Below, piece by piece: positions 1-64,000 of a DNA stretch of 64,000 bases (positions within the stretch are counted from its first letter, which is position 1; every line of letters starts with the position of its first letter). The DNA is taken from NCBI GenBank assembly GCA_965219345.1, contig OZ244732.1, positions 1,024,001-1,088,000 of the forward strand. The letters run 5' to 3'. The notes under the pieces were generated by a model. The model searched no databases, was not told the origin of the DNA, and worked only from the letters and a program-made list of their open reading frames with translations. Position numbers and translations under genes: made by a program. The stretch is from Nitrosopumilus sp. (lineage in GTDB: Archaea > Thermoproteota > Nitrososphaeria > Nitrososphaerales > Nitrosopumilaceae).

Positions 1-2
1 CT

Positions 3-3000
3 GCCACCATTGACAGCTCCTTCTCCGTGGAATCACAGGACTCATCCCCGCGGGGCCTGGCCTTCTCTGCCAACGGAACAAAGATGTTCGTCACAGGCAA
101 TGACAATGCAGCCGTATACGAGTACGCGCTGACTACCCCCTTTGACGTATCTACTGCCTCCTTTGGCAGCTCCTTCTCCGTGGAATCACAGGACTCATCC
201 CCGGCAGGCCTGGCCTTCTCCGGTGACGGTACCGGCATGTTTGTCCTGGGTTTTGATGGCGCGAACGTACACCAGTACGCGCTGTCCGAGCCGTTTACCT
301 TGCTTCCGCAGCCAAACTCGCTTGCCAGCTTTGAGGCAATTCCAGTTACAAACAACATTGCATCGCCATCACCACCGGATGGCACTGATCCCCCACCGGA
401 TGATACCGTTGCCCCAGCAATCACCGCGGCTGCCGTGACCTCGGCTACCGAGATACTCCTGACGTACAGCGAGAACATAGACGTCACAACCACAGACGGC
501 CAGGGATTCACCCTCTCCGTCGGACAAGTGACGGCAAACACCAATCCCGCCGGTACGGACAATACCATAACCCTTACCGTCTCCGGCATCACGGCATCCG
601 ATGCCCCAGCTATAACCTATACCGCTCCACCTGGCACCGTGGTTGACACCGCGTCAAACTCTGCAGCGAGCCAGACCTTTACTGACACCACCCCGCTGCC
701 GGATGACACCACCCCGCTGCCGGATGACACCGTTCCGCCAACGCTGACCGTGTCCTCCGTTGCAACTGCCGGCACATCGGCAATTGACATCGTGCTGTCC
801 AAAGACGTTACAATAAACGGTGCGGCACCCGGAGACTTTGCGCTGTCCGGCGACATATCCACAGACCCAACCGTAACTGGAATCACGGCCGCCGCAGACA
901 CGGTCACCCTTACCCTCAATGATACGCTTGATCATGACGATGTCATCCTCCTGGCATACGACAAAACCACGGGCAGCATAGATGACATTCCTCTTCCGTC
1001 CCTTGCAAGCTCTTTTTCGGTAGCCTTGGAAGACACATTCCCACACGGTCTGGCCTTCTCTGATGACGGAACAAGGATGTTTGTAATGGGTAGTGGTAAC
1101 GATGCCGTATACCAGTACGCGCTAACTACCCCCTTTGACGTATCGACTGCCTCCTTTGACGTATCGACTGCCTCCATTGACGACTTTTCACTAAGCCCAA
1201 GATCATTAGGCCTGGCCTTCTCTGCTAACGGAACAGGGATGTTTGTCGTAGGTCATGACATATACCAGTATACACTAGCCGCCCCCTTTGACGTATCGAC
1301 TGCCTCCCTTGACAGCTCCTTCTCAGTGGAATCACAAGAGTCATTCCCACAAAGCCTGGCCTTCTCTGATGACGGAACAGGGATGTTTGTCGTAGGTGAT
1401 GACATATACCAGTATACACTATCCACCCCCTTTGACATATTGACTGCCTCCTATGATGACATCTCCTTCTCAGTATCCTCACAAGAGTCATCCCTGCGGG
1501 ACGTGGCCTTCTCTGCTGACGGAACAAGGATGTTTGTCGTAGGTGATGACATATACCAGTACGCGCTGACTACCCCCTTTGACATATCGACTGCCAGCCA
1601 TGACAGCTCCTTCTCAGTATCCTCACAAGAGTCATCCCCGCGAGGACTGGCCTTCTCTGATGACGGAACAAGGATGTTTGTCGCAGGCATTGACAACAGT
1701 GCCGTATACCAGTACACACTGCCCGAGCCGTTTACGCTATTCTCACAGCCAAACTCGCTTGCCAGCTTTGCGGCAACCCTGGTTACAAACAACATTTCAT
1801 CAGATACCGTTGCCCCAACAATTACCGCAGCTGCCGTGACCTCGGCTACCAGCATAACCCTGACGTACAGCGAGAACATAGACGTCACAACCACAGACGG
1901 CCAGGGATTCACCCTCTCCGTCGGGCAAGTGACGGCAAACACCAATCCCGCCGGTACGGACAACACCATAACCCTTACCGTCTCCGGCATCACGGCATCC
2001 GATGCCCCAGCTATAACCTATACCGCTCCACCTGGCACCGTGGTTGACAGCGCATTAAACCCTGCAGCGAGCCAGACCTTTACTGACACCACCCCGCTGC
2101 CGGATGACACCACCCCGCTGCCGGATGACACCGTTCCGCCAACGCTGACCGTGTCCTCCGTTGCAACTGCCGGCACATCGGCAATTGATATCGTGCTGTC
2201 CAAAGACGTTACAATAAACGGTGCGGCACCCGGAGACTTTGTGCTGTCCGGCGACATATCCGCAGACCCAACCGTAACTGGAATCACGGCCGCCGCAGAC
2301 ACGGTCACCCTTACCCTCAATGATACGCTTGATCATGACGATGTCATCCTCCTGGCATACACCAGAACCACGGGCAGCATAGATGACATTCCTGCCGCTT
2401 CTGCCTTCCCTGACGGCTCCTTCTCGGTACGTTCACAAGACCCAACACCAAACGGCCTGGCCTTCTCTGCTGACGGAACAAGGATGTTCGTCACGGGCAA
2501 TAACTTCAATGCCGTATACGAGTACACATTGGCCGCCCCATTTGACGTGTCCAATGTCACCGGCACATCGGATGTCTCCCATGTCGACCGTTTCCTGGTA
2601 GACTCACAGGAATCATCCCCGCGGGGCCTGGCCTTCTCTGCTGACGGAACAAAGATGTTTGTCGTGGGTTCCAGCAGTGACTCGGTTCACGAATACGCAT
2701 TAACCACCGCCTTTGACGTATCTACTGCCACCATTGACAGCTCCTTCTCCGTGGAATCACAGGACTCATCCCCGCGGGGCCTGGCCTTCTCTGCTGACGG
2801 AACAAAGATGTTTGTCGTGGGTTCCAGCAGTGCCTCGGTTCACGAATACGCATTAACCTCCGCCTTTGACGTATCGTCTGCCACCATTGACAGCTCCTTC
2901 TCCGTGGAATCACAGGACTCATCCCCGCGGGGCCTGGCCTTCTCTGCTGACGGAACAAAGATGTTTGTAGTGGGTTCCAGCAGTGACTCGGTTCACGAAT

Positions 3001-3899
3001 ACGCATTAACCACCGCCTTTGACGTATCTACTGCCACCATTGACAGCTCCTTCTCCGTGGAATCACAGGACTCATCCCCGGCAGGCCTGGCCTTCTCCGG
3101 TGACGGTACCAGCATGTTTGTCCTGGGTTTTGATGGCGCGAACGTACACCAGTACGCGCTGTCCGAGCCGTTTACCTTGCTTCCGCAGCCAAACTCGCTT
3201 GCCAGCTTTGAGGCAATGTCGGTCACAAACAACATTGCACAGTCAGGTGACATTGATACAACAGTTACCATTGTGGATGATACGGAGGAACCAGAACCTG
3301 AACCTGAAAGAAAGCCCGAAAAGAGCGGCAGAAGCGGCGGTGGCGGTGGTGGTGGCGGCGGCCGTACCGGCGTCAGTACAGGCGGAGGAGGAGAACCCCT
3401 GTCCGACATTGAACTTTACGGCGTTTCATGGAACTGTGAGACGGGCCTAGTCAGAATAATAACCGGTGATGACTCGTCTACGCTGTCGGTATCCGTCAGA
3501 ACCTCCATTGGCGGCCTGGCCGAGGCCAGTTTATCCGATGAAAGCATACCCGGCAGCAAGGTATTCACATCCCACATAGGGCCTTCCGAGACATACCTTG
3601 GCATACTGCTGGTGGACATAGCGGGACGGGACAGCAACATTAGAAACGAAAGCATTGCCATAAAGCAGTGCGTTGGCGAGAAGACATATGACGATGATGA
3701 TGACGATGACATGTCAGATACGCCAAAGTCCACATCCCAGTCCCAGTCCGATAGTAGCAGCGACGTATCCAAAGGCGACATGGAATGCAAGCCTGGCTTT
3801 ACGATGGTCAAGAACCTGAGAGATGATCTTGCCTGCCTCTTTGACCGCTCGGTACAGCCATTGATGGAACGCGGCTGGGTAGAATCAATAGTAGGATAG
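3..3899 (+). CDS. Giant surface/adhesin-like protein (5'-partial): beta-propeller repeats, SwmB-like/Ig-like repeats, Gly-rich linker, thaumarchaeal C-terminal Cys...RGW domain
   Basis: The frame is open from position 3. It has ~51-aa SSFSVESQDSSPRGLAFSADGTKMFV blades and SwmB-like TLTL...LAY...GSIDD/NSLASF..VTNN segments, and ends in CKPGF...LACLF...LMERGW. It is visibly more GC-rich than the rest of the window. Confidence 0.85.
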   Translation, partial: ATIDSSFSVESQDSSPRGLAFSANGTKMFVTGNDNAAVYEYALTTPFDVSTASFGSSFSVESQDSSPAGLAFSGDGTGMFVLGFDGANVHQYALSEPFTLLPQPNSLASFEAIPVTNNIASPSPPDGTDPPPDDTVAPAITAAAVTSATEILLTYSENIDVTTTDGQGFTLSVGQVTANTNPAGTDNTITLTVSGITASDAPAITYTAPPGTVVDTASNSAASQTFTDTTPLPDDTTPLPDDTVPPTLTVSSVATAGTSAIDIVLSKDVTINGAAPGDFALSGDISTDPTVTGITAAADTVTLTLNDTLDHDDVILLAYDKTTGSIDDIPLPSLASSFSVALEDTFPHGLAFSDDGTRMFVMGSGNDAVYQYALTTPFDVSTASFDVSTASIDDFSLSPRSLGLAFSANGTGMFVVGHDIYQYTLAAPFDVSTASLDSSFSVESQESFPQSLAFSDDGTGMFVVGDDIYQYTLSTPFDILTASYDDISFSVSSQESSLRDVAFSADGTRMFVVGDDIYQYALTTPFDISTASHDSSFSVSSQESSPRGLAFSDDGTRMFVAGIDNSAVYQYTLPEPFTLFSQPNSLASFAATLVTNNISSDTVAPTITAAAVTSATSITLTYSENIDVTTTDGQGFTLSVGQVTANTNPAGTDNTITLTVSGITASDAPAITYTAPPGTVVDSALNPAASQTFTDTTPLPDDTTPLPDDTVPPTLTVSSVATAGTSAIDIVLSKDVTINGAAPGDFVLSGDISADPTVTGITAAADTVTLTLNDTLDHDDVILLAYTRTTGSIDDIPAASAFPDGSFSVRSQDPTPNGLAFSADGTRMFVTGNNFNAVYEYTLAAPFDVSNVTGTSDVSHVDRFLVDSQESSPRGLAFSADGTKMFVVGSSSDSVHEYALTTAFDVSTATIDSSFSVESQDSSPRGLAFSADGTKMFVVGSSSASVHEYALTSAFDVSSATIDSSFSVESQDSSPRGLAFSADGTKMFVVGSSSDSVHEYALTTAFDVSTATIDSSFSVESQDSSPAGLAFSGDGTSMFVLGFDGANVHQYALSEPFTLLPQPNSLASFEAMSVTNNIAQSGDIDTTVTIVDDTEEPEPEPERKPEKSGRSGGGGGGGGGRTGVSTGGGGEPLSDIELYGVSWNCETGLVRIITGDDSSTLSVSVRTSIGGLAEASLSDESIPGSKVFTSHIGPSETYLGILLVDIAGRDSNIRNESIAIKQCVGEKTYDDDDDDDMSDTPKSTSQSQSDSSSDVSKGDMECKPGFTMVKNLRDDLACLFDRSVQPLMERGWVESIVG
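403..2390 (+). repeat. Near-identical intragenic duplication of ~590 bp (about 403-990 vs 1804-2390)
   Basis: The DTVAP.ITAAAVTSAT...DDTTPLPDDTTPLPDDTVPP...GSIDDIP block is repeated at DNA level with few substitutions. Confidence 0.9.
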
Positions 3900-3998
3900 T
3901 ACGTGTGTGCGTGTACGGTAGTGAGACAAAGCCGCAATCGCGTTTGCCTGTATGGTTATGTCACGCATGACAAAGTCTTTGGTCTGGTAGTCTCATCG

Positions 3999-5087
3999 TT
4001 ATGGATGATATTTTTTTCGTATCTTGTAGACTATAAATGCCGGAGATATAACATACACCCCTACCAGCAGCCCTATAGTTGATACTCCAAAGAATATCAC
4101 TGATTCATTTGTAGGCTCTGCCATATTCATTATGTTTAGAATATGTATTCCCGGAGTTATTGTTATTTTTACAAATTCCTTGAATAGTATGTTTTCTCTT
4201 TGCCAGTCAGCTATGGCTGGTGCAAATGTATAGTATACTGTGTTAAACCCGCTCATAAAAGAGACCCCTGATGTTGTAGATAATAGCGTATTGTCCCGTA
4301 TCTGGCGCAAGTGCTGTACTTGCGGTGCAAGCTCTGTTCCGTATGCCGCAGTTGCAATCAAACAACTACCGCCATTAGTTGGCTCTGCATCAACTTCAAT
4401 TACTTTGCAAAAACCATTAATCAGTTCTGTACCAGGACCGCAAACTCTTGTTGGCTCAACTGGCATGTCATTTGTAATAGTCAAGCCTGCAACAGTTTTA
4501 GAATTGTCAGTTGTTTCTTTTGATTCTTGCGGGTCTATTAGTTCCGATGTTGTAGACTCTGTAACGTTTTTGGAAGACTCTATTATTGTAGGTTCTTCTT
4601 CCATCACCGGTTCTTCTTCTGTTGCGGACTCTGGTGTTTTTGGTTGAATGTCTTGTTTGTCCTCATCTGCAAATTTCCCTATTGCGGTTATTGTAGATTT
4701 TGCCTTTACCGCTTCATTGAGTATTATGGTACCTGATGTGTCATCTGATAGTAACGTGACTGTAATCCATTGTTTCTGTGTTTTAAATCCATCATAATCT
4801 GCAGGAAGTGTCACTCTGATTGGTATTTTGTTTACGCCTTCCTGTGCTATGTGTTTTGATTCATATTCATAATATTCAGAACCTGGCCCTGTAACCTCTA
4901 CTGTTAATGTAGAGCCTGGTCTGGCATCTACAACGTTAAAACTAAACTCTTTTGATTGTCCTGGTGCCAGCTCTACATTGTATCTATCAGGCAAGTTATG
5001 ATATCCTAAACCGTATGCTGTCATAGGTGTGAACAAGAAAAATGCAAAAATTATTACAAATATTTTTATTAAAGATTTGTCTTTCAT
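3999..5087 (-). CDS. Secreted/membrane-anchored CFI-box-CTERM domain protein
   Basis: Signal peptide, CGPGTELINGFC motif, GGSCLIATAAYGTELAPQVQHLRQIRD...YYTFAPAIADWQREN domain, and a C-terminal TM helix with basic tail. Confidence 0.85.
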   Translation of the reverse strand: MKDKSLIKIFVIIFAFFLFTPMTAYGLGYHNLPDRYNVELAPGQSKEFSFNVVDARPGSTLTVEVTGPGSEYYEYESKHIAQEGVNKIPIRVTLPADYDGFKTQKQWITVTLLSDDTSGTIILNEAVKAKSTITAIGKFADEDKQDIQPKTPESATEEEPVMEEEPTIIESSKNVTESTTSELIDPQESKETTDNSKTVAGLTITNDMPVEPTRVCGPGTELINGFCKVIEVDAEPTNGGSCLIATAAYGTELAPQVQHLRQIRDNTLLSTTSGVSFMSGFNTVYYTFAPAIADWQRENILFKEFVKITITPGIHILNIMNMAEPTNESVIFFGVSTIGLLVGVYVISPAFIVYKIRKKYHP

Positions 5088-5413
5088 TGTATTTCTGTTG
5101 TTATGCACATTTATAATCTTATTATTTATAAATAATATGATGTAATGATGACTAGCATAAATGATTTAATAGGCTTACTATGCGCTGCTTTGTTAAGTTA
5201 GTGGGAGTTTTTACTGCTTTGTCAAGTTAGGGTGTTTTCAGGGATCAGGCATGGATTTCTGAACTGGCTCAGAAATCAAAGGTGAGATAATAAAAAATAT
5301 TCACATCGTAACAATGTCATTATTAGCACTATCAGTTTTTGATTTTTTTTATGTTGGGTTTACTGGGCCAATTCACTAAAAATATTCATTCTGGCCCAGT
5401 TACCATTATTCTT

Positions 5414-5537
5414 GGTTCTGTGTAATCTTCGGGTGCCGATTTTCTCAAAAAAATTACTCAGCAGCCGTACTGAGTGAGGCGTTTTGGATTATGGTTTTCC
5501 ACTTGTTAACCCCATCAACCGAAGATTACACAGAACC
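5414..5537 (-). mobile_element. 124-bp MITE-like internal-deletion derivative of an IS6-family element
   Basis: Perfect 19-bp TIRs GGTTCTGTGTAATCTTCGG at 5414-5432 and 5519-5537, identical to the end at 15032. The interior encodes a transposase C-terminus VDGVNKWKTIIQNASL on the minus strand. No TSD is visible. Confidence 0.9.
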
Positions 5538-5582
5538 ACTATATATGATATATTTTTATATCCGTGGGAATCTAGTAAATAT

Positions 5583-8015
5583 GTGAATATTAATTACAAA
5601 ACATATTGCATTGTGGCATTACTTTTTTCAGTGTCTGGAATGTCGACAATGACCGTACATGCCCAAACCAGTAATGAATTATCTATCACGTCACCATCTG
5701 ATGGTCATCTTACTTCAAACCACCAAATTACAATATCCGGTACTGCCCAAACTAACAGCCAAGTGGATGTGATGATCTTCATAACGCTAATAAATGCCCT
5801 CGGAGAGGCAGTCACTGCCCAAACTAACAGCCAAATAGTTACTGCAGACTCGCAAGGCGAGTGGAGTATTGATGCCTTACTTGCAGAAGGTGATAATATG
5901 ATCACCGTATCTAACGATGGCGCATCCGTATCTGTCACAGTTACATTGGATACTAGGCCACCAACAATTACACTACTGGGAGATGACCCGCAGATTATTG
6001 AATTGGGAGCAGGATATACTGAATTAGGAGCTACAGCTGATGATGGTTCTGAGGTTTTCTCATTATGGCAGCGTACATTTGCGGATGTGATAGGCAAACG
6101 TATCCTCATTGAATATCATGCTATGGATGAAGCCGGAAATGTTGGAGTTGCACATAGACATGTAAATGTTGTTCTCCCGGCAGTTGATATATTGCCGCCT
6201 ACTATTGTATTACCAGGATATGATAGTGTAAACAGCAGGGATAACATAGCATCCATATCCATACTGTTTCACAATTATTTTTATGACCTCAGTTATTGTG
6301 AAGATCTTCATGATGAAAATCCGGAACTTAGCTATACCATACTGGATCGCTTTACCGGCGAATATATAGATGCCATTGAATATCCCATACTTGAATACTC
6401 TTCATATATTCTATCTTATACTTGCACTGATGAATCTGGACTTGAAGCAGAACCTTGGACTAGCAGAGTCCTCTTTGTTGGACCAAGAGAAACATCTGCA
6501 TCAGAACAAAGAGAAACATCTGCATCAGAACAAAGAGAAACATCTGCATCAGAACAAAGAGAAACATCTGCATCAGAACAAAGAGAAACATCTGCATCAG
6601 AACAAAGAGAAACATCTGCATCAGAACAAAGAGAAACATCTGCATCAGAACAAAGAGAAACATCTGCATCAGAACAAAGAGAAACATCTGCATCAGAACA
6701 AAGAGAAACATCTGCATCAGAACAAAGAGAAACATCTGCATCAGAACAAAGAGAAACATCTGCATCAGAACAAAGAGAAACATCTGCATCAGAACAAAGA
6801 GAAACATCTGCATCAGAACAAAGAGAAACATCTGCACCAGAATCATCGGCTGGCAAAGCCTCCTTTGTTGGACCTAGAGAAACATCTGCATCAGAACAAA
6901 GAGAAACATCTGCATCAGAACAAAGAGAAACATCTGCATCCGAATCATCGGCTGGCAAAGCCTCCTTTGTTGGACCTAGAGAAACATCTGCATCAGAACA
7001 AAGAGAAACATCTGCACCAGACCAGTACCCACCATCTTTAGAAAATAATGATAAAAAAATGGGCGGTGGAGACAGCAATGATTGGGAGAAAAAACCAACC
7101 TTTGGCAAGTCTTTTTATACACATGCCCAAATTGTAGAGGATGGATTCTCATTTAACGGGCTAACTTTAGACATTACTGATAACTGGCACACAGACTTTG
7201 ACAAAACTAGCAGTATTATTGGTGAAACCAACCATGTTGAATTAAAAGTGTATGCTGATACAAGCCTCAGATCTGTTACTTTACAATTAGGTATTCCAGA
7301 GATTGGGCAATCACATTATGCTGAGACTGGAATCCACGTATTACTCTCAAGAAACTATACCAATCCAAATAACTATGATATTACAGATGTAATTCATGAA
7401 CAAAAAGAACCATTAATTAATGAAAAAAAATCTAGCGCATCCATAATTCCGTCAAAGTGTACCTCCAGTGATAGAAGCATGGATGAGCGCTGTCATACCA
7501 TATCATTTGACTTTACAATGATGGCACCTCTCAAATGGGATGTTGTTGCCATTAAAGCATCAGATTTTGACAGATATTCTACCACTACATTTATCAATGA
7601 AGGTGTAGAATTTACTGGAGAATCACTGCTTTCTCCTAAAACCCACACGCTGATGGAGAAAACATCAGCCCAAGAAAGACACACAGTTCTGGAATTAACA
7701 CAAATGGATAGAAGACATGCTGTGTATGAAGATCAGTTTGGTAATATTTGGGAACATAACGATTATGGAACTTGGAAAAAGGTCACACCTGATAAGATAG
7801 TCAGGGATAAAGACCCCGCTACAAATGTTATGACACGGTACCATTCATCATTTGACAGTTTAGTTTTACATGAAATTGGCAAAGCTACCAAAATATTTGA
7901 CAGTGATATGATTCAAAGCCAAGTTGGTGATAGTTTCACCTATGAGTATCCAACCGGAGATGGCTCTAGGACCATGTTTCTCAAAGAAAATAATATGATG
8001 TGGATTAGAGGCTAG
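5583..8015 (+). CDS. Secreted surface protein with Ig-like/DUF5011-like domains, RETSASEQ repeat linker and thaumarchaeal C-terminal domain
   Basis: The ORF-track start at 5484 lies inside the MITE, so GTG 5583 (behind TTTTTATA) is preferred. Signal peptide, DTRPPTITLLGDDPQIIELGAGYTELGATA motif, GGGDSNDWEKKPTFG domain. Confidence 0.8.
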   Translation: MNINYKTYCIVALLFSVSGMSTMTVHAQTSNELSITSPSDGHLTSNHQITISGTAQTNSQVDVMIFITLINALGEAVTAQTNSQIVTADSQGEWSIDALLAEGDNMITVSNDGASVSVTVTLDTRPPTITLLGDDPQIIELGAGYTELGATADDGSEVFSLWQRTFADVIGKRILIEYHAMDEAGNVGVAHRHVNVVLPAVDILPPTIVLPGYDSVNSRDNIASISILFHNYFYDLSYCEDLHDENPELSYTILDRFTGEYIDAIEYPILEYSSYILSYTCTDESGLEAEPWTSRVLFVGPRETSASEQRETSASEQRETSASEQRETSASEQRETSASEQRETSASEQRETSASEQRETSASEQRETSASEQRETSASEQRETSASEQRETSASEQRETSASEQRETSASEQRETSAPESSAGKASFVGPRETSASEQRETSASEQRETSASESSAGKASFVGPRETSASEQRETSAPDQYPPSLENNDKKMGGGDSNDWEKKPTFGKSFYTHAQIVEDGFSFNGLTLDITDNWHTDFDKTSSIIGETNHVELKVYADTSLRSVTLQLGIPEIGQSHYAETGIHVLLSRNYTNPNNYDITDVIHEQKEPLINEKKSSASIIPSKCTSSDRSMDERCHTISFDFTMMAPLKWDVVAIKASDFDRYSTTTFINEGVEFTGESLLSPKTHTLMEKTSAQERHTVLELTQMDRRHAVYEDQFGNIWEHNDYGTWKKVTPDKIVRDKDPATNVMTRYHSSFDSLVLHEIGKATKIFDSDMIQSQVGDSFTYEYPTGDGSRTMFLKENNMMWIRG
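6486..7020 (+). repeat. 24-bp coding tandem repeat AGAGAAACATCTGCATCAGAACAA (14 perfect copies plus interrupted copies)
   Basis: Direct reading; it encodes RETSASEQ in frame and has no spacers. Confidence 0.95.
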
Positions 8016-8408
8016 TTTCTACAATTATTTTTCATTTTTATTCCAAATAAATACAAGTAGCCTTACAACATATTACATCAGGGCAGGCGGATGGGATTAG
8101 ACATTATTTCTTTTGTCTAACTATCTGCAAAATAATTTTCCTCAGCTAGGCATTGCTCTTAGCGACCCGTTGAATTTCCCATATTGCCATATTAATCTAT
8201 TACAAAAAGGAAAAAAAGTTACCACCCCCAGATGGCATGATCCAATGCTTTGGACAACATGATGGTGTCAACTAAAAATTCAGGTGCCTTGCACATGGAC
8301 AGTTTTTTTAATGCATGGGATTGTATTGCTTTATTTGGCCCGGAACTTCACTCTGTCAAAACAAGAAGTCCAAAATTAACTTTTAAATCCTGAAAATATC
8401 CAGTAAGC

Positions 8409-8864
8409 ATGTTGGCAGATACAACAATCCGTAAAGCTACGTATGATGATATTGATTACATTTTGGAACTACTGTATGATCTAGGACGATTACATCCACA
8501 AAACGATTCAGATGCCCACGGCTTTGCTGATATGGTAAAACAGTACGTTGCGGATACGGACAAGGAAATTCTTGTAGCTAAAATTGGCAATGACATAGTC
8601 GGCATGACAAGTATGATGTTTTTACCAAGGCTTAATCGTCTTACACCGGAGATGTATATCCCAGAGCTGATTGTCTTACCAAAATATCAAAGGCATGGGA
8701 TAGGAAACAAGCTCATGTCTGAATGTGTCAATATGGCACATGAGAAAAAATGCCATAGAATGAGGCTAGAGTCCGGGTATGCAAGAACTGCCGCACATCA
8801 ATTTTACACACATTTGGGGTTTGTAGATAATGCAAGGTCGTTTGTATTGGAATTAGTGTGCTAG
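8409..8864 (+). CDS. GNAT family N-acetyltransferase
   Basis: IRKAT..D start, LIVLPKYQRHGIGNKLM acetyl-CoA motif A, and AHQFYTHLGF. Confidence 0.9.
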   Translation: MLADTTIRKATYDDIDYILELLYDLGRLHPQNDSDAHGFADMVKQYVADTDKEILVAKIGNDIVGMTSMMFLPRLNRLTPEMYIPELIVLPKYQRHGIGNKLMSECVNMAHEKKCHRMRLESGYARTAAHQFYTHLGFVDNARSFVLELVC

Positions 8865-9006
8865 TCAGTACATCACAAGCTAAATTGCAGGAGATAGGCT
8901 GTAACATGCTGACATGTACTACACCATTGTATGCCATGATGATAATATCCTATGGTATGGTACTTTTGACATGTGTAATAATTGTGATGAAAGTACATCT
9001 GATATC

Positions 9007-9360
9007 TTATCTTGTAAAGTTCAGTGGTGGCTTGTAAGTTCCTAATAACATACATTCAGTAAAGCATCTTTCCCTGTAATTGTCTATCTTGATATATTTT
9101 ACACGATACCATTCTATTTTTTGTGATAGACTAGATCGTCTCTTTACTTTGCTGCATAGATTGCCTGTACCAATATTTAGCATATGTTCCTCACATCTTT
9201 TTTTCAATGAGTTTGTTTGGCCGATATATTGTAAAATCCCTTTTGGATCACTAATTAAATACACTCCAGGAATGTCAAAACCATCTCTATTTGCAATGTA
9301 TGATATTAGATGAGGCTTTGAATTTTCTATTATTTTTTGTATTCTATACCATGATATCAA
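9007..9360 (-). CDS. Stand-alone GIY-YIG nuclease domain protein
   Basis: PGVYLI...YIGQTNSLKKRCEEH...E......PPLN motif pattern. Confidence 0.8.
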   Translation of the reverse strand: MISWYRIQKIIENSKPHLISYIANRDGFDIPGVYLISDPKGILQYIGQTNSLKKRCEEHMLNIGTGNLCSKVKRRSSLSQKIEWYRVKYIKIDNYRERCFTECMLLGTYKPPLNFTR

Positions 9361-9500
9361 AATTATACTTTATTGGCGATTTTGTTTTAAAGTGTTGCTA
9401 ATGATGGTTCTGTGAAGTTATCGTGTGTTAGCATGAAATGCGGATCTTCTCTGAATTGAATGAAGATTATGATACCTGACTATCTGGGTTTTTGGAAATT

Positions 9501-9722
9501 TTAAATTCTTTTGGAATATTTCTCACTAAACTTGATTTCATGTTTATGCCTATTTTTGGAATGTCGGGGCTTGTGTTTTAGATATGTCTCACAACAGGGA
9601 CATTTATGATTCCCACTCCATTCCAAAAAAACATCACAACTTGGACAATATTTAGAATTCGCTGTGTCGTACTGCCGTCTTGATTTCTTATATTTGCTAC
9701 AAAATCCATCACAAGACATCAT
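9501..9722 (-). CDS. Small Cys-rich zinc-binding protein (thaumarchaeal family)
   Basis: CxxxC...CPSC...W...CPCC...L..KPR pattern, co-oriented behind the endonuclease. Confidence 0.7.
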   Translation of the reverse strand: MMSCDGFCSKYKKSRRQYDTANSKYCPSCDVFLEWSGNHKCPCCETYLKHKPRHSKNRHKHEIKFSEKYSKRI

Positions 9723-9730
9723 GCATCACA

Positions 9731-10267
9731 TTACGGTTCAATCATTATAATTTTGACAGGAACTGACGGAACAGATCTATTCAGACGTTCAATGTCATAT
9801 TCTAACTGTTCACCATAAGACACGCCACTTGACATCTCCCTCATCATGCTGTATGTTGGAACAATTTCCACACCAACATCTATTTTTCCAGCATTGTAAA
9901 AATGTTGAAATTTTGACATATCATAAAACATGAAAGCATATTTGCCAAATTGAACCTCTACGTTAACTTTGTCCTTGTTGTAATCAATTTGCTTATATGA
10001 TGATATTTCCTTGTTTTTTGATATAGGTATGGTATAGTTGAGACGTATTTCTCGGAATCGCCTACTGGAAAAATTCGCTTGAAAGCTATCGTTTAACTCT
10101 CTTGGATTATACAGTTGTTTTCCTTTTCTGTTTTTTTCTTTTGAGATTTTTGTCTTAAATGGAGATACATCTGAAATTATGTCATTTATCTCACTGTTAA
10201 TTTCAGAAAATCTAGCAGCTAATATTTCACTCCCACCCAAATGAGAATACGTCTTTTTTATTTTCAT
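9731..10267 (-). CDS. BglII/BstYI-family type II restriction endonuclease
   Basis: YSHLGG...KTKISKEK...LYNPRELN...KQIDYNKDKVNVEVQFGKYAFMFYD (PD-ExQ variant). Its ATG at 10267 overlaps the MTase stop (ATGA). Confidence 0.85.
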   Translation of the reverse strand: MKIKKTYSHLGGSEILAARFSEINSEINDIISDVSPFKTKISKEKNRKGKQLYNPRELNDSFQANFSSRRFREIRLNYTIPISKNKEISSYKQIDYNKDKVNVEVQFGKYAFMFYDMSKFQHFYNAGKIDVGVEIVPTYSMMREMSSGVSYGEQLEYDIERLNRSVPSVPVKIIMIEP

Positions 10268-11138
10268 GTTTGCATTCCGTATATTGGCCTGTTCATAGGT
10301 CTCGTTCGTAGTTTGTTTGTGGCAAGAAGCCTCAATCTGCTGCACAATATAGTAACATACTTTTGCTCTTTCTCAGAACCCAAACAATTTCTACCATGTT
10401 TCAGAGATGCGATTGCGGTAGTACCAGAGCCAATGTATGGATCATATACCATGTCTCCTTTATCAGTAAGTGCCAAGACGAGCCTCTCAACCAGTTCAAC
10501 AGGGAATTGTGCAGGATGTGAAGTTTTTTCAACATGGTTGTGTTTTACATTTGGGATTTCCCAGACATCAGATGGATTTTTTCCAAGTGGATTGCAACTT
10601 AGTTCCCCTTTTTTCTTACCTGAAAAATAATGTTTGGATGGATACTTTTGTGGAATGCGTATTGGATCAAGATTGAATGTGTAATTATCAGATTTTGTAA
10701 ACCATAATATTGTTTCATATCTGCCAGAAAGACGCTTTGAGCAATGTAATCCATGTCCAAAATGCCAAATTATCCTATTTCTTAGAAATAAATTCATGTC
10801 AGTAAAAATAGGATACAATACCATGTCCAATGGTGTGATCATTCCATTTTCTACAAAATTACCTACCTGCCAGCAGATCGAACCAGTAATTTTTAATTTC
10901 CTGACACATTCCCGTATTACTAGTTTTTGGTTTTTGATGTATTCATTCAATCCTTGTTTCTTTTCATATTCTTTGCCCAGATTGTATGGTGGTGATGTTA
11001 CAATTAATTGAATTGAATTGTTTGGTATTCTCTTAAGACAGTCTAGACAATCACCTGTGAAGATGGTGTTAGATACAGTTTGTTTGGAAGTATTCTTCCC
11101 CCCCCCTCATTCATTTTGTATTTTGTCGTTTTTTTCAT
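10264..11138 (-). pseudogene. N4/N6 DNA methyltransferase (beta class), out of frame at a G9 tract (possibly phase variable)
   Basis: GDCLDCL...LIVTSPPYN lies upstream of the ORF-track TTG start in the same frame. HPAQFPVEL and DPYIGSGTT lie downstream. ATGs at 11138, 11114 and 11110 are all out of frame across the C9 run at 11098-11106. Confidence 0.85.
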
Positions 11139-11146
11139 TGTATTAA

Positions 11147-11329
11147 TCACTCTTTCTTAGTTATCTTGGCTAACCAAGTTTTACCATCCTTATCTAATTG
11201 CCAGTTGAGATGATCTCCATCCTCTAACCCGATTTGCTGAACTACAAAAACTGGTATTGTGGTTCTCAGTGACTTGCTCTTTGATGTTGCAGGTGTGCAT
11301 ACTGTTTCTGTTCCCTCTAATCTTCCCAT
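11147..11329 (-). CDS. AbrB/MazE/SpoVT-like DNA-binding protein
   Basis: SLRTTIPVFVVQQIGLEDGDHLNW swapped-hairpin signature; divergent from the transposase. Confidence 0.8.
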   Translation of the reverse strand: MGRLEGTETVCTPATSKSKSLRTTIPVFVVQQIGLEDGDHLNWQLDKDGKTWLAKITKKE

Positions 11330-11425
11330 ATAGGTAAATTAATTTAAACATATATTAATTTACCTATATTACAGATTTACCTATATATTTACCAATATTT
11401 ATATATGCAATTAGTTTACCTATAT
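11328..11425. promoter_or_regulatory. Divergent promoter region with 5 copies of TTTACC(T/A)ATAT and TATA box TTTATATA
   Basis: Direct copies at 11359, 11376, 11388 and 11415, an inverted copy at 11328-11338, and TTTATATA at 11398-11405. Confidence 0.7.
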
Positions 11426-11426
11426 T

Positions 11427-11520
11427 ATGAATCAAAGAGAAATGAGGGCAATGATGAGACCTACGACTTCTGACTCTATGATGAGTGAGATGACCTCTGA
11501 GCCCTCATCTTTTGATTCAT
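11427..11520 (+). ncRNA. Box C/D guide sRNA-like element inside the transposon
   Basis: C ATGATGA 11451-57, 12-nt guide, D' CTGA 11470-73, C' ATGATGA 11478-84, 12-nt guide, D CTGA 11497-500. It is closed by ATGAGGGC/GCCCTCAT and ATGAATCAAA/TTTGATTCAT stems with a 3-nt K-turn bulge. Confidence 0.85.
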
Positions 11521-11584
11521 TTGATTCTATATTAATTTTCGAGGTGCAGTATGTATGAACTCCAGAACTTAAAGAGCCAAACAA

Positions 11585-12679
11585 ATGATGGAACTGCCAA
11601 ACTGCGCAGTACAGTTTAGCCCAGAAAAATTTAGCGTGAGATCACAAAGCATGCCACAAATTCACTATATCGTATCAAAGACAGATGGTGGGTTAATTTG
11701 TGATTGTCCAGATCACATCAAAAGAAAATCAGACTGCAAGCACATCAAGATAGTCTTGGAGCTAATCAGGAAAAATCAATGCAAGACTCAAGAGTTTAGA
11801 ATGATGGATAGGTCGAATTTCAATCTATGTAAATTCTGTGACTCTGGCAGACTGAAAAAGGATGGAATTAGAAAAAACAAGAAAGGTGATGTCCAGCAAT
11901 ACAAATGCCAAGACTGTAAAAAGAGATTTGTCTTGAACCTTGGATTTGAGAAAATGCGTTATGATCCTGTCTTAATCACTAGAGCTTTACAAATGTATTT
12001 TTCAGGTATGAGTATCAGGGATATTGCAGATTGCTTTGAGCAGGAAGAAATCAAAGTGTCTTATAGAGCAGTTTATGATTGGATTGACAAATATTCTCAA
12101 ATGGTTACAGATTATGTAAAAGGAATCGTGCCAAGAGTATCTGAAACATGGAGAACAGATGAAATCTTTATGAAAATTAGCGGTGTTCAAAAACTACAGT
12201 ATTCCATGCTTGACCATGAAACTAGATTTATGATTACCCAATTTGTAGCCAATACTAAAGGCACGGAAAATGTCGAGCCAATGTTTAGAGAAGCCATAAT
12301 GATTGCAGATAAAATCCCAACTACATTAATCTCTGATGGTGCAAAGAACTTTCACAAGGCTTGGAAAGATAATTACAAAGCCAAGAATCCATTATGGAAA
12401 GACACGGAACATATACGCCACATTCACATGAAAGGCGATAAAAACAATAATCGCATGGAAAGATTGAATGGGACTATCAGAGATCGTGAAGTTGCATATA
12501 GAGGAATAAAAAAGATGAATAGTCCTCTTTTTAATGGATTCCAAGCATTTTACAATTTCTCAAAAAAACATGGTGGAATTGACAAGAAAACTCCAGCAGA
12601 AAAAGCAGGTATTTTGGTTGATGGAGATAACAAATGGAAGACCTTGATTCAAAATACCTCACTTAGTCAATATCAATAA
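11585..12679 (+). CDS. IS6/IS240-type DDE transposase with N-terminal SWIM and Zn-ribbon
   Basis: CDCPDH...CKH (SWIM), CKFC...CQDC, and the triad WRTDE / LISDG / NNRMERLNGTIRDRE. An upstream in-frame ATG at 11555 with GAGGTG SD is followed by TAA at 11570. Confidence 0.9.
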   Translation: MMELPNCAVQFSPEKFSVRSQSMPQIHYIVSKTDGGLICDCPDHIKRKSDCKHIKIVLELIRKNQCKTQEFRMMDRSNFNLCKFCDSGRLKKDGIRKNKKGDVQQYKCQDCKKRFVLNLGFEKMRYDPVLITRALQMYFSGMSIRDIADCFEQEEIKVSYRAVYDWIDKYSQMVTDYVKGIVPRVSETWRTDEIFMKISGVQKLQYSMLDHETRFMITQFVANTKGTENVEPMFREAIMIADKIPTTLISDGAKNFHKAWKDNYKAKNPLWKDTEHIRHIHMKGDKNNNRMERLNGTIRDREVAYRGIKKMNSPLFNGFQAFYNFSKKHGGIDKKTPAEKAGILVDGDNKWKTLIQNTSLSQYQ

Positions 12680-12921
12680 TCATTATTTTAGGAATCTTTG
12701 TTTTAGAACTTGTAAATTTCAGGCAGATTTTTCAATCTTTAGAAGATCCGCATTTCATGCTAACACACGATAACTTCACAGAACCTAATGATTATGATGT
12801 ATGTAGAGATAGTTTTTGTGATCGCCATCGTATTATAATTTTTATTACTATAATTTGTAATGACTTTAAGAAATGTAAAAACAATTGTGTACTCTAACTT
12901 TTTTTTATTTTCATTACATAT

Positions 12922-13251
12922 ATGAAAATACATATGCTTCTCTTTACTCTTTTGATCATAGTTTTTTTAACTGTAGAAAATGTATTTGCCCAATTAGATG
13001 TAGGTGTAGTTTGTGATTCTGATCAAGATGTTTCAAAATGTTTAGATAATACACCACATGTTTCAATAGATGGAATATCGATCATAGAATTGGTTCCATT
13101 TATTTTACCAGGTTTAATTTTTGTAATTATAGTTATTATTTTAGTCACAGTTATTATTTACAGAAAAAAAAGAATATGTCAGCACAACCCTAACACAACT
13201 TGCGATCTAATATCTGATAGATTTTTGATCGCCATGGTGAAAAGGAGATAG
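12922..13251 (+). CDS. Small secreted/membrane hypothetical protein
   Basis: Signal peptide ending VFA and a second hydrophobic helix followed by RKKR. Confidence 0.55.
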   Translation: MKIHMLLFTLLIIVFLTVENVFAQLDVGVVCDSDQDVSKCLDNTPHVSIDGISIIELVPFILPGLIFVIIVIILVTVIIYRKKRICQHNPNTTCDLISDRFLIAMVKRR

Positions 13252-13453
13252 AGAATATGGCCAATATTATAATTTACATGATATAATGGAAATGCAAGGT
13301 AAGTAAAACATTTGGTAACTTCAGCAGTTTTTGTGATATTACTAGGTTCGTGATTAATTATGGTAAAAATCTAATAATCATCTAAAAATTATATACATTA
13401 TTGTATAGTATCATGTAGTATCAAAAATATTTTACTAATAAATATAATGTATT

Positions 13454-14498
13454 ATGTTAAAAATGAAAAAGACACAACAAATCACTCCAATGAAAATCCA
13501 AATTCAGATTAGTAAGGACAACACTATCTTAGTAGAACTACAGCATATTCCTCTATCAGAAATTCTGTTAGATCCAAAGAATGTTCGATTCAAACATCTC
13601 GATAGAACATTGTCTGATCAAGAAATTGAAAAATGGATTTCTGATGAAGGTGATACCAAAAGTCTAATTTCATGAAATAAGATTCTCAGGAGGATTATCA
13701 GAAAAACCTTTTGTTCAAGATTTAGAAAATGGAAAATTTAAGGCAGTAGAAGGAAATCGAAGAATTGTTTGTTTAAGAAAAATTGCTCAGGAGATTAAAT
13801 CAGGAAAAGAAAAAGAAATTTCTTTAGATATGATTGATTCAGTTCAATGTATAGTAATTCCCAAATCTGTTACGGATAAATCATTAGCTGTTTTTCTTGC
13901 ACGTATTCACGTAAGTGGAAAGAAAGACTGGGCTGCATTAAATCAAAGTGCTCATGTTTATGATCTAATCAGAAAACATGATTTTGACCAAGACGATGTA
14001 GCACATGCAATAAGCATTAGTAAGACCAAAGTGAATAATATGATAAAATCATATGAAGTTACTCTCAAGTATAAAGAGAAATTTCCTGATGATGATTTAT
14101 GGTTAAGGAGATATTCCCATTTTGAAGAGTTGTTCAAGAAAAAAGCTTTGAAAGAATGGGTCAATGATCCGTTGAATTTGGATTTGTTTATGAAATGGAT
14201 TTACAATAATCAATTTCCAATGGCAATCAAAGTTAGAAAGCTTGATGGAATTGTTCAAGATGGTAAAGACGCATACAAAGCTATGAAGAAAGGTGTTACG
14301 ATTGATGAAGCAAATAAAATTTTGCAACAAAATCAAATACAAACATTAACTACAAAAATTGCTAGCGATGTAGAGAATAAAGTCAAAGACTTTCAAGAAC
14401 TCTTACAGAATTTCCCTAGAGGTAAAATGAAAGAATTTTCCAAAGATAAACATAAGATGAAAGAATTCGAAGAGTTGTACGATGACTGGGGGGTATAA
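13454..14498 (+). pseudogene. ParB/Srx-like nuclease-domain protein, frameshifted near 13670
   Basis: LDPKNVRF is in the first frame. After one extra T the frame from 13671 reads HEIRFSGGLSEKPFV...AVEGNRRIVCL and joins ORF 13830-14498. Confidence 0.75.
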
Positions 14499-14938
14499 TT
14501 AAAGATATAAGATTGATGGAAAGTGGTGATTCTAAATAGTTTTTATTCTTTAGAATCTATAAACTTGTATTATTGATATGAAATGATTTTTCTATGTATT
14601 CAAAACAACAAGGAATTATTCATTGAACAGGTAATGAGCTGAAATCAATTTTCAAGGTAGACATTTCTAAAGAATATATTTTCTTTTAAAAGACTTTTTG
14701 GGCTCAATTATATGACAAAACTATACGGGTTTAGAGTATATATAAACAAATTATTTTATGTGTCTATTTATATGATCCAAATTCTTAAATTAGTATCTTG
14801 TAAAAGTATATTTGAAAATTAAATTAAGGTATGGTTTTTACCTCCTTGTTTCTTTTTCATTCAGTGGACTAGGTATAGGTCAAAACTTGCGAGACAACCT
14901 AGTACCATTTTTATTATTAATAATTAGATGATTTTTGG

Positions 14939-15023
14939 GCAGAGATCGCCTAGTTTGGTAGGGCGTTTGACTTATGATCAAATGTTTCGCAAGGACCCGC
15001 GGGTTCAAATCCCATTCTCTGCG
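14939..15023 (+). tRNA. Atypical class II tRNA (Ser/Leu-type body) with TAT (Ile) anticodon; possibly a pseudo-tRNA
   Basis: Acceptor GCAGAGA/TCTCTGC, D arm GCCTAGTTTGGTAGGGC, anticodon arm TTTGA-CTTATGA-TCAAA, long variable arm, GGTTCAAATCC T loop, G discriminator. One T-stem mismatch. Confidence 0.75.
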
Positions 15024-15031
15024 TTTTACGA

Positions 15032-15530
15032 GGTTCTGTGTAATCTTCGGTTCATGGATCTTATTCCAAATTTTCCCTCGGAAGCGAGGCGTTTTGAATT
15101 ACTGTCCTCCACTTGTTAGGACCATCAACCTCAATCATTGAGGCCTGTGCCGGAGTCCTGCCTTTCAAGGCTCCATGCTTTTTTGTGAAATTATAGTAGA
15201 CTCTCATGCCCTCAATGACTGCGGTGTCCATTCTTTTCAAGCCTCTGAATACCTTTTCCCTGTCCCTGATTTCACCGTTCAGCCTTTCCATCTTGTTGTT
15301 GTTCATATCCCCCTTTAGGTGAATGTGTCTCACGTGGTTTGTCTTTTTTCCAAAAACTTTCTTACTTGATTTCATATATGCTGGTAATCCATCAGTAATG
15401 AAATTTTTAGGATTCTTTCCAACTTGAAGCTTGGTCATTAATAATAGATTGTCTGCATTGTGCTGAAATTTAGTACTGGCAATATCTGAAGCCAGCCAGT
15501 AACGTGTATCATCATCCATAGAGGCAAATA
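15032..15530 (-). mobile_element. Truncated IS6-family element (one TIR plus the 3' part of the transposase)
   Basis: TIR GGTTCTGTGTAATCTTCGG at 15032. The ORF contains FITDGL, NNKMERLNGEIRDRE and KWRTVIQNASL. The N-terminal half and the other TIR are missing. Confidence 0.85.
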
Positions 15531-16082
15531 TTGGTCGAAATTCTTTAGAGTCCCTTGATGACACTTCTATTGGATCTAATACTTCCAGTTCAGAAAATAA
15601 TCAAACTACTGAATCATCTTTTACACTTGATATGAATGCCTCTTTTCCTATTATTATAAAAACTAATAATCGTGATTTTGAATGGGATATACAAACCAAT
15701 GAGGATTGGGCGGTAATTGATTCGGTCATCACTTCAATCAAAAAAGGATGGGATGCAAACCTGCCAAAGGAGGATGACAATTAAAGAATAATTTTCTTCA
15801 GAATCGATAAACCATTTTTAGGTGAGTCTAGGCAGGAATCTAAAGTTCGCTAAAAGCCTTTAGATTTTTGTTGAACAAATCATGAGTTGAGCTCATCTAA
15901 AATAGGTCGCATATTCTGGAGGGATTATTCTTTATTTAAATATGCTACTTCTATCTAAATTATACAATCAAATTAGTTAATTCAACTACGATTACTATCA
16001 AAATATTATTATATTTGGTAATCAAAATATTTGGTAATTCAGCCAGATATTATGTAATAACTCTATTATGGATGTGATGTGA

Positions 16083-16490
16083 TTGCTAAAAAAAATAGCT
16101 GCTATTGGAGTAATTGGAATAATAATTCTTGTAATTATTGGAGTATCGTTACCAAATATTACAAGTGATGACACTAAAGAAACGGAGTCGACTGTTACAG
16201 GGGACGTAATAATGCCTACAAAAGTTTCTCGTCCTGGATGTGAAGAGATTGATAGATGTTACATGCCATCTATGATTGTTGTTGATTCAGGAAATCAAGT
16301 TACTTGGGTTAATGAAGATTCAGCCTTTCACAGTGTTACTTCTGGTTTTTATGGTGCACCTACTGAACTTTTTGACAGTGGACATTTAGATCCATTTGAA
16401 TCCTACACTCTTACTTTTGATGAAACAGGAATCTATGATTACCATTGTACGTTACATCCTTGGATGAAAGGACAAGTCATAGTAGAATAA
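16083..16490 (+). CDS. Membrane-anchored plastocyanin/azurin-like blue copper protein
   Basis: N-terminal TM helix; HSVTSG and YHCTLHPWMKG type-1 copper ligands. Confidence 0.9.
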   Translation: MLKKIAAIGVIGIIILVIIGVSLPNITSDDTKETESTVTGDVIMPTKVSRPGCEEIDRCYMPSMIVVDSGNQVTWVNEDSAFHSVTSGFYGAPTELFDSGHLDPFESYTLTFDETGIYDYHCTLHPWMKGQVIVE

Positions 16491-16561
16491 GGTACCCGAG
16501 GGAGTCGAACCCCCTTGTATAGGCTTTGCAGGCCCACGCATAACCGTTCTGCCAGAGTACC
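16490..16561 (-). tRNA. tRNA-Cys (GCA)
   Basis: The minus strand GGTACTCTGGCAGAACGGTTATGCGTGGGCCTGCAAAGCCTATACAAGGGGGTTCGACTCCCTCGGGTACCT folds into a cloverleaf with a U discriminator. Confidence 0.95.
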
Positions 16562-16600
16562 ATTCTCAAAACAACAAAATGAATAATTAAACTCTTCAGA

Positions 16601-16822
16601 TTAGAACTTGTTAAACGGCTTTGAAGCCAATTTAACATCTTCGGCTTTTACAGTTTTTCTTCCTGCATGAGAAGTCATATCAACTGCACTCTTTGCAATA
16701 CTGTCTGCAAGTTCTTCAATTATCCTTCTTAATTCATTTGCTGATTCGTCACTAACCCTCTCGGCTCCTGCCTTTTTCAAAATTCTATACATGGCAGATA
16801 GTCCTAGCTCTGATGATTTCAT
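16601..16822 (-). CDS. Archaeal histone
   Basis: RILKKAGAERVS...HAGRKTVKAEDV histone-fold signature. Confidence 0.95.
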   Translation of the reverse strand: MKSSELGLSAMYRILKKAGAERVSDESANELRRIIEELADSIAKSAVDMTSHAGRKTVKAEDVKLASKPFNKF

Positions 16823-16918
16823 GAATTTTATTTCAGTTTTTTCCGAAAAAAGCTAACGAATGAAAAAATATCACTAAGGAATCGATTTATACAGACTATT
16901 TTAAGAATTGATAAAGAA

Positions 16919-17674
16919 ATGACGTGGTATTTTGATTCTCACATACACTTGTCTGATCCTGCATATTCTTCTGATATGCAGTTTATCCTAAAGGAAATGG
17001 AACATCTGAAAATTAAAGCATGTTGTGTCTCAATGGATAATGAAAATTCTTTACAAACTTTAAAACTGGCAAAAAAAAGCAATCTAGTTTTACCCTTCAT
17101 CGGAATTCATCCTGAATGTGTACACAACGAACTTGAACAAATGACAAATATGATAGAAGAGAACTACCAAAATCTTTCTGGAATAGGAGAAATAGGACTA
17201 GATCCAACTTTTGTCAACAGTGACGAAGATTCTAAAAGACAAATTCATGTTTTTGAAACATTATTGTCACTTGCAGAAAAATTCAACAAGCCAGTTTCTA
17301 TTCATTCAAGAAAAAGCATTGATGATGTCTTTCAAATAATGACTTCCTATGACACTGAACATGCTTTACTCCACTGGTTTGACGGTAGTAAAAAACAACT
17401 TCAAAAAGCCATGGATATGGGATTTTTTGTGTCATACGGACCTGTAACGGTCTATGCAAATGACAAGCAGACATTACTGTCTAAAACAGATGAATCGAAA
17501 ATTCTTGTTGAAACTGATGGTCCTGTAAGATTTTCTAGGTGTTTTGAAATGAAATCTGGACAAATTAGCTTTATTCCTAGCGTAATTTTTTGTGCTTCAA
17601 AAATTCTAAGAAAAACGTTTGATGAAATGACATCCTTATTAGAAAACAACTCAAAATCATTCCTTGGAATATAG
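16919..17674 (+). CDS. tatD: TatD family deoxyribonuclease
   Basis: DSHIH, GIHP, GEIGLD, IHSR and ETD motifs. Confidence 0.9.
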   Translation: MTWYFDSHIHLSDPAYSSDMQFILKEMEHLKIKACCVSMDNENSLQTLKLAKKSNLVLPFIGIHPECVHNELEQMTNMIEENYQNLSGIGEIGLDPTFVNSDEDSKRQIHVFETLLSLAEKFNKPVSIHSRKSIDDVFQIMTSYDTEHALLHWFDGSKKQLQKAMDMGFFVSYGPVTVYANDKQTLLSKTDESKILVETDGPVRFSRCFEMKSGQISFIPSVIFCASKILRKTFDEMTSLLENNSKSFLGI

Positions 17675-17705
17675 GTATAAAACACCCTCATTCATCAGAC
17701 CAAGA

Positions 17706-18059
17706 GTGGATAGAATAAAACGTATTTCATATGAGGTTCTAGACAAACACAAATCTAGGTTTGGCGAAGATTTTGCTGATAATAAAAAAATTTTAGATGA
17801 AGTTTCTATCGTACGTTCTAAAGGCCTAAAAAACAAAATAGCAGGATATATCACTAAATTTATCAAAAAAGAGATTCGTGAAGAAAAAGCCAAACAAACA
17901 CAAATTGCATCCTCACAATCTGAGGAACCCATAGAGGCACAGGTTCAACCAGAAACTCCTGAATCTGCCCCTGCTTCTGAAGAAACTCCATCTGAAACCG
18001 TTCCAGAAACAACTCCTGTAAAAGAAACGAATGAAACTACAGAAGAGAAAACTGAATAA
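17706..18059 (+). CDS. rps17e: 30S ribosomal protein S17e with acidic tail
   Basis: FGEDFADNKKIL...SKGLKNKIAGYIT; GTG start at 17706 preferred. Confidence 0.9.
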   Translation: MDRIKRISYEVLDKHKSRFGEDFADNKKILDEVSIVRSKGLKNKIAGYITKFIKKEIREEKAKQTQIASSQSEEPIEAQVQPETPESAPASEETPSETVPETTPVKETNETTEEKTE

Positions 18060-18099
18060 TAAATAAGATATTAATTTTCCAAATTTAGAATTAGACAGT

Positions 18100-18873
18100 A
18101 TGATTACTGTAAAACTTGTTGGCGGTGCAAAAAAATCTTTTTCAACAGGACAATTACAGATTGATAAATATGATATCTCCATTCAGGAATTACTTGATTT
18201 ATTGTTAGAATTAAAACCCGCTAATACTCCTGATCTGGATACTGAAAACATCTTGATTGCAATAAATGGTTCTGATTCCTCTGCAATGGAAGGAAAATCT
18301 ACTAAGATAAAAAACAATGATCTTGTAAGCATTATACCTGTAATTCATGGCGGCTCACCCAAAAAACTAACTTTCCAAGTATTAAAAAAACAAATTCAAA
18401 TAATTGAGATTACAGGTCAAATAACAATTGATGTAAAGTTCCTTGATAATTTAAGAAAAAGATACCCAAAAATCAAACTTCAGGCAGTATCAAGTAATTT
18501 TGTCTTGAATAATTATCATTTAAAAAAAATTTTATCTTTATCTTTAGAATCAGAAAAAAATGATATTTTACTTTCAAATAAACTCGAAACTGATATTTTG
18601 ATGCGTTTTGCATTGACTAAACAAATTTCTGAAGCAATAATAAATGCTGGAATAAAGCCAAAAACTAATTTTATTTTGATTGCAGTTGGAAATAAAAAAA
18701 TATTAAATTCATTATACGAAGAATTATTACCATTGTCAGTAAACCTATTTTTAAAAAATAATGATTTGTTTCTAAAAAAATATTTTAAGATTACAAAAAA
18801 ACAACTTGATTCAGTTTATTCAAAAAATTCTCTGGAAGATATTTTGGTAGAAAAGGCGGCAATTTTACTCTGA
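18100..18873 (+). CDS. MoaD/ThiS (SAMP/Urm1-like) domain fused to KEOPS subunit Cgi121
   Basis: A ubiquitin-like N-domain ends IIPVIHGG and is followed by Cgi121-like SNKLETDILMRFALTKQISEAI...GIK. Confidence 0.75.
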   Translation: MITVKLVGGAKKSFSTGQLQIDKYDISIQELLDLLLELKPANTPDLDTENILIAINGSDSSAMEGKSTKIKNNDLVSIIPVIHGGSPKKLTFQVLKKQIQIIEITGQITIDVKFLDNLRKRYPKIKLQAVSSNFVLNNYHLKKILSLSLESEKNDILLSNKLETDILMRFALTKQISEAIINAGIKPKTNFILIAVGNKKILNSLYEELLPLSVNLFLKNNDLFLKKYFKITKKQLDSVYSKNSLEDILVEKAAILL

Positions 18874-19386
18874 GATACTACGTTTAGTCTTTTCAACGCT
18901 TAACACATCTGCTTTTTTTAATATAGAAATCCCTGTTTTATCACCTAAGATTTCAATTAAGATAACTTTGTCGGAAAATTCAAGTGATACTTTATTTTTT
19001 ATTTTACTTGCTATTTTTGAAATAATTTCTTGACTGGACAAATCTGAATTTCTTTTTTCTATTGATATTCTGTATGTTTCTTCCTTAGAAATTTGTTCGG
19101 ATATGCCTGTAACAGTTTTTTCTATTTCTTCAATTTTTGTTTTAATGACTTTTTGAATTGGTATGATTCTTAGACAATATCTGATACTCCAAGGTTCTTC
19201 AAGAAGCATTTCTTTAATTTTTCTTACAACCTTAATCGGTTCGAGCTTTGTTTCAGCAGTCAAAATTCCTGACATGTTTGTGATTGAAACTTTAGCATCA
19301 GAATCTCCCAACTCTTCCAGAACATCCCTTAATTCTTTCTCAGTTTCTGGTTCAAGATGCCTTGCACAAGTAACGATCAAATTCAT
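18865..19386 (-). CDS. THUMP domain RNA-binding protein
   Basis: YRISIEKRNS...KVSLEFSDKVILIEILG THUMP pattern. Confidence 0.8.
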   Translation of the reverse strand: MNLIVTCARHLEPETEKELRDVLEELGDSDAKVSITNMSGILTAETKLEPIKVVRKIKEMLLEEPWSIRYCLRIIPIQKVIKTKIEEIEKTVTGISEQISKEETYRISIEKRNSDLSSQEIISKIASKIKNKVSLEFSDKVILIEILGDKTGISILKKADVLSVEKTKRSISE

Positions 19387-19979
19387 AATTCCAAAATCTC
19401 CTCGTAACTTAATGAGCCTTCTCGAATAATTTTGATCTCACTATTTTCTATCTCAATTATGGTTGATTCTCCTTTGCCAGTTATTATTCCTCCATCAACA
19501 AAAACATCGTATTTTCTAAAATTATTGAAACATTCATCAGGCCTGGTAAATGATGGATGTTCAGAAACATTTGCGCTAGTACCTACAAGAAAATTACATT
19601 TTTTCAATAATTCTAATGTACATTTATGATTAGGAACTCTTACAGCAATTTTGTCTGTTATATTCAATGATTCTTTTAGCTTTTCATCAGTTAATTTTAG
19701 AATTATTGTCAGTGGTCCTGGCCAAAATCTTTCTACAATTTTTTTAGCAAACTCATCAAAAAAAGCAATCCCTTCTGCAATATCTTTTGAATATGCTAAA
19801 ACTGGAAATGGTTTTGAAATATTTCTGGATTTAATATCATAAATTTTTCTCACTGAATCTTTGTTGTATGGATCACATCCTACTCCATATACTGTATCTG
19901 TTGGGAAAACAACAATCCCCCCTTGATTAATAATTTGAGATGCCTTTTCAATTCCCTCTTTATCGCAATTTACTTTCAA
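19383..19979 (-). CDS. sua5: L-threonylcarbamoyladenylate synthase (Sua5/TsaC)
   Basis: VFPTDTVYG, K.R, FWPGPLT, TSANVS and STII motifs. Confidence 0.9.
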   Translation of the reverse strand: MKVNCDKEGIEKASQIINQGGIVVFPTDTVYGVGCDPYNKDSVRKIYDIKSRNISKPFPVLAYSKDIAEGIAFFDEFAKKIVERFWPGPLTIILKLTDEKLKESLNITDKIAVRVPNHKCTLELLKKCNFLVGTSANVSEHPSFTRPDECFNNFRKYDVFVDGGIITGKGESTIIEIENSEIKIIREGSLSYEEILEL

Positions 19980-20060
19980 TATCTATCCTAATCTTTTTTG
20001 TTTAATTATCATTTACTTTTGAATAAGTTTTTAACAGTAGAAAATTTTCATTTGTAAAGT

Positions 20061-20141
20061 ATGTCCAAACCTTCTACCAATCATGAGGACACAGATTTTG
20101 AAGATGATTTTGATGATGAATTAGATGAAATAGAAGACTAG
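20061..20141 (+). CDS. Putative 26-aa highly acidic peptide
   Basis: MSKPSTNHEDTDFEDDFDDELDEIED*, with a TATA-like TTTTTAA about 26 nt upstream; below the ORF-track cutoff. Confidence 0.4.
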   Translation: MSKPSTNHEDTDFEDDFDDELDEIED

Positions 20142-20425
20142 ATGCTTAATCCAAAACTATCTGCAAAGTTTGTAAAAGTATAATATGCTTGAAGAAATTC
20201 TCTACCCGATTGACTAATTTTATATTTATTTGAACCTTGAGAATCAACTCGTTCTAAAAGCCCTTGAGATACTAGGGTTTTCAAAATTCTTGAAATTCTG
20301 GAATGAGAAATGTTTGCTTTTCTAATAAGATAAGTAACTGATGCCCCGTTCTCATCTTGTAAATCATCTTGAGTTGTTGATAGGATATCCCCAATAATTT
20401 TCATATGAGTCCGATATTCTGTCAT
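20138..20425 (-). CDS. Winged-helix transcriptional regulator
   Basis: YRTHMKIIGDIL...LIRKANISHSR...GLLE...YKISQSGREFL. Confidence 0.85.
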   Translation of the reverse strand: MTEYRTHMKIIGDILSTTQDDLQDENGASVTYLIRKANISHSRISRILKTLVSQGLLERVDSQGSNKYKISQSGREFLQAYYTFTNFADSFGLSI

Positions 20426-20545
20426 TTTCTCTACACATAATATGTCAGATTTCTATGAGAGGGCAATGATATTTTCCAATATACTAAAAAGATAAAAGAA
20501 ATTGACAAATTTTTAGCAATTAAAAATTTTGAGCCTGTGTTAAAA

Positions 20546-21187
20546 TTATTCTAATCCTTCATCAAATTTTATCTTAGCAAAGGGTACCTTGCTCACAGGA
20601 ATGAATAATGCAATCAACCCTCCAATTTTGATTGTAATTGATATATAATATAGAATTGATTCTGGGAACAGAAAAGAATACCATCCCAAAAATTCCCCTA
20701 ATGCTAAGAGTGATAGTCCAACAGAAACTGATATTGTATCTTTTTTTCTATTATCAAAATACGATAACATTGTTTCAATGGCACCATATGCCAACAAAAT
20801 AAACGAAACTGCTCTGAAAATATGTTCTATCTGAACAGAAGAAATTAGGAATAATGGAAAAACTCCAATTGATCTAAAGTATCTGGATTTTGGAAAAAAT
20901 GATTTTATACTATGTGAAAACGCAATGAAAAAGTACCCAACTGTTTGAATTGCAATTCCCAAAGTTTGAACCCATCTCTCTATGCTTCCAGATTTTATAA
21001 CAAAGTCTTCTGTCAGGTATCCCAACCATATTACAAAAAATCCGAAACTTATCGAAAAAAATGCAATTGTTAATCTGAATAATGTGGGACTTCCTGTATT
21101 TCTAAATCCAATTAGTGACATTATTCCTATAACCAGTCCTACTAAAAATCCTATCAAGTTAAGTACATTTTCCAATAAAAATTCCAA
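20546..21187 (-). CDS. Multi-pass membrane hypothetical protein
   Basis: About 7 hydrophobic helices. Confidence 0.7.
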   Translation of the reverse strand: MEFLLENVLNLIGFLVGLVIGIMSLIGFRNTGSPTLFRLTIAFFSISFGFFVIWLGYLTEDFVIKSGSIERWVQTLGIAIQTVGYFFIAFSHSIKSFFPKSRYFRSIGVFPLFLISSVQIEHIFRAVSFILLAYGAIETMLSYFDNRKKDTISVSVGLSLLALGEFLGWYSFLFPESILYYISITIKIGGLIALFIPVSKVPFAKIKFDEGLE

Positions 21188-21247
21188 TGATGTTTAGAAA
21201 CCTGTTAAACTAATTATTTTAATCTGATGAATGATTTCACCATGTTG

Positions 21248-21457
21248 TTAATCCCATTCATCCAATGAACCTGAAGATTGGCCCTCTGTGCTACCTGTAT
21301 AATCTCCAAGAATATCTGAGTATCTAGCTTCATTATGCGCTACAAATTTTACATATTCTCCATAACTCATTTCAAAATCACAAGAACCACATTTTACTAA
21401 GGAAAAATCCATTGTCAATTCAGCATCTTCCTTGCATTTTGGGCATTTTATCTTCAT
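21248..21457 (-). CDS. Small Zn-ribbon protein
   Basis: CPKC...CGSC. Confidence 0.7.
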   Translation of the reverse strand: MKIKCPKCKEDAELTMDFSLVKCGSCDFEMSYGEYVKFVAHNEARYSDILGDYTGSTEGQSSGSLDEWD

Positions 21458-21522
21458 GAAGAGTTTTGTCTTTGTTAATTATTATTGCTTTATAATCAAT
21501 AAAAGATAAAAGGAGTTCATTA

Positions 21523-21816
21523 TTGTTAATTTTCATGAGTCGTATCTGCACAAAATGTAAGAATTCTATTGCTGATAATGAAGAACTTGGAATTGTTGCT
21601 GAGAAATACCCTACTTGCAATAAATGTTGGGCTGAATGGAAAGAATACCAAGTGATGGTAATGAATGAAATGAAACTCGATATGTCTATGGCAGATCATA
21701 GAAAATTATTGAAAAAACACGAAAAGATCTTTGTAGGTGTATTGTCTCCTGAAGGAGAAATTATTGATTATACAAATGAAGATAACAGAAAACCTGATGA
21801 ACCTACAGGTACCTAA
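21523..21816 (+). CDS. Fe(II)-trafficking YggX-like protein
   Basis: C.KCWAEWKEYQVMVMNEMKLDMS..DHRKLL resembles YggX. Confidence 0.7.
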   Translation: MLIFMSRICTKCKNSIADNEELGIVAEKYPTCNKCWAEWKEYQVMVMNEMKLDMSMADHRKLLKKHEKIFVGVLSPEGEIIDYTNEDNRKPDEPTGT

Positions 21817-22274
21817 AACTTCAACTGTTTTTTAGCATTATCTGGTATTATTATCAAAATTTTTCTTTTTCCTTCCTCATTTAGATTATTGATGATATTT
21901 TTAATTGTATTAGAAAGAGTTTCTTTTTCATTTTCCTCTAATGTTAAAAATATTTCTAGAATCCCATCCAAATTGAATGTGATTAATTTTCGTGGAGATT
22001 GTGACACCTCTGTGATGTATGCTGAAAACAATCCTGTTCTTTGCTCTTCTGAGAGAGCTGCTAAAATTTTAAGCCACGTTTTGAAAAGCTTTGAAAAGTT
22101 GGGAAATGGAACAGTTGGACCTGCTTCTAATGCATTGTTTATAACCTCTTTTTGTTCTGCTTCAGACAATGAAAAAAATTCTACCATTCTCTTTTTCAAA
22201 ATTGGATTTCTTAGAAAGTCTGGAAGACTAGCCAGGTTAATTATGATATTTCCAGCAAAATTTTCTCCTACCAT
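21813..22274 (-). CDS. Conserved hypothetical protein
   Basis: Clean ORF in core gene context. Confidence 0.65.
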   Translation of the reverse strand: MVGENFAGNIIINLASLPDFLRNPILKKRMVEFFSLSEAEQKEVINNALEAGPTVPFPNFSKLFKTWLKILAALSEEQRTGLFSAYITEVSQSPRKLITFNLDGILEIFLTLEENEKETLSNTIKNIINNLNEEGKRKILIIIPDNAKKQLKF

Positions 22275-22356
22275 AGATCTAAAAGAATTACTATTGGGTA
22301 TAAAATCAATTGCAAATACTTTAGCTTAAATAAACGAAATAAAACTTCAACAGCAC

Positions 22357-23358
22357 ATGACATCAACTGTAGTTGTTGGCGGATTTTTTGGAGACGAAGG
22401 TAAAGGAAAGATTATCTCATATTTGGCAATCAAAGACAATCCAAAAATTGTAGTACGAGGTGGTGCCGGTCCAAATGCTGGCCATACAATTAGAGATGGT
22501 GATAAAGTATACAAAGTTAGAATGCTTCCAAGCGGTTTTCTCAATAAAGATGCTAAAGTAATGATTGGCCCTGGAGTCGTTGTCAATCCTGATATTCTGA
22601 AAAAAGAAATTCAAGATTTTAATGCGTCAGGACGCTCATTTATTGATAGACACTGTGGTATTATTGAAGAAACCCATCAAATACAAGATTCTAAGGGTGA
22701 ATTAAAAGAAAAAATTGGAAGTACTGGCTCTGGCACAGGTCCTGCTAATGCCGATAGGGCTATGAGAGTTTTAAAATTGGCAAAAGACACTGAATCTTTA
22801 TCTTCACTTGTTATAGATGTCCCTCATGAGATAAATTCCGCACTTTCTGCAAATGAGAATGTACTAGTGGAGGGCACACAAGGAACTTTTCTTTCCTTAT
22901 GGCATGGAACATATCCATTTGTGACCTCAAAAGATGTCACTGCATCTGGAATATGTGCTGATGTTGGTCTTGGTCCTACCAAGGTTGATGAGGTAATTGT
23001 TGTTTTCAAATCATATGTTACGCGTGTTGGAACTGGTCCTCTTGAGAACGAACTCTCACTGGAGGAGGCAGAAAAAAAAGGATGGTCAGAATTTGGTACT
23101 GTAACTGGTCGTCAGAGACGTGCTGCTAATTTTGATTTTGATTTAGCTAGGCGTGCAATCATGCTTAATGGTGCAACCCAAATCTCTATAACAAAATTAG
23201 ATGTTCTTTTTCCTGATTGTGCTAGTAAAAATTCATTTGATGATCTATCTATAGATGCAAAAGCATTCATAAAAAATATTGAAGATGAATTAAATACGCC
23301 TGTAACAATTATTGGAACTGGTCCAGACATTATTGATGTCATTGATAGAAGAAGCTAG
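22357..23358 (+). CDS. purA: Adenylosuccinate synthetase
   Basis: GDEGKGK, GPNAGHT, EGTQG, YPFVTS and GTVTGRQRR. Confidence 0.97.
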   Translation: MTSTVVVGGFFGDEGKGKIISYLAIKDNPKIVVRGGAGPNAGHTIRDGDKVYKVRMLPSGFLNKDAKVMIGPGVVVNPDILKKEIQDFNASGRSFIDRHCGIIEETHQIQDSKGELKEKIGSTGSGTGPANADRAMRVLKLAKDTESLSSLVIDVPHEINSALSANENVLVEGTQGTFLSLWHGTYPFVTSKDVTASGICADVGLGPTKVDEVIVVFKSYVTRVGTGPLENELSLEEAEKKGWSEFGTVTGRQRRAANFDFDLARRAIMLNGATQISITKLDVLFPDCASKNSFDDLSIDAKAFIKNIEDELNTPVTIIGTGPDIIDVIDRRS

Positions 23359-23407
23359 GCTCCAAAGTTTTGGATAAGTTTAATTTGATAACTGACAGAA
23401 AATCTTT

Positions 23408-24094
23408 GTGGACAAATTACAAAATGCCTCTAATGATAAATTACCACGTTACATACAAGTAAATTCAACTTTAGAATTCTCTAGACTTGTTTGTGCACTC
23501 GAGCGTGCACCACGTGTATCTTTTTTACATGATTATGATGGGCAGAAAATTTTGTCTGTACAAATGGATGTCCTTAAAGAAAAACCAATTGTTTACTATA
23601 CCCCTCTGGAATATAGTGGTCATTATCTTTGCTATGGATTAAAAAAAGGAAAAGAAGAGTCTGAAATTGCTGATACCGCCTCTGATACTAGCAAACTATA
23701 TTCCCCTATAGTTCGAATTAAATCTCTTCCAAAAACTTTGAGACCGGGTAATGGAACTCTTGATAGATATCAACCAATTGAATTAGAAGATATGTCAAGT
23801 CTTGCAAAACTTACTTGGGGTTTTGATGAAATTCCTTTTCCACTATTTCTATTTCCACGCAATGACAAATGGCTTATTGGAGTTTTCATGAATTTCAACG
23901 AAGAAGGGACATCTTACTTTTGTCATGTAGTTTTAGATAACGATCCACAAAAGCCGTTCATGAAATTTTCATCAAACAATGGCTCTGAACCCATTTTTGT
24001 AGAAAATCCCTCTGAACACGGTTATTCATATGTCAAAATAATAAAATTAAAAGACACACATCCGTTAGTTGATTATGGTCACCTTCAAAACTAG
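23408..24094 (+). CDS. Conserved hypothetical protein
   Basis: ORF between purA and pyrF, overlapping the pyrF start. Confidence 0.7.
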   Translation: MDKLQNASNDKLPRYIQVNSTLEFSRLVCALERAPRVSFLHDYDGQKILSVQMDVLKEKPIVYYTPLEYSGHYLCYGLKKGKEESEIADTASDTSKLYSPIVRIKSLPKTLRPGNGTLDRYQPIELEDMSSLAKLTWGFDEIPFPLFLFPRNDKWLIGVFMNFNEEGTSYFCHVVLDNDPQKPFMKFSSNNGSEPIFVENPSEHGYSYVKIIKLKDTHPLVDYGHLQN

Positions 24095-24815
24095 ACTTTC
24101 AAAATCCTCAAAAACAAACGGAAACGTAATTCTTGCTAATGATTATGATCACTCAGTCAAAAATTTAGAAGCAAAAACTATTGAAAATATCAAACAATTA
24201 CATCCTTTTCTATGTGGAATTAAACTAAATTTTCATTTACTCCTTCCTTTGAGCGGTAAAGAAATTCTCAAAATCAACAAAACAGCCCATCGATATGGTT
24301 TACAAACAATTGCAGACATCAAAATTAATGATATTGGAAATACTAATCGAGTAACAACAGAGAATCTTTGGAATTTAGGATTTGATGCAGTCATTGCAAA
24401 TCCTATAATGGGTCTTGATAGTTTGAAAAATCTTGTAAAATCTGCCCATAAACATGACAAAGGTGTAATTACTTTATGTCATATGAGTGCGCCAGAAGCT
24501 AAGTTATCCTATGATATGGAGGTAAAAATGGGGAAAAAGCAGCAATTATACCAATTATTTTTGAATTGGGCTCTAACTGCCAGAGTTGATGGTATTGTAG
24601 TAGGAGCTACTTTTCCAAAAATTATTCGGTACTGCTCTAAAAAAGCAGGAAAAAACTTGAGCATATTCTCTCCAGGTGTTGGTACTCAGGGTGGAAGTGC
24701 AAATGAAGTAATATCATCTGGGACTAATTATCTGATTGTTGGTAGAACTATCCTCAATGCTAAAAATCCTATAACTGCAGCAAAGAAATTACAGCTACAA
24801 AGTCTTGGTAAGTAG
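24075..24815 (+). CDS. pyrF: Orotidine-5'-phosphate decarboxylase
   Basis: IADIKINDIGNT, PGVGTQGG and IVGRTI. Confidence 0.95.
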   Translation: MVTFKTRLSKSSKTNGNVILANDYDHSVKNLEAKTIENIKQLHPFLCGIKLNFHLLLPLSGKEILKINKTAHRYGLQTIADIKINDIGNTNRVTTENLWNLGFDAVIANPIMGLDSLKNLVKSAHKHDKGVITLCHMSAPEAKLSYDMEVKMGKKQQLYQLFLNWALTARVDGIVVGATFPKIIRYCSKKAGKNLSIFSPGVGTQGGSANEVISSGTNYLIVGRTILNAKNPITAAKKLQLQSLGK

Positions 24816-25214
24816 CATTTGTGCTCTTGTTAACACAGTTTTTGCATTATCAAATGTAGTTTTTTCCATGGATGTGCTATAATCCATCCAAGTATAATCA
24901 AGATGTTCGTGTGAAATCATAACTTTTTTAGTTTTTGTTTCAGCTAAGAAAAACACTACCTTCTTGCAAACTAATTCTCCCTGATACTGAAATTCATATT
25001 TAATCCATTCTTCAAAATTTTCTAAAAATGTAATGTCTGTAATTCCAGTCTCTTCTTTAGCTTCTCTAATTGCAGTTTCATGAGTTGATTCACCTTCTTC
25101 CATTTTTCCTTTTACAAAATCCCAATGTCCAGAAGGATAGTGTAAAAGTAAAAATAAGATTTTTGAATCTTCTTTTCTAAATAATACCATCCCAGCAGAA
25201 GTTTCTTCTATCAT
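24795..25214 (-). CDS. NUDIX hydrolase (Ap4A hydrolase-like)
   Basis: WDFVKGKMEEGE...AIREAKEETG Nudix box and SHEH. Confidence 0.9.
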   Translation of the reverse strand: MIEETSAGMVLFRKEDSKILFLLLHYPSGHWDFVKGKMEEGESTHETAIREAKEETGITDITFLENFEEWIKYEFQYQGELVCKKVVFFLAETKTKKVMISHEHLDYTWMDYSTSMEKTTFDNAKTVLTRAQMLLTKTL

Positions 25215-26002
25215 TTTCCTAATCTTCTTTTTCTTTCTTGAAAAGTTCTAATTGCTCTCATTAAATCAATTTTTCTAAATTCTGGCCAAAAAATATCCAT
25301 GAAGACCAATTCACTATAAGCACTTTGCCACATAAGGAATCCACTTAATCTCTTTTCTCCTGATGTTCGTAAAATCATATCTGGGGATGATTGTGGCAAG
25401 TGTGATGTGTAAAGATTTGACTCAATCTCCTTTTTGTTAATATCATCTATCTTCAGAGAACCATCCTTGATTTTTTCTCCTATTTTCTTAATTGCATCTA
25501 CTAACTCATATTGTCCTCCATATGCTAATGCAATATTCAGAAAATGATTGTCATAATTTTTTGTAGCATCATCTAATCGTTTTAAAATATCTTTGATTGA
25601 ATTTGGCAGTAGCTCAATTCTTCCAATACCTTTGACTCTCATTTTACATCTATGTATTCTAGGATCATTGTATAATTTCTCAAGTCTCATACGAATTAAT
25701 TCATAGATATATTCTAATTCCTTATCCTTTCTATTCAAATTCTCAGCTGAAAGTGCGTATAATGTAATAATTTTAATATCAAACTCTTCACACCAATCAA
25801 GAAGATTTTCTACTGCATCAGCTCCTTTCCAATGACCTTTTTCTGCTATTGTTAAATGTCTCTTAGCCCATCTTCTGTTTCCGTCTAAGATTAAAGCAAC
25901 ATGATTAGGAATGTCTCCATTTTGAATTTCATTTTCTAGCCTTTTTCCATAGATCTTATAGATTCCTGTTAACTGAAAGATTATTTCTATTATTTTACTA
26001 AT
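25211..26002 (-). CDS. uppS: cis-prenyltransferase (polyprenyl diphosphate synthase), probable ATT start
   Basis: HVALILDGNRRW lies upstream of the ORF-track start. The frame is open to 26008, with an AGGTGA SD followed by ATT AGT AAA. YGG and RTSGEKRLS motifs are present. Confidence 0.9.
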   Translation of the reverse strand: MSKIIEIIFQLTGIYKIYGKRLENEIQNGDIPNHVALILDGNRRWAKRHLTIAEKGHWKGADAVENLLDWCEEFDIKIITLYALSAENLNRKDKELEYIYELIRMRLEKLYNDPRIHRCKMRVKGIGRIELLPNSIKDILKRLDDATKNYDNHFLNIALAYGGQYELVDAIKKIGEKIKDGSLKIDDINKKEIESNLYTSHLPQSSPDMILRTSGEKRLSGFLMWQSAYSELVFMDIFWPEFRKIDLMRAIRTFQERKRRLGK

Positions 26003-26088
26003 ATTTTCTCACCTTTGATGATTAGTACACAATTGAAGATATCAGTGTTTTCTGAAATTAATTTTTTATTATAGATTTAGGCTTAAAT

Positions 26089-27234
26089 TTAGTCTGAAAC
26101 CATCTCTTGATCTTTATGTTTTCTGTATTTCTTAAAGAGAATAGTAGCTGAAACTAAAGTTGCTGCTAGTCCTCCTAATAGGGGAGGAATCAACGTAAAT
26201 GAGCTTTCATCATAAATCATTATGTTGGTAAATTGAAATATAGTAGGATACAGTGCTACTAATACAATAATTCTTAGAATATCTGTTATTTGTCTAGGAA
26301 CTCCTCCAATCCAATTACTAAGAAGTGTTCCAGCTACTATAGCTCCCATCCCAATCCATAATATTGGTAAAATTCCTGCAACAAATTGTCCAATGATTAC
26401 TTTGTTGGAAATTAACACAACTAGTTCTGCATTCTCTTCAATCAACTCAGAATCAACTGCATTTATTCCAGCTGGTACTGAAGAAAGAATTAGTAATATC
26501 CCTGCAACCATTGTAAAAATTCTGATAAAACCCATCGGAGTTGGTTTTGACCAATTTGACCATGCTCTATCAATATCAAATGCCCTAATCAAGAATGCAC
26601 CGCCCAAAATACTTACAAGAACAGCAAATATTTCTGCACTAAAATCAAATACAGTTGCAATTCCACCAATTAACAAAAGAATTCCTGGAACACCTAAAAA
26701 GAACTTTGAATATCTTGAATCATAAGCAATCATTTTAAGATATTTTCCAAAAACTGCATAAGAGTACTCTACACTTCTACTCACTTTCATTACAACACGT
26801 TGTACAGAGACAACTGGTAGAACATTTTGAATTACTGGAATAACACTTTCATCATCTTCACCATCAGAAACAATAACTGCGCCATTTGCGGAAAACTTTT
26901 CTAAAACCTTTCTTGTTTCAGCAAGAATTTTTTCATCTGCATGTATTCCTCTATTTTTAACTCCTGCAACAGTTACTACTTCAACTTTGTATCCTTTGCT
27001 AATTAAATCCTCATATGTTTTAATTGCCGCAAAAATTGAATTTGAATCCGCATCTTCAGGATCTTCTAAAGCTAATCTTTGTGCTGCCTCAATACATGCG
27101 TTTCTACCTATGACTGGTGTGATGATTCCTGCTTTTTCCCCTACATCATTGTCTCTATCGATACAAATTACAAGTAATTTGTTTGCGGTGGATGCATTAA
27201 CATCTTTTTCCACCTTTCCAGACTGTTGAGACAT
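26089..27234 (-). CDS. DUF373 family membrane protein
   Basis: CIDRDNDVG.K, DPEDADSN and SDGEDDE followed by TM helices. Confidence 0.85.
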   Translation of the reverse strand: MSQQSGKVEKDVNASTANKLLVICIDRDNDVGEKAGIITPVIGRNACIEAAQRLALEDPEDADSNSIFAAIKTYEDLISKGYKVEVVTVAGVKNRGIHADEKILAETRKVLEKFSANGAVIVSDGEDDESVIPVIQNVLPVVSVQRVVMKVSRSVEYSYAVFGKYLKMIAYDSRYSKFFLGVPGILLLIGGIATVFDFSAEIFAVLVSILGGAFLIRAFDIDRAWSNWSKPTPMGFIRIFTMVAGILLILSSVPAGINAVDSELIEENAELVVLISNKVIIGQFVAGILPILWIGMGAIVAGTLLSNWIGGVPRQITDILRIIVLVALYPTIFQFTNIMIYDESSFTLIPPLLGGLAATLVSATILFKKYRKHKDQEMVSD

Positions 27235-27305
27235 TCTAATTATTATTATAAAATTGCTTTTTAATGATTTCCAACAACTATAATTAGTAAAATTCGGTTT
27301 TGAGG

Positions 27306-27803
27306 CTAGGGTCTTAATTCATCAGATATTCTGACATATTCCAAATATTCCATTTTTAATATCTCTATTTTTAGCATAGTTTCTGACATCTCTCTTTCAA
27401 AACTTTCTTTTTCAATCAAATTTGCCACAACTTTGGTTTCTACAATATACTCATTAAATTTTTTCAACGCATCCATGTAAGTAATGTAACTATCTTGCCA
27501 TTCTTCAGAAGGTTTTGATGTGACAAATTCACTAATTTGTGAAGTTACTTGTGATGATGTTACTTCAGCTATTGATATGTAATCACTTGGAGAAATATTC
27601 CCGTTGTGAAGGTTTTGATATTCTATGTCAATTGACTCTTGTAAGACTTCATGAATATTTTTCACTCCATCAATGTACTTACCATAATCAGATATCACAA
27701 ATGTTGTTTCATTATTTTCTGGAATTACCCATGACAGGAAACTTGCACCCGTGATTATGGCTAATATTGTGACAGTGATTATAATTCCCTTTTTTGATGC
27801 CAT
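27306..27803 (-). CDS. Membrane-anchored hypothetical protein
   Basis: N-terminal TM helix and a helical body. Confidence 0.7.
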   Translation of the reverse strand: MASKKGIIITVTILAIITGASFLSWVIPENNETTFVISDYGKYIDGVKNIHEVLQESIDIEYQNLHNGNISPSDYISIAEVTSSQVTSQISEFVTSKPSEEWQDSYITYMDALKKFNEYIVETKVVANLIEKESFEREMSETMLKIEILKMEYLEYVRISDELRP

Positions 27804-28054
27804 TTTGTAACTTAATGATTAAGGAGCTTATAACTGGTAATCTTCTAAAAAATCATTATTTATTAAATGAATGTTAGAAAAAAAAACTCTTATTGTATAA
27901 TTCTAACCAAAATTTTTTGAAAAATACTTACATTCATTAAATTTTTTAAAATTATCACTTTTTTATGCCTAAAAAAATTTACGTACATCTAGTCTATAGT
28001 TAAATAATTTTCACAGCCTCTTCCTAAATACCACAAAGGTTGACAAATTTTAGA

Positions 28055-28201
28055 ATGGTTACAGCATATTGCGTAAAATGCAGAGCTAAAAGGGACATCA
28101 AAGATCCTAAGGAAACTAAACTAAAGAATGGACGCCCTGCCGTAAAAGGTACGTGCCCTCAATGTGGAACTAAAGTTTTCCGTATAGGCAAGATGGAATA
28201 A
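28055..28201 (+). CDS. Small basic Zn-ribbon protein (DUF5679-like)
   Basis: MVTAYCVKCRAKRDIKDPKETKLKNGRPAVKGTCPQCGTKVFRIGKME*; absent from the ORF track because it is only 48 aa. Confidence 0.85.
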   Translation: MVTAYCVKCRAKRDIKDPKETKLKNGRPAVKGTCPQCGTKVFRIGKME

Positions 28202-28267
28202 CCTACAAAAAATCCACACGATTTCTCTTTTTCAAAACCCATATAGGGCTACCATGTACAATTTTTT

Positions 28268-28690
28268 GTGACTAAAGCAGAATATGAGAACCTACTCAAA
28301 CGTATTCAAGATAAACTAGGCAACACCAAAAAAGAATCCTCTACTCGATTCGAACTTCCTGTTGTAGATGTTATGTGGGAAGGTCAAAAGACTTTCTTGC
28401 GTAATTTTTCAGAATTCCCAAAGGTTCTACGAAGAGATCCAGATAAAGTTCTTCAATACCTTTCAAAAGAATTTGCAGTTCCTGCTGAAAGACTAGGCGA
28501 CAAGGCAATGTTTGTAGGAAGACGAGCTCCTGACGACTTTACCAGATTATTTCAAATTTATGTAAAAGATTATCTTGAATGTCGTACATGCAAAAGTCCT
28601 GACACAAAAATTATCAAAGAAAATCGTATATCATTTTTAATCTGTGAGGCTTGTGGTGCAAAATCTACTCTAAAAGGCAAGTATGCATAA
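28268..28690 (+). CDS. eif2b: Translation initiation factor 2 beta subunit
   Basis: RFELP...NFSE...LRRDP...LSKE and C-terminal CRTCKSPDT...CEACGA. Confidence 0.93.
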   Translation: MTKAEYENLLKRIQDKLGNTKKESSTRFELPVVDVMWEGQKTFLRNFSEFPKVLRRDPDKVLQYLSKEFAVPAERLGDKAMFVGRRAPDDFTRLFQIYVKDYLECRTCKSPDTKIIKENRISFLICEACGAKSTLKGKYA

Positions 28691-28986
28691 TGCAATTTTC
28701 GGTAAAAGTTTCTAATTATCAAAAAAATTCAACGTTGAATATCTGTGATATTAAACTATTAGGGAAAAAAATTATTCAAGATGAATTGAATATGCATATT
28801 AGTGAAAGCTATTATGGAGAAAAATTAGTTGAAAAAGAAGAGGCAAAATCATTATTAAAAAATTCTTCAATTATTAACATGGTCGGACAAGATACAATTT
28901 CTCTATCAATAGAACTTGGAATTGGTTCCGAAAATGGAATTAAAACAATCTCCGGCGTTCCTTTTCTAATTGTTTTTAAAATATAG
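28690..28986 (+). CDS. DUF424 family protein
   Basis: ICDIKLLGK...ISESYYG...IINMVG; typical neighbour of aIF-2beta. Confidence 0.8.
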   Translation: MQFSVKVSNYQKNSTLNICDIKLLGKKIIQDELNMHISESYYGEKLVEKEEAKSLLKNSSIINMVGQDTISLSIELGIGSENGIKTISGVPFLIVFKI

Positions 28987-29067
28987 TGTGTAATTTGGTT
29001 TCATTCTTGATTCATACATTTTTTCATTCCATAAGAAATCCATTTTATCTAGTGGGAGTAAAATTAT

Positions 29068-29850
29068 TTGATGTCTGATGATATAAGTAGAAAGTTGGAA
29101 TCTAAAATAGATAACAAACTAGCATCAAAATCTAAACGAAAGCATTTGGAAGATGGTTTCAAAAAAGGAAAAGTTGTCAATGAAGTTTTAGACAAGCCCA
29201 CTGTCATGATTCTTTACAAAATGATTAAAGATCACATCATTGCATATGTCAATGGATCTGTAAGTGCCGGAAAGGAATCAGTTGTTTTTTGGGGTGTTGA
29301 TGAAAATGATGTTAGTGTTGCATTGAAAATTTATTTAGTGAGTACTTCAAATTTTAAAAAACGTGAACCCTATATTCTTGGTGATCCTCGATTCTCACAT
29401 CTAAAAAAAGGTACAAAGAATTTAGTTTATCTATGGGCTAGAAAGGAATTTCGTAACTTATCTCAGTGTTATGCTGCAGGAATTCCTGTTCCACAGCCAC
29501 TATTTGTTACAAATAATGTACTTGCAATGGATTTTGTAGGTCAAAATGGCACTCCTGAAAGATCTTTATTAAATTCAGAGGTTGATGAAGATGACTATAA
29601 ACAGGCAATCTCAATTATCAGAGATCTCTATCAGAAAGCAAAGCTGGTACATAGTGATTACTCAGAATACAATATTTTCAAAACCGCAAACGGTTTAGTA
29701 GTTTTTGATCTAGGTTCTGCAGTTGATCTAAGACATCCTAATGCTAATGAATTTCTTAAACGAGATATTTATAATATTAATAGATTTTTCAATAAAAGAG
29801 GAATTTCTGTTGAAGATCCAAAAATCTTATTTGAGGACATTATAAAATGA
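29068..29850 (+). CDS. rio1: RIO1 family serine kinase
   Basis: SAGKES.V, WARKEFRNL, LVHSDYSEYNI and FDLGSAV. Confidence 0.92.
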   Translation: MMSDDISRKLESKIDNKLASKSKRKHLEDGFKKGKVVNEVLDKPTVMILYKMIKDHIIAYVNGSVSAGKESVVFWGVDENDVSVALKIYLVSTSNFKKREPYILGDPRFSHLKKGTKNLVYLWARKEFRNLSQCYAAGIPVPQPLFVTNNVLAMDFVGQNGTPERSLLNSEVDEDDYKQAISIIRDLYQKAKLVHSDYSEYNIFKTANGLVVFDLGSAVDLRHPNANEFLKRDIYNINRFFNKRGISVEDPKILFEDIIK

Positions 29851-30404
29851 GCTTTGAAAAACTAATTCGTATCCCAAATGATAGAATAGCTATTTTGATT
29901 GGAAAATCAGGTAATGTAAAATCAAAAATTGAAAAATTATGTAATGTCTCTTTGGACATTGATGGTAATACGGGAGAAGTTTTGTTAAAATCTCAAGGAG
30001 ATGCTGAAAAAATTCAACCATTCAAAGCAATGGAAATTGTTACAGCAATTGGTAGAGGTTTTTCACCTGAAAATGCTTTGACTTTGTTAAAGGGCGAAAA
30101 TACATTGCACGTAATAGATCTTAGAGAGTTTGCAGGAAAGTCTAACGCAAATGTTGAAAGGATAAAAGGGAGAATTATTGGAGAAGGTGGTAGAGCAAGA
30201 CGAAATATGGAAAATCTTAGTGGTACTCATATCTCAGTTTATGGAAGAACTGTTTCAATTATTGGTGATTCAAGTAAATTACGATCAACTGTTGATGCAA
30301 TATCATCTATTTCAGGTGGAAGTATGCATGGTGCTGTTTACAGTAAATTAGAAGCTGTAAATAGAAAAGAAAAACAAGAAAAAATGAAACTGTGGGAAGA
30401 TTAA
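29847..30404 (+). CDS. KH-domain rRNA processing protein (Pno1/Dim2)
   Basis: LIGKSG, AIGRGFSPE and RIKGRIIGEGG. Confidence 0.9.
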   Translation: MSFEKLIRIPNDRIAILIGKSGNVKSKIEKLCNVSLDIDGNTGEVLLKSQGDAEKIQPFKAMEIVTAIGRGFSPENALTLLKGENTLHVIDLREFAGKSNANVERIKGRIIGEGGRARRNMENLSGTHISVYGRTVSIIGDSSKLRSTVDAISSISGGSMHGAVYSKLEAVNRKEKQEKMKLWED

Positions 30405-30405
30405 G

Positions 30406-32280
30406 ATGTCTTCTATCAAAGAAAAATTTAATCAAATATCTCCTAGTGAATTCTTTTACAGTAATCGTGATTTAGCTGGTTTCAGCAATCCTACACGCTC
30501 ACTTTATACTGCTGTGAGGGAATTTGTTGAAAATGCATTGGATGCATGTGATCAAAAAGGAATTCTTCCAGATGTTCATTTAACAATCAAAGCCGTTGAG
30601 CCTGAAAAACCTGATCCCAAACCCTATATTTTGACTGTTAAGGATAATGGCCCTGGTGTAGATTCAAAACATGTGTCCCTTGCATTTGGGACTATACTTT
30701 ATGGCTCAAAATTTGGACTGAAACAAGCTAGAGGCATGTTTGGACTTGGTGCCACTATGGCAATTTTGTATGGTCAAATTACAACCAACAAACCAGTTAC
30801 TGTGAAAAGTTCCACAGATGGAAAAATACAAGATGAGTTTGACCTATTATTGGACATTCAAAAAAATAAACCCATAATTGTAAAACATAAAACCAAAGAA
30901 ATTTCAAAAACAGGACTATCTATAAGCATTTGTTTGGAAGGTGATTACTCTAAAGCAGGTACAAAAATTCGAGATTATGTTTATGAAACTTCTTTGATTA
31001 CCCCTTATGCAACAATAACTTTTGATGATCCAAAAGGAGAAAAATTTCATCATCCAAGATTTGTCAAAGACATACCTCCACCCCCAACAATAATTAGACC
31101 TCATCCACATGGTATTGATGTTGAAAGAATTCGAAGAATGATAGTTGAATCACTGTTTGAAATCCCAAACATTGATGATGCTATGATTGAAAAAGTAAGA
31201 AAAGACTTGGGATTATCAAAGAAAAATCTTAGTTTTGCTGCAATCATGGAAAAAGCAAGGAAAAAAGGTAAAGCTCTTCCACGTCAAACTCGAGTAGTAA
31301 TTGCTTTGATGTCATTTCTAAAAATGGATTTTGAAAAATTAAACAAAATTAGAATTGAAGACATTGATGTACCTAACAAAAAATTATTCTACTGGGATTT
31401 TGGTGACTCACAATCAAAATCAATTGATATGGATCCTGAAAGTCAGCATTACAAACTATTGACTCATACTGTTCAAGGTGAACCTCTTAACACATTCTTG
31501 ACTAAGAGATTCCAACGTGTTGGCCCTACTACTGCAGTCAAATTTGCAGAATTTGCAAAATTCAAGCCTGAAAAACGAATGGGTACTATGACAAACCAAG
31601 AGTTGGTTCATCTCAGTAACTCACTCCAAAAATTTGAAGATTTTATGGCTCCTGATTCAAATTGCCTTGCACCACTAGGCGAAGAACCTCTGGAAAAAGG
31701 AATCAAGAAATTCTTTAATCCTGATTTCTCTGCTGTAGTTCAACGTCCGCCATCTGCTTACTCTGGATTCCCTTTCATAATTGAGATGGGTATTGCTTAT
31801 GGTGGTGAAATTAAATCTGGCGGACCACATGTTTACAGATTTGCCAATAGAATTCCGTTACTTTATGATGAAGGCAGTGATGTAGTCCTTAAAGTTGTAA
31901 ATGATGCTGATTGGGGCAGATACAAGGTAAAAGGTGATCCTCCATTTGTAATTGTATCTCATATCTGTTCTACTAGAATTCCATATAAAACAGCAGGAAA
32001 AGAAAATGTTGCTGATAGGCCAGAAATTGAACGAGAGTTAAGATTGGCACTGCAACTATTATCAAGAAAATTGGCAGCATACATATCAAAAAGAGGCCAG
32101 GCTGAAATGGCAAAAAAGAGATCTAACCTTTATGCAAAATATATTCCAATGATTGCAGAGTTTTGTACAGAACTTGCTGGCAAGAAAAAAGAACCTAATT
32201 ATAAAAAAATATTAAAAGAAACAAATCCTATAGAACCAAAACCTACTGTAGAGGAGGAAAAACCAATTGAAAACAAGTAA
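30406..32280 (+). CDS. top6B: DNA topoisomerase VI subunit B
   Basis: EFVENALDA, DNGPG, SKF..KQARG.FGLG and RFANRIPL. Confidence 0.97.
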   Translation: MSSIKEKFNQISPSEFFYSNRDLAGFSNPTRSLYTAVREFVENALDACDQKGILPDVHLTIKAVEPEKPDPKPYILTVKDNGPGVDSKHVSLAFGTILYGSKFGLKQARGMFGLGATMAILYGQITTNKPVTVKSSTDGKIQDEFDLLLDIQKNKPIIVKHKTKEISKTGLSISICLEGDYSKAGTKIRDYVYETSLITPYATITFDDPKGEKFHHPRFVKDIPPPPTIIRPHPHGIDVERIRRMIVESLFEIPNIDDAMIEKVRKDLGLSKKNLSFAAIMEKARKKGKALPRQTRVVIALMSFLKMDFEKLNKIRIEDIDVPNKKLFYWDFGDSQSKSIDMDPESQHYKLLTHTVQGEPLNTFLTKRFQRVGPTTAVKFAEFAKFKPEKRMGTMTNQELVHLSNSLQKFEDFMAPDSNCLAPLGEEPLEKGIKKFFNPDFSAVVQRPPSAYSGFPFIIEMGIAYGGEIKSGGPHVYRFANRIPLLYDEGSDVVLKVVNDADWGRYKVKGDPPFVIVSHICSTRIPYKTAGKENVADRPEIERELRLALQLLSRKLAAYISKRGQAEMAKKRSNLYAKYIPMIAEFCTELAGKKKEPNYKKILKETNPIEPKPTVEEEKPIENK

Positions 32281-33373
32281 ATCAAAAGAACTTAGCAAGA
32301 AAGCCACAGAAAAACAAAAGAATATTCTTGAAATGCTGAAAAGCCATGGCGCAAAAATATATGATGACTTGGATAATGGACAATTTCCAAAATTCTCCAT
32401 TCCCAGTAGATCTGTAAGCAACATAGTTTATGATAAAAGACTTAGACAATACATTCTAGGCAACAATTCTGCTTTAAGAAGCGCAAAAAATTCCGCTCAG
32501 TTAAGATCTTTTACACAATTAATGTGGCTTGCATTCTTTGCAAATAGATTAACACAAGAGAAAAAATCATCCACTTTGAGAGATGTCTATTATTCATCGC
32601 AAGCATTTGCTGTAGAATTTGAAGATCAATCAGAATCAGATAACATTATTGTGGATTTAGAAGCTGTTACGTCTAAACCTCGCGAAGATTTTCACATTTT
32701 TCCTGAAGAGAGAAGCTCTATCTTTGGTGATTTGAATATTGAATATACAATTCCTGGATACGAGGGCAAAACAATGAACCTGTCTAACCACCCTGATGGA
32801 TATGCAATCGGTCCTAGTTTGACTACCGCAGAACTGGTTGACACTAGTGCCGAAATTGTTGTTGCTGTTGAAAAGGGTGGTCTTTTTACAAGATTTGTTG
32901 AAGAACAAATTGATAAAAAATTCAAATCTATAATCATCAATACTGGTGGACAAGCTCCTCGTTCAACTAGAACTTTGTTAAAAAGACTTCATGATGAAAT
33001 GGGGTTGCCTGTCATTATCCTTACCGATGGTGATGTATATGGGGAACATATTGCAATGGTAATCAAATCTGGTTCAGCAAATGCTGCTCACCTAAGAGAG
33101 CTTACTGTTCCTGATGCAAAATGGGTTGGAGTCTGGGCTACTGATATTGAAAAATATAAACTACCAACAATCCCTATGACCGAATCTGATATTAAGAGAT
33201 GTCATGATCTTCTGAAGGATCCTAGATATGAAAGCGGAATTTGGAAAAAAGAACTAGATGTATTTTTGAGACTTAAAAGAAAGGCTGAATTGGAGGCTTT
33301 TTCCAAATATGGTCTTACTAATATCACTGACAAATATTTGCCACAAAAATTAGAACTAGCAAAAAGTCTCTAG
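32267..33373 (+). CDS. top6A: DNA topoisomerase VI subunit A
   Basis: STLRDVYY, VEK, DGDVYG and KAELEA. Confidence 0.97.
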   Translation: MKTSKSKELSKKATEKQKNILEMLKSHGAKIYDDLDNGQFPKFSIPSRSVSNIVYDKRLRQYILGNNSALRSAKNSAQLRSFTQLMWLAFFANRLTQEKKSSTLRDVYYSSQAFAVEFEDQSESDNIIVDLEAVTSKPREDFHIFPEERSSIFGDLNIEYTIPGYEGKTMNLSNHPDGYAIGPSLTTAELVDTSAEIVVAVEKGGLFTRFVEEQIDKKFKSIIINTGGQAPRSTRTLLKRLHDEMGLPVIILTDGDVYGEHIAMVIKSGSANAAHLRELTVPDAKWVGVWATDIEKYKLPTIPMTESDIKRCHDLLKDPRYESGIWKKELDVFLRLKRKAELEAFSKYGLTNITDKYLPQKLELAKSL

Positions 33374-33832
33374 TTATTTTATTCTAAGTGTTAAGACACC
33401 GTTTCTATATTTAAAATCAAATATCTGCATGCTGTCTGCACCTTCAATTGGAACTTCTTTTGAAAATCCTGCAGTTCCACGTATGTATAAAATTCCATCT
33501 ATTAGTCTGACTGCAATTTTATCTTCAGGACCTGGCACTTCAGCTACAAAAACAAATTCTCCTTCACTTTTTATCAGATCATAAACCCAATTCTTTGTTT
33601 CCTGTTCTCTTACCTTAGAATATAATGGCTTTTGGTCCTTTGTCATCTTTTTTAGAACCCTAACCCAGTAAAACATTGTTAACGTAGCTGCACCAATTAA
33701 AATAAAACTTGAAAAACCTGTATCCGCCTTCTGTGATATGACATAAATTATTCCTAAAAATAAAAGTACGATTATTGGTATAACAAAATTTAATGATTGT
33801 TCATTTGAATATGCTCCCTTATAACTTGCCAA
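33374..33832 (-). CDS. Membrane-anchored Hsp20/alpha-crystallin-like protein
   Basis: Two TM helices, then VAEVPG...YRNGVLTLRI; TTG start at 33832 preferred. Confidence 0.75.
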   Translation of the reverse strand: MASYKGAYSNEQSLNFVIPIIVLLFLGIIYVISQKADTGFSSFILIGAATLTMFYWVRVLKKMTKDQKPLYSKVREQETKNWVYDLIKSEGEFVFVAEVPGPEDKIAVRLIDGILYIRGTAGFSKEVPIEGADSMQIFDFKYRNGVLTLRIK

Positions 33833-33903
33833 ACAGTTCAAATCTGAGTTTACCAAATATAAAGTATCTTTGATTTTTATTACCATTTTTCAAAATTTAA
33901 CTA

Positions 33904-34125
33904 TTGCCCAATAATGAAAAATCTACCAAACTTACAATGCAAGAAATTGTACTAAGGGGAACCATAATTGCTATAATTATTACAATTCCATCTCTTATTG
34001 CATTTGTCCTAACTTGGGTTTTTTTTGATGATTTTATCTTAGGAGCATTTTCAGGCGTGGTAGTTCATTTAATTACCTTGATGTTTTCCTGGAAAATTTC
34101 AAAAAAACTATTGGTCAAAAAGTAA
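33904..34125 (+). CDS. Small membrane protein
   Basis: Two hydrophobic helices. Confidence 0.6.
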   Translation: MPNNEKSTKLTMQEIVLRGTIIAIIITIPSLIAFVLTWVFFDDFILGAFSGVVVHLITLMFSWKISKKLLVKK

Positions 34126-34166
34126 TTGTCTAGATCATTTTTATTTCGTTATAATTCATTCCCAAA

Positions 34167-34520
34167 ATGATGTACTCTAGAATTGAAAATGATCTGGTTT
34201 CTGAAATCAAATTAGACCCTATTCAGGCTAAAGTGTATTTGTTAGTTACCTGTAATGGAAAAATGTCTTCAACAAAAATTGCAGAAAAATTAAAGATCTC
34301 TTTGAGCGATTCCAAAAAGACAGCTAAAGAGCTAATTACTTTTGGTGCTTTTATCGACTTTTCTGAAACTGAGTTTGAAGCAATGCATCCTAGATTTACT
34401 GCAGTTAACATGTATAGAAAGATGTGTGAGCGAGAAAATATTGAATTTAAACGAAACAAGATTGTTGATAATATAGGAGTAATTTTAGAAAAACCATATG
34501 ATGATGCAAGAACTAAATAA
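34167..34520 (+). CDS. TrmB-like HTH protein
   Basis: QAKVYLLV...SSTKIAEKLKIS...FEAMHP. Confidence 0.7.
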   Translation: MMYSRIENDLVSEIKLDPIQAKVYLLVTCNGKMSSTKIAEKLKISLSDSKKTAKELITFGAFIDFSETEFEAMHPRFTAVNMYRKMCERENIEFKRNKIVDNIGVILEKPYDDARTK

Positions 34521-34542
34521 TACTAAAGATGGGTGAACAACA

Positions 34543-34941
34543 TTGAATATTGACACTGAAACTTGTAAACATCAGCCAGTTTACTATGGAGTGGTAAACA
34601 TCAACATAAATGAGAAAACAATTGGTTCAGTCGATGTCTGGAGATGTGGTGCATGCAAGAAGCAATTCTGTGAAGAAAAACAGCTTGGAATCGAAGAGAT
34701 AGCTGAAATAGTAGGAATGCCAAAAATTGATCCTGATGCAAAATGGGCAGTTACAGTATGTAAATTACAACAAGGAAAAGAAAAATGGAGATTAGTTAAA
34801 CTAAAAGAAAACAGCGAAATCAAACACGAATGCTTAGATGAACAAATAATTCCACTCAAGATTGAGAATTTCAAAGTTGAAGATGAGCAACATTGGAGCT
34901 TTTTAATTGACGACAATGTTAACAAGGCTGTTGAAATTTAG
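34543..34941 (+). CDS. Conserved hypothetical (Zn-binding) protein
   Basis: CKH...CGAC pattern. Confidence 0.65.
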   Translation: MNIDTETCKHQPVYYGVVNININEKTIGSVDVWRCGACKKQFCEEKQLGIEEIAEIVGMPKIDPDAKWAVTVCKLQQGKEKWRLVKLKENSEIKHECLDEQIIPLKIENFKVEDEQHWSFLIDDNVNKAVEI

Positions 34942-34949
34942 TTTCTAAA

Positions 34950-35234
34950 ATGGATCTTAAAGTTCACATCAATAATATTCATGGAAGCCAGATGGCTGCA
35001 AAGATTACTGGTAAATTCACTTTAGATGGTAATGAATTTCGTTTTACTGCAATAGCATTTGGTAGGATAGGTGGACAAAATGTAGGTGCTAAAATTTCTA
35101 AAACCACTGAAAAAGAATTAGAACAATTAGGATACGATATTGAAGAAGTTATCATATTGCTTCAGAGGAATCTACTTCAAGGAGATTTGACTCTTCCGGA
35201 AGGGCTTTCAAAAGAATCATTTGTTGATGACTAA
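34950..35234 (+). CDS. Conserved hypothetical protein whose 3' end carries the att core
   Basis: Clean ORF; its last codons TTT GTT GAT GAC TAA form the 15-bp att repeat. Confidence 0.7.
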   Translation: MDLKVHINNIHGSQMAAKITGKFTLDGNEFRFTAIAFGRIGGQNVGAKISKTTEKELEQLGYDIEEVIILLQRNLLQGDLTLPEGLSKESFVDD

Positions 35235-35401
35235 ATAAGCTTTATAGTAATTTTATCTCATTTTTCTTGCTTGTTTTTTTATCATTTTGTAATTTGTCTA
35301 TGTTTTTACAAATCCATTTCAGAATACATTTACATTAACCATCTTTTTCTGGGTATTTGAGCATTTTGACACTGATTTACACTCGTAAATAGCAGTTTCA
35401 A

Positions 35402-36422
35402 CTATCTTCTCATAAATTCACTAAGTTTGTTTTTCATACTACAATATGGTTTAAGATGATTGTATTTTTGATTGAGTTCTCCTTGTATATCTATGGCTTT
35501 TTTGCGGAAATGTCCCCACATTTGATTTTGTTCATTTTGAATTTTTTTTGCTTTTTGATTCGTTCCTCTCTCTTTTTCTTTTAATTTATTTATTTGGCCA
35601 TGAATAACTTTGATATCTTGACTAGATTGGGAATTTTGAATTTCTTTTACTAATTTGACCTCATCTAAGAATTCATTGATTTTCATTTCATGCCATATTA
35701 TATTTTCTAAATACTTGTTGTCTTGTATTGATAAGGCATGGGAATTATCAATCCTATATGAAGTTGAATGTAGCTTCCTGTAAAAATTACCTCCTTCTTG
35801 ATTGAATTGCCCTACTCGTTTATTCCCATCTTCAAAAGATACTTTTAGTAAATTTCTAATCTTTTTTGATATTTCAACAAGTGAAAGCTCGCCAGTTCCA
35901 TTTAGTTTTTCTTTTAACGGCTGTAAATCTATAAGTAATTGTTCAAATTTTTTAATAATTAAATCTGGAGATGTAAAGTTTTTCTTTATGTATTGACTCG
36001 TTTTCTTGAATCTTTGCGTGTTCTTCAAAATCTATCGGCATCATATTTTGTGCAACTTGCCTCATCATATTTTCTAATGTTACTTTATCATGTACTTTTT
36101 TTCTTTCTGCATATTTATTCAAAAAGGCATTAATCTCAGTAATGAGTATCTGTTCTTTAGGTTCAGGATCAATTTCTTTTTCGCCATTTTTGATATACAA
36201 CTCATCGATTTTACTTTGAAAATCATCACACAGTTGGCGACCACCATATTCCCAAAAACCTTCTGGTGCATCAGAATCAATTGACAACAAATTCTCAAAT
36301 GGTCTCCATTGGTTTTTTCGTAATGTACTAAAATCAGGGTTGTTTAGTATTTCTTCAATTTTGATGCATAATTGCAAGTATTTGTTATTGATAGCAGGAC
36401 TAGGTGTAACAGTCTCCACCAA
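35402..36422 (-). pseudogene. Coiled-coil hypothetical protein, probably one gene split by a frameshift
   Basis: ORFs 35952-36422 and 35402-36028 overlap, with a plausible switch in the A-run near 35980. Confidence 0.45.
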
Positions 36423-36668
36423 AGAAAATTTCTAAACACCTTCGGAATAAGGTATAATGTAGTTTTAGACTGAATAAATCCTTTAGAAATGGCTCATCAG
36501 AGAGTATGAATCTGGGTTTCTTTTTTTTGTCAGAACTAGTCATCTAAACAAATAATGATCTATAAAGGATTTAAGAAAATATATTTCATCTATGAAAAAC
36601 CAGGAAATTTAGTATTCTAAACTCTTCGTTTTTCAACATGCTTAAGTTTATACCAAACACAGAAAATT

Positions 36669-37247
36669 ATGCTCATCGCAGGCTCGGATATATCTGGCAT
36701 TCAAGGTAGGGGTGAACAATTATACATTTCGTTAGTAATTGGTACTCAAGAAGTAATCAACACATTACATAGCAATACAGGAGTAGAAAAAATCCATATG
36801 ATTCGTTTAGATGATAAGCAGAAAAATGATGTAATTAATGCTTTAGACTTTTGTAGACCTGACGTGAGTGCTTGGTGTTTTTATGTTGAACGACAAAATA
36901 TAATTAATAATATTTTTAATCATCCACGATCTAAGGCATCACCTGGATCAAAAGAAAGAGTCTATGTAGAATTTGATAAGATATTTTTGAAATGCTTTCG
37001 ACATGAATTAAATGATTTTTGTATTCAACATGGTGAAGAAATTGGAGAACTATCAGTAGAATGTGATTCAGATATGAGACAATCTATTAGAAGGTGGGGT
37101 TTCACAAATAATGATGAAGGAAAAGCTCATGGGGTTGCTGATGCAGTCGCTTGGTGTAATTCCCATTTTAAAAAACTCAAAGGATGCAATGAAGTAAATT
37201 TAGCAAATGTAATAAATTCTAAATTAACATCTAAAATGATAAGATGA
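36669..37247 (+). CDS. DUF3800-like (RNase H-fold) protein
   Basis: N-terminal SDISG (cf. DESG), KIHM (cf. ELHF), VECD, and C-terminal GVADAVAW (cf. QLADxxA). Confidence 0.55.
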   Translation: MLIAGSDISGIQGRGEQLYISLVIGTQEVINTLHSNTGVEKIHMIRLDDKQKNDVINALDFCRPDVSAWCFYVERQNIINNIFNHPRSKASPGSKERVYVEFDKIFLKCFRHELNDFCIQHGEEIGELSVECDSDMRQSIRRWGFTNNDEGKAHGVADAVAWCNSHFKKLKGCNEVNLANVINSKLTSKMIR

Positions 37248-37250
37248 AGC

Positions 37251-37324
37251 TCAGGACTCAATTAACACCTTGCACCACCGTAATTCCTTTCGGTTTCCGT
37301 TAGCCAAGGCGATAGAAGTCCTGA
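37251..37324 (+). ncRNA. Candidate structured RNA immediately 3' of the DUF3800-like gene
   Basis: Nested stems TCAGGACT/AGTCCTGA, CCTTG/CAAGG and ACCG/CGGT in a GC-enriched patch starting 3 nt after the stop. Confidence 0.5.
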
Positions 37325-37389
37325 TATTATATCTATAACATTACATCAATAAAAAGTTCCCGATTATTCACTATGTACGCACATCTTTT

Positions 37390-37534
37390 AGGTAGTTGTT
37401 ACTACTTTAGGCATAAGGTAGTTGTTACTACTTTAGGCATAAGGTAGTTGTTACTACTTTAGGCATAAGGTAGTTGTTACTACTTTAGGCATAAGGTAGT
37501 TGTTACTACTTTAGGCATAAGGTAGTTGTTACTA
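37390..37534. repeat. Non-coding 26-bp tandem repeat AGGTAGTTGTTACTACTTTAGGCATA (5 full copies + 1 partial)
   Basis: Units start at 37390, 37416, 37442, 37468, 37494 and 37520. Each has a GTAGT-TGTT-ACTAC hairpin. No spacers. Confidence 0.95.
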
Positions 37535-37576
37535 TTTAAGAAAAAATCTTAAGTTCATAATTCTTGTAGAAAATTT

Positions 37577-38095
37577 GTGCCGCCTAGAACTTTACCTGAA
37601 ACCAAATTGACACAGGTACAATATGATAATTTAATTCAAGATTTAAGAGGTAAAACATACGTTCTGTGTCTAAACATTGAGGCTTTAGTAGATAGGAACG
37701 GTGAATTATTTGAAACTGGAATGGCTGTCCTAAAAGAAACTCGTTACAATGTTGGAATTGTATCATTATACCTTCATGCCCTTGAACAAGTAGGCAAATT
37801 AATCATGGTACATAATTGTAAAGGAACATTTGATGACACTTATTATGATTTAGATTCAATTAAAACAGATTTCTATGATCATTACAAAAAGTTAGACTCT
37901 GCCTTAGAGGCATTACCTGATGAATTAACAGATATTTTTGTTCATTCTAGTGAGTCACTTACAATAAAACAAAGATTAAAAATTCTACACTCCGACATTG
38001 ACAAGAATGGAGATGTTGTTAAATCCCCTGTTATCGATGTTGATAAAATGAAAAAAGCATTCAAGACATTCAAAAATAAACAATTTTCGTATTAA
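37577..38095 (+). CDS. AbiV-like (HEPN-related) abortive infection protein
   Basis: LYLHALEQVGKLIM...FYDHYKKL resembles the AbiV A.EE.GK...H..K pattern. Confidence 0.55.
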   Translation: MPPRTLPETKLTQVQYDNLIQDLRGKTYVLCLNIEALVDRNGELFETGMAVLKETRYNVGIVSLYLHALEQVGKLIMVHNCKGTFDDTYYDLDSIKTDFYDHYKKLDSALEALPDELTDIFVHSSESLTIKQRLKILHSDIDKNGDVVKSPVIDVDKMKKAFKTFKNKQFSY

Positions 38096-38200
38096 TTAGA
38101 AATAGAATTAGATTCCAAACTCATTTCTAATTTGCATCAACGAAGAAACCAAAGATTTTTTTGAGTCTAAAAGATCAAAGTACTGTTGTCAGAAATACCT

Positions 38201-38554
38201 ATGAAACAATGTCATGCTTGTAATCAAGATGTTCCAACAACGACGATAGGATAATGCCCTCTTTGTGGAGAAGAAAAAGGATATCATAACAATGAGGTTC
38301 TTACTGAACATGTTCATTTACACGACGAAGTTCATAGAACATTAGAGCGAATCACAGAGAAAAAAACAGTCAACAAAAAACATGAGACAATTTCACTAGT
38401 AATTTTTGCAATTTCAATAATTGTTGCAAGTTTAATCCCAACAAACCCATTTTTTCAGCCATTTGCAATACTAATTGCAGTCTTACTTGGCAGTATTCCA
38501 CTAGGATACACCAGTTATCATACAGAGAGAACATGCCTTATCGATAGAGATTAA
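38201..38554 (+). pseudogene. Zn-ribbon + 2-TM protein with in-frame stop
   Basis: MKQCHAC...IG*CPLCG (TAA at 38252); the frame continues through two hydrophobic helices to TAA at 38554. Confidence 0.65.
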
Positions 38555-38716
38555 CAAAAAAGGACTGAATTACAGCTTCATATATCTAGATTGTACTAGT
38601 TTGTAGTTAATGTCAACAAAAGAATTTGGCGGATTTCTGTTTTCAGCAAGAATAATACTTGGCCTTTCAGCTGTAGGTATTCTCAATTACTTTATGTAGC
38701 CCTCTTTTTTCTTTTT

Positions 38717-39996
38717 TTATTTTCTAATCTCTATTTTTTTCTCTAAATTCTGTAACTGTCTTGATAAAGAATCAACAATTCTTCTCAACTCTGAATTGTC
38801 CTTCTGCATATCTGAATAGTTTCTGTCAATTTTTTCAGCATCTGATATTGTAACTGCATGTTCAACATCAAGATAGGTTCTGGCTCGTACTTTGTCATTT
38901 TGTCTATAGTAGAGTAATCTGATACTCTTGTGTCCCATCAATGCTTCTGCAAAGTCTGATTGGTGTGTGCATCAGTTACTTGTGTCTTAAACCAGGCACG
39001 AAATGCATGAAAATGAATTGAGCTTCTACCATTTTCATTTTTTGCATCAAGTTCTGGAATGTTTCTGATCAGAACAGATAGTTGCTTTTCTAGATTGTGG
39101 TTTGTTGATAACACACTTTTGGCATATCGTTCCTCTTTGGTTATGTTTGTAAGATTAGACTCTAAAATCTTGATATTTTTCTTATCCATTTTTTGAAGAC
39201 CAATATTGTTGTATTGGTTTTTTACCAATCTATCTCTAAGACGTCTTAGTCTATCTTCATGTTGTAGTAAAAACAGATAATCTTCATTCTTCATAGGTCT
39301 ATTCTTCCTGGATAGATAATCCTTCAAAGCACTAACAGCTTCTGATGAAATGTGAGTGATTCTAGTTTCTTGAGTCTTTGTAGTTTCTGCTCTTACAGTA
39401 ATTGTGGCAGGTTCTAGTGTAAAATCAATATCTGAGAATCGAAGTTGTACTATTTCTCCTATTCTCATCCCACTGGAGCAGGCAATGAGTATGACTGCTG
39501 CTAACTTGGCATTTGCCAATCTAATTATTCTGTTAATAACATCTTTTGTTAGTACCTTTTCATAGACATAGATTTTTCGTGGAAGCTTGAATCTCTGCTT
39601 TACACCTTCATTGTATATTTTACAACCCTCACCATTTAGAAATTCCTTTGCCACCCTGATATAGTCACATATTGTCTGGTTGCTATACCCAATCTTCTCT
39701 GAATTTTCTCGTTTACATTCTGCTAAAAACGAGTAAAAATTATCCAAGACTTAGATTGGATCTATTTCTTTTGCTTCTATTTTTTGTAATAATTCTCCAA
39801 GATCTAGATTATACTGTATACCTAGGAATTTCATGAATCTCTTTAATGCCGAATTGTAGGTACCTTTTGTTGAGAAACTGCGTGATGTTCTAAACTTTCG
39901 CTCAAGGAACCTAGCTATTTTATCTTGAATACTCTGAATTTGCATCTGTTCTGCGGTTTTCTCTGAATTACTTAAAGACCGAAGCGATAAAGTCAC
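38717..39996 (-). pseudogene. Tyrosine recombinase/integrase, inactivated
   Basis: SSGMRIGE, TTKT, HFHAFRAWF and LMGH...Y motifs. There is an in-frame TAA at 39751-39753 and a CA-slippage frameshift near 38965. Confidence 0.9.
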
Positions 39997-40018
39997 TATA
40001 AATTATAATTGTTGATGA

Positions 40019-40810
40019 CTAAAACTCCGCTTCTTCTAATGCCTTAGCACAAGAACAACTTCTAGTTTTAGGAATTTTATCAATCAATTCTGTTAATACT
40101 GTCTTTGTCTTCTCTACATTTTTTGAAAGTGTTTCTAATACTTGATCAGCAGTTACAGGCTTTTCAGCCCAAACGTCATAATCTGTAACAGTTGAAATTG
40201 ATGCATAGCATATCTGTGCTTCTCTTGCCAACTGACATTCTGGAACAAGTGTCATTCCAATGATATCTGCCCCAGTAGATCGATAGAATTTTGATTCTGC
40301 TTTAGTTGAAAATCGTGGACCTTCAATACAAACATAGGTACATTCTTTATGCATTTTCATATCCTGTTTTCCTGTTACCTGAAGAATTAATGATTGTAAT
40401 TCTGGACAAAAAGGATCAGCTACTGAAATATGAATCACTCTTCCTTCATTTGAAAATGAACCGTCTCTTGATTTAGTAAAATCTAAAAATTGTGATGGTA
40501 ATGCAAAGTGCCCAGGCTCCAATTCTTTTTTTAGGCTTCCAACTGCTGAAGGTGCTATGATCCTTGTAACTCCTAATTCCTTGAATGCCCAAATGTTCGC
40601 TTTAAAATTAATCATATGTGGTGGAATAGTGTGTTTTTTTCCATGTCTTGGAAGGAAAGCAATCTTTCTTCCTTTGAAAATTCCCACTGTAATGGTATCT
40701 GAAGGTTTACCATAAGGTGTATCAATATCCACTTCTTGTGCATTTTCAAGTAAACCTGAATCATAAATTCCTGTTCCCCCAAAAATTCCGATCTCAACAT
40801 CTTTTTCCAT
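40019..40810 (-). CDS. mtnP: S-methyl-5'-thioadenosine phosphorylase
   Basis: GIFGGTG, RHG..H.IPPH, EGPRFST.AES, GMT..PE and TDYD. Confidence 0.95.
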
Positions 40811-41334
40811 TAATACTTCACCAGTGATTTGCAGTCATACTTGCTGATTCCTTTCATTCCATTTAGTTCTGTTAACTCTATGATAAATGCAAAACCAGAA
40901 ATTTTCCCTCCTACTTTTTCAATTAATTTTGCAGATGCTTTTGCTGTACCTCCAGTTGCAAGTAAGTCGTCGCAAATTAGTATTCTTTGTCCTTCTTTGA
41001 TGATGTCTTTTTGAATTTCTATAATGTCCTTACCATATTCAATTGTGTATGATATTTTTGCAGTTTTTCCAGGCAATTTCCCTGCTTTTCTAATCATTAT
41101 CATGCCTTTGTTGTATCTTGAGGCTAAAACACTAGCTAAAATGAACCCTCTTGATTCAATTCCAGCAAACAAATCAATATCTTTTGGATGAAAATGTTTT
41201 GAAAACTCATCTGCAATTAAAGACAAAGCTGCAGGATCTTTCAAAATTGGACTAAAGTCTTTAAACAATATTCCTTTTTTAGGAAAATTGGGATATTCAA
41301 CAATTTTTTCTTTTAGGTTCATAAAAAAATTCAA
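40810..41334 (-). CDS. apt: Adenine phosphoribosyltransferase
   Basis: [27 protein letters not shown] and DDLLATGGT. Confidence 0.95.
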
Positions 41335-41360
41335 AGTTAGTGGAATAAAATTGTTTGAAA

Positions 41361-43541
41361 TTATTGTAATTCAAAAGTAGTTTCTGCAGAATTAGACGCA
41401 TCCATCACTTTGATTGTATAAATTCCAGAACCGGTTTCTTTAGGAATTATCCATGACTGATTAATTTCTCCATGACTTGTTGCTTGGGATTCCAATTCCT
41501 CTATGACTAGGCCATCTTCAGTAATAATTTCAATTTGTACAGTTTGTTGGACACCAATCACTTTGATTGAAATTGTTTTTCCAAGATGGGATGTCTTTGG
41601 ATCATCTACTTCTTCAACTGTTATTTGCATTCCTTCCTGTAATATTGATAAAACTTCAATTTCTTTTTCGGCAGAGTTTGTTCCACTTGTTGCCTTGATT
41701 ATCCAAATTCCAGGTTCTGCATCACTTGGAATTCTAAAAGAACTTTCTGAAATCTTTCCATTCTTGTCTGAGAAAGTCTCTTTTACTTTAACTTCATTTC
41801 CATTAGAATCAGTCAATGTAATAGAAAGTACAGCATTTCTCCTCTCATTTTCTATATTTCCTAAAATCAAAACAGAGTCACCAGGTAGATAATTTATCTT
41901 TGTAGTATTGATTTCAATTTGACCTAAGCCTGACTGCAGACCCACTGCAAAGATCTCGGTACTTTGAGTATTTCCCTTACTAATTATGGCTGCATATACA
42001 CCAGATGAATGTCCTTCTAGATCAAGTGAATACGTTCCTCTACCATCTGGTTGCAATGTTATGGTTTCTGCTGATCCTATTGGTTTATCAGAAGGATCAA
42101 GAATAAGCAAACTAATTACATCTGAACCTTTTCCTATGATTGAAATTGTGGCTATTTCTCCTGCTTTGTAATTCAACTTGTCTAATTCTAAGTTAATTGG
42201 AGTTGAGGGTAATTGCCCAACTCCTGCAAAAATAAATTCTTTTTCATTTTCTTGTGTTGCAATTACAGTGTATGTTCCTTTTATTGCGCTTAATTCTGTT
42301 TGAAATTCAAATTCTACAAAACCAGAATCATCAATTTGAATAATATCTGAAAAAACTTCTTTTCCACGAGGATCTTCTAATATGACTTCAACTGGCTTGT
42401 TTGGCAAGGCTGTCCCATTAAATTTCATGATTTCACCTTCTTCAAACTTCAACTTAATTGGGGCTATGATTATTACTTTATCTGATTCTACTGTCCAGTG
42501 TTTTAGTATAGTTTCTCTTCCATCAGTAATGGTTGCACTGTATTTTCCTAATGGAGTGTCCAATGCTACAATGATTGGTTCATCTAATTTCCAATTTCCT
42601 TTGGAGTCTATTTCTGCTGTTCTTGAATTGATAATTTCTCCCTCAAATGTAGCAACTTCTGCTATTATTACATTACTAGGAGTTCCTGTTCCAAAAATCT
42701 CTAAAAAGTCACCTCCATGTATAACATCTGGAATTCCTTGAATTGTAAGTTTGATATTTTCTGATTCTGGAATTATATTTTCAGCCTCTTCTATTCTGAG
42801 ACTAATCTTTTTTTCTTCCCCATCTTTGTCTTTTACTATGAAATCTACTATTTTAGCTATTTGTTCTTGAGGAATTTTCATTGTTGTTATAAAGTGACCA
42901 TTTTCATCTGTTTCAAAACTACCAATTTTTTTCGAATCTATGTAAAAATCAAATTCTTGAGATGTACCAAATCCATCTCCTGTAACCCTAATTGATGAAC
43001 CAACGTTTGGTTTTTCTGGAATTATTCTAAAGATTGATTCTGTAGACATATTTGGACCTGTGTTCTCTAAAATTTGATCTTGCTTAAGTTCTGTATTTTG
43101 AATTACTTCTGGCAGTTTTCCTGATAACACTTTACCAGTACCCAATATGTTATCTCCTTTGTCTAATGCCTTCCAATTAATTCCAGGTTTTGCTTTATCT
43201 GTTTTAACACCAAACTTAACAGATTCACCTGGTTTGATTGTTTCAGACGAAGTAAAAATTATGACTCCCAGTGGAGTTTTTTCGCCCATCCAACCTTTTT
43301 CTGTTTTAAAAGATTTGAAACTGAAATCACTTCCAAGCCAAATTCTAAAAGTATTAACCGCTTCATCGGAATCATTTGTAAATTCAATAATTGTTGTTTC
43401 TTCAAACGCAAAACTTTTGATATTAATTTCTTCTGCATTTACATTTGATGGGATTACAAAAAGTACTAATGAAAATAATAATATAATTGAAAGGAAAATT
43501 CCTCTCGTCGAGGATTTATTCATGTAATTCAGCCTAATCAT
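41361..43541 (-). CDS. Large secreted multi-Ig-like surface protein
   Basis: Signal peptide and repeated beta-sandwich modules (G.Y.I.A). Confidence 0.75.
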   Translation of the reverse strand: MIRLNYMNKSSTRGIFLSIILLFSLVLFVIPSNVNAEEINIKSFAFEETTIIEFTNDSDEAVNTFRIWLGSDFSFKSFKTEKGWMGEKTPLGVIIFTSSETIKPGESVKFGVKTDKAKPGINWKALDKGDNILGTGKVLSGKLPEVIQNTELKQDQILENTGPNMSTESIFRIIPEKPNVGSSIRVTGDGFGTSQEFDFYIDSKKIGSFETDENGHFITTMKIPQEQIAKIVDFIVKDKDGEEKKISLRIEEAENIIPESENIKLTIQGIPDVIHGGDFLEIFGTGTPSNVIIAEVATFEGEIINSRTAEIDSKGNWKLDEPIIVALDTPLGKYSATITDGRETILKHWTVESDKVIIIAPIKLKFEEGEIMKFNGTALPNKPVEVILEDPRGKEVFSDIIQIDDSGFVEFEFQTELSAIKGTYTVIATQENEKEFIFAGVGQLPSTPINLELDKLNYKAGEIATISIIGKGSDVISLLILDPSDKPIGSAETITLQPDGRGTYSLDLEGHSSGVYAAIISKGNTQSTEIFAVGLQSGLGQIEINTTKINYLPGDSVLILGNIENERRNAVLSITLTDSNGNEVKVKETFSDKNGKISESSFRIPSDAEPGIWIIKATSGTNSAEKEIEVLSILQEGMQITVEEVDDPKTSHLGKTISIKVIGVQQTVQIEIITEDGLVIEELESQATSHGEINQSWIIPKETGSGIYTIKVMDASNSAETTFELQ

Positions 43542-43621
43542 CTCTCACTTAAACCTTGAAGACTTTTTCCCAATCTTCTATTTCTTAGTTCAGTATTTTT
43601 CATGAGAAACCTTCTTAAATC

Positions 43622-45715
43622 TTAAGCCTTAGCCTTTTGAAATTTAGCTAGGTCTTGTTTTTTAACTACATTTTGATATTGTCTAATTCTTTCAGCAATT
43701 AATCTATATAATGATCTGAATTGGTCTTTAGTTTTGTCTGATAGAAAACTAGTCTCTTCGAGTGCAATTTTTTCACATATGTATCTGGTGATCTCTACAT
43801 AGTCAAATTCTCCCCAATCGTCTTCTCTATGCTCTTCCCAAATCTTTCTCAATTTGCCTAAGATTCCTTTACTTTCTTTAGAAGCAACATCTTGAGGTGC
43901 AAGATTTGAAAATCCCTCATGCCTCAACTTTATTTCATAAGTCTGATTTACTACATGTAAATAATCTTCAAGAACGATATAATCTTCAATTGATTCTATC
44001 TTTTTTCCTTCTCTCTCAAAGAAGATGGTCTGAATTGATGAGAATTCATTTGAGACTAACTGGGCCGAAATTTGCTTGGATTCTTCAGTATTATCTAATA
44101 AAATAAATGTCCTGTAGCCATGATTTCTGTAAAATATTGCTAAAGGTAAAACTGAATTTTTGTTGTATGCAGTAACAACATTGAGAGGATTCATTGATAT
44201 ATTTGGATCTTGTAAGAATTTGTCAAAGGCATTTAGATACATTGAATCAGACATTGTCTCTACAATAATTACTGGTCTGGAGTTTGTTCCAATCTCTCTG
44301 TCTACAATAGATTCAACCTGACCTCTAGACAGTCCATACAAAATTGGTGTTAACGTCTTATCATCCGCATTCCAATAATCATAAAAGATTCTGCTGAGGT
44401 GTTTTCTCTTGTCTAACTCAACAACAAGAAGGTTGCCTGGAGTATAGTCAAAGATCATAAATGGTGAATGTGTTGCATACAATACTTGGTTAGAACCAGC
44501 TAAATTTTTTAATAAATCTGAAATTCCCATTTGTTGTGTAGGATGAAGATTTCTCGCAGGCTCATCTAAAAGTAATATTGCTTCTTTTAATTCTGATCTT
44601 TGTGTTTCAGCTGTAAAGTTTACAATAAAAGAAAATGTCCACTTAAAACCTTCTGCCCTTCTATTTAACAATCCTGTATTTGTAATTGTTCCATCTCTGT
44701 GAACATCTGAAATTACAACACTCAGGATATTTCCTGGATTATATCTCAAGTCTACATGGATTGGATCTCCTTTCCATGTTGGATTCAATCTACGAGTCAA
44801 TCTATTACCTGCAGTATTAAGAAGTTTGATACATTTTGAAGGACTATCTTTTACTTCATCTAATTCTTTCAGATCTAATTCAGCTAGATAGAATAGATTT
44901 CTTACTGTCTCTGCTTTGTCAAATTCTTCAACATATTCAATTGAATTCGTTCTTTCTCCTTTCTCTTCTTTGATATACTCATTAAGATTGATATTGCCAT
45001 AGATTTTTTTATAATCTGAAAAATAAACAAATCTTGGATGTAGTTCAGCTGCAATAAAATTTTGTAATGTTGTTTTTTGACTTTCACCACTTAGAAGATT
45101 AGAAAATTGGTTTTCTGGGCTTTCATAAATTTTTTCCCATTCCTCAATGACTTTGGGTTCTTGAATGGCTATTACATGGAATTGATTACTAAATTCTGCC
45201 ATTTCACTATCAAATGCTTCTTGATTCTTTGGAACTGATCCCTCAAAGAATTTTGTATCAATCAATATTCTGAGATGGTTTGGAATAGTATCTAAAAATC
45301 CAAGAATTTGCTTTGAGAAATTTTCCCACGAATTGAGTCCTTCATCTTCATCTTCACTAAGTTCAAGATTTTCAAATTCGTATTGAACAGTTGGATTCCG
45401 ATTTGTTCTAAATAATTTGATTTTTTTTATTTCTGGTATCCCCGAAAATTTTTCTTTTATTAAACCAATTTCATTTTGATTTAGTTCAAATTCTCCTTCT
45501 GCCAATCTAATCTCATCTTTGAGCTCTTCATCCATTTCGTCACAAAGATCTAGTTCTGAAACTTGTTCATCAATATTCAACAAGGTTAATGCCTGAAGAA
45601 TAGTAGTCTTCCCACTTTCATTTCTTCCAATAAAAGCTGCTAAATCACCAACTGTTATTTCCCCAGAATCATGAATACAACGATATGCTCTAACTCTAAA
45701 TTTTCTAAGTCGCAT
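43622..45715 (-). CDS. OLD-family-like ABC ATPase with C-terminal TOPRIM-like domain
   Basis: GRNESGKTT, LLLDEP..NLHP, ATHSP and IIVETMSD. Confidence 0.8.
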   Translation of the reverse strand: MRLRKFRVRAYRCIHDSGEITVGDLAAFIGRNESGKTTILQALTLLNIDEQVSELDLCDEMDEELKDEIRLAEGEFELNQNEIGLIKEKFSGIPEIKKIKLFRTNRNPTVQYEFENLELSEDEDEGLNSWENFSKQILGFLDTIPNHLRILIDTKFFEGSVPKNQEAFDSEMAEFSNQFHVIAIQEPKVIEEWEKIYESPENQFSNLLSGESQKTTLQNFIAAELHPRFVYFSDYKKIYGNINLNEYIKEEKGERTNSIEYVEEFDKAETVRNLFYLAELDLKELDEVKDSPSKCIKLLNTAGNRLTRRLNPTWKGDPIHVDLRYNPGNILSVVISDVHRDGTITNTGLLNRRAEGFKWTFSFIVNFTAETQRSELKEAILLLDEPARNLHPTQQMGISDLLKNLAGSNQVLYATHSPFMIFDYTPGNLLVVELDKRKHLSRIFYDYWNADDKTLTPILYGLSRGQVESIVDREIGTNSRPVIIVETMSDSMYLNAFDKFLQDPNISMNPLNVVTAYNKNSVLPLAIFYRNHGYRTFILLDNTEESKQISAQLVSNEFSSIQTIFFEREGKKIESIEDYIVLEDYLHVVNQTYEIKLRHEGFSNLAPQDVASKESKGILGKLRKIWEEHREDDWGEFDYVEITRYICEKIALEETSFLSDKTKDQFRSLYRLIAERIRQYQNVVKKQDLAKFQKAKA

Positions 45716-45823
45716 CTAGCGATATTTGGCTGGCTACGATTTAACTCATTCGTCAAATTGATCTTATGTTTTCATAAAATTTTTTCAAATAGATTATAAG
45801 GGAATCATAGATTTTAAAACAAA

Positions 45824-46288
45824 ATGGCAACTAAAAAAGTTCTTGTTGTATTTGTATTACCTGTAATTTTTTCACTAATTTTTGGTTCTGCAGTAATGGC
45901 TGACATTCTCCAGAAACCAGATAGAGAATTAAACATGTGGCCAATATCTACCTCGGAAGGATTTTCCTCTAATAATGCTCAAATTGAAATCATTGGTTTA
46001 TTGAAACAATATTCCACTTCAGAACATATAGAAATTCAAGTCAAAATTGATGATTCTTCATTTAATTGTGGAGATCTTTATGTTACCATTTATTCAATTG
46101 GGAGAAATGATGTGATTAATCAAAATGGATTCTTTGAACAATGCTTTGAAAAAGGAAGTAAAATTCTTCCTGTTGGAGATGAGTTCTCAAAAGTAATTGA
46201 TACCCCAGGTTCTTATGAAATAGTCGTGGAAATAGTTTCAAAAAAACTCATGAATATCTCAACAAGTGAGGTATTTACTGTTAAATAG
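45824..46288 (+). CDS. Membrane-anchored hypothetical protein
   Basis: N-terminal TM helix and a beta-rich domain. Confidence 0.7.
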   Translation: MATKKVLVVFVLPVIFSLIFGSAVMADILQKPDRELNMWPISTSEGFSSNNAQIEIIGLLKQYSTSEHIEIQVKIDDSSFNCGDLYVTIYSIGRNDVINQNGFFEQCFEKGSKILPVGDEFSKVIDTPGSYEIVVEIVSKKLMNISTSEVFTVK

Positions 46289-46340
46289 GAATGGATTATT
46301 GAATGATAAATAATAAATTGAATTTAAAAAGTGAGGTGAC

Positions 46341-47342
46341 TTGATGGCAAAGAAAAAAGACTCTCTAATTGATGAAGCAGAAAAAATTAAAGCAGAACTT
46401 GATGAACTAAAAAAGAAAAAGAAAATTTTAGATCTATCTCTGGCAAAGAAAACAACCAAGAAAACGACAAAGAAAGTTGAGGCAAAACCAGCAAAGAAAA
46501 CGACAAAGAAAGTTGAGGCAAAACCAGCAAAGAAAACGACAAAGAAAGTTGAGGCAAAACCAGCAAAGAAAACGACAAAGAAAGTTGAGGCAAAACCAGC
46601 AAAGAAAACGACAAAGAAAGTTGAGGCAAAACCAGCAAAGAAAACGACAAAGAAAGTTGAGGCAAAACCAGCAAAGAAAACGACAAAGAAAGTTGAGGCA
46701 AAACCAGCAAAGAAAACGACAAAGAAAGTTGAGGCAAAACCAGCAAAGAAAACGACAAAGAAAGTTGAGGCAAAACCAGCAAAGAAAACGACAAAGAAAG
46801 TTGAGGCAAAACCAGCAAAGAAAACGACAAAGAAAGTTGAGGCAAAACCAGAAAAAGTAAAAAAATTAACTAAAAAAGAGTTAGAAGAAGCTAAAAAGGA
46901 AGCTGAAAAAACATTAGAAGAAGAATTAGAAGAACAACTTTCTGATGAAGAAATTGAAAACTTCCAAATTGAGAAAGTTGACATGGAAAGACTCACTAAC
47001 AAAGTTTGTGATATTTTAGCAGAACGTGAATCAGATGGAATGTTTCAAAGTGAATTGTGGAAAAAACTTAAACTTACAAGTCGTGATGGTTCTCGTTTAG
47101 CATTAAAACTAGAACGAATGGGAACAATTACTAGAGAAAAACTTCTTGAGAAGGGTCGTTGGACTTACAAATTAATTTTAAAGAAAACCCCAATTAGTAC
47201 ACAATCAATCGAAAATGCTCCTTGCTTGGTTTGTCCTGTTGAACAGAAGTGTTCACTTGAAGGTGAAATTAGCCCAAGAAATTGTCAATTTATTGAAGAT
47301 TGGGTAATTGCTGAAATGAAAAAACCTGTGAAGTCTAAATGA
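46341..47342 (+). CDS. TFE-beta/RPC34-like factor (wHTH + Fe-S cluster) with Lys-rich repeat N-terminus
   Basis: GMFQSELWKKLKL.SRDGSR wHTH and PCLVCPVEQKC...ISPRNC...W Cys cluster. Confidence 0.75.
   Translation: MMAKKKDSLIDEAEKIKAELDELKKKKKILDLSLAKKTTKKTTKKVEAKPAKKTTKKVEAKPAKKTTKKVEAKPAKKTTKKVEAKPAKKTTKKVEAKPAKKTTKKVEAKPAKKTTKKVEAKPAKKTTKKVEAKPAKKTTKKVEAKPAKKTTKKVEAKPAKKTTKKVEAKPEKVKKLTKKELEEAKKEAEKTLEEELEEQLSDEEIENFQIEKVDMERLTNKVCDILAERESDGMFQSELWKKLKLTSRDGSRLALKLERMGTITREKLLEKGRWTYKLILKKTPISTQSIENAPCLVCPVEQKCSLEGEISPRNCQFIEDWVIAEMKKPVKSK
46458..46851 (+). repeat. 36-bp coding tandem repeat (KKTTKKVEAKPA) x11
   Basis: Perfect DNA copies of AAGAAAACGACAAAGAAAGTTGAGGCAAAACCAGCA; the last copy ends GAA. 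Confidence 0.95.
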
Positions 47343-47932
47343 AACTATTAGATGCTCGTAAAGATCATTATCGGAAATTAGCACATGAACAAGGTTTTCG
47401 AAGCAGAGCTGCATTCAAACTCAAAGAACTAAATCAGTCTTATCGTATAATTGGTCCTGGATTTAATGTTCTTGATTTAGGATGTGCTCCTGGAGGATGG
47501 ACTCAGATGGCTGTAAAATTAGCAGGTAACCAAGGTAAGGTCATGGGAATTGATTTATCTTATGTTGAAGAGATTCCTGGTGCCTATATTATTAGAGAAA
47601 ATATTGAGGATGAGCATGTGATTGATGAGATTATGTCGTATTTTGAGCGTAAAGTTAATGCTGTAATTTGTGATCTTTCTCCTAAGGTTAGCGGAAATTG
47701 GTCAGTTGATCATGCTAAACAAGTTTCTCTGAATTATGATTGTACAAAAATTATGGATAAAGTTTTAGCAAACAAAGGAAATGCTGTATTCAAAGTTTTT
47801 GATGGTGAATACTCGATGGAGTTTATAGATTATGTAAAGAAGAAATTTTCTAGGATAAATCTTACAAAACCTAAAGCCAGTAGAAAACAAAGTAGTGAAC
47901 TATACTGTGTTTGTCTGGGTTTTACTGGATAG
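47339..47932 (+). CDS. rlmE: 23S rRNA 2'-O-methyltransferase RlmE/FtsJ
   Basis: RSRAAFKL, DLGCAPGGW, KVF and KPKASRKQSSE. Confidence 0.95.
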   Translation: MKLLDARKDHYRKLAHEQGFRSRAAFKLKELNQSYRIIGPGFNVLDLGCAPGGWTQMAVKLAGNQGKVMGIDLSYVEEIPGAYIIRENIEDEHVIDEIMSYFERKVNAVICDLSPKVSGNWSVDHAKQVSLNYDCTKIMDKVLANKGNAVFKVFDGEYSMEFIDYVKKKFSRINLTKPKASRKQSSELYCVCLGFTG

Positions 47933-49070
47933 TCTGAAATATTTTAATTATTTCATTTATTTTTGCGTCAGTCTTAAATCCTGTTGGACTAAATGATGTG
48001 ACACTTGCCACAAAGTTGTTTTTTTGTAAATTTGATATTGCATTTTCTAATTTTGGAGGGGATGATTTCATTTTAGATGCAACCTCATCCAGTGTGAAAT
48101 ATGTTCCTGGCATTTCTGATTCTTCAAGACATTTGTGAAGTGTTTTTTCACAAACTTTGTCTACTTGTAAATTTGTAATTTCTAAAATCATGTTTTCAAT
48201 AAATCCTTTGTTGAAAATTTTTCCAATCCATAAAGGTCCTGCAATACTAATTTTTAATCTACATAATTCACATACTTGTTCCTGCTCTAATGAAATTTTT
48301 CTATGTCCACAATTTTTACAATGCAGAATATACCCGATGTTTTCTTGCAGATCTCGTCTGTTTTGAACTTTAACATATATTCTATAGTAATGCATGTCAC
48401 TTTCGACAAACATAGGAAGTATTTCAACTCCTAATCGTGCTGCTACCAATCTTAGGGAACCAAGAATTAATCTAATTGCAATTTCATTTCCATATTCAGT
48501 TCTTACTGGAATTCCACCGTACTTTCTCTTGCACGCTCCTTGAAAGAGTCCATTTAGAACTTGAAGATCTGTAGCTGCTGTTGATAAAATTCCTCCATGC
48601 ATAGTTGCTCTTATACCACAGTCAAAAAATGCTGCAGGAGAGCCGAATGGATCTATGTCTACAATTGAGCCTCTCTCGCCTTTTTTTGAATAATTACTCA
48701 AAAATCTACAAACCTCTTTTTCAGAAAATTCAATATTGCTTAGATTGTTCAATTTAGCTGAATATTGAGCAATTTTTAGAGCCGTTGGATTTAGATCATT
48801 GATTACTATATTTTCAACTTTTAACTCATTAGCAACTCGTAATCCTCTTGCACCGATCCCTGACAATCCTTCCAAGAAAATCTTTGGGCCCTGAAAATTT
48901 TTTAGAAATGCAGCATATGCAATTACTGAAAAATCTCTATTCAATTTTGCTTTTGGATTGAAAAATGCTGGTTTTTTTGGTGGAACTTTTTCTGTAATTG
49001 ATTTTTTTGGGACAAGTATCTTTGTTTTACCCTCTATGATCTCTTGAAAAGATTCATTTGGAATTTCCAA
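47922..49070 (-). CDS. trm1: tRNA (guanine26-N2)-dimethyltransferase
   Basis: FFNP...NRD, G.RGLR, DIDPFGSP and GPLWIG. Confidence 0.93.
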   Translation of the reverse strand: MEIPNESFQEIIEGKTKILVPKKSITEKVPPKKPAFFNPKAKLNRDFSVIAYAAFLKNFQGPKIFLEGLSGIGARGLRVANELKVENIVINDLNPTALKIAQYSAKLNNLSNIEFSEKEVCRFLSNYSKKGERGSIVDIDPFGSPAAFFDCGIRATMHGGILSTAATDLQVLNGLFQGACKRKYGGIPVRTEYGNEIAIRLILGSLRLVAARLGVEILPMFVESDMHYYRIYVKVQNRRDLQENIGYILHCKNCGHRKISLEQEQVCELCRLKISIAGPLWIGKIFNKGFIENMILEITNLQVDKVCEKTLHKCLEESEMPGTYFTLDEVASKMKSSPPKLENAISNLQKNNFVASVTSFSPTGFKTDAKINEIIKIFQTIQ

Positions 49071-49108
49071 TTATTTTCTGTTTTTCTTAGTGTATAACGG
49101 TTTAATAC

Positions 49109-49744
49109 TTGTGCTTTGAGACAAAATTCGTGCAAATTTGTGGTATTGATGAAGCTGGACGTGGTTCCATGTTAGGACCATTAGTAATAGCTGGAATTTC
49201 CTTGGATAAAAAAAATTTAAGAAAACTATCCTCAATAGGAGTAAAAGATTCAAAAAAACTTTCCCCTAAATTACGTGAAGATCTTTACAAAAAAATTATT
49301 GAGATTGCTGATGATTATTACATTACAAAAATTTCTCCAAGATCTATTGATGCCAGTGTTAGGAAACATCGTCTAAATGGTTTAGAAGCAAAATATATGG
49401 CCAAAGTTGTTTCAAAACTAAACCCAAACACATCATATGTTGATTCATGTGATGTAAATCCAAGAAGATTTGGAAAAGAAATATCCAAACTATCTGATAA
49501 TCATAAAATCAAATCATATCATCATGCAGATAGCAGGTTTGTAGTAGTTTCTGCTGCATCCATTCTTGCAAAGGTTACACGAGATAGAACAATTGCAAAG
49601 TTAAGAAAAAATCATAATTTGGGAAGTGGTTATCCTTCAGATTTACTAAGTGTGAAATTTGTGACTAAATATTACAAAATTAACCATGTTATGCCAAGTT
49701 TTGTACGTAAAAGCTGGAAGCCTATTCAGCGAATCCTGAAATAA
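49109..49744 (+). CDS. rnhB: Ribonuclease HII
   Basis: GIDEAGRG, DSKKL, SAASILAKV.RD and GSGYPSD; the true start may be GTG 49130. Confidence 0.95.
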   Translation: MCFETKFVQICGIDEAGRGSMLGPLVIAGISLDKKNLRKLSSIGVKDSKKLSPKLREDLYKKIIEIADDYYITKISPRSIDASVRKHRLNGLEAKYMAKVVSKLNPNTSYVDSCDVNPRRFGKEISKLSDNHKIKSYHHADSRFVVVSAASILAKVTRDRTIAKLRKNHNLGSGYPSDLLSVKFVTKYYKINHVMPSFVRKSWKPIQRILK

Positions 49745-50419
49745 TTATCCTCTATACTTTGCAATTACCATTGCATGATCTTTGTCATATGGATGCAAAT
49801 CTATCAACTGTAAAATATCAAAATTTGTTTTCAATTTCTCTACTTCTTCCTCAATAATTTTTTTCGGAGATTTTGTAACATCAATACTTCTTGTTTTAAT
49901 GACTAAAAAGAAGTATCCGCCATTTTTTAGAAACAAATTACAATTATCTATGGCAATTTTTGTTTGGTCAGGTTGAGCTATATCTACATAGACTACATCT
50001 ATTTTACCAAATACAGGGAAGTATTCCTTAGGTTTTCTAGCATCCTGAAGAATTGGAATGATATTTGTTCTAAGTGCTGCTACCCTATCTAAAAAATCTC
50101 TTGCAACTCTACTTGCATGTTCAACACTAAACACTATTCCACTTGGACCAACAATATCTGAAATGTGACTTACAGTTGTTCCAGTTGATGCACCAAGATA
50201 AAGAACTTTGGTTTTATTTCCAAAAGGAAATTCCCTAAGTTCATTCATTATAGATGCTGCTAATTTACTTCTAAATGGATCCCATAATCTGTACTCGATT
50301 CCTTTTTTAATGATTAGTTTTTCTTTGTATACCTGATTCCCCGGAACCAAATTTTCAGTAGCTAGTTTTTTTTCGCCTTCTGATTTAATCCAGAAAAATG
50401 ATTGGTTATCTTCTTCCAA
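49745..50419 (-). CDS. flpA: Fibrillarin-like rRNA/tRNA 2'-O-methyltransferase
   Basis: WDPFRSKLAA, LYLGASTGTTVSH and DIAQPDQ; TTG start at 50419 overlaps the nop5 end. Confidence 0.93.
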   Translation of the reverse strand: MEEDNQSFFWIKSEGEKKLATENLVPGNQVYKEKLIIKKGIEYRLWDPFRSKLAASIMNELREFPFGNKTKVLYLGASTGTTVSHISDIVGPSGIVFSVEHASRVARDFLDRVAALRTNIIPILQDARKPKEYFPVFGKIDVVYVDIAQPDQTKIAIDNCNLFLKNGGYFFLVIKTRSIDVTKSPKKIIEEEVEKLKTNFDILQLIDLHPYDKDHAMVIAKYRG

Positions 50420-51746
50420 ACTTTTTTCTCTTTTTATTTCTTGAATCTGATCTTTGTTTATAATTTCTATCATCTCTTCTTCCACCTCTATCATCTCTTC
50501 TTCCACCTCTATCATCTCTTCTTCCACCTCTATCATCTCTTCTTCCACCTCTATCATCTCTTCTTCCACCTCTATCATCGCCTCTTCTACCATCTCTCCA
50601 GAATGACTGAGGTTTTCTGAGATCTTTTTCAGTTGGATTTTCGTATTTCTTGCCTATCTCACCAACCCTTACATTGAGTTTTTCAAGTAAAGTCTCATTC
50701 AGTCCCTCTCCATAAACATCAACTCTTGCTGCAATTACCGCCTTTGCAGCAACTGCACGTGCAATTTTACCTCTTTGCCATCTTGGAGCAGAATGAACCA
50801 TTGCATGTTGGAATAACAATCCATGCTTTGGTGGTTGAGACCCTGTCTTTAATGATCTAAACAATGCTTTTTCAGCTCCTAAAACTTGTATTGTACTGGC
50901 AGGAAGTGATGCCATTTTTTTGAGACTTCCAGCTCGTCCTAAAAGTCTTGCACCAACCGCAGTTCCAAGAATTGCTGAAAGATTCGGTGCAATTGATGTC
51001 ATTTCAGATTCAACATGTTCTTCTAGTTTTTTACGTAAATCATGAAAGTCTAGAATTTGTTTTGCAATTGATTGTACTATTGCCAAATTAACATCGGAGA
51101 TATCCCCTCCCCTGCTTTTTGATGAAATTAAAAATAACATCTCAACTTTAGAATCTGGGAATCCCGCATCTTCAAAAACTTGTTTTGATAATGATTCACG
51201 TTTTCCAGCGATTACAATTTGTGCATATCCATTGATACTGTCAATAATATTATCCAATTCTGGAAAATGTAATCCATACCACTCTCTTAATCTTGAACTT
51301 AGAGCATTTGCAATTTTATCAATTTCATCTAGTGAATTAATTGCCTGAATAATATGAAGATCTGGACTTTCTGAAACTTCGGTAACTATTGATGATGATA
51401 ATCCTAAAGCAAACTCTCTAAGTTTTCCTAATGCATCTTGAGGGTTTGAAGCAAAACCTGAATCAACAATTATTTGTGGTTTTGACGATTGAACAATCTC
51501 TAATTTTGAATCATCCATTATTTGACAATCAATATTATTTTTCTTCAAAATTGCTAGAAGAGATTCATCACTAACTACAAATCCTCTTTGAACTGAAAAT
51601 AGATAATTAATCAGCTCATTTAGTTTTGCTTCCTTACTTTTTACTGCAAGATATTCTTTAACATTATTTGAGAATGAAAATGCTCTTTCAAGTTTTCCTT
51701 CATTGAAAACCGATATTCCCAATTCTGTTAAAATCACAGAATACAT
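50406..51746 (-). CDS. nop5: C/D box RNP subunit Nop5 (Nop56/58)
   Basis: LREWYGLHFPEL, PASTIQVLGAEKALF, PPKHG, RGKIAR and an RDDRGGR tail. Confidence 0.95.
   Translation of the reverse strand: MYSVILTELGISVFNEGKLERAFSFSNNVKEYLAVKSKEAKLNELINYLFSVQRGFVVSDESLLAILKKNNIDCQIMDDSKLEIVQSSKPQIIVDSGFASNPQDALGKLREFALGLSSSIVTEVSESPDLHIIQAINSLDEIDKIANALSSRLREWYGLHFPELDNIIDSINGYAQIVIAGKRESLSKQVFEDAGFPDSKVEMLFLISSKSRGGDISDVNLAIVQSIAKQILDFHDLRKKLEEHVESEMTSIAPNLSAILGTAVGARLLGRAGSLKKMASLPASTIQVLGAEKALFRSLKTGSQPPKHGLLFQHAMVHSAPRWQRGKIARAVAAKAVIAARVDVYGEGLNETLLEKLNVRVGEIGKKYENPTEKDLRKPQSFWRDGRRGDDRGGRRDDRGGRRDDRGGRRDDRGGRRDDRGGRRDDRNYKQRSDSRNKKRKKFGRR
50466..50591 (-). repeat. 21-bp coding tandem repeat (RDDRGGR), ~6 copies, in the nop5 tail
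   Basis: TCTATCATCTCTTCTTCCACC x5 plus one degenerate copy. Confidence 0.9.
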
Positions 51747-51831
51747 GACTAGTTCAGTCTAAATCACCTTTAAAAAACGTACCAGAATTACGAATCAACT
51801 GTTATATTCGAAACTAGGTTCATTAATCAAA

Positions 51832-52743
51832 GTGGAACCCAGTCTTGCAACTTCAATAGGTCAAATTCAATTAGACAGACCTGTAATGTTGGCATCAGGA
51901 ATACTGGGAATCTCACTGGATGTGTTTAATCGGTTATATCGCTCTGGAGCAGGAGCTGTAGTGACTAAATCACTTAGTAAGGAACCATGGGAAGGATATC
52001 CAAATCCAACTATATTTAGTGTAAAAGGTGACGGTTGGATAAATGCTGTAGGCCTTTCAAATCCTGGAGCCGAAAATTTTGCTAAAATGATTCAACCCAA
52101 CCAGGATGTTCCAATAATAGTGAGTTTAGTGGGTTCAATTCCTGAAGACTTTGAGATGATGATAAAAGAATTTGAAAACTGCAAAGTTTCAGCATATGAA
52201 CTGAATCTGTCATGTCCTCATGTAGCCAAAGTTGGTTTAGAAGTAGGAGATGATCCTGAATTGGTAAAGAAAATTGTAACTACTGTTAAAAATACTACAA
52301 ATATTCCAGTCATTGCTAAAGTTGGTTTAGGTACCACTCATTATCTAAAAACTGTAAGCACAGCAATAGATTCTGGAATTGATGCCATTACCGCAATCAA
52401 TACTGTTCGTGCAATGGCAATTGATGTTGAAACCCAACGACCAATACTTAGTAACAAATTTGGTGGATTGTCTGGTAGTCCAATTAAACCAATTGCATTA
52501 AGATGTGTTTACGAAATTTCTTCAAAATATGACATTCCAATAATTGGATGTGGCGGTATATCTACTTGGGAGGATGCCATTGAATTTTTCTTGGCAGGAT
52601 CTTCTGCAATTCAACTTGGTAGTGCAGTTGGTGATAATTGGGTTGGCATCTTTGATGAAATCAACAAAGGAATATTACAATATATGAAGCGAAAAGGCTA
52701 TTCTAAAATAGAGGATATGGTGGGCCTTGCAAAGAAATCATAA
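51832..52743 (+). CDS. pyrD: Dihydroorotate dehydrogenase B catalytic subunit
   Basis: TKS, NAVGLSNPG, ELNLSCPH, GGLSG and GCGGI. Confidence 0.95.
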   Translation: MEPSLATSIGQIQLDRPVMLASGILGISLDVFNRLYRSGAGAVVTKSLSKEPWEGYPNPTIFSVKGDGWINAVGLSNPGAENFAKMIQPNQDVPIIVSLVGSIPEDFEMMIKEFENCKVSAYELNLSCPHVAKVGLEVGDDPELVKKIVTTVKNTTNIPVIAKVGLGTTHYLKTVSTAIDSGIDAITAINTVRAMAIDVETQRPILSNKFGGLSGSPIKPIALRCVYEISSKYDIPIIGCGGISTWEDAIEFFLAGSSAIQLGSAVGDNWVGIFDEINKGILQYMKRKGYSKIEDMVGLAKKS

Positions 52744-53539
52744 TCATCCAACAATTGTAACAATTGAAAAAGTAATTGATGAAACACCAACTGTTAGAAC
52801 TTTAGTTTTCTCAGATGAAGTAATGTCAAATGTTCTTCCTGGACAATTTGCAATGGTTTGGATTCCTGGAATAAATGAATTGCCAATGAGTGTAATGATT
52901 TCAAAAGAATCTGGAAAGGCTGCATTTACCGTAAGAAAACATGGACTTGCTTCTACTGGATTATTTAATGTTACAGTTGGAGAACAAATTGGACTTCGCG
53001 GTCCATATGGAAACTCTTTTGATCTTAAAGAAGGAAAACTTTTGCTAGTTGGCGGCGGAACTGGCCTTGTTCCTATGATGCGATTACTCACTTTTGTAAA
53101 ATCTACAGATGATGTCACGATTCTAATTGGTGCCAAAACAAAAGATGAGGTCTTCTTTGAAGATTTAGCCAACTGTCTTTTGGAAAATAATCCTCATCGA
53201 GTAATTGTTTCAACTGATGATGGAAGTTATGGAGAAAAAGGTTTTGTAACTGATTTGGTTGAAAAACTTGTCAGTGAAACCCACTTTGATGCAGTGTATG
53301 TATGTGGTCCTGAAATTATGATGTACAAAACAGTACAATCTGCTCATTCTAGGGGAATGTTTGTTCAAGCCAGTCTTGAGCGGATGATGAAATGTGGAGT
53401 TGGAATTTGTGGTAGTTGCTGTATTGGTGAGGATCTTGTTTGCAGGGATGGAACCGTATTTGATGGACAACATCTTTCCTCAAACGACGAATTTGGCCAT
53501 TTTCATAGGAATAAAGCCGGAGTTTTGGAAAATTATTAG
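52727..53539 (+). CDS. pyrK: Dihydroorotate dehydrogenase electron transfer subunit
   Basis: PGQF, RGPYGN, GGGTG, CGP and MKCGVGICGSC...C.DG. Confidence 0.93.
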   Translation: MQRNHNHPTIVTIEKVIDETPTVRTLVFSDEVMSNVLPGQFAMVWIPGINELPMSVMISKESGKAAFTVRKHGLASTGLFNVTVGEQIGLRGPYGNSFDLKEGKLLLVGGGTGLVPMMRLLTFVKSTDDVTILIGAKTKDEVFFEDLANCLLENNPHRVIVSTDDGSYGEKGFVTDLVEKLVSETHFDAVYVCGPEIMMYKTVQSAHSRGMFVQASLERMMKCGVGICGSCCIGEDLVCRDGTVFDGQHLSSNDEFGHFHRNKAGVLENY

Positions 53540-53580
53540 TTCAACTAGCAAAGTTTAAACTAAATCATAAAATTAATCCC

Positions 53581-55314
53581 ATGAAGGCAATGGGAACTCC
53601 AAAAATCGTTTTAACTGCTGATCGTACTCTAATGTCCCCATATAGAGGCTTATCTCTGGCTACATTTTTTGGATGTGCACCAGCTCTTGATCCTCATAGA
53701 AAAAAAAATAGCTTTTGGTATAAGATTCTTGGAAACCAAGTTACCCCAAAAATTCTATTTGATTTTATTTGTAACTATATTCCTCACACAAACGGTGTTG
53801 CAAATTATGCGCCATATGGATTAAGAAAATTAGAGGCTGGATTATTGCGAGATGGATTTAGTAGACAAGACGTTGTAGTTGCCCATCCTGATCATATTGA
53901 GCAATTCATTGGACCTGATACAGAAGTTATTGGAACTTATGAAATGGATCCTCTTGGAATGGGTCCAGTAACCATGACGTTTACTTATGGTAGAAAACAG
54001 ACTTCTTATGATGAATTTTACAATACTGAATTACATCATAGAATTAAAGCTGCAAAGGCAAAAACTGGAAGTAAAGCCAAAGTAATCTCTGGTGCATCTG
54101 GAACCTGGCAATATAATTATGATCCTGCAAAAATTGAAGAATTTGGAATCTATGCCATATTAGAAGGTGAGCTTGGTGGAATTGCACCTGAAATTGATGG
54201 ACATGCTGGAAGATTCTTCAACTATTTGATTAACGGTGACTTTGAAAACATGGATCCTTTCAGAAAGAGAAGTGACTTTAAAGTTAACATTAAGGAATTT
54301 GAAAGAGAAGGTAAAAAAATTCACGGACGATTTGTTAATTTCTGGGATAGACCAGACGTGGAAGAAATTCCTGATATTGTTGAACCAAGTATGCATGGAA
54401 TGGTTGAAGTAATGCGTGGATGTGGCAGAGGTTGTAAATTTTGTGATGTTACATTAAGATCCTTGAGATATTACCCGCCAGAAAAAGTTGTAAAAGAAAT
54501 TGAGGTTAACATGAGGAAAGGTGGTTCTAAATCTGCATGGATTCACAGTGACGATATTTTTGTTTATGGAATGGATCCACGAACCGCTAAGGGGATGGAA
54601 CCAAACCGAGAAGCGCTTGAAGAATTATTTACCGCAATCATGTCTACTGGCGTAGAACACACAAATCCTACGCATGGAACATTGGCAGGTGCAATAGCTG
54701 ATGAAAAACTTCTTCCAAACCTCTCAAAAATTATGAAAGCTGGTCCTGATAACTTGATTGGTGTACAAGCTGGATTTGAGACTGGAAGTTTAAGATTAAT
54801 TGAAAAATATGCAGATAGAAAACTTGCACCTTATAGGCCAGATGAATGGCATTGGGTTGTTAAAGAAGGTGTTAAAGCAATGAATGAAAATTATTGGATT
54901 CCTGCATTTACACTCATTATGGGTCTTGATAATGATGAAACTCCTGAAGATTCATGGGATACTATTCGTTTAATCACTGAGTTAGAACATGAACAACCAG
55001 ATGCAATGTTTACTGCTACTGCATTAACATTTGTTCCAATTGGGTTACTAGAACAATCTGAATTCTTTAACATTGGAAATGAGATGACTCCTGCACAACT
55101 AGGTGTTCTATACAAAACATGGCAACACAACTTCAAATACGGTATTAAAAAATTCATGACTAAGACTGGCTCAAAAGGCCCTCAAAGGTATGTCTTTAAC
55201 GCACTTGCAAGGTCTCTTGGCGGTGTTCCACTTGGTGCAATGGAAAAATATGCACGAAGAAAGAGCAAGGAACACGAAAAAGTACTTGAGACTATTAAAA
55301 ACAAGTACTGGTAG
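53581..55314 (+). CDS. B12-binding radical SAM protein, possibly GDGT ring synthase (GrsA/B-like)
   Basis: RGCGRGCKFC motif. The N-terminal IVLTADRTLMS and APYGLRKLEA..L / DPLGMGP patterns are recalled from the Grs family. Confidence 0.7.
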   Translation: MKAMGTPKIVLTADRTLMSPYRGLSLATFFGCAPALDPHRKKNSFWYKILGNQVTPKILFDFICNYIPHTNGVANYAPYGLRKLEAGLLRDGFSRQDVVVAHPDHIEQFIGPDTEVIGTYEMDPLGMGPVTMTFTYGRKQTSYDEFYNTELHHRIKAAKAKTGSKAKVISGASGTWQYNYDPAKIEEFGIYAILEGELGGIAPEIDGHAGRFFNYLINGDFENMDPFRKRSDFKVNIKEFEREGKKIHGRFVNFWDRPDVEEIPDIVEPSMHGMVEVMRGCGRGCKFCDVTLRSLRYYPPEKVVKEIEVNMRKGGSKSAWIHSDDIFVYGMDPRTAKGMEPNREALEELFTAIMSTGVEHTNPTHGTLAGAIADEKLLPNLSKIMKAGPDNLIGVQAGFETGSLRLIEKYADRKLAPYRPDEWHWVVKEGVKAMNENYWIPAFTLIMGLDNDETPEDSWDTIRLITELEHEQPDAMFTATALTFVPIGLLEQSEFFNIGNEMTPAQLGVLYKTWQHNFKYGIKKFMTKTGSKGPQRYVFNALARSLGGVPLGAMEKYARRKSKEHEKVLETIKNKYW

Positions 55315-55354
55315 TCATACAAATACATAAATTTACTAATTTGTATTTATTTTC

Positions 55355-55537
55355 ATGGCAACTCACGGTTCGATTACCAAAGCAGGCAAAGTAAGAGGAC
55401 AAACTCCAAAGATAGAAGGAAGAAAGATTATAGGTACAAGTTCTAGTGTTGGAAACAAAAGTAACTTCAAAAAACGATTTGTTCTTGGTCGATATCCTGG
55501 ACAGAACAAACCAGGCCAAAGAAGAAAGAGACGATAG
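55355..55537 (+). CDS. rps30e: 30S ribosomal protein S30e
   Basis: THGSITKAGKVRGQTPKI. Confidence 0.95.
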   Translation: MATHGSITKAGKVRGQTPKIEGRKIIGTSSSVGNKSNFKKRFVLGRYPGQNKPGQRRKRR

Positions 55538-55666
55538 TCTATTTTTACTAAAATTTTATCATTCTACGATCATTTTCTAAAACAGGTTCTGTAAAGTCTG
55601 GGGTTGTTTTTTTTCTGTAAAGATCGGTTGTTTTCCATCATCATCTTTGCAGATAGTTGAATAATG

Positions 55667-57307
55667 TTACTTTTTTGATATTTTTGCATGATTGGGATCC
55701 AGATCTTTCCAAATAACATCATAACCCATTTTTGATAGTAAATCAGCATGACATGAATCAGGGATCCTCTGTGATGCCAATATCTTACAGGCATCTACAA
55801 ACTTAGAAACCTCATCAAGGCTATCTTCTATTGCATTAATTTTCTTTTTTGAAATCAAATATCCTCCTGCTGTAACATAATCCTCAGGATAATCCGCAAG
55901 AAGAATCTTTAATGCTGCTGCCTCTGGAAGAGAATTTTCAAGGGCAACCTGCTTTATAGAAATTAAATCAAGATTTTTTTCATCCAGTTTTATTTTGGTA
56001 TGAATCTTTTCTTCAATTATTTCGGCATCAATTTTTTTTAAATGTTCTAAAATAGGCTTGATTGAAACGTCTTTGTGAAAAGTAAAAATTCTATCTTTGG
56101 AAATTGTTTCCATTTGTGAACATGCCAATTCAGAATTTACTGCTACCAACAGATCAACATTTTTGTTGTTACTGTCAAATAACACCTTCAGCTTAGCAGT
56201 TTTTCTTTCAAGATATTCTCTTGTCCAAAATCCCACAATTTCAAAATACACTTTTCTCCCAAATCTTTCAAAAAGAAAATCAGGAATCATGGCTTTGCCA
56301 TCTGCAATTAATGGGTCAGGTTCCCTGGAAATTTTCCATCCAAACTTGTCATTCTGATCAAAGTGTTGATGGAATCTCTTTGCAAATGCGGCTTCCGTAG
56401 AACTGTCATAAACATAATCATCATCATTTTGATATGAGGAATCTATTACTGAGCGAAGAAATTCCTTGGTGCTTTCATTTGATAATTCAAATGAATAGAT
56501 TTTTTGTCCATCGTCTGTCCTTTTTACTATAGAACCATTGATTTTCCAGGTTGGCGTGCCTACAATTGATGGTAGTAATTTGGCCATTGATGTGCCGTAT
56601 CTATCAGTCATTTTGAATAGACTAAGGGGTCCTTCTAGAACACACTTGATGGAATCTTCTTCGTTGGAGTTATCTTCTGCATGATATTCCAAATTATACA
56701 TCAGACCATATTTTTTGACGTTACGCAAAACTTGCTTCCAATATAGTCCATCTTTTACATAAAATTCCAGTTTCGTACATTTGAAAAGGAGTGTCTGAAA
56801 CAATGAAAGATTATACCACAAAATTAGATCCTTAGGATTGATAACATCAAATTGTGTCAATATTAGATTTTCATCTTTATCGCTCCACATTATGGTTTCA
56901 GTATTCCCTGATGAAATATGCATCTGATGTGCAATTTTCTGTATGATATCTTGTCTCTGAGAATCAGACAAGGCCAAACCTTGCTTTGATGATTCTTCAA
57001 ACAATTTTTGTCTTATCAGCATGGGAGTTGCATTGGATGATGATGTGTTTAGTCGCCCAAAAATAGAACGCCGCTCTAACAATGCAAAAAATCCACGTAC
57101 TAGCTTGTAATCATATTCAGATTCAAGTGTTCCTATTTTTTGGAGCAAATCTCCTTTACATTGTCTATTTTTTTGCGCATTTGTAAAAAATACAATGAGT
57201 TTGTTTGCAAGCTCATAATCAGTACTATTGCCAAAATCAACAGTACAAAATAATGGTGTTATCCTGCCTCTGCTAATCTTGGTACGCAATAGTTCGGATG
57301 AAAGCAT
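55667..57307 (-). CDS. bax1: DUF790/Bax1 family endonuclease
   Basis: YNLSLFQTLLF, GPLSLFKMTDRYG, YDSS.E..F and IPDF...EIVGFWT..YL..K; adjacent to XPB. Confidence 0.88.
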   Translation of the reverse strand: MLSSELLRTKISRGRITPLFCTVDFGNSTDYELANKLIVFFTNAQKNRQCKGDLLQKIGTLESEYDYKLVRGFFALLERRSIFGRLNTSSSNATPMLIRQKLFEESSKQGLALSDSQRQDIIQKIAHQMHISSGNTETIMWSDKDENLILTQFDVINPKDLILWYNLSLFQTLLFKCTKLEFYVKDGLYWKQVLRNVKKYGLMYNLEYHAEDNSNEEDSIKCVLEGPLSLFKMTDRYGTSMAKLLPSIVGTPTWKINGSIVKRTDDGQKIYSFELSNESTKEFLRSVIDSSYQNDDDYVYDSSTEAAFAKRFHQHFDQNDKFGWKISREPDPLIADGKAMIPDFLFERFGRKVYFEIVGFWTREYLERKTAKLKVLFDSNNKNVDLLVAVNSELACSQMETISKDRIFTFHKDVSIKPILEHLKKIDAEIIEEKIHTKIKLDEKNLDLISIKQVALENSLPEAAALKILLADYPEDYVTAGGYLISKKKINAIEDSLDEVSKFVDACKILASQRIPDSCHADLLSKMGYDVIWKDLDPNHAKISKK

Positions 57308-57355
57308 CAGAATCCAGTTCCAATTGTTTTTGTCATTTTGTCATACAGCATATCA

Positions 57356-58801
57356 TTATACTCCATAAGATGATGAATCATTATTGTTAGTCCCAGAATT
57401 TTTTCTCAGGGAAGTTATTCTTTTTGCACTGGTGTTTGTTTCTCGTGTATGTTTTGATACCAGTTCAACCAGCCGGGCCTTTCTACCATCTTGTTTTGGT
57501 CTTAGAATTCTACCTAATCTTTGAATTAACTCTCGTCCACTGCCAGTCCCGCTCATAATTATGCCCAATTCTGCATCAGGAACGTCTACTCCCTCGTCTA
57601 ATACTCGTGAAGTGACTACTGCATTATATCTGCCGGATTTGAATCCCTCCAAAACATCTCGTCTTTCGTCTTTTATTGTTTTATAGGTGATGTATGGAAT
57701 CAAAAATCTGTTGGAAAGTTCATAGACCATCTTGTTATTCTGGGTAAAAATTATTGTCTTGATATTCTTGTTTTCTTGTAATATTTTTTGCAATTCCTTT
57801 ATTTTTGACTGGCTGTTTAGTGCAATTTCATTTGCTTTGTTTCTTGCAAGCATAGCCTCTCGTGCAATCTTATTTCTGTTTGACATCATAATTAATCGTT
57901 TGAGATTGTACATTGATGGAATTTGGAATCCTAATTGTCTGAAATTCGTTAGAAATTTTGTGTGATTAGCTTCATATTCTTCTTGCTCTTTTGAAGTAAG
58001 ATTGACTTGTATTCGGTCAATGGTGTACTCTGCCAGATGTTTTTGATCTGATAGTTCTTGTGAGCCAAGACGAAATACAACTCCTCCAGTAAGATATGGG
58101 ATTAACTCATGTAGTCCATCCTCTCTTTCTATTGTTGCGGTTAGACCTAATCTGTATGGGGCAATAAACTGCTCTGCAATTGAGCGATATCCAAGAGCTG
58201 GAAGATGATGAACTTCATCGAAGATAATCAATTTGAATTGATTTCCAATTGAGGATGCTCTAAGATATGCAGAGTCATATGTTGTTATGGTGATTGCTTG
58301 TAGATCCTCTTCTCCACCACCCAATTTTCCAACAGAAATATTTTGATGACTTTGATTATTACTTGTGAGATACTTGGAGATGTTATTTCCCCATTGTTCC
58401 ATCAAGTCAATTGTTGGAACTACTACCAACGTAGACGCATTGACTGTCTGAATTGCCTTGATTCCTATGGCAGTTTTTCCGGCACCAGTAGGCAGAATAA
58501 CGCATCCTCTCATGGACGATTTTTCCCAATTTTGTATAGCTTGCTGCTGGTAGTCACGTAATTCTAAATACTTCATTTGAAATATCGGTGAAGGAATAAA
58601 ATCAGGTACGCTATCTGTAAAATCTAAATCACTTTTTTTCAGATATTCAATAATCTCTTGATAATGAAGACCATAAGATCTAAGAGACTTAGTCCTATCA
58701 TCATATTTTGTATTTGGAATTCGAATTAGTTTGCTATTCTCAATACGGATGGAACCTTTCTCAAAGAACAGTTTAGGGTTTGATGATGAATTAGATGACA
58801 A
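57356..58801 (-). CDS. xpb: XPB/Rad25-family SF2 helicase
   Basis: LPTGAGKT, DEVH, GLTAT, LDEGVDVP and QRLGRILR. Confidence 0.9.
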   Translation of the reverse strand: MSSNSSSNPKLFFEKGSIRIENSKLIRIPNTKYDDRTKSLRSYGLHYQEIIEYLKKSDLDFTDSVPDFIPSPIFQMKYLELRDYQQQAIQNWEKSSMRGCVILPTGAGKTAIGIKAIQTVNASTLVVVPTIDLMEQWGNNISKYLTSNNQSHQNISVGKLGGGEEDLQAITITTYDSAYLRASSIGNQFKLIIFDEVHHLPALGYRSIAEQFIAPYRLGLTATIEREDGLHELIPYLTGGVVFRLGSQELSDQKHLAEYTIDRIQVNLTSKEQEEYEANHTKFLTNFRQLGFQIPSMYNLKRLIMMSNRNKIAREAMLARNKANEIALNSQSKIKELQKILQENKNIKTIIFTQNNKMVYELSNRFLIPYITYKTIKDERRDVLEGFKSGRYNAVVTSRVLDEGVDVPDAELGIIMSGTGSGRELIQRLGRILRPKQDGRKARLVELVSKHTRETNTSAKRITSLRKNSGTNNNDSSSYGV

Positions 58802-59062
58802 ATCTACTTCTTTGTATTAATATCACTATAATCATTTTTTGATCATTGATTATATTGTACTAGTCAACAAAAATTAAACTTCATTTGAATATCTTAATTT
58901 ATTCCGGACAATTAATCTGTTTTTTAGGGTAAAGAATTAGATTTTTGGTTCTGTCTAATAATCGACAGGTGAAAATATGAATTTTCTCCAGATTAATTTT
59001 CGTGCCTATTCAGAATCCTTCTTTAATGAGGCATTTTGATTCAACAACCACACTAGACACAT

Positions 59063-59311
59063 TCATCTTGATCCATATTTTATGTCCATATCACTATTCT
59101 TAGACAGAATCTTTTTTACTGATGTGTCGATCTCTATCCATTGTGTAGGTGATGGTGAAGTTCTAAAATATTTGGCCTGCCAACCCCATTCTGAATCATC
59201 GGGCAATTGTCAAAAACACTCCACTCCACCATCTAGAGTTCCTTTTCTAACAAATTTTGAATTATCCGGAACTGTTTCATATCTTGCTAACTGACAACAA
59301 AGTTCTTCAAA
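59063..59311 (-). pseudogene. Remnant of an N-terminal restriction-like nuclease domain typical of STAND/Avs-type ATPases
   Basis: The minus frame reads FEELCCQLARYE...KGTLDGGVECF*QLPDDSEWGWQAKYF...QWIEIDTSVKK. It has an internal stop and is truncated. Confidence 0.65.
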
Positions 59312-59410
59312 AAATTGTTTCTAGACCTTGCTTCTGAATCAGTTAATAATTTTGTCGATTAAAAAAATTTTTAATCAAACGCTATTAATCAATCGTCTTT
59401 AAAAATTCCA

Positions 59411-60067
59411 ATGCCTACAAAATCGACAAAAACGATATTGATTGCTTCGGTAATGGCCGTGGTTGCAATGTCAGCAATCACATCCTTGCCAGCAGAAGGA
59501 AATACGGAAATCACCAGACAAGTGACAGATGAGGAATTTCGCCAAACCCAAATCCACGTATTGGATCTAAGATCTGAATTAAACAGACTCGAGGCGCAAA
59601 GTGCCCAGGGTGCTGATACGTCCGCAGAAAAAAGAAGTGTGGACGCCCAAATAGCACAACTCATGCCAATACTGGGCAAGCATCAAGAGCAGCAGTTTGC
59701 AAAACATTACATCGAACCTGTAAGAAAGGCTCAACTTGAACAAACCGAATCGGGTCTTAGGAACAGTATCTCCGAACTTGGATTTGGCTCATATGCGGTA
59801 AACCTGAACACAGAAACAAAGACCATCGAGGTGATCACCAGTGACTCATCAAAAAATACACAGGTAAGAGAGTTGTTTGACAGCTATCCTTCAGACACTC
59901 CAATTGCCCTAGAAAACGGCGAATTCACTGTGATAGATAACGTCTGTAGTTCCCAAACCAGTGATTGTGACCCTATTGTGGGTGGCATAGAAGTTGAAGG
60001 TAGCTGTACACTCGGCCTCAGCATTCCTGCAAATCTTTTTAATGTGATTCGTGATCTTTGTTTATAA
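59411..60067 (+). pseudogene. Secreted protein, probably a truncated S1 (chymotrypsin-like) protease precursor
   Basis: Signal peptide and pro-region, ending just after CDPIVGGIEVEGSCTLG, before any catalytic His/Asp/Ser. Confidence 0.55.
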
Positions 60068-60768
60068 ATTTGACAGAACCCACCAACGGACACGGCAAGG
60101 AAGACAAGGTAGAGATTTTTTCCAACACCGATGAGAGAATCAAATACATTGGAAAGATACTAAATAGTGACTCCGGCATGGATATCTTGCATTTGTTAAG
60201 CAACGACGAAATGACGGCAAATGAGATTGCCAAAAAGGCACACATGTCTTTGCCACTTGTAATACATCACCTGAACAATATGTCTCAAGCAGGAATTGTC
60301 AACATTGCAAGAACTCGGCTAAATAGTAAAAACCAACCGATGAAATGTTACGCCGCTACCAAAACTGGGATTCTGATTCTGCCTGAGATGGCATCTAGAA
60401 AAGCAAAAGAAAGCAAATCCCTTTCCAACTCACTTCGAAGGATCATGCGATTTTCTGCTATTGGAGTGGCAGGTTTGATGTCGTGGATGTTAACAAAACC
60501 AAAACCCGACAGTGAAATGCCAACGCCGGTACCGCCATCTGAACCTGATAATGCTGTAATAGATAAAAGTGAAGACCCTACTTCAAGTCTAGTGCCAACA
60601 GATGAAAACGGAATAAAACAGTTTTTTGAATTTTTCTGGACCGGTTCTGGTAACACCGATGCATTGTTGGTACCGATAATTATCTCAGTTATGGTTGTCG
60701 CAATGGGGATAGGCCTGAACATTGTACTTTCCAGATTATTCAAGAAAAACCGTAGGGTGAAAATGTAG
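60058..60768 (+). CDS. ArsR-type HTH regulator with C-terminal TM segments
   Basis: ILHLLSNDEMTANEIAKKAHMSLPLVIHHLNNM..AGIV followed by two hydrophobic segments. Confidence 0.8.
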   Translation: MFINLTEPTNGHGKEDKVEIFSNTDERIKYIGKILNSDSGMDILHLLSNDEMTANEIAKKAHMSLPLVIHHLNNMSQAGIVNIARTRLNSKNQPMKCYAATKTGILILPEMASRKAKESKSLSNSLRRIMRFSAIGVAGLMSWMLTKPKPDSEMPTPVPPSEPDNAVIDKSEDPTSSLVPTDENGIKQFFEFFWTGSGNTDALLVPIIISVMVVAMGIGLNIVLSRLFKKNRRVKM

Positions 60769-60818
60769 GTATGGAGAGAACTTGTGTGTGTGAAAGTGGA
60801 AACCTGAGGTAATAATCA

Positions 60819-61197
60819 GGTTCTGTAACGTTATAGGCACCTGAGATATGGATCTTCTAAGGATTGAAAAATTTAAAATCCTTATTGGCATTGACTCAGA
60901 GAGGCATTTTGAATGATGGTCAAACTATAACCGTCTGGCAGTATTTGGGTATTTCTGCATCTAGCCCAAACGAACTATATCATACCAAGTATATATTAAA
61001 AATGATTAAACATTTGAGTTATTGTAAAAATCACATAAAGTAATTTTCAGTTTAATTGTATTATTTCATAATTAATGGTGCGGTATTGAGATTCAAGGTA
61101 ATGATAAATGGAAAACCTTAATTCAGAACGCCTGTAACCCGACTGAAAACACGAAGAATTGCGTCCCATAAATCGAACAGAATCACGTTACAGAACC
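60819..61197 (-). mobile_element. 379-bp internally deleted IS6-family element
   Basis: 13-bp TIRs GGTTCTGTAACGT at 60819-31 and 61185-97. The minus strand retains the transposase end TIIQNASLSQCQ* and a subterminal TTTTTCAATCCTTAGAAGATCC like the end of the 9406-12785 element. Confidence 0.85.
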
Positions 61198-61228
61198 CTT
61201 ATAAAGTACTAGTACCGTACCATACGGT

Positions 61229-62386
61229 ATGGTAGAAGATTTAAGATTAGATAGTTTAGAGGGAGTAGGTCCTGTAACTACAAGAAAAATGTCAGATGCA
61301 GGTATCCACAATATCATGGATCTAATTGTTAGAGGTCCAGTAGAAATTGCAGAGATAACTGGAATGGACAAAGATACGGCAGCAAAAATTGTCAATAAAG
61401 CCCGACAACATCTAGTTGAAGGAGGATTACTTTCTAAAGACTTTGTTAGTGCAAGTGAAATTTACAAACGCCGACAAAGTATTGGTAAAATTACAACCGG
61501 TACAAATTGTCTTGATACATTATTTGATGGTGGTATCGAAACTCAAGCCTTAACAGAAGTTTATGGAGAATTTGGTTGTGGTAAAACACAATTTGCACAT
61601 ACAATGTCTGTCATGGTTCAAAAAACCAAAGAAGAAGGTGGTCTTGGAGGCAGTGTTTTATACATTGATACTGAAAATACATTCAGACCTGAAAGAATTG
61701 TAGCAATTGCTAAAGCTCATGGAATGGATCCAGATAAAGTTCTAGATCGTATCATCGTTGCTCGTGCATATAACAGCGCACACCAAACATTGATTCTAGA
61801 AGAATCTGGCCCAGTAATTGAAGAAAATAATGTCAAACTACTAATTGCAGACTCTGCGGTTGGTTTGTTCCGTGCTGAATACCTTGGAAGAGGAACATTA
61901 TCAGTCAGACAACAAAAACTAAATCACTTTGTTCATTTATTGGTAAGAATTGCAGAAACATACGATTGTGCTGCAATTGCAACCAATCAAGTAATGGCAT
62001 CACCTGACGTCTTCTTTGGAGACCCAACCAGACCAATTGGTGGAAACGTAGTTGCACATACAAGTACCTACAGAATATACTTTAAGAAATCAGGCAAGAA
62101 ACGAATTGCTCGAATGGTAGACAGTCCTCACCATCCTGAAGAGGAGGTAATCTTTGCTCTAGGTGAGGCAGGTGTTATGGATCCTGAGGAGGCTGAGAAA
62201 AAGACAAAAAAGACTACCAAAAAGGCAAAAGAGTCTAAAGTAGAAGCTACAGCAGAAACATCTAAAGTCGAAAAAATCACTGAAACTTCAGAGGTTGAAA
62301 CTGCTACAGAAACATCTGATGTAGAACCACCCATGGAATCTATGGCCGATGCTAAATCAGATGATTCAGAACCAACTGAAGAGTAA
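61229..62386 (+). CDS. radA: DNA repair and recombination protein RadA
   Basis: GEFGCGKTQ, YIDTENTFRPER, LFRAEYLGRG and GGNVVAH; low-complexity C-tail. Confidence 0.97.
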   Translation: MVEDLRLDSLEGVGPVTTRKMSDAGIHNIMDLIVRGPVEIAEITGMDKDTAAKIVNKARQHLVEGGLLSKDFVSASEIYKRRQSIGKITTGTNCLDTLFDGGIETQALTEVYGEFGCGKTQFAHTMSVMVQKTKEEGGLGGSVLYIDTENTFRPERIVAIAKAHGMDPDKVLDRIIVARAYNSAHQTLILEESGPVIEENNVKLLIADSAVGLFRAEYLGRGTLSVRQQKLNHFVHLLVRIAETYDCAAIATNQVMASPDVFFGDPTRPIGGNVVAHTSTYRIYFKKSGKKRIARMVDSPHHPEEEVIFALGEAGVMDPEEAEKKTKKTTKKAKESKVEATAETSKVEKITETSEVETATETSDVEPPMESMADAKSDDSEPTEE

Positions 62387-62434
62387 TTATCGTTAAATTA
62401 TAAAACAAGCTCTCCAAGTATCTGTTGATACATT

Positions 62435-63490
62435 ATGACAGATCTTTATCGTTTGCTTCCAGAAGAGATAGAACAACTAGTAATTGATATGGGTTATCCA
62501 AGATACAGATCAGACCAAATTTTACTTCCACTCTATTACAAATTTCCAAAAAATATCAATGATATACCACAACTTCCAAAAAAATTAAGAGAAGAATTAA
62601 CTGAAGCCGGATACACAATTGGTTCCGCAAAAGAGATGCATCGAGTAGTTAGTGAGGATGGAGATACAACTAAACTGTTACTTGATCTTTCTGATAATTC
62701 TTCTGTAGAGGCTGTTCTAATGCAATATCCTCCATCAAAAATTGGTGGCCATCCAAGATCAACAATTTGTGTTTCTACTCAAATTGGCTGTGCAATGGGA
62801 TGTATATTTTGTGCAACTGGTCAGATGGGATTTGAAACAAATCTCAAAGCTGAACATATTGTATCTCAAGTAATTCATTTTGCAGATATTTTACAGAAAC
62901 GGGGAGAACATGTAACAAACTTGGTTTTCATGGGAATGGGTGAACCTATGGCAAACTATGATGAGATGATTCGTGCCGTAAAGATTCTAACACATGATAG
63001 AGGTTTTGGAATTGGTCAACGAAACATCACTATCTCTACCATTGGTATTATGTCTGGAATCGACAAACTAGCTGAAGAAAATCTACAAGTTGGTCTTGCT
63101 ATATCTCTTCATGCTCCAAATAATAAACTAAGAAAAAAACTAGTTCCTACAGCAGGACCTGATTCTGTTGAAGAAATTATTGAAGCAAGCAGACGGTATT
63201 ACAAAAAAACTGGACGTCGTGTAACCTTTGAGTATGTACTAATGAAAGGAATTAATGATTCACCTGAAATTGCAGAAGATCTAGCTAGACTTTTGAAAGG
63301 TAATGGTTCTCATGTAAATCTGATTCCTATCAATCCTACTGCTGGTGATTTTCAGCGTCCAACACAGGATAACGTTCATGAATTTGAACAAATTTTGTCT
63401 AATGCTGGTGTAAACTGTACTGTTCGCGTAGAAAAAGGCACTGAGATCTCAGCTGCATGTGGTCAACTCAGAACAGATATTGTTGGATAA
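62435..63490 (+). CDS. rlmN: RlmN/Cfr-family radical SAM RNA methyltransferase
   Basis: CVSTQIGCAMGCIFCATG, MGMGEP, SLHA and AACGQL. Confidence 0.93.
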   Translation: MTDLYRLLPEEIEQLVIDMGYPRYRSDQILLPLYYKFPKNINDIPQLPKKLREELTEAGYTIGSAKEMHRVVSEDGDTTKLLLDLSDNSSVEAVLMQYPPSKIGGHPRSTICVSTQIGCAMGCIFCATGQMGFETNLKAEHIVSQVIHFADILQKRGEHVTNLVFMGMGEPMANYDEMIRAVKILTHDRGFGIGQRNITISTIGIMSGIDKLAEENLQVGLAISLHAPNNKLRKKLVPTAGPDSVEEIIEASRRYYKKTGRRVTFEYVLMKGINDSPEIAEDLARLLKGNGSHVNLIPINPTAGDFQRPTQDNVHEFEQILSNAGVNCTVRVEKGTEISAACGQLRTDIVG

Positions 63491-63547
63491 GTTTTCTAAA
63501 ATAATGTTCTAAGTGTTAAAATAAGGCTTTTAGAGGCTTTACACTAC

Positions 63548-63847
63548 ATGGCAACTAAGAAATCCCACGGCCGTTCACATGGATTTAAACACAAATCACG
63601 TTCTGTTATGAAGAAAAGGGCCCCAAGGGGAGTCTCATTTTTGTTACGTGAATACCATGAAGGTCAACAAGCACTTGTCATCATTGATCCTAGACAGCAC
63701 AAAGGACTGCCACACCGACGATACCACGGTAAAGTCGGTGTCATCACAAACGTTGGCAGACGTGCTATAACACTTGATGTGAAATTAGGTAATAAATCGA
63801 AAACCTTAATCACTAGATTGGATCATATCAAACCATTCGGTGTATAG
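63548..63847 (+). CDS. rpl21e: 50S ribosomal protein L21e
   Basis: HKGLPHRRYHGKVG. Confidence 0.95.
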   Translation: MATKKSHGRSHGFKHKSRSVMKKRAPRGVSFLLREYHEGQQALVIIDPRQHKGLPHRRYHGKVGVITNVGRRAITLDVKLGNKSKTLITRLDHIKPFGV

Positions 63848-63849
63848 AT

Positions 63850-64000
63850 ATGGAAGAAGTAAAAAAGAAACAATCTATTTCTCTCTCAGAAGTTAAAGAA
63901 ATTTTGGGTCAAGTAGATGTTGAAGAAATGGATCAAATCCAACGTTGGACCTATGACTATGTTTCAAAATTTGTATCACTTGAACCTAAAGATGCAAAAA
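63850..64000 (+). CDS. rpo4: RNA polymerase subunit Rpo4/F (3'-partial)
   Basis: MEEVKKKQSISLSEVKEILG...QIQRWTYDYVSKF, in the canonical position after rpl21e. Confidence 0.85.
   Translation, partial: MEEVKKKQSISLSEVKEILGQVDVEEMDQIQRWTYDYVSKFVSLEPKDAK

Follow-up and report, generated by a model that had tools for sequence, protein, structure and literature searches.

Several described systems resemble parts of the locus reported here. In the accounts given in PMC7994747 and PMC6009581, archaeal 5′-overlapping C/D sRNAs have no private transcription unit and overlap an ORF start in sense orientation, their maturation is thought to depend on the K-turn boxes only, the overlap lowers the expression of the downstream gene, and their guides are mostly orphans (88% in Pyrobaculum). 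PMC7994747 also describes archaeal C/D sRNAs as maturing from longer transcripts regardless of their flanks and, in archaea and plants, dicistronic tRNA-C/D transcripts in which the tRNA and C/D genes are interchangeable or adjacent modules from a common precursor. In Pyrobaculum calidifontis, MITE-like elements have C/D boxes between conserved inverted repeats; as reported by Lui et al. 2018 (PMC6009581), they are multi-copy and non-autonomous, with variable, mostly orphan guides, degenerate C′/D′ boxes, and no known transposase, and they were proposed to be sRNA mobilisers. For L7Ae autoregulation, Daume et al. 2017 (PMC5539422) describe an archaeal mRNA that has a K-turn in its 5′-UTR, ahead of an ORF led by a Shine-Dalgarno (SD) sequence; the K-turn abuts and masks this SD, and translation is repressed when the protein binds. 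The IS110 bridge RNAs and the TIGR-Tas systems, as described in PMC11208160, PMC11213020, and PMC12045711, feature a non-coding RNA in the leader of a transposon, Nop domains that are evolutionarily tied to C/D RNAs, and tandem arrays of guide units.

It was found that a box C/D sRNA gene of a Nitrosopumilus species shares features with each of these systems and lies inside an IS6-family transposon. The window is a stretch of 64,000 nucleotides of contig OZ244732.1, and locus coordinates are those of the window. The sequence-only reading had supposed that no C/D RNA was known in an IS6-type DDE element, and the literature search likewise turned up no C/D sRNA described there. The only precedent found was the MITE-like element of one Pyrobaculum species.

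The core of the sRNA occupies positions 11447-11502 of the plus strand. As read from the sequence, it consists of a C box (ATGATGA, 11451-11457), a 12-nt D′ guide (11458-11469), a D′ box (CTGA, 11470-11473), a D′-C′ loop of 4 nt (11474-11477), a C′ box (ATGATGA, 11478-11484), a 12-nt D guide (11485-11496), and a D box (CTGA, 11497-11500), all on the plus strand. The K-turn strands lie at 11447-57 and 11497-11505. In the inner stem, ATGAGGGC pairs with GCCCTCAT, and one additional A makes a K-turn bulge of 3 nt (A-A-U) between the stem and the G.A pairs. Thus, the four perfect boxes, the two 12-nt guides, and the 3-nt bulge of the sequence-only reading were all borne out. In the minimum free energy (MFE) fold, the GGGC/GCCC stem of the K-turn is extended to 20 bp, forming a plus-strand hairpin at 11427-11520 with a 5′ arm at 11427-11449 and a 3′ arm at 11501-11520, and its outer stem of 10 bp pairs 11427-11436 with 11511-11520. 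The MFE of 11420-11525 is -31.9 kcal/mol versus -18.6 +/- 2.9 for 200 shuffles (z = -4.6), none of which is as stable.

A strict four-box regular expression has two sites in the entire 1.91-Mb genome (both strands), each upstream of an IS6 transposase gene, while a pattern of the four-box type has 18 sites in nine of the 401 Nitrosopumilaceae genomes and none in its reversed form. The fold z-score, the genome-wide rarity, and the empty reversed controls rule out a chance motif. A search of 10800-13000 against Rfam, which the sequence-only reading had proposed, gave 34 matches at E <= 10, of which 29 are C/D-box families, all on 11439-11511. The top match is sR1 (RF01152; 36.9 bits, E = 3.6e-7, gathering threshold 45), RF00095 gives 27.2 bits (gathering threshold 45), and the sRNA stays below the gathering score of every matched C/D family, as is expected since guide families are species-specific. 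The host encodes L7Ae (two L7Ae-family loci), Nop5, and fibrillarin. Protein-family matches place the fibrillarin gene at 49745-50593 (4.5e-88) and the Nop5 gene at 50406-51746 (3.8e-68), both on the minus strand and where the sequence-only reading had located the pair. By every sequence criterion, the feature is a box C/D sRNA gene.

The transposon enclosing the sRNA is 3,380 bp in length (9406-12785). Its terminal inverted repeats (TIRs) are 45 bp long; the left TIR (9406-9450, plus strand) starts with GGTTCTGT and is a perfect inverse (45/45) of the right TIR (12741-12785, minus strand). TIRs starting with GGTTCTG are typical of the IS6 family, and target duplications of 8 bp are the norm. 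The element is flanked by an identical 7-bp target-site duplication, TAATGAT, at 9399-9405 and 12786-12792. Judging by its perfect TIRs and the duplication, the element is young and was recently active. The transposase gene (11555-12679, plus strand) matches DDE_Tnp_IS240 (PF13610) at 5.1e-13 and 49.8 bits (cut-off 27); for the N-terminal SWIM-type zinc finger ascribed to the transposase by the sequence-only reading, the Pfam search gave no match. From the ATG at 11555, the transposase frame runs into a TAA at codon 6 (11570-11572), and the long ORF of 364 aa resumes at an ATG at 11585. The placement of the sRNA between the TIRs of an IS6-family element and in the transposase leader, both stated by the sequence-only reading, holds.

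While the transposase type and the TIRs are those of the IS6 family and a short target duplication is present, the element differs from a typical IS6 in the length of this duplication (7 bp), in the RNA gene in the leader, and in 2 kb of cargo, comprising a restriction-modification pair and a regulator, between the left TIR and the transposase. The cargo genes lie on the minus strand: a small Cys-rich ORF of 73 aa outside any Pfam family (9501-9722), a BglII-like restriction endonuclease (9731-10345; Endonuc-BglII, 3.1e-22), and an N4/N6 DNA methyltransferase (10264-11140; N6_N4_Mtase, 2.3e-47 over 10264-10950). Three-frame translation of the minus strand at 10900-11146 placed the ATG and the body of the methyltransferase in different frames, split at a C9/G9 homopolymer (11098-11106). 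An AbrB/MazE-like gene for a small DNA-binding protein (11147-11329, minus strand; MazE_antitoxin, 6.1e-5) is divergent from the sRNA-transposase unit, and its Pfam score of 23.3 bits is slightly below the cut-off of 24.7. In other elements bearing an RNA module, matching ends enclose both the module and the transposase (22/22 nt in L047, 22/22 in L036, and 20/22 in L023). These ends were found by a coordinate-derived 8-mer search, and a general repeat search at three other loci gave nothing useful. L129 is a deletion derivative of 509 bp which retains the sRNA and is MITE-like in this respect. Unlike the P. calidifontis elements, the present locus holds a canonical sRNA, and the surrounding DDE element is autonomous, has defined TIRs, and is flanked by a target duplication.

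Is this arrangement common among related elements? In the same genome, seven of the 11 transposase loci that retain the N-terminus have an RNA module or its remnant directly upstream of the leader: three C/D sRNAs, two tRNA-like genes, one C/D-like variant, and one remnant. The tRNA-like genes thus fill the position of the sRNA in other copies, and capture of a host tRNA was rejected, the modules matching tRNA-Leu(CAG) at just 48-49 of 88 positions. Unlike in the dicistronic tRNA-C/D transcripts, a single slot ahead of a protein gene holds either a tRNA-like gene or a C/D gene, and both kinds of module are kept in an open reading frame. The three C/D copies have transposases that are 36-39% identical; in an alignment of the three, their boxes and stems are invariant and their guides differ. 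The cassette DNA is 71-72% identical between these copies, far more alike than the transposases, which points to cassette exchange. The copy 1717k has a degenerate C box, an in-frame stop, and a frameshifted transposase. The module is missing in 70 of 80 genome loci of transposase relatives and in the two closest transposase paralogues (84% aa identity). A metagenome scan yielded nine loci only, without a module in any of the six that have an N-terminus; none of the nine exceeds 48% identity at full length, and one fragment of 27 residues reaches 70%. The sequence-only reading would have given up its proposal if relatives lacked the boxes and the sRNA had been captured once. The former is true of most relatives, while the capture was not a single one.

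I defined the GAGGGC-stem sRNA family as (A/G)AGGGC - N - RTGATGA ... CTGA - GCCCT(C). Members with the GAGGGC...GCCCTC stem were found at 41 sites, the window copy included, in only 13 of the 401 sampled Nitrosopumilaceae genomes, with no site for the control. Some precede diverged IS6 transposases, and others form tandem arrays next to actin-like genes; the array units of 130-160 bp each hold one complete C/D sRNA. Twelve of the 18 strict-pattern matches have no transposase in their 3-kb locus and are located in arrays or clusters; these exclude an IS-specific RNA. A one-time capture of a chromosomal sRNA is excluded as well, since three IS lineages of this genome carry family members. In at least two other genomes, members lie upstream of full IS6 transposases, and two further members lie beside transposase remnants. 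In genome G384, the orthologous sRNA, which adjoins only a C-terminal transposase remnant, has perfect boxes, 12-nt spacings, and inner stem, with one substitution per guide. On this comparative evidence, the sRNA is a member of a homologous, accessory, mobile-element-associated family of Nitrosopumilaceae.

Many guides of the family match conserved rRNA sites. With a match defined as 9 or more consecutive paired nt that include N+5, 20 of the 61 distinct family guides match rRNA, versus none of 61 reversed guides and a mean of 2.95 of 61 for shuffles. The paired guide positions are mainly 2-11, the canonical register. Recurrent targets (own-gene numbering, 16S from C1:1381785 and 23S from C1:1383402) are 905-915, 1345-1354, and 1423-1435 in the SSU and 2013-2022, 2063-2073, and 2541-2550 in the LSU. 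The window copy is homologous to these rRNA-directed guides, and its own pairings are shorter. The D′ guide pairs over 8 nt at SSU 1423-1430 (N+5 = 1427), a site matched by four other family guides, and the D guide has a 6-nt rRNA match; runs of 8 nt occur in 11.45 of 61 shuffled guides, and both lengths fall short of the roughly 9 bp expected of an rRNA or tRNA guide. Against 16S, 23S, and 46 tRNAs, the window guides do not outdo shuffles (0.12 and 0.735 of shuffles at least as good), nor does any of the six guides of this genome in ungapped scoring against the same RNAs (200 shuffles). Exact complements of the guides of the window copy and of 1717k are absent genome-wide outside the sRNA loci themselves, each of the two guides of the 212k copy has a few exact complement matches elsewhere in the genome, and matches with one mismatch show no pattern. 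Runs of at least 9 nt against rRNA are found in one of 14 guides of canonical IS-linked copies versus 15 of 40 guides outside IS elements; in the IS-linked copies, the boxes have thus remained perfect while the guides drift. In the other IS-linked module types, four of seven D or D′ guides match rRNA over 9-10 nt, so a trans-acting guide role may be the main function. Among accepted sRNAs, orphan guides are frequent, with 28% in Pyrobaculum by the account in PMC7994747. Thus, the weak match lowers the claim of an active rRNA guide, not that of a C/D sRNA. The idea of a mobile guide that reprograms host methylation, raised by the sequence-only reading, fits the family and is weak for the window copy.

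The sRNA is preceded by operator-like repeats (11328-11425), namely four direct copies of ATTTACCTATAT (at 11358, 11375, 11387, and 11414) and one inverted copy (11328-11339), which lie on both sides of a TATA-like box, TTTATATA (11398-11405, read by eye). This box ends 22 nt before 11427, in agreement with the distance of about 22 nt in the sequence-only reading. Counted by eye, it starts 29 nt upstream of an ATG at 11427, while in module-less relatives the same distance to the transposase ATG is 29-30 nt. The 5′ end of the module corresponds to the position of the transposase start codon in these relatives; its initial 16 nt are the 5′ coding end of the transposase in the module-less locus L048, and 15 of them are found in L058 and L063. 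From this ancestral start position, an upstream ORF of 43 codons (11427-11558, plus strand) runs to a TGA which overlaps the transposase ATG at 11555, and the complete sRNA is contained in it. The conserved leader between the hairpin and the transposase (11521-11554, plus strand) has an A/T-rich, TATA-like stretch (11526-11533) and an SD-like GAGGTG (11541-11546), 8 nt upstream of the transposase ATG and 41 nt past box D.

In 15 of 16 leaders that bear a module, the frame ending in the TGA over the transposase ATG stays open for 40 codons or more, where composition shuffles expect 1.13, a count that overstates independence because the leaders are related by descent; the independent module bodies were estimated at about 12-14. 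The remaining two frames are open in two of 32 cases. In 16 of 18 leaders, the module begins with an ATG in the overlap frame at its 5′ end. The frame reading box C as ATG-ATG has a stop in one of eight IS-linked members versus 18 of 28 non-IS members. The upstream-ORF peptides end alike at the C-terminus (...ILIFEV-like). An SD-like motif at -18 to -4 is present in eight of nine module-bearing loci versus 16 of 58 module-less loci. At the RNA level, 81.3% of the cells of the stem are paired versus 35-54% in slid controls. The inner 7 bp of the stem are invariant save for one compensatory change from C-G to G-C, while six pairs of the outer stem have changed on both sides, which gives moderate support since 46 of 500 shuffles reach six. 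In the MFE folds of eight leaders, the 5′ AUG lies within the terminal stem in four, abuts the acceptor stem of a tRNA-like module in two, and is unpaired in two.

These features suggest, at about even chances, that sRNA and transposase share one transcript and that folding of the sRNA competes with a coupled translation of the transposase. Transcription would begin at the operator-flanked promoter, which in module-less relatives would drive a leaderless transposase mRNA. The initial 94 nt of the transcript would be the sRNA hairpin, followed by the short SD-bearing leader and the transposase ATG, and the upstream ORF would begin at a 5′-terminal AUG and end at the UGA overlapping the transposase AUG. 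Each transcript would have two mutually exclusive fates. In one, the RNA would fold with the 5′ AUG paired into the outer stem, and L7Ae, Nop5, and fibrillarin would bind; the flanks would then be trimmed, a 55-60-nt sRNA released, and the transposase not made. In the other, a ribosome would load at the 5′ AUG ahead of transcription of the 3′ arm, read through the sRNA sequence, terminate, and re-initiate at the overlapping ATGA so that the transposase is made. In sum, the IS would supply the sRNA with a promoter and mobility, and the sRNA would brake transposase synthesis. The conserved upstream ORF, apparently coupled to the transposase start, may give indirect support to the idea of the sequence-only reading that an L7Ae-bound leader controls transposase expression.

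The fold-or-translate proposal departs from the known systems in several points. Unlike in the 5′-overlapping C/D sRNAs, the host gene is a transposase in a mobile element, the sRNA lies wholly within an upstream ORF of its own kind, distinct from the host gene and with a stop codon over the true start, the slot holds tRNA-like genes in sister elements, and the host is a mesophilic thaumarchaeon, not a hyperthermophile. Unlike in L7Ae autoregulation, the K-turn belongs to a full C/D sRNA and neither overlaps nor adjoins the SD, about 40 nt separating the SD from box D, and the proposed block would act on the 5′-terminal AUG and on the coupling. Some observations at the locus speak against the proposal. 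The internal TATA-like box (11526-11533), 29 nt upstream of the ATG at 11555, could drive an independent leaderless transposase mRNA, which would make the sRNA irrelevant in cis. The T-rich runs downstream of the sRNA could be terminators. The module is dispensable, as the closest paralogues and most relatives lack it. Given the TAA at codon 6, coupling would need a second re-initiation at 11585, or the gene is freshly damaged. A programmed frameshift joining the upstream ORF to the transposase is unlikely, the transposase frame being open just 3-13 codons upstream in most leaders.

A different explanation, possible though on balance unlikely, is that the sRNA is a pure passenger, a trans-acting guide for rRNA 2′-O-methylation to which the IS lends a vehicle and a promoter without any transposase control; the open frame would then mark the survivors among insertions that spared transposase translation. 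The excess of rRNA-matching family guides over both controls, their pairing mostly at positions 2-11 with targets recurring at the same SSU and LSU sites, the 8-nt pairing of the window D′ guide at a site common to four other guides, the presence of fibrillarin, Nop5, and L7Ae in the host, and the transposase-free arrays are all in line with it. However, the window guides do no better than shuffles, in which 8-nt runs are frequent, and the five operator-like repeats with a divergent AbrB-like gene suggest a repression ill-suited to a stoichiometric rRNA guide. Survivorship alone also leaves unexplained the tRNA-like genes found at this very slot, where the same frame is open. The orphan guides of the window copy would be accounted for, too, if a family sRNA had been captured into an IS6 leader cassette that spread by recombination between IS copies and is now a decaying relic, neutral baggage whose guides drift and which acts neither in cis nor in trans. 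The 1717k copy with its three defects, the G384 orthologue beside a mere transposase remnant, and the cassette identity of 71-72% against 36-39% for the transposases would agree with such decay and exchange. It is nevertheless improbable, as the boxes, spacings, and inner stem have stayed perfect in both the window and G384 despite one substitution per guide, the frame is kept open far above expectation, and the perfect TIRs and the target duplication are those of a young, recently active element.

The conserved frame and the common ...ILIFEV-like C-terminus might also reflect a functional leader peptide of 43 aa with an incidental box C/D pattern. This is very improbable: the conserved residues coincide exactly with the RNA boxes, stems, and SD; the intervening peptide sequence is unrelated across module types, two tRNA-like bodies included; the same RNA occurs in non-coding arrays, with stops in 18 of 28 members; and the reversed-pattern controls are empty. 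Guidance of transposition by the RNA, in the manner of IS110 bridge RNAs or TIGR-Tas guides, is scarcely credible. It is true that PMC11213020 and PMC12045711 connect C/D-like RNAs and Nop domains with the IS110 and TIGR systems, that the RNA lies in a transposase leader, and that family members form tandem arrays, but the transposase is a DDE enzyme of the IS6 type, the sole Nop-domain gene in the genome is the host nop5, and most relatives transpose without the RNA. The guide complements have no exact genome match outside the sRNA locus, and, by eye, the guides match neither the TIRs nor the duplicated target. Thus, unlike in bridge RNA and TIGR-Tas systems, no dedicated RNA-guided recombinase or Nop effector was found alongside the RNA, the family guides match rRNA, not DNA ends, and the array units are complete C/D sRNAs.

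A joint reading is offered with considerable reserve and is rather doubtful as a whole: IS6 elements and integrated elements bearing ParM/actin genes in ammonia-oxidising archaea would spread portable C/D guides that direct the host fibrillarin to new 2′-O-methylation sites, and IS6 would independently have domesticated self-folding RNAs as a fold-or-translate gate. If it is true, the target sites would be 16S about 1425-1429 (the 3′-terminal region) and 905-915 and 23S 2066 and 2544 (own numbering), and the elements would reprogram, and possibly protect, host ribosomes at functional centres, while a C/D or tRNA-like gate in a leaderless upstream ORF would set the transposase level. In the window, a canonical guide RNA is carried by a DDE transposon that is autonomous, retains intact ends, and has a target duplication. 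Guide RNAs of the C/D type can travel on transposons, and a C/D sRNA may throttle the transposase of its carrier; transposase regulation by a conserved upstream ORF that traverses a C/D sRNA or a tRNA-like gene would be unusual. Since the family is patchy (13 of 401 genomes) and many of its guides match rRNA, the horizontal spread of rRNA-modification specificity becomes directly testable in a lineage of mesophilic archaea of environmental importance.

The box C/D sRNA of the window (core 11447-11502, extended hairpin 11427-11520) lies in the leader of an IS6-family transposase gene. The transposon is 3,380 bp long and is bounded by a perfect 45-bp inverted repeat (9406-9450 and 12741-12785) with TAATGAT on both flanks. 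Since these repeats and the flanking TAATGAT enclose the sRNA, it belongs to a unit transposed as a whole, as the sequence-only reading had placed it. From left to right, the transposon has a Cys-rich ORF of 73 amino acids, a BglII-like endonuclease gene (3.1e-22), an N4/N6 methyltransferase gene (10264-11140, minus strand; 2.3e-47), an AbrB/MazE-like gene (6.1e-5), an intergenic region with five ATTTACCTATAT copies around a TATA-like box, the sRNA, and the DDE_Tnp_IS240 transposase gene (5.1e-13). Across a 9-nt homopolymer (11098-11106; C9 on the plus strand, G9 on the gene strand), the methyltransferase ATG is out of frame with the rest of the gene, which includes the SPPY motif. This marks either a switch for phase variation or a recent frameshift, and the neighboring endonuclease gene is intact. 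The insertion point is 39 bp from the 5′ end of an ORF with a GIY-YIG domain (9007-9360, minus strand; 5e-7) just outside the left repeat. IS6-type ends also face each other at 5414-5537 (124 bp apart) and at 60819-61197 (379 bp apart); both pairs probably represent MITE-like derivatives of this IS family.

The sRNA itself is canonical. Box C (ATGATGA, 11451-11457, plus strand) is followed on the same strand by a 12-nt D′ guide, the D′ box CTGA, a 4-nt loop, the C′ box ATGATGA, a 12-nt D guide, and box D (CTGA, 11497-11500), and the core is closed by the inner stem ATGAGGGC/GCCCTCAT and an outer 10-bp stem. A 106-nt stretch folds at -31.9 kcal/mol (-18.6 +/- 2.9 in 200 shuffles, z = -4.6). Thus, the observation of four boxes, two 12-nt guides and stems was confirmed. 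In the Rfam search that had been proposed, C/D families made up 29 of the 34 matches at E <= 10, all on 11439-11511; the best was sR1 (36.9 bits, E = 3.6e-7), and none of the matches reached its gathering score. The fibrillarin and Nop5 genes were found within the window, where they had been noted before; the genome has one Nop-domain gene and two L7Ae-family genes. A strict four-box search of the genome (1.91 Mb) gave only two sites, and a similar pattern gave 18 sites in nine of 401 Nitrosopumilaceae genomes and none when reversed. The top-scoring C/D candidate outside IS elements in this genome (C1:447055-447108, minus strand; RF00095, 41.6 bits, below the cut-off) is without the family stem described below, and guide scoring gave it no significant rRNA or tRNA target.

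About 25 transposase-related loci (32 tblastn segments) exist in the same genome, and the slot upstream of the transposase was compared in the 11 that keep the N-terminus. A C/D sRNA lies directly upstream of the transposase in three (the window, C1:212636-212685 and C1:1717016-1717064), a tRNA-like gene in two (called tRNA-Leu CAG by ARAGORN), a C/D-like variant in one, and a remnant in one. The slot is empty in four, including the two closest copies (84% amino acid identity). The copy near 212 kb has perfect boxes and guides other than those of the window; the copy near 1717 kb has TAATGA as its C box and a frameshifted transposase. When the three are aligned, boxes and stems are invariant and the guides unrelated, which is what the sequence-only reading had proposed to look for; their transposases are 36-39% identical and the cassette DNA is 71-72% identical. 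The window transposase frame from ATG 11555 meets an in-frame TAA at codon 6 (11570-11572), where paralogues have a sense codon (CAG in the copies read, such as that near 1009 kb). For the long ORF, this requires a new start, at 11585.

Is such a module, an RNA gene in this slot, common in other genomes? Among 80 transposase loci sampled there, one has a canonical four-box sRNA (L046), one a tRNA-like gene (L092), and eight (L023, L027, L032, L036, L045, L047, L052 and L059) a longer C/D-like module with C box, D box and terminal stem, judged by eye. At the remaining 70, operator repeats and a TATA box immediately precede the ATG, and none of six metagenome transposase loci has a module. IS6-type ends around module and transposase match at 22/22 positions in L047 and L036 and at 20/22 in L023. 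All 18 strict sRNA sites share one stem, GAGGGC-N-ATGATGA...CTGA-GCCCTC, and a pattern based on it found 41 sites in 13 of the 401 genomes and three of 27 genera (control, 0). Four strict sites lie upstream of full transposases and two beside C-terminal remnants; one of the latter, in G384, is the window sRNA's orthologue and differs by a single substitution in either guide. An element of about 509 bp with IS6-type ends (L129, reverse-complemented, 7588-8096) keeps a C/D sRNA and only the last ~35 transposase codons; it is a MITE-like deletion derivative with the sRNA aboard.

The remaining 12 strict sites have no transposase nearby and all lie in clusters. Complete C/D sRNAs are repeated in tandem, 3-11 per array and one every ~130-160 bp, in G080 (11 sRNAs within 1.6 kb; L121:6579-8173), G274 (two arrays of six; L125:6043-6919 and L126:6044-6765) and G369 (three; L122:6772-7305); G016 has further clustered members. 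Array members have one common stem and different guides, many complementary to rRNA. The G080 and G274 arrays are directly upstream of divergent actin-like (ALP/ParM/MreB-type) genes, and those of G274 also adjoin a staphylococcal-nuclease homologue, which suggests integrated plasmid-like elements.

The window module begins at ATG 11427, 29 nt from the first base of the TATA box, the same distance as the transposase ATG in module-less relatives. Its first 16 nt all recur at the 5′ coding end of the L048 transposase gene, and 15 of them at that of L058 and L063. From this ATG, a 43-codon upstream ORF (uORF, 11427-11558) runs through the sRNA, and its TGA overlaps the transposase ATG 11555. Across module types, 16 of 18 leaders have an ATG at the module 5′ end and 41-71 open codons in this overlap frame; in most, the two remaining frames stay open for just 2-13 codons. 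In a cleaner count, the overlap frame stays open for 40 codons in 15 of 16 leaders (1.13 expected from composition shuffles; other frames, 2/32), counts that are not fully independent because the leaders share descent; the exception is the pseudogenised 1717-kb copy, and a seventeenth leader, near 1264 kb, was left out for lack of an ATG. The ATG-ATG frame of box C has a stop in one of eight IS-linked family members versus 18 of 28 elsewhere. A Shine-Dalgarno-like 4-mer at -18 to -4 precedes eight of nine module-bearing and 16 of 58 module-less transposases, excluding five loci that lack an in-frame ATG and all those with a match beginning past residue 16. Across eight IS-linked copies, pairing in the 20-bp stem reaches 81.3% (35-54% in slid controls); its inner 7 bp are invariant and its outer part shows modest covariation. 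In minimum free energy (MFE) folds of eight leaders, the terminal stem takes in the 5′ AUG in four; the AUG abuts the acceptor stem in two (both tRNA-like) and is free in two. In the MFE folds of L023, L036, L045 and L052 (type B), the Shine-Dalgarno motif pairs with a conserved stretch before it in a local 6-7-bp hairpin, ~10-35 nt before the transposase ATG and inside the uORF, as would be expected if uORF translation unmasks the motif.

Three tRNA-like genes occupy exactly the sRNA slot (C1:1220105-1220191, minus strand; C1:1730533-1730619, plus strand; L092:2834-2920), with anticodons CAG and GAA. The uORF ATG overlaps the first acceptor-stem base, and the frame is open through the entire tRNA-like sequence. 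An 85-nt 'tRNA-Ile(TAT)' with a long variable arm (ARAGORN; 14939-15023, plus strand) has an IS6-type end (15032) and a fragment of a transposase gene (15076-15528, minus strand) as neighbors. It belongs to a set of odd, class-II-like tRNA-like genes near IS6 copies of this genome: Leu-CAG, Arg-CCT and Ile-TAT (two each), Ile-GAT (91 nt, two) and Arg-TCT (87 nt). Of these, Leu-CAG, Ile-GAT and Arg-TCT agree with ordinary tRNA genes of the same anticodon at only 37-49 of 88-92 aligned positions.

The Shine-Dalgarno motif accompanying the module, the kept promoter geometry and the frame held open across a structured RNA as far as an overlapping stop and start fit one transcript that is either folded or translated, which on sequence grounds seems the most likely arrangement. 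In the folding route, the 5′ AUG would be paired, K-turns would form and recruit L7Ae, Nop5 and fibrillarin, and trimming would yield the sRNA and remove the mRNA start. In the translation route, an early ribosome on the 5′ AUG would unfold the RNA and bring ribosomes to the transposase start. Since the G of the ATG is also where the acceptor stem starts, tRNA-like modules may reach the same outcome via RNase P/Z cleavage. The sRNA and the transposase could be uncoupled by an internal TATA-like box located 29 nt ahead of ATG 11555.

Chief among the alternatives is that the sRNA acts only in trans, as a mobile guide. For 61 distinct guides, the longest Watson-Crick run over position 5 upstream of D/D′ was scored on the 16S and 23S rRNAs of this genome (own numbering). 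Runs of at least 9 nt were found for 20 (reversed control, 0; mean of 20 shuffles, 2.95), mostly pairing positions 2-11, the canonical register, and the recurrent sites are 23S 2063-2073, 2541-2550 and 2013-2022 and 16S 905-915, 1345-1354 and 1423-1435. Such runs occur in 15 of 40 guides outside IS elements and four of seven of non-canonical IS-linked modules, and in only one of 14 of canonical IS-linked copies. The window D′ guide pairs over 8 nt with 16S 1423-1430 (target 1427), inside a site that four other family guides also match, and 8-nt runs are common among shuffled guides (11.45 of 61); the D guide has a 6-nt run. Neither does better than shuffles against rRNA and 46 tRNAs. These scores indicate that the GAGGGC-stem family are rRNA guides and the window copy at best a weak one; the interpretation offered earlier, either a mobile guide that reprograms host 2′-O-methylation or an L7Ae-bound leader that controls the transposase, is partly supported. 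A further rival is that the window copy is a drifting relic.

According to a review, archaeal C/D genes mostly overlap the ends of ORFs, overlap at a 5′ end is rare (7%) and lowers expression of the downstream gene, maturation requires the boxes only, and mobile features 'remain to be discovered' (PMC7994747). Lui et al. (2018) reported a MITE-like sRNA in 15 copies from a single Pyrobaculum species and found that sRNAs overlapping ORFs mostly have orphan guides (PMC6009581), and Daume et al. (2017) a 5′-UTR K-turn that lets L7Ae repress translation (PMC5539422). The term sRNA is absent from surveys of thaumarchaeal mobile elements (PMC6563490) and archaeal IS elements (PMC13343696), and full-text search of a limited set of literature found no description of a C/D sRNA in an IS6-type element. 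As a molecule, the window RNA is of an ordinary kind; its setting is unusual and previously undescribed, and among the new features the conserved uORF that crosses it is of greatest interest.
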